16,938 bases of DNA from Candidatus Thorarchaeota archaeon (GTDB lineage: Archaea > Asgardarchaeota > Thorarchaeia > Thorarchaeales > Thorarchaeaceae): NCBI GenBank assembly GCA_048882325.1, contig JBHLRS010000057.1:1-16938 (forward strand), written 5' to 3'. This document shows, piece after piece, positions 1 to 16,938 of the stretch. The notes under the pieces were generated by a model. It did no database searches. It worked only from the letters and a program-made list of their open reading frames with translations, and was not told the origin of the DNA. Each line of letters starts with the position of its first letter. The first letter of the stretch is position 1. The translations under genes and the position numbers were made by a program.

Positions 1-718
1 CAAAGCCAACAACCAAGAATCCCGGAATCTCCTCTCTATAGGCTAGAAGTTTCTCATCCTTGATGGGTTGACCCCTATAGAGATCTGCGATGACCTCTCG
101 GAAAGCAAACATTTGCAATCCAACAGAAAAGAGTCTCTCAAAGTAGTAGGTAAGCGGTCGATGATAAGCCATCACTCGCGTGTCCTTGTACTTTGGATGC
201 GGAATCTCCCTCACTGACATATACTGTCGCATCTTCAAGAAGTATCCCTCGTCATCCTCGGTGCGCTTTGCGTACGAGAATGGGTGTGGAATCGCAAACA
301 CTAGTTTTCCCCCACCTTTCAACACTCGACTACATTCCTGAATTGTTGCGTCTATCTCTTCAATGTCATGGAAACCGAAAGTGGAAACAATGCAGTCCGT
401 TGAGGCGTCAGGAATCTCAGACATTGCACCCGAGCTGCAATGAATATACTTGATACCTAAAGACTCTGACTTCTCAGATTCCTGAGCAATCTCAAGCATC
501 TTCTGCGAGAGGTCTACACCAATAACCTGAGCTCCCTTCTTGGCAAGGATTCTGGAAAGATATCCCTGACCACATGCGAGGTCGAGTACAGTCTTACCCT
601 TGAGGTCACCTAGAATTGCAAAAATGACTGGGTTGACAAAGTTCCGGTGATATGAGTCACCTGTGTCACCAACTGTCTTATGATAATCCTCTGCAACCTC
701 ATCCCATGATGCTGGCAT
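1..718 (-). CDS. Class I SAM-dependent methyltransferase (3' end truncated by window edge)
   Basis: Not in the ORF track. Manual translation from ATG at 718: MPASWDEVAEDYHKTVGDTGDSYHRNFVNPVIFAILGDLKGKTVLDLACGQGYLSRILAKKGAQVIGVDLSQKML...RVLKVGGKLVFAIPHPF...YHRPLTYY...EIPGFLVVGF. Contains motif I (VLDLACGQG) and post-I (GVDLS). SD-like GGTGGTGA upstream. Confidence 0.92.
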   Translation of the reverse strand, partial: MPASWDEVAEDYHKTVGDTGDSYHRNFVNPVIFAILGDLKGKTVLDLACGQGYLSRILAKKGAQVIGVDLSQKMLEIAQESEKSESLGIKYIHCSSGAMSEIPDASTDCIVSTFGFHDIEEIDATIQECSRVLKGGGKLVFAIPHPFSYAKRTEDDEGYFLKMRQYMSVREIPHPKYKDTRVMAYHRPLTYYFERLFSVGLQMFAFREVIADLYRGQPIKDEKLLAYREEIPGFLVVGF

Positions 719-854
719 GGTTTAGATTCACCACCGTCAGCATATGTTCGTTCTGCCAGCTATGTTGATTCTTCAAGTCTTTGGAAACGAAAATAACTGC
801 TCAATCAACAACGAGATATGGAACTGTGGAATGATGAATACGAGTGAATCTATC

Positions 855-1229
855 ATGTCAGTGAGAGGAATCGGAGGCGTCTTCTTCAAATCAAAGGATC
901 CTAAAGCTCTCGAGAAATGGTATATCGAGAACCTTGGACTGAAACCCGACAAGGAGGGTTATATCTACTTCATGTGGTCAGACTTGAGGAAACCCGGATA
1001 CACATTATGGGGACCATTTCCTGAGGATACCAAATACTTCAAGCCTAGCGATGCATCGTGGATGATTAACTTCGTTGTGGATGATATAGAGAAGATGGTG
1101 TCCACGCTCAAGAAGAACGGTGTGGAAGTGGATGAGCGGGGTGTTCAAAAAACTGAAGAAGGGAAATTCGCCTGGTTCATAGACTTGGAGGGAAATAAGA
1201 TCGAATTATGGGAACCAGCTGATAAGTAA
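855..1229 (+). CDS. VOC/glyoxalase-bleomycin resistance family protein
   Basis: MSVRGIGGVFFKSKDPKALEKWY...WMINFVVDDIE...GKFAWFIDLEGNKIELWEP is a typical VOC pattern. Start moved from 744 to ATG 855, which has GAGTGA upstream and is where the family pattern begins. Confidence 0.9.
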   Translation: MSVRGIGGVFFKSKDPKALEKWYIENLGLKPDKEGYIYFMWSDLRKPGYTLWGPFPEDTKYFKPSDASWMINFVVDDIEKMVSTLKKNGVEVDERGVQKTEEGKFAWFIDLEGNKIELWEPADK

Positions 1230-1247
1230 CAGATCACTATGTCAATT

Positions 1248-1598
1248 TCAGTCGTCCTTACTGCTCGATTGGATTGCTTTGAATGCAAGATGTTTTGCCG
1301 CCTCACGTTTCTTTGTGATGTCGTTAGCCTGTTTTGCAATGGAGTCAAACAGGTCCTTACGATCCACGATTGCCTTTTCGACAAAGGAGGCTACAACTTC
1401 AGACCGACTCTTGAAAATCTCCAATTCAACAAGAGCATCGAGAATTTCAACGATGTCAGTACTTAGTCGGGTCATTACAGAGATCTCGCGATTTTTAAGA
1501 CCATACTTGTCCCTCTCGAATCGACCGAGTAGTTCCTCTCTAAGACTTAATTCCTCTTCTTCTTTTGGGTGGACTTTCTGTTCTGAGATTCTAAACAC
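1248..1598 (-). CDS. Ribbon-helix-helix (CopG/MetJ-like) DNA-binding protein with C-terminal helical extension
   Basis: ISVMTRLSTDIVEILDALVELEIFKSRSEVVASFVEKAI fits the RHH pattern: alternating beta strand, LDxLV helix, then F-x-SRSE helix. Start codon uncertain. Confidence 0.7.
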   Translation of the reverse strand: MFRISEQKVHPKEEEELSLREELLGRFERDKYGLKNREISVMTRLSTDIVEILDALVELEIFKSRSEVVASFVEKAIVDRKDLFDSIAKQANDITKKREAAKHLAFKAIQSSSKDD

Positions 1599-1634
1599 CT
1601 CATTCTCTACGGCACTATTGATTTATGGGTGCAG

Positions 1635-1678
1635 CTTTATAAGGTTTCATGTAAGGGAATATCTGTAACAGTGTTACA
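1635..1678. promoter_or_regulatory. Divergent promoter: TATA-like box plus perfect 7-1-7 palindrome (candidate operator)
   Basis: CTTTATAAGG at 1635-1644 and TGTAACA-G-TGTTACA at 1664-1678, between the RHH and ARPP-1 genes. Confidence 0.65.
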
Positions 1679-1688
1679 TTAACTTGTA

Positions 1689-2681
1689 ATGGCGGAAAAC
1701 CCGTTGTCAGCAACAAATGCAACAAACCAAGTCCGCGCCTTAGCGGAAGAAATTCTACAGAGAACCAGCTTCAGCCTTGAGGATCCGGTTGCACACCATG
1801 GTCTCTCGCTTGTACCAATTGTGCCAGTTAGTGAGTCAGAGAGTGATGAAACATACCTCAACGCAGCTGAAGCCCTAGAGGCAGGTGTACTTTCAATCAC
1901 CGAGGCTGGTGATGCTGTCAATACAATTCTTGCACGCAATTCAGGAAAGGAACCTGTGCTCATAGAGGAGTCCGAGGTTCTCTTAGCATCCAGCAGTCAG
2001 GACCGTATAGTTGTGTCCAGTGTCATCATCCAACCCGGAGAAGAGATACGAATACCCGTCAAATGTGTCCATGCGCCCCATTCACTCAATAGAGGAGCAG
2101 GGTTTCAATCACTAGGAGCAGGATCACTGGCACTCAAACGAAAAATCAGGAGAATGAAGTATCAGTCAATCATGGCTGATGTTGATCACTACATCCCTGA
2201 AACTGCGGTTGATCAGACAGAGGTCTGGGATGAGGTCGAACGGTACAGCAAGGCATTGGGGCTTGACGACCCAACCAAGTACACTGACGCGCTTGCAAGG
2301 GTGCAGGAGAAGGCTAGTGAGGTTGCAAAGGAGATCAGGGAGAGTCTACCCGAAGACACATGCGGAGTCATTGTGGTTGACTCAAATGGCGAGGCAATAG
2401 CTTTTGAGATGTATAGGAACGCCCAGGCGTTCCGAAAGCGTCTGGGTTTCGTGGAGTCCTTTGCTGTAGAACACTATGATGTAGAGAAGACACCACTTCA
2501 AGATGAAGCGGCATCAGCAAGTGCACTTAAACTTCTAGAGACCCTGAAGGACATCAATGAGACGGATGTCGCTTCAAAGGATGACTCAGACAATGCAGTG
2601 ATTGGGGTCCGGGAACTCAAGGGAGAGGCCTTGCTCAGAAGGGACCTCAGATCAGTACTCTATTGCTCCTTAGGCAAGTAG
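1689..2681 (+). CDS. ARPP-1 / DUF6569-like domain protein
   Basis: YLNAAEALEAGVLSITE...VNTILARNSGKEPVLIEESEVL...QDRIVVSSVIIQPGEEIRIPVKCV...QTEVWDEV matches the recalled family pattern (YLxLxEAL, N-x-G-x-x-PVL, QNR, IPVxCVE, QxxVW). Confidence 0.75.
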   Translation: MAENPLSATNATNQVRALAEEILQRTSFSLEDPVAHHGLSLVPIVPVSESESDETYLNAAEALEAGVLSITEAGDAVNTILARNSGKEPVLIEESEVLLASSSQDRIVVSSVIIQPGEEIRIPVKCVHAPHSLNRGAGFQSLGAGSLALKRKIRRMKYQSIMADVDHYIPETAVDQTEVWDEVERYSKALGLDDPTKYTDALARVQEKASEVAKEIRESLPEDTCGVIVVDSNGEAIAFEMYRNAQAFRKRLGFVESFAVEHYDVEKTPLQDEAASASALKLLETLKDINETDVASKDDSDNAVIGVRELKGEALLRRDLRSVLYCSLGK

Positions 2682-2711
2682 ACAGTTTCATTGAAAGCAC
2701 GCGATACCAAG

Positions 2712-2746
2712 CTGTGGGAGATTCTCTCCTACAGTCTTTCTTTTTT
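2712..2746 (+). terminator. Stem-loop plus T-tract downstream of the ARPP-1 gene
   Basis: CTGTGGGAGA-TTC-TCTCCTACAG (one G:U pair) followed by TCTTTCTTTTTT. Confidence 0.65.
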
Positions 2747-2828
2747 ATAATTGATAAAGGGCCATCATGTCTAGGATGTCCATTTTCAGCATATTAGGTT
2801 CCACGTGCGCAGCAGAGGGTGATAAAGG

Positions 2829-3608
2829 CTAGTCGACTGGACCTGTGGACGCGATTTGGTGCTGAATCTTCTCGATCTCTTTGATGAAACGGTCAGCAGC
2901 TTGAGCAAGCTTCTCGAGAATATCAGGAGAAGGATTACTCCCGATCACCGAAGGTAGGTTCAAGAGAGTCTTGAAGAGATTCCGAAGTGATGGCGGGACT
3001 TCCATACGGCGATCTAGCATAGGGAGGAAAGGCGGGGGAAAAGGAGTGAACCCCTGAACAATCTTCTCTTGAAGTTCGCCACTCTGGTCAATCCGGTTCT
3101 GAAGAAACTTCTGACCTCTCTCTGTGAGCTCATACCTACGAGTTCGTCCATCCTCGTCAGGTAGCTCTTGAGTGAGTCCATCCTGAAGTAGGCTCTTCAG
3201 TAAGGGGTACATAGAACCAGGTTTGGGTTTCCAGCGGCCTCCCATCTCTTCTTCTATTGCTGAAGTCAGTTCAGCACCAGACATGGGACGTTCCGTGAGT
3301 TTGTGAAGAACTCGATATCTTAGATAACCCTTTGGAACTTTGGCCGTGTGCTGAATCCACTTCCTCAAAGGATCGATAGCCTGACCAAACTCTTCCATGA
3401 AGATCTTCAGACGCTCCTCAGAAAGATAGTATCTCTTACCTTTCTGCACAATTGGGGATTTGTCCGGTTGGATTGGGGGTTTGATGTGTTCAAATTCTTC
3501 AGGGAAGCCAAGCTCTTTCCATGTCAGTGCCTTCTCAGGCGTAGTAGCTCCTTTCTCGCGAAAGGCATCTATAAGCCGTCTAAAGGGACTAAACATGTCT
3601 GTGCTCAT
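2829..3608 (-). CDS. PadR-family transcriptional regulator with extra N-terminal domain
   Basis: KGYLRYRVLHKLTERPMSGAEL...WKPKPGSMYPLLKSLLQDGL...RRYELTERG is a PadR wHTH, preceded by an ~85-aa extension (FREKGATTPEKALTWKELG...RYYLSE). Confidence 0.88.
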   Translation of the reverse strand: MSTDMFSPFRRLIDAFREKGATTPEKALTWKELGFPEEFEHIKPPIQPDKSPIVQKGKRYYLSEERLKIFMEEFGQAIDPLRKWIQHTAKVPKGYLRYRVLHKLTERPMSGAELTSAIEEEMGGRWKPKPGSMYPLLKSLLQDGLTQELPDEDGRTRRYELTERGQKFLQNRIDQSGELQEKIVQGFTPFPPPFLPMLDRRMEVPPSLRNLFKTLLNLPSVIGSNPSPDILEKLAQAADRFIKEIEKIQHQIASTGPVD

Positions 3609-3639
3609 GGTCGAACCAGCCTTTATCTTATTCGCAATC

Positions 3640-3688
3640 TATCATTATTGATATATCACATTTGATATAATTTGTATCACATTTGATA
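3640..3688. promoter_or_regulatory. Three palindromic boxes TATCA-N4-TGATA (candidate PadR operator array)
   Basis: 3640-3653 TATCAttatTGATA; 3654-3667 TATCAcattTGATA; 3675-3688 TATCAcattTGATA. Box 3 overlaps TATA-like TATATAAG. Confidence 0.75.
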
Positions 3689-3773
3689 TATAAGGTCTAT
3701 GAAGGAAACATAATTGTACCACGGAAATCGAGGGTCGAACTAAACACATAATAGTGTTAACTATCGTTAAAGA

Positions 3774-4802
3774 ATGCAAGCGATAGAAACAGGAGATGGT
3801 TTTTTGCAGTATCGCAGAGTTGGAAAGAGTGGATTGAAAGTCAGTGAGATTTCTCTTGGTTCCTGGCTGACATATGGCGGCACAGTGGAGAATGAGGTGG
3901 CCAAGAAATGCATGGCCACTGCGTTGGAAAATGGAGTCAACTTCATTGACGCTGCGGAGATCTACGCAGGTGGGAAGGCTGAGGAGGTCATTGCTCAGTT
4001 CTTCAGGGATGAGAATGTCAGCAGAAGGAACTTGGTTATCTCAAGTAAGGTGTTCTGGCCTACAAGCCAAGACATCACTGACTGGGGCAACAGTAGAAAG
4101 AACATCATGAATGCTATTGATGATTCTCTCCAACGATTGAACATGGACTATATCGACATCTACTTTCTACACAGGTATGACCACACAACACCTGTGAAAG
4201 AAACTGTGATGGCCATGGATGACCTAATCAGGGCTGGCAAGATCCGATATTGGGGGACCTCTGTCTGGACTGCAGCACAGCTTGAGCGAGCCAATGCTGT
4301 GGCAAAGGAACTTGGTGCTTACCAACCCATTGTTGAACAACCCCTATACAACATGCTATCAAGGTTCATTGAAGTTGAAATCATGAAAGTGGCAAAGACC
4401 CACGGCATGGGCTTCTCAGTCTTCAGTCCATTAGCGCAGGGTCTTCTCACAGGTAAGTACAACGACGGAGTACCAGAAGGCAGTCGCGGTGCAACATCAA
4501 CATGGTTGAATCGATACCTAACTGAGGAGAACTTTGCCAAAGTTCGAAGACTCAGTGAGATTGCATCATCATTGGATATCACTACAGGCCAACTGGCACT
4601 TTCTTGGATTCTCAGGCGTCCAGAGGTATCGACAGCCATCGTAGGTGCAACAAAGCCAGAACATGTTATTGAGAATGTAGGAGCATCGGGTGTTACTCTT
4701 TCGAATGACACACTCGAGCAGATAGAAGAGATTTTGGAAAATACTCCAACATGGCCCTCTAACTATGGACCCAACATATACTACAAGGATAAAATGAGGT
4801 GA
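3774..4802 (+). CDS. Aldo/keto reductase (Kv-beta-like subfamily)
   Basis: YRRVGKSGLKVSEISLGSWLTYG, FIDAAEIYAGGKAE (catalytic D, Y), SSKVFW (K), YFLHRYD (H), YWGTS, FSPLAQGLLTGKY. Confidence 0.95.
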   Translation: MQAIETGDGFLQYRRVGKSGLKVSEISLGSWLTYGGTVENEVAKKCMATALENGVNFIDAAEIYAGGKAEEVIAQFFRDENVSRRNLVISSKVFWPTSQDITDWGNSRKNIMNAIDDSLQRLNMDYIDIYFLHRYDHTTPVKETVMAMDDLIRAGKIRYWGTSVWTAAQLERANAVAKELGAYQPIVEQPLYNMLSRFIEVEIMKVAKTHGMGFSVFSPLAQGLLTGKYNDGVPEGSRGATSTWLNRYLTEENFAKVRRLSEIASSLDITTGQLALSWILRRPEVSTAIVGATKPEHVIENVGASGVTLSNDTLEQIEEILENTPTWPSNYGPNIYYKDKMR

Positions 4803-4812
4803 AAAACAGTGT

Positions 4813-4838
4813 GTGCTGAGAACAAAATCTCTCAGCAC
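4813..4838. terminator. Perfect 9-bp stem-loop between convergent genes
   Basis: GTGCTGAGA-acaaaatc-TCTCAGCAC. Followed by a T-rich run on the plus strand and a TTTTT run on the minus strand. Confidence 0.6.
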
Positions 4839-4847
4839 TTCTATATT

Positions 4848-5012
4848 TCACAGGAGGATGTAGACAGCTACAAGTCCTGTGATGTAGATAACATGAAAAA
4901 TCACAAGAGCCAATCTAGGCACCTGTATTTCATATCGTTTCACAATCGCCCCCGCAACTCCACATAGGATGACGGAGACAAGGAAGAGCAAGAACATCAA
5001 CACGATTGACAT
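4848..5012 (-). CDS. 54-aa two-TM membrane micro-protein (paralog of the upstream ORF)
   Basis: Not in the ORF track. MSIVLMFLLFLVSVILCGVAGAIVKRYEIQVPRLALVIFHVIYITGLVAVYILL*. ATG lies 2 nt after the upstream stop, with SD GGAGGAG. Ungapped similarity to 5015-5290. Confidence 0.8.
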   Translation of the reverse strand: MSIVLMFLLFLVSVILCGVAGAIVKRYEIQVPRLALVIFHVIYITGLVAVYILL

Positions 5013-5014
5013 CA

Positions 5015-5290
5015 CTACATCTCCTCCAAACGGGTTAGCAGCCTCTGCTTCTTTCCAAAATAGTAGACAAGTCCACTAATGTAGCTAATATGGAAGACTA
5101 GCCAGAAGAGATGACCAGGAAGGGTCATACTCCCCGCCAGCAAGTTCATTGCAATAGCACAGACTGTTATTGATACAAACAAGACGAAAAGGAACATCTT
5201 GATTGGACTACGTTGTGTGCCATTAGTGCCAACATAATCAGGCTCTGACACAACAGAGGGCATAGATCGAATAATGAAATGGTAATCCAT
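5015..5290 (-). CDS. Small two-TM membrane protein
   Basis: Two hydrophobic segments (MFLFVLFVSITVCAIAMNLL; LFWLVFHISYISGLVYYF) and a basic tail KKQR. True start may be a later Met. Confidence 0.75.
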   Translation of the reverse strand: MDYHFIIRSMPSVVSEPDYVGTNGTQRSPIKMFLFVLFVSITVCAIAMNLLAGSMTLPGHLFWLVFHISYISGLVYYFGKKQRLLTRLEEM

Positions 5291-5327
5291 TGTAGTTCAC
5301 AGGGAGTTAATTCACACAGAACTACAA
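5290..5327. promoter_or_regulatory. 9-bp inverted repeat with 20-nt spacer
   Basis: TTGTAGTTC (5290-5298) and GAACTACAA (5319-5327), between the micro-protein pair and the divergent Lrp gene. Confidence 0.5.
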
Positions 5328-5407
5328 AACAGCATGGCAATCCCAAGCTTCAAAAAATGCATCTGATTTAAGTCGAGGTTGTTCTTATTGAATCAAACAC
5401 TGCAAAA

Positions 5408-6358
5408 ATGAAAAATCCTCTGGTGAATACATTGGACCATCTCGACAAGGCATTGTTTCAGGAGCTCAGTAACAACTGTCGTGTTTCATTCACCGATCTC
5501 AGCATAAAGTATGATGTTTCAGTCAACACGATAAAGAATCGAGTTGAAAATATGATGAGCGACGGAATCATCGTAGCCTTCGATGTTCAACTCAAGCTAA
5601 GTTTGTATAATGCAAGTTTCGCTCTAGTAATTCTTCGTTTGAAGCGATTATTTACGGAACGGGAAAAAGATGAGATAGGTCATCACCAGTATATCACAAG
5701 TGTTTCAACTGGACTACAGCTCGACGGGCAGGTTGTCATCATCTATCGGAACAATGACGAGCTAAATGAGGTCATTGAATTTCTGAGATCCAATGAGAAT
5801 GTAAAGAACCTAGAGGTATTCCAGACCCTTCCACCACCGACATCATCAGTCAGTCTTCCAGTTTCAAAGGAGCTTGATGCTCTGAAGAAGATTGACTGGC
5901 AGATTCTCCAAAAGCTTCGCTGGAAAGGAAGAATGGGCATCAAGGACCTTGCAAAGGAGTTGGGTCGTTCAGCACCCATGGTGAGAAAACGACTGGACTT
6001 CATGAGAAACCAAGGTTTCCTTTACGAAACCATACTCACAAACATAGGTGTTGTTGGCCAAGGGTTTGTCATCAATTTTGGACTAGAGCTTCCTGAAATC
6101 TCTAACGAGGACCAGCTAATCATGGATCAGGAGTTGAGGTCTATGTTTGAGGATAGTTTCATTGTGAGCTGGAAGGTTGTTGATAGACCCATCATATTCA
6201 TAACTTTCCAGGTGGACAGTGCAACTGAAGCTCAAGAGATTCAGTCGCGCCTTCTGTCCAAATATCCAGAGCACATCTCCATTACGCAAGCCATCAGCGG
6301 GAAATGGAAATACTACAGGGACTTCAGAGATCAGATCCTTGAGGACCACTCCCGATAG
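5408..6358 (+). CDS. Tandem (double) Lrp/AsnC-family wHTH transcriptional regulator
   Basis: Two HTH units, LDHLDKALFQELSNNCRVSFTDLS...VSVNTIKNRV and LKKIDWQILQKLRWKGRMGIKDLAKELGRSAPMVRKRL, each followed by a RAM-like alpha/beta segment. Confidence 0.88.
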   Translation: MKNPLVNTLDHLDKALFQELSNNCRVSFTDLSIKYDVSVNTIKNRVENMMSDGIIVAFDVQLKLSLYNASFALVILRLKRLFTEREKDEIGHHQYITSVSTGLQLDGQVVIIYRNNDELNEVIEFLRSNENVKNLEVFQTLPPPTSSVSLPVSKELDALKKIDWQILQKLRWKGRMGIKDLAKELGRSAPMVRKRLDFMRNQGFLYETILTNIGVVGQGFVINFGLELPEISNEDQLIMDQELRSMFEDSFIVSWKVVDRPIIFITFQVDSATEAQEIQSRLLSKYPEHISITQAISGKWKYYRDFRDQILEDHSR

Positions 6359-6359
6359 T

Positions 6360-7361
6360 CTACTTGAAGAGTTGGAAAAGGCCTGCAACAATCACAAAGA
6401 TTGGACCAATATAGATACCAGCCCAAACAAAGAGAGCAATGAATCCAATAGCAATCAAAGATATTTTCTGACTCCGCTTGCTTTCCCAATCTTCACCATG
6501 AACTATCCGGAGAACAGCAATTCCCAGAAGTAGTGGGGTGATGATGAAAATCATTGATACTATTGCAGTCCAATTGAATGGAGCCTGTATTAGTGAGAGT
6601 GTCATCTGGTAAGCAAATGAGAAACTAGAACCAAGTATCAAAAGGCCTCCAATAGTTCCAATCAGTGATAGAACATTCTCTCTACCGATTGCACTACGAC
6701 GACGTACTAATAGGAAGATCAATCCTAAAATAAGTGGCAGTAGCATTGGTAGAAGAACTAGCAGAAGGCTTTGGCCAGTCCACATTATGATTGTCATCGC
6801 CATGGGTGGTACCAAAATCCATGAAACCAGAGTATAAACCTCAACATAACCCGTGACAAATGCATATCTCCCGCTTGTTGATTCCTCATAGACTCCAATA
6901 TAGTAAGTTCCCGTGGCAGGAGCACTCATGTTGAGATTAACAACATTATACTGACTAATAGGGGTAAAGCCCTCGTACTCTGGTTCTAAAGGGCTGGCTG
7001 GAATCACCATGACTCCTGCACCCACAGGGATTTCTAATCCTGTTGGATGTGCGCCCTGATCTGTCACATTTGGACCCATCAACACAAGACCAGGTGTGAA
7101 CCCTCTGTCTCCTTCTTGAATTGGCACGTTCAGCATGAAGCGGATTCGATCTCCTTCTGTTGCGTCGAATGAGTAGTAATGTATCTCACCCGCATCAAGT
7201 TCCGAGTAGTAGAACCAAGATTTCCAAGGATCGATGACCTCAGTTGCAGTTCCAAGGGTTGTCCCATCATCTGGCACTTTAGGAATGTGAGCATCTGTGA
7301 TAGTAATTAAGAGTGATAATGAGAAGAAGAATGCTAGTATCAAGAGCAGTTTACGGTTCAT
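6360..7361 (-). CDS. Exported beta-sandwich domain fused to a C-terminal multi-pass membrane domain
   Basis: Signal peptide ending TDA|H, then a beta-rich region (HYYSFDATEGDRI, APATGTYYIGVY, GRYAFVTG, PPC-like), then about 5-6 TM helices. Confidence 0.75.
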   Translation of the reverse strand: MNRKLLLILAFFFSLSLLITITDAHIPKVPDDGTTLGTATEVIDPWKSWFYYSELDAGEIHYYSFDATEGDRIRFMLNVPIQEGDRGFTPGLVLMGPNVTDQGAHPTGLEIPVGAGVMVIPASPLEPEYEGFTPISQYNVVNLNMSAPATGTYYIGVYEESTSGRYAFVTGYVEVYTLVSWILVPPMAMTIIMWTGQSLLLVLLPMLLPLILGLIFLLVRRRSAIGRENVLSLIGTIGGLLILGSSFSFAYQMTLSLIQAPFNWTAIVSMIFIITPLLLGIAVLRIVHGEDWESKRSQKISLIAIGFIALFVWAGIYIGPIFVIVAGLFQLFK

Positions 7362-7385
7362 AGTTGAGAGGCGTGGGTCAACCTA

Positions 7386-8123
7386 CTATTTAGTGTGTTG
7401 TGAATCCCTTCTTGCACGGAAGCAGAGAAAAGTTGGAAACTTTGAAGTCTTTTCGTAGGTTTCCGGGTCGGTCTCCCTGAGTTTCTTGCTTGGAAATGCT
7501 TCAACTACATTCTCTATGATGAATCCCGTTTCGACTATGGCTTTTGTCATTGCTGTCAATGGTCGTCTGATTGTTGGGACATCAACTGCTTCGCCAAAAC
7601 CTCTCCAAGTTATTACTAGTCGTTCAGTCAGGAAGTAATTGTCAGTTCCACCAAGATTGAACTTTGTAAAAGGGTGTTCGACAGAGAAGACAAGAACACC
7701 GTTCTCTTTGAGAACTCTGGCAAACTCTCCAAGCAGGTGACGCCAGTCAAGAATGTAATCTGGAACGAGAGGCGAGAGCACGAGGTCAAACGAGTCATCA
7801 TCGAGGAATGTGAGTGGTCTGTCAAGGTTAGCCAGATATACATCAACAGCATCACCAAGTCGCTGTCTAGCGAGTTCCACCATCTTTGGACTGCTATCCA
7901 AAGCAACGACGGAGGCCCCATGCTGAATGAGCCACTCTGAATAGACACCAGGACCACAGCCTGCATCCAAGACACGCAACCCTTTCACGTCAGGAAGTAG
8001 AGATAATGTGGTTGGTCGCTCGATGTATGCGTTGTAGTCCTTTGTGTCGATTAGTTCTGCATAAGCGTCAGCCATCTGCTCATACGCATCATAAGCTATG
8101 GGCTTCCCACCATCTTCGTTCAT
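7386..8123 (-). CDS. Class I SAM-dependent methyltransferase
   Basis: VLDAGCGPG, ALDSSPKM, SFDLVLS, RVLKENGVLVFSVEHPF. Start moved to ATG 8123, which has an AGGTG SD and removes the overlap with the upstream gene. Confidence 0.93.
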   Translation of the reverse strand: MNEDGGKPIAYDAYEQMADAYAELIDTKDYNAYIERPTTLSLLPDVKGLRVLDAGCGPGVYSEWLIQHGASVVALDSSPKMVELARQRLGDAVDVYLANLDRPLTFLDDDSFDLVLSPLVPDYILDWRHLLGEFARVLKENGVLVFSVEHPFTKFNLGGTDNYFLTERLVITWRGFGEAVDVPTIRRPLTAMTKAIVETGFIIENVVEAFPSKKLRETDPETYEKTSKFPTFLCFRARRDSQHTK

Positions 8124-8137
8124 GGCTTTTACACCTA

Positions 8138-8974
8138 TCAACAAGTGATCTCTCGTTTTGATTTGAGCCAACAAAGTATCGTTAATGCAAGTATTATGAT
8201 ATTGACAGCTATAACACCTACTATCAGGTTGGTGATTAAGAGTACTGGAATTGCACAGACAAGTGTGAGAATCTCGAAGGCCAATAGATACTGACTGTAT
8301 ATCTTGATGTATTTGATGTCGCGAATCTCATTCGGAGGGTTCTCGTACTTCTGAAGCTGACAATGCAATCCCCAGGCTCGGTCGAGTGAGTGTGATATGA
8401 CTGAATGATACATCTTCTCCAGACTGAGTCCGAATATGAACAGAGCAATGATTAGTGATGAAAATGTGTCGAGAGGTATACCAATATCAAAGAGTGAGAG
8501 ACTTGGAAGTATCAAGTAAGCACAGAGAACAACAACGGCACTTCCTGTGAGTATAACGAAGTTGACTCGACCAAACCAGGCTGTACCAGGACTGAATATC
8601 TTCCTGTCGTAGAAGAGGGCGACCTCTGGCTCGAGAATGTCTGTGGTCTTCTTAGATATCCTTTCTCTGAGAACATCAATGACCTTCTGATGCCACACAT
8701 ATCCTGTTCGCTGCGTCACTAGAGTAGAGATGGTGCCCAAGCTTGAGGCGAAGGCTACTCCACCAATTACTAGAAAGAGAGGAACAGAGATTGAACTTGA
8801 TTCCTGATCATTTGCTAGTGACACTGCAGAAAAGAGAAGCGCCATCATCACCATGTGGATATTGAAAGCCTGATAGGACTTATCGATTGCATGTCTAAAG
8901 TGATTCCAGTGTTGATTATATTCTGTCTTCAGAGCATCCAGCTCCCAACGAATCATCTTGTTCTCATCCGACAC
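8138..8974 (-). CDS. Hypothetical multi-pass membrane protein
   Basis: About 6 hydrophobic helices and an N-terminal amphipathic helix (LDALKTEYNQHWNHFRH). GTG at 8974 is preferred because AGGTG lies 6 nt upstream; the track start is 8983. Confidence 0.7.
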   Translation of the reverse strand: MSDENKMIRWELDALKTEYNQHWNHFRHAIDKSYQAFNIHMVMMALLFSAVSLANDQESSSISVPLFLVIGGVAFASSLGTISTLVTQRTGYVWHQKVIDVLRERISKKTTDILEPEVALFYDRKIFSPGTAWFGRVNFVILTGSAVVVLCAYLILPSLSLFDIGIPLDTFSSLIIALFIFGLSLEKMYHSVISHSLDRAWGLHCQLQKYENPPNEIRDIKYIKIYSQYLLAFEILTLVCAIPVLLITNLIVGVIAVNIIILALTILCWLKSKREITC

Positions 8975-9004
8975 GAATAGCACCTTCTATTGACCGCTGG
9001 ATCG

Positions 9005-9706
9005 TCATGTAAATAGGTTTCTAGTTACCTTTACCTCTTTGCCCTTGTTAAAACCCTTAAGTTCACCATCGATTGAGGTGATTGCGTATCCACCAAGAAA
9101 CGGAATAGCGAGACCCACATCTTCAGTAAGGTCCAGATAGTTTCTTCTTGTTGCTGCAATCACAATATCATGGGTCACATAGATGTGAAGATCATTCTCT
9201 CCAGCCTTAGAGAATCTACTTTCAATGTGTTTGGATAGTCTCTGAAGATAGGGCTCTATTGGTTCAATGGTTTCACGTGGAATCTTATCTTGTGTCCAAT
9301 GATGGTAGAACTCGTCAAAACCAATCTCATGGGCCAAAGTGACAATCCTCTCAATGTCGCCTCTTCCACCAAGTAACACACCCAGTTCTTCAAGTTCAAT
9401 GGATTCTGATTTCTCTTGAAAACCTCTCATGATTTCCTGAGCAGTTTGGGTAGTTCTGATATGTGGACTGTGAAGGAGAGAGATGCACCATCTATCCGAT
9501 AACCTCTTTCCAAACTCGAAGGCAATCTCATGACCACGTTCTGTGAGCTCTGCTTGTATTGTCGTTGGTACATCAAGGTCCTCGAACCTCTCAGAGTGTC
9601 TCACTATCAAGATAGCTGGACCGGAGGTAAGAGTCCCCAGCCATTGAAGAAGCTCACGAGCCTCAAACAACCATTCTATGTTATTCCATTCATCTTCGGA
9701 TATCAA
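9005..9706 (-). CDS. Histidine phosphatase superfamily protein (PGAM/SixA-like)
   Basis: ILIVRHSER, LTERGHEIA, SPHIRTTQTA and VTHD together give the full catalytic R-H...R...H set. Confidence 0.88.
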   Translation of the reverse strand: MISEDEWNNIEWLFEARELLQWLGTLTSGPAILIVRHSERFEDLDVPTTIQAELTERGHEIAFEFGKRLSDRWCISLLHSPHIRTTQTAQEIMRGFQEKSESIELEELGVLLGGRGDIERIVTLAHEIGFDEFYHHWTQDKIPRETIEPIEPYLQRLSKHIESRFSKAGENDLHIYVTHDIVIAATRRNYLDLTEDVGLAIPFLGGYAITSIDGELKGFNKGKEVKVTRNLFT

Positions 9707-9841
9707 GAGGCAATCTCCTTCGACAACTCTAAAGCATGCGTTCTTTGGGGTCTTATTAACACACGTATAAAACTCACAAACTGTTGGACATACCCAAGAA
9801 GTAATTAAAGCAGAGAAAATTGCATCCTCCAGTGATAATGA

Positions 9842-10297
9842 GTGAGTCTAGTGTCGGAAGTGAAGAGCTGGTTATGGATTCCAGCAATCTGGATTGTTGT
9901 CTATCCTGTGATGCTCCTATTTGGGATCGTTCTTGGAATCATCTTTGATCCCATGTCCTATTGGTTGGCCACGGTGATTGCTGTGCCCCTATTCATTGCC
10001 CCTGTCACCTATAGGAGCTTGGTTGGTGGTGGTTGCAGTCTTCGATTTCAGATCTGTGCTCTTGTCAAGGGCACATTCGCAGGCATTGTCTTTCTCTTCC
10101 TGACTATTATTGCAGATTCTCTCGTTTGGCCGAGTCTCTCCTTCGCTGTCGGTTGGAATCCGACTCTCTTTAGTATCTCTGAACTATTCTATCAAATCTG
10201 GTTCTTTAGCGGAATCATCGGAGGAATCGGAGCGAGAATAGTTGAGGTCAGAGGATACACAACTGGATCAGAAATCACTGTTGCCGGGTTCGAGTGA
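9842..10297 (+). CDS. Hypothetical 4-TM membrane protein
   Basis: Four hydrophobic segments and a central GGGCSLRFQIC. Confidence 0.7.
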   Translation: MSLVSEVKSWLWIPAIWIVVYPVMLLFGIVLGIIFDPMSYWLATVIAVPLFIAPVTYRSLVGGGCSLRFQICALVKGTFAGIVFLFLTIIADSLVWPSLSFAVGWNPTLFSISELFYQIWFFSGIIGGIGARIVEVRGYTTGSEITVAGFE

Positions 10298-10356
10298 TTC
10301 GTTGAAAGTATATGATAAAAGGGACAGTGACTTCCCCTCCTTTGAGGGTTAGTTAG

Positions 10357-11523
10357 TTGGTCATTGCTACAGCAGAGCAGCTCCATTGGAATCAGCTTAG
10401 AAAACAGCATCTTCTTTATGAAAAGCCCTCAGACTTCTATGAGGTTGCAAAAGCGCAGCTAGGTCTTCACTCTACCGACTACTGGACTCCGTATCTATCA
10501 GCATGGTCACGGATTGGAAACTATGATGCAAAGGAAGTCTTCAAGTCCATCGACAATGGCTGCAAACTCGTTCGGACACATGCTTTCAGGACCACTTTGC
10601 ATTTGATACACATCGATAATCTATCACTCATTCTTAGTGCAACTGGACCTGCTCTCTTCAGGGCATATAGGACTGATAAATACAGAAAGATAGACATTAT
10701 GACTGACAAAGAAATTGAGGACATACTCAATCAAGTAAGGTCGGCCCTTGAGGATGGACCTCTTCGAACATCTGAGTTGAAAAAGACAGTTCCGAAGGTG
10801 GGAGAGAATGTTCGGTCTGCCCTTCTGATGCTGATGGCGAAGGGTGAGGTTGTCCGTGCAAAGGCCAATCATGCAAGAAGTAATCTCACGTCATATGCTT
10901 TGTTAGAGAAATGGGTTGAAGGTTTCAAGCTTGAAAATATTGAGGAAGATGAGGCAATAGCTAAGCTAATCAAAAGCCATGTCGAGCGATTTGGACCTGT
11001 TTCAGTGGATGACATTGCTTGGTGGTTAAGACAAACTAAGACTACTGTCAAGACCACTCTAGAGAATTTTGGAGAGGATATTGTTTGCATAGAAGGCTCC
11101 AAATTCATGTTGAAGGAGGACATGAAATCAGCTAGCAGTCTTGTTATTCCAGATGAAGACCTTGTCTGGTTCCTACCATACGAAGATCACTTTCTCAAAG
11201 CATTCATAGATAGAACTGCATTCATTCCAGCGGAGATTCAACCTAAACTCTTCCCTGCAGACAGAAGGCATTTCTGGCCATCTAATCCTGATGCCTACCG
11301 TAAGATGCCAAGTAAGGGAATCAGAGCCACTGGTGAAGTCAGACCATCAATTTGGCTGAAAGGACAAGTTGTTGGGCGATGGGAGATGGATGACGAGGGC
11401 AAATCCAAGAAAGTGGTCACAAGCATTTACTCGAAGACGACAAAACAGCAAAATAAGAGGATAGAACAAGTCAGAAGGCAGCTCGAGGATTTCATCAACT
11501 CAGAATTGGTTCCAATATCCTGA
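10357..11523 (+). CDS. HTH_42 / AlkZ-YcaQ-like winged-helix DNA glycosylase family protein
   Basis: GLHSTDYWTPYLSAWSR, LVRTHAFRTTLHLI, FGPVSVDDIAWW, FLPYED, GQVVGRW. Confidence 0.85.
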   Translation: MVIATAEQLHWNQLRKQHLLYEKPSDFYEVAKAQLGLHSTDYWTPYLSAWSRIGNYDAKEVFKSIDNGCKLVRTHAFRTTLHLIHIDNLSLILSATGPALFRAYRTDKYRKIDIMTDKEIEDILNQVRSALEDGPLRTSELKKTVPKVGENVRSALLMLMAKGEVVRAKANHARSNLTSYALLEKWVEGFKLENIEEDEAIAKLIKSHVERFGPVSVDDIAWWLRQTKTTVKTTLENFGEDIVCIEGSKFMLKEDMKSASSLVIPDEDLVWFLPYEDHFLKAFIDRTAFIPAEIQPKLFPADRRHFWPSNPDAYRKMPSKGIRATGEVRPSIWLKGQVVGRWEMDDEGKSKKVVTSIYSKTTKQQNKRIEQVRRQLEDFINSELVPIS

Positions 11524-11593
11524 GGTATGTAAGCGAGACGCATAAATAGGGAGTTTCCTATGCAACATATTCAACCATCTGGAGTTGACTCGA

Positions 11594-11815
11594 ATGGGAA
11601 AGGGATTAGCGTTACTCGGACTTATCTTGATCATTGTGGGATTGCTCCCAGTAATCCTGCTATTGCTCAACGTATCACTACCAGCGATCACTGACATCTT
11701 CTACATGTTAGGTCTAATTGACCCCATTAACCTGGGAGGCTACATGTTCTCGGATATTATGCTCATTCTTATCGGACTGGGTGTAGTACTCCTGATTGTT
11801 GGTGCTGTAAGGTAG
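11594..11815 (+). CDS. Small hydrophobic membrane protein
   Basis: MGKGLALLGLILIIVGLLPVILLLL...ILIGLGVVLLIVGAVR. GGAG SD upstream of ATG 11594. Confidence 0.7.
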   Translation: MGKGLALLGLILIIVGLLPVILLLLNVSLPAITDIFYMLGLIDPINLGGYMFSDIMLILIGLGVVLLIVGAVR

Positions 11816-11825
11816 TCACCTAGTT

Positions 11826-11864
11826 CAAAAACATAGGAAAACGAGGGGAGAATAAACCCTCCCC
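11826..11864 (-). terminator. GC-rich hairpin with T-tracts downstream of mscL
   Basis: GGGGAG (11845-11850) and CTCCCC (11859-11864). On the minus strand it is followed by TTTTCCTATGTTTTTG. Confidence 0.55.
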
Positions 11865-11890
11865 CGTGACCTATAGTCCAATCTGTCTTT

Positions 11891-12250
11891 CTATTTTATT
11901 CCAATTCGAGTGGCAATCTTGACAATTAAGAAGACCACGAAAGCCACGATGATGAACGTGATCAGACTGTCCAGGACTGGTCCACCCGATAGCACATAGT
12001 CCACGCCTTCTGGCTGAATAGGCGGGTAGACAAATTCAATCAGTGGCATTATTATACTGTTCACTAATGCCTGCACAACCCGACCAATGTATATACCCAA
12101 GATGAAGGCTACTGCGAGTCCAAGGACTTTGTATTGAGATATGAAGTCAACAAACTCATTGATCAGACCCTCAGGAGGATCAGGTGGAGGCTTTGGAGTC
12201 AGTAGCTTCCTTATCTCTCTCAGTTCTTCCAGCATTTCGTCGTTTGACAT
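11891..12250 (-). CDS. mscL: Large-conductance mechanosensitive channel MscL family protein
   Basis: S1 helix INEFVDFI, TM1 VLGLAVAFILGIYIGRVVQALVNSIIMPLI, TM2 LITFIIVAFVVFLIVK. ATG 12250 has a GGGGTGA SD. Confidence 0.9.
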   Translation of the reverse strand: MSNDEMLEELREIRKLLTPKPPPDPPEGLINEFVDFISQYKVLGLAVAFILGIYIGRVVQALVNSIIMPLIEFVYPPIQPEGVDYVLSGGPVLDSLITFIIVAFVVFLIVKIATRIGIK

Positions 12251-12353
12251 AATGTCACCCCTATGATTGTACCAAAAGGAGGTACTTGGCACATTTATGA
12301 TTCTTTCCGACTAGCAAGTAGATTGATAAAAAAAAGAGAGGAATTGTTGGGGC

Positions 12354-12944
12354 ATGAGCTTCTGGTTTTGGGCTTCACTTATCGGATTGGTTCTTGTAAT
12401 CCCTATCTACTTCCTATCGCTTGAGCATGGTAAACTGGATGCTAGGTTTGGGGAGGAAAGAGGATACAAGATTGGAGCGGCTCTTGGAATGGTATCTGGT
12501 TGGGGCTTCTTCATCTTTCTCTTTGGACTTTGGATTTCACCCCAGGAAAGATTTGTGTTCCAAGTATTAGGACTCAATCTCCTAGGCATACCACTTGCAC
12601 ATGTCTTACTGGCAATTGTGTTTCTTCTTCCAGGAGCATATCTTGGAATAGAGGGAGTGACTGAAACTGGACTCAAAGTAGCAGAAACACACAGAGCTGA
12701 GAGAGTGATCTCTTCAGGAGTTTACGCGAGAGTAAGACATCCACAGTATTTAGGAGCGATTCTTTCACACATTGGTGCATCTTTTCTATTTTCGGGCTTG
12801 TACTCTCTACTGGTAACACTTCTGGTGACTCCAGTGACCTATGTATTATGCTGGAAAGAAGAGCAAGAGCTTATTCGAGAATTTGGGGAAGAGTACCTTA
12901 AGTATCGAGAGCGAGTTCCGATGTTACTTCCTCGAATTCGATAA
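12354..12944 (+). CDS. Isoprenylcysteine carboxyl methyltransferase (ICMT/PEMT-like) family membrane protein
   Basis: SGVYARVRHPQYLG and EEQELIREFGEEYLKYRERVPMLLP motifs, with multiple TM helices. Confidence 0.88.
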   Translation: MSFWFWASLIGLVLVIPIYFLSLEHGKLDARFGEERGYKIGAALGMVSGWGFFIFLFGLWISPQERFVFQVLGLNLLGIPLAHVLLAIVFLLPGAYLGIEGVTETGLKVAETHRAERVISSGVYARVRHPQYLGAILSHIGASFLFSGLYSLLVTLLVTPVTYVLCWKEEQELIREFGEEYLKYRERVPMLLPRIR

Positions 12945-13114
12945 TACAGATTTTCTTCATTTTATGTTTGATTTGCTGAATATACTCAGTCTTCCCAAAT
13001 AATGAAACGGAATTCAAACAAGCAATAATAATATCCTATTTTTGAGAGATTTCTCAGCTGAGTGGACTCTCCGATTTCAGAAACGGACTTTCCCTAAGAC
13101 TTGAGGCGATCGAT

Positions 13115-16100
13115 ATGCGACTGAAACAGTACACAATCATAGCATTGATTGGATTCCTTCTTATCCTTGCACATACGGAATTTTCTACACCTTGGACTAC
13201 AAGTCAGACTAACATTGAGGAGGGCCCAGCGTTACAGAATATTAGGGAAGTGGACAACAGAAATTTCAAGATCTCTCAGACAACAAAGGAGGGTGTAATT
13301 GACCCAGTTGAAATCAAAGAAACTGCGTTCCAAACAACAGATCCAGCAAAGGCAAGGACAGATACTGGAGAAAACACTGTCCAGAATATTTCAATTGATG
13401 AGAGTAATGAGTGGTTTGTCAACTATACGAGTGCTGAAGTGTCTAATATCAAGAAACTATATGGAGTCAATGGCACATTCGAAAACGGAGTAGAGCCATG
13501 GACAAATTACACGATAAATGGTGGTTCCAATACACAGATACCCGGCTACGATTCGAGTGGGGAGTACATCACATGTAGGAATGTGGGAAATTACAGAAAA
13601 ATTGCGTCCAACCATCTTTGGGATCATAGTGCAGGTTCAGAGGTTGGATTTGAACAGGTTGTGTATAATCCGGGGGGAGAACTGATCTTCGATTTGAGGT
13701 TGGATTTTCGCTACGTTACCGGACCTATTGATCCTGAGGGTGACAATGGCTTGCCAGGAGTGGTTGGCGTATTCTATCAAATCAATGATAATGGGGGGTC
13801 GTTCTATGAGGGATACTATTATCCAATGGATTTGTATATTGATTCGAGGGATGCATGGTTATCATTAGAGCATGCGTTCACAATTCCGTCACCATGGAGT
13901 CAGTTTTCTTTCGCTGTGGGGTTATATCTTGCTGGTGACATTAGTATTAATAATGTCACAGATTATGATGACGATCCACTTGGAGAGCCAGATGGCACAG
14001 TAAATGCTGAAAATCTAACCATCTATATCGACAATGTTCTGTTTAATGGTAGGACAACACCTTCTTTCGAGAGTGTAGACCTTACTTTTCATGCAGGCGC
14101 TTTTTCAGAGGCAGTCACTGGAAGTGGAGTGGGGACTGCATTGATTTCAAACCCCAGTTTCTGGACGGTTGATCCTCTAGAGGTCCAAATCACATCTAAT
14201 TCGAGTGTAATCTTCACGTATTCTGTCACTGCACTATTTCATCGTTACATAAATTCCTCTTGGACAACAGATCTAAGCAGAACAGGAGTCACATATACTG
14301 TGACTTCAGGACTGAGTTCAGACCTGACCTTCTATACATACATCACCGAACCGAGTGGTTACTACAATGCAACATTTGACATCATCTATCCTCAAGATTG
14401 GGAGAACACGACGGTCTGGGATCCTCTGGCAAATGACATCACAGGATCATGTACGATATCTCCAGGACAACTTCACATACCGACAAGTGAACTGAGTCGA
14501 AGTGGATGGTGGGAGATAAATCTCAACAGCTTCAATTATGCCAAGAACACATCTATTCAAGTGTTTGATGGAGTCTGGTCTGAGAGTTCATTATTCCGAC
14601 CAGGTAATGATACACGTGTACAGGTGGAGATAGGGACATCAAGTGTGACTCCAGCAGGAGGAGATCCAGTTAACATAACCTGGTACCTTCCAGACGAAAC
14701 TCCATGGGCAATGGATTCCATTACAGCAATGGTCAGTGGTTCAGTCACAAGCTCGACTTGGTCATATGGCAGCACAAACACCACAGCTGGGGAATGGACT
14801 ATTGATGTTCTTTGGACAAATGGGACCGAGATTGCTTTTGCATCAATGACCTTTGACCTCTACCACTCAGCCTCAATCGTTGCAACATATCCCACAATTG
14901 AAACAGACTATGGACTGACCATCTCGAACCTCATCACATTCAAAGACGCAGATACCGATGAATATCTTCTAGACGATAGTGTCACTATTGAGGCCAATTG
15001 GTCAAGCACGATTGTTACATTCACACAGAATTACGCAAAGAACTGGTGGGAGGCGGATTTCGATACCTCAACTATTGGAGGAGGAAGACATGTTGTTGTG
15101 GTCACAGCCTCAAGACCATATTTCGATCCAGTATCAACGGAGTTCACCGTTGTATCACTATATGAAACATCTATGACTATCACAAACGCTCCAGGTCTGA
15201 TCGAGAGGGGACTCAATGAGGTGTTCACTGCTCAGATCGACTATGAGTTCCTAAATGGAACTGGTATCCCTGGAGCTTTGCCAATCATCACATTTTCAGG
15301 TCCGGGAGGAGGTCTTTCATGGAATTCGTTCACGGATAATGACAATGGGCATTACTCCATGAATATTGTCTGTGACATAGCTGCGACCTATGAGGTCACT
15401 ATAACCCTTTCAAAGGCATATCACTACAATACCTCTGACTCATTCACACTAATAATCGGTGAAACAGGAACTGAACTTGAAGCTCTGAACGGTACTGCAG
15501 GTGTTGTTAATTATGGCGACAGCTACAGATTGGTAGTTGAATATAGAAACAGCACTGGACATGGCCTCGTTGGTGCAGATCTACAGATTGTTTCAGTAAC
15601 ACCAGCAACTGGATTGACCAATGGAAGTTTCAGTCATGTGTCTGATGGATATTATGAGGTGACCTTAACTCCCACTGTAACTGGTACCTACTCGGTCGTG
15701 ATTAGAGCAAGTCTATTTAACCATGAAACTCAGTATATCACCTTCACACTTACGGGTGTGGTCATCCCAACGATTCTCACTTCCATTCCATCGAGTGCAA
15801 CCGTCGCTGTGAATGAAACATACACTGTACAGCTGTTATTCCAGGACACCAGTCTTAATCCAATCAGCTTAGCAAACATCTCGGTCATAGATCCACCCAG
15901 CGGCATCTCAATATCAGCTGCAAGTCCTGTAGGAGGCGGACTGTTTAACATCACACTATACTCATCAGAGATAGACGTATACAATCTCCTCTTCAGAGCT
16001 TCTGCAACGAACTACCAGAGCTCCATTGTAGGATTCACTCTCTCAGTCACTGCATTACAAACAACTTTGGATATCACAAATGCAGGTTCAATACCGATTG

Positions 16101-16938
16101 AAAGTGGACTCAATGAGATTTTCACAGTCCAGCTTGATTACCAATTACTTAATGGTTCAGGTGTAGTGGGAGCTCTACCTACGATAATATTCACGGGACC
16201 CCAAAATGGTCTCTCGTGGACCAATTTCATTGACAACAACAACGGGTTATACTCGCTAGACATATCATGCAATGTTTCAGCAGTCTATGGCATCACGATC
16301 ACAATGACAAAAGCGTACCATTACAACACCTCTGATGTGTTCACGCTAATTATCGGAGAAACGGGGAGTGAACTGGAGCTATTGAATGGTACAGTTGATG
16401 TGGTTCTATTTGGTGACAGTTACAATCTAGTGGTTGAATACAGAAACAGCACCGGTACAGGTCTTCCGGGAGCCAATTTACAGGTCGTTTCAATTACTCC
16501 GTCAACTGGGCTGACCCACACTGGCTTTTCACACATCGTCGATGGATTTTATCAGATCAACCTGACGCCTATAGCAGCTGGAGCGTTTTCAGTCGTCATT
16601 AGCGCAAGTGTGATGAATCATGAAACCCAATATGCAACCTTCACTCTGACAGCAACAGGAATACCAACAATTCTTACCTCATTGCCCTCAAGTGCAAGCA
16701 TCGCGTTAGACCTAAACTTTACTGTTCAGCTAAGCCTACAAGATGAAGCGCTAAATCCGATTGACTTGGCCAATTTCACAGTGACAAATCCACCAGCCAA
16801 TCTCATCATATCTAATGTCACAGCATTAGGAGGTGGGCTGTACAATTTCACATTGACACCATTAGTTACTGGTACTTTCAATGTTCTCTTCAGGAGTTCT
16901 GCAGACAACTATCAAAGTTCAAGCGCTGCGTTCACACT
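13115..16938 (+). CDS. Very large secreted/cell-surface glycoprotein with Ig-like beta-sandwich repeats (3' truncated)
   Basis: Not in the ORF track, consistent with no stop inside the window. Begins MRLKQYTIIALIGFLLILA (signal/anchor). Thr/Ser/Asn-rich, with many N-x-S/T sequons, spanning >1270 codons. Confidence 0.88.
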   Translation, partial: MRLKQYTIIALIGFLLILAHTEFSTPWTTSQTNIEEGPALQNIREVDNRNFKISQTTKEGVIDPVEIKETAFQTTDPAKARTDTGENTVQNISIDESNEWFVNYTSAEVSNIKKLYGVNGTFENGVEPWTNYTINGGSNTQIPGYDSSGEYITCRNVGNYRKIASNHLWDHSAGSEVGFEQVVYNPGGELIFDLRLDFRYVTGPIDPEGDNGLPGVVGVFYQINDNGGSFYEGYYYPMDLYIDSRDAWLSLEHAFTIPSPWSQFSFAVGLYLAGDISINNVTDYDDDPLGEPDGTVNAENLTIYIDNVLFNGRTTPSFESVDLTFHAGAFSEAVTGSGVGTALISNPSFWTVDPLEVQITSNSSVIFTYSVTALFHRYINSSWTTDLSRTGVTYTVTSGLSSDLTFYTYITEPSGYYNATFDIIYPQDWENTTVWDPLANDITGSCTISPGQLHIPTSELSRSGWWEINLNSFNYAKNTSIQVFDGVWSESSLFRPGNDTRVQVEIGTSSVTPAGGDPVNITWYLPDETPWAMDSITAMVSGSVTSSTWSYGSTNTTAGEWTIDVLWTNGTEIAFASMTFDLYHSASIVATYPTIETDYGLTISNLITFKDADTDEYLLDDSVTIEANWSSTIVTFTQNYAKNWWEADFDTSTIGGGRHVVVVTASRPYFDPVSTEFTVVSLYETSMTITNAPGLIERGLNEVFTAQIDYEFLNGTGIPGALPIITFSGPGGGLSWNSFTDNDNGHYSMNIVCDIAATYEVTITLSKAYHYNTSDSFTLIIGETGTELEALNGTAGVVNYGDSYRLVVEYRNSTGHGLVGADLQIVSVTPATGLTNGSFSHVSDGYYEVTLTPTVTGTYSVVIRASLFNHETQYITFTLTGVVIPTILTSIPSSATVAVNETYTVQLLFQDTSLNPISLANISVIDPPSGISISAASPVGGGLFNITLYSSEIDVYNLLFRASATNYQSSIVGFTLSVTALQTTLDITNAGSIPIESGLNEIFTVQLDYQLLNGSGVVGALPTIIFTGPQNGLSWTNFIDNNNGLYSLDISCNVSAVYGITITMTKAYHYNTSDVFTLIIGETGSELELLNGTVDVVLFGDSYNLVVEYRNSTGTGLPGANLQVVSITPSTGLTHTGFSHIVDGFYQINLTPIAAGAFSVVISASVMNHETQYATFTLTATGIPTILTSLPSSASIALDLNFTVQLSLQDEALNPIDLANFTVTNPPANLIISNVTALGGGLYNFTLTPLVTGTFNVLFRSSADNYQSSSAAFT
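15175..16938 (+). repeat. Intragenic tandem duplication, period 897 nt (299 aa)
   Basis: ACTCAATGAG at 15211 and 16108; CATGAAAC at 15722 and 16619. Protein matches GLNEVFT/GLNEIFT, KAYHYNTSD x2, LVVEYRNSTG x2, NHETQY x2. Left boundary approximate. Confidence 0.9.

Follow-up and report, generated by a model that had tools for sequence, protein, structure and literature searches.

Two adjacent genes, here called A and B, were found in the window, the whole stretch of 16,938 nucleotides that was analysed. The observation that they encode paired membrane proteins was confirmed, far beyond chance. Judging by signals in the DNA, A and B are real, translationally coupled paralogs. The reading preferred here is that their products form a regulated antiparallel hetero-oligomer with a functional cluster of Cys, His, Ser and Tyr residues in the middle of the membrane; its probability was put at about 0.5.

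A coupled pair of paralogous genes

The genes, and the signals that lie at their ends, are as follows.
5015-5290, minus strand: gene A, an ORF of 91 aa encoding a two-helix membrane protein
4848-5012, minus strand: gene B, an ORF of 54 aa encoding a paralog of the A hairpin
5021-5027, minus strand: GGAGGAG, the SD-like box of B, within the last codons of A (L-E-E) and 8 nt 5' of the B ATG
4813-4838, no strand assigned: a 9-bp perfect inverted repeat, GTGCTGAGA / TCTCAGCAC, followed on each strand by T-runs, in the gap where B and an aldo-keto reductase gene converge

It had been proposed in the original prediction that a 54-aa ORF at 4848-5012 started 2 nt after the stop codon of A and was preceded by a GGAGGAG SD sequence. 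The coordinates, the spacing and the box were all found to be correct. The start ATG of B is at 5012, and an alternative GTG at 5015 overlaps the TAG of A. The arrangement recurs in the family: each of the 12 loci has a GGAGG-like box at the equivalent place ahead of the B start, and in 11 of them the A stop and the B start are between -1 and +5 nt apart. In the twelfth locus, A was longer and overlapped B by 65 nt. A 109-aa form of A was observed in two species (L010, positions 1471-1797, plus strand, and protein P0027); its frame enters B by 65 nt, and this overlap encodes a conserved extension that contains Cys and His. The conserved E-V-E-like C-terminus of A is, at least in part, a protein shadow of the SD-like box of B. 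Beyond the other end of B, the inverted repeat at 4813-4838 looks like a terminator shared by both directions of transcription.

Of 24 aligned B orthologs, 23 were 54 aa long and one was 55 aa long, and the pairwise dN/dS of B within the genus was 0.08-0.31. Because these values are combined with a GGAGG-like box in every locus, a nearly fixed length and tight coupling to A, B can be regarded as a real, translated gene under purifying selection. The small ORF on which the original prediction depended is thus conserved.

A and B had also been described as paralogs that align without gaps, and this was borne out. BLASTP aligned them with 17 identities over 48 positions (E = 1e-5), and in a gapless comparison 13 of 51 positions were identical (p = 2e-4 in a composition-preserving shuffle). 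When 12 A and 12 B sequences were aligned together, no gaps arose across the hairpin. Strings of DNA common to the two genes, at 4871 and 5068, had been taken for traces of the duplication. The strings do exist, but their interpretation as relics of a recent event was rejected. Because A and B have reached saturation at synonymous sites (dS of approximately 2.7; third-position identity 17/51), the strings reflect common codon choice and merely encode identical residues (Y-I and G-L-V). In a tree of the hairpin core, which has little resolution since it is built on 51 columns only, A and B parted on a single branch with support of 79/71. This topology is consistent with one old duplication, and the sequences indicate that the duplication is older than the split of at least three genera.

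The distribution of the pair was studied by several searches. Twenty-three metagenomic homologs of A were found, with 58-100% identity. Six-frame searching of related genomes yielded 12 loci, in three genera, at which a B-like ORF comes immediately after an A-like one. When 400 genomes of the phylum were scanned in six frames, the family profile was detected in 16 of the 86 genomes of one Promethearchaeota (Asgard) family. Conserved pairing was seen here as well: of the 16 genomes that gave a hit, 15 had A and B next to each other, one of them at the end of a contig. The pair was also present in two further metagenomic contigs of sufficient length. In the sixteenth genome (G007; L040, positions 1474-1677, plus strand), B was found without A, and the adjoining regulator gene was without an intact N-terminal HTH part; this site is possibly a decaying locus. 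The scan of the 314 genomes outside the family gave no convincing match to A or B; three matches there, with E values of 3e-4 to 1e-3, were short or contained stop codons and were rejected. The A-B family is narrow and patchy in its distribution.

A profile of 12 A and 12 B sequences was compared with 1.84 billion representative proteins. Of the 31 matches obtained, approximately 28 clusters were real, and all of these were either A-type (59-115 aa) or B-type (54-55 aa). Three long matches, in which 7-13 short repeat-like stretches were aligned, were not counted as members. Neither fused forms nor single-gene members with weak charge bias were found in this search, nor were links to other families. 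Therefore, of the homologs envisaged in the original prediction, the conserved pairs were found and the single dual-topology or fused forms were not. Since no single-gene weak-bias or fused member was seen, the dual-topology ancestor is undocumented and the usual evolutionary signature of dual topology is incomplete.

The pair had not been assigned to a known family, and none was matched in Pfam, NCBIfam, PHROGs, PADLOC, the sequences of PDB or the profile search. The Pfam search covered the proteins of the window and the 24 aligned members; for A and B, it gave nothing above cutoff and no recurrent family. SMR (PF00893), CrcB/Fluc (PF02537) and DUF606 gave no match to A, B or the 24 members at E values up to 0.1-1, and NCBIfam, PHROGs and PADLOC gave none to A or B. 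The best E value was 0.26 for the family profile against PDB sequences and 5.6 for the A model against PDB in Foldseek. In the ESM Atlas, only unnamed bacterial clusters were obtained, at 0.86, which is the chance level. The literature search returned reviews of dual-topology proteins, none of which covers the A-B family. Taken together, A and B fit the description of an undescribed, very small and narrowly distributed family of the inverted-paralog-pair kind.

Conserved residues, charge bias and predicted orientation

In the gapless core alignment, Ser, Cys and His were invariant in both A and B, and Tyr was nearly so, being replaced by Phe in one metagenomic B. The conservation of Cys and His that had been proposed from the two window sequences is therefore a property of both proteins across the family. 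The motif of helix 1 is S-x3-C, and that of helix 2 is His, usually followed by x2-Y. The C-x22-H spacing was fixed in 71 of the 71 family sequences examined. In the window, the residues are S40 and C44 (helix 1) and H67 and Y70 (helix 2) of A, and S13, C17, H40 and Y43 of B; each protein has exactly one Cys.

Models of both proteins were built with AlphaFold2 from the family alignment. In the model of A, residues 1-28 were disordered and were followed by a helix (29-51), a short uncharged loop and a second helix (57-90), which ends in a basic tail (KKQR..R). The mean pLDDT was 77 and reached approximately 90 across the hairpin. The model of B (mean pLDDT 89.6) consisted of a helix (3-27), a loop and a second helix (33-53), with almost no tails. 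Judging by the hydrophobic spans, Ser and Tyr would lie near the middle of the helices, and Cys and His would lie 3-4 residues toward the loop.

The distribution of Lys and Arg was determined after each sequence had been anchored on C-x22-H, and the bias was expressed as the count in the tails minus the count in the loop.
A-type, n = 49: mean Lys+Arg 2.4 in the N-tail, 0.1 in the loop and 2.8 in the C-tail; bias from +2 to +11
B-type, n = 22: mean Lys+Arg 0 in the N-tail, 3.8 in the loop and 0 in the C-tail; bias from -2 to -5

The two ranges did not overlap in the 71 sequences. The charges of the window proteins are as they had originally been described: A has Lys and Arg on both tails and none in the loop, and B has them solely in its loop, KRYEIQVPR. 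In addition, A carries Lys or Arg directly at the start of helix 1, and Asp or Glu is often found at positions 2-4 of B. According to the positive-inside rule, segments rich in Lys and Arg predict the cytoplasmic side of the membrane. By this rule alone, both ends of A and the loop of B are predicted to be cytoplasmic. Because the bias was opposite in every member (49 A and 22 B), the opposite orientation that had been predicted for the window pair appears to be a trait of the whole family, and an antiparallel pair, a prediction that agreed with each computational test of orientation applied, is the best-supported topology. The known antiparallel pairs YdgE/YdgF and YdgQ/YdgL are marked by the same charge pattern (PMC3962082), and a dual-topology architecture has been described for Fluc channels (PMC3755343).

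The following model is proposed. A and B would be two subunits of one small membrane complex, produced in equal amounts from one transcript owing to translational coupling. They would be inserted upside-down relative to one another, with the loop of A and the very short ends of B outside. One A and one B would pack into an antiparallel four-helix bundle whose pseudo-twofold axis lies in the plane of the membrane; the complex would consist of one such bundle or several. Near the midplane of the bilayer, the invariant Ser of helix 1 and the Tyr of helix 2 would form a Ser/Tyr ring, and Cys and His would be located approximately one helical turn toward the loop side of each subunit. A polar track would then cross the hydrophobic core, with the Cys/His of A in its outer half and the Cys/His of B in its inner half. 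Such a track would most likely serve to bind or conduct a small cation such as a soft metal or protons, or to sense a signal of that kind. Expression of A-B would be set by a divergent double Lrp/AsnC-like regulator acting via a TTGCCA...GTAGTT box at the transcription start, and the cytoplasmic tail of A, which carries a P-D motif, would contact a cytoplasmic partner, possibly this regulator. In this model, we infer the orientation, the hetero-oligomer, the depth of the residues, the ligand, the role of the operator and the partner of the tail.

Some considerations argue against parts of the model. If A and B are antiparallel, a depth difference of approximately 10 Å would separate their Cys/His pairs, which would then not combine into a single Cys2His2 site. 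For a transporter, a total of four helices would be a small number. The genome that has B and no A, beside a damaged regulator gene, speaks against the A-B complex.

The divergent regulator, the P-D motif and rival readings

The following features lie on the upstream side of A.
5408-6358, plus strand: divergent regulator of 316 aa with two Lrp/AsnC-type winged-HTH units (residues 9-55 and 158-206)
5366-5371, minus strand: TATA-like TTAAAT, a candidate promoter element read from the sequence
5319-5340, minus strand: conserved DNA box TTGCCATGCTGTTTTGTAGTTC (TTGCCA...GTAGTT), a candidate operator, approximately 28 nt downstream of TTAAAT and upstream of A

Two Pfam models matched the regulator above cutoff, HTH_24 with 59.5 bits and HTH_AsnC-type with 49.5 bits. 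The NCBIfam models LysM, AsnC and Lrp matched below their cutoffs, with LysM aligned over residues 9-134, and no Pfam match to a RAM domain was reported. The regulator was adjacent and divergent to A-B in 12 of 12 loci, with 34-79% identity. The intergenic region between it and A is 117 nt long in the window. TTAAAT or TTATAA was found at the equivalent place in related loci, and each of the 12 A-B loci has kept the TTGCCA...GTAGTT box, including those whose proteins are only approximately 25% identical. In loci of paralogous regulators, a similar box follows TTATAA, in the variants TGGCCAATGTTTCTTCTAT or TTGCCAATCTTTCTTGTAT. No pairs were predicted by RNAalifold for the 5' leader and box region of A. 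Because the box is conserved and no RNA fold was found, it was taken to act at the DNA level, at the predicted start of transcription; it is most likely the operator of the regulator.

The 3' half of the box, TTGTAGTTC, is perfectly complementary to 9 nt that enter the start codon of A (inverted repeat 5290-5298 / 5319-5327). Apart from the window, only locus L008 has this repeat intact; L006 has part of it, and the remaining loci lack it. Considering this distribution and the RNAalifold result, a conserved RNA structure in the leader of A was rejected.

Two further genes adjoin the locus. An aldo-keto reductase gene (3774-4802, plus strand) is convergent with B and is a neighbour of the pair within this genus only. 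Its best model was of the Kv-beta type (potassium channel beta subunit) and scored 239.6 bits, where the cutoff is 365.4. The other gene, beyond the regulator as seen from A-B, is at 6360-7361 on the minus strand; its 333-aa product has a signal-like N-terminus, several membrane helices toward the C-terminus and a weak match to the PPC domain. It was kept at that place in the congeners L006, L007 and L061.

The N-terminal tail of A (residues 1-28) contains a Pro-Asp pair, P17-D18, which was invariant in 37 A sequences. Since the third codon positions of these residues vary, the constraint acts on the protein. Paralogs of the regulator, with approximately 36% identity, were found in other genomes of the family. 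Some of them are divergent to a CPBP/Rce1-like membrane protease (PF02517) of approximately 300 aa (L056, positions 543-1439, minus strand; L062, positions 1081-2004, plus strand; L060, positions 487-1440, minus strand), and this module was present in 9 of the 86 genomes of the family. The CPBP proteins have an N-terminal peptide that resembles the tail of A and in which P-D is invariant (...SDPDEV... versus ...SEPDYV...); between an A-type and a CPBP protein, BLASTP gave E = 3e-6 over the P-D region. A-B and the CPBP partner occur in nearly complementary sets of genomes, with G018 as the only one to have both. Related regulators are also divergent to a four-helix protein of approximately 142 aa that belongs to no known family (L064, positions 1896-2321, minus strand; L059, positions 2574-2993, plus strand; L065-L068). 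It was found in two genomes of the family that has A-B and in several of a second Asgard family, and it carries ...EDPDDEF... in its first loop. As a homolog of A or B, this protein was rejected, because hhalign aligned the P-D motif alone (E = 0.17, not significant). These observations suggest that members of the regulator family act jointly with membrane partners, either by means of an acidic P-D motif or in combination with it.

Because A-B has a dedicated divergent regulator and a motif in common with the CPBP proteases, sensing or signalling must be taken as a serious alternative to transport, and such a role for A-B is about as plausible as transport. It might be supposed further that A-B is mainly a sensor or tether for the regulator, with the P-D tail binding the double Lrp-like protein and the Cys/His cluster sensing redox, metal or lipid; this would be compatible with either topology. 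The finding that three unrelated membrane partners (A, the CPBP protein and the protein of approximately 142 aa), each with an acidic P-D motif, are divergent to regulator paralogs argues for it, as do the constraint on the motif at the protein level and the near-complementary distribution of the A-B and CPBP genomes. However, plain transcriptional control would explain a divergent regulator equally well, the resemblance of the protein of approximately 142 aa extends to the motif only, and B is without any cytoplasmic tail. Considering both sides, a role mainly as sensor or tether was judged rather unlikely.

A parallel A-B heterodimer was also considered. It would bring two Cys and two His to one depth, where they could act as one Cys2His2 site for a metal or cofactor, or where the two Cys could form a redox-sensitive pair. 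The gapless core does place Cys and His at matching positions in both hairpins, and a Cys2His2 tetrad is a classic set of Zn and Cu ligands. This arrangement conflicts with the Lys+Arg bias, which was opposite in all 71 sequences without overlap, and with the features of B, which is nearly tail-less and often acidic at positions 2-4, as would be expected of translocated ends. A parallel arrangement was therefore considered distinctly improbable.

It is very improbable that A and B are a holin-like or toxin-like pair that damages the membrane, with the regulator as its repressor. With its two helices, its predicted cytoplasmic ends and its basic C-terminal tail, A resembles a class II holin in outline, and there was a weak Pfam match to the LydA holin family (PF16083; E = 0.05), which at 14 bits was below the cutoff of 28.4. 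Against this stand the lack of PHROG and PADLOC matches and of any Pfam family recurring among the 24 members, and a neighbourhood that consists of the regulator and the aldo-keto reductase, with no lysin or viral genes nearby. Moreover, invariant Cys and His and a strictly paired paralog are atypical of holins. That B is non-functional, or that A and B are independent, is hardly credible: B is very short and was missing from the ORF list, and one genome has B only, but purifying selection, the nearly fixed length of 54 aa, the SD-like box, the tight coupling, the presence in B of the residues invariant in A and the co-occurrence in 15 of 16 genomes all argue against it. Even taken together, these last two readings were given only a small probability.

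Comparison with known systems

As an antiparallel hetero-oligomer, A-B would resemble the paired SMR proteins (EbrAB and MdtIJ/YdgEF), which are likewise encoded by two adjacent, tightly spaced or overlapping homologous genes for small membrane proteins with opposite Lys/Arg bias. The paired SMR proteins are taken to form an antiparallel heterodimer (PMC3962082, PMC9574504). Unlike A and B, which have two helices and the S/C/H/Y residues, SMR subunits have four helices and a conserved membrane Glu; the A-B family has no sequence match to SMR and no single-gene dual-topology members. In heterodimeric Fluc/CrcB, small antiparallel subunits, encoded by adjacent paralogs in some organisms, are related by a twofold pseudo-symmetry in the plane of the membrane (PMC3755343). 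A-B shares with these pairs the adjacent paralogs of opposite charge bias, whereas Fluc has four helices and other conserved residues, and A-B has no sequence match to it and no fluoride riboswitch. For DUF606, duplication followed by divergence of the charge bias led to oppositely oriented partners, according to the summary of Lolkema et al. (2008) in PMC3962082. In that summary, DUF606 proteins occur as single, paired and fused forms with approximately five helices each, whereas A-B was found in the paired form only. The subunits of the inverted pairs given as examples in PMC3962082 have three to six helices.

Cytochrome b559 (PsbE/PsbF) also consists of small, adjacent, paralogous membrane subunits, each of which contributes one intramembrane His to a site that they share. 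It differs from A-B in that its subunits are single-helix, parallel and heme-binding, whereas those of A-B have two helices, are predicted to be antiparallel and contain an additional invariant Cys. Two-helix metal importers of the MerF/MerE type have vicinal or paired cysteines in their helices and occur in the context of mer operons. An assignment of A-B to this type was rejected, since A and B have one Cys each and no mer genes were found in the window.

With regard to the regulator, Lrp/AsnC-controlled divergent exporter operons are known from C. glutamicum (lrp-brnFE) and B. subtilis (azlB-azlCD). In these, as in the A-B locus, an Lrp-type regulator is divergent from or beside a two-gene membrane operon. 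However, the exporters of those operons are larger and show no sequence relationship to A or B, the regulator of A-B is a tandem double unit, and no link to amino acids was found. A-B comes from Asgard archaea, a group in which small membrane proteins have hardly been studied, and it points toward an undescribed system of regulator and membrane partner, characterised by a double Lrp-like protein, a common DNA box and a common P-D motif.

Oppositely oriented paralog pairs are textbook intermediates in the evolution of internally symmetric transporters and channels. To our knowledge, the pair predicted here would be the smallest inverted pair. It may tentatively be proposed, at somewhat less than even odds, that A-B is the smallest natural module of inverted topology, with a symmetric Cys/His-Ser/Tyr-Cys/His track, and one output of an Asgard-specific double-Lrp/P-D signalling system. 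If this is true, a conserved pair of 2+2 helices would set a new lower size limit for such modules. Having one Cys and one His in each subunit, it would also be a very small system in which to study how proteins insert into the membrane, assemble in inverted fashion and bind ligands within it.
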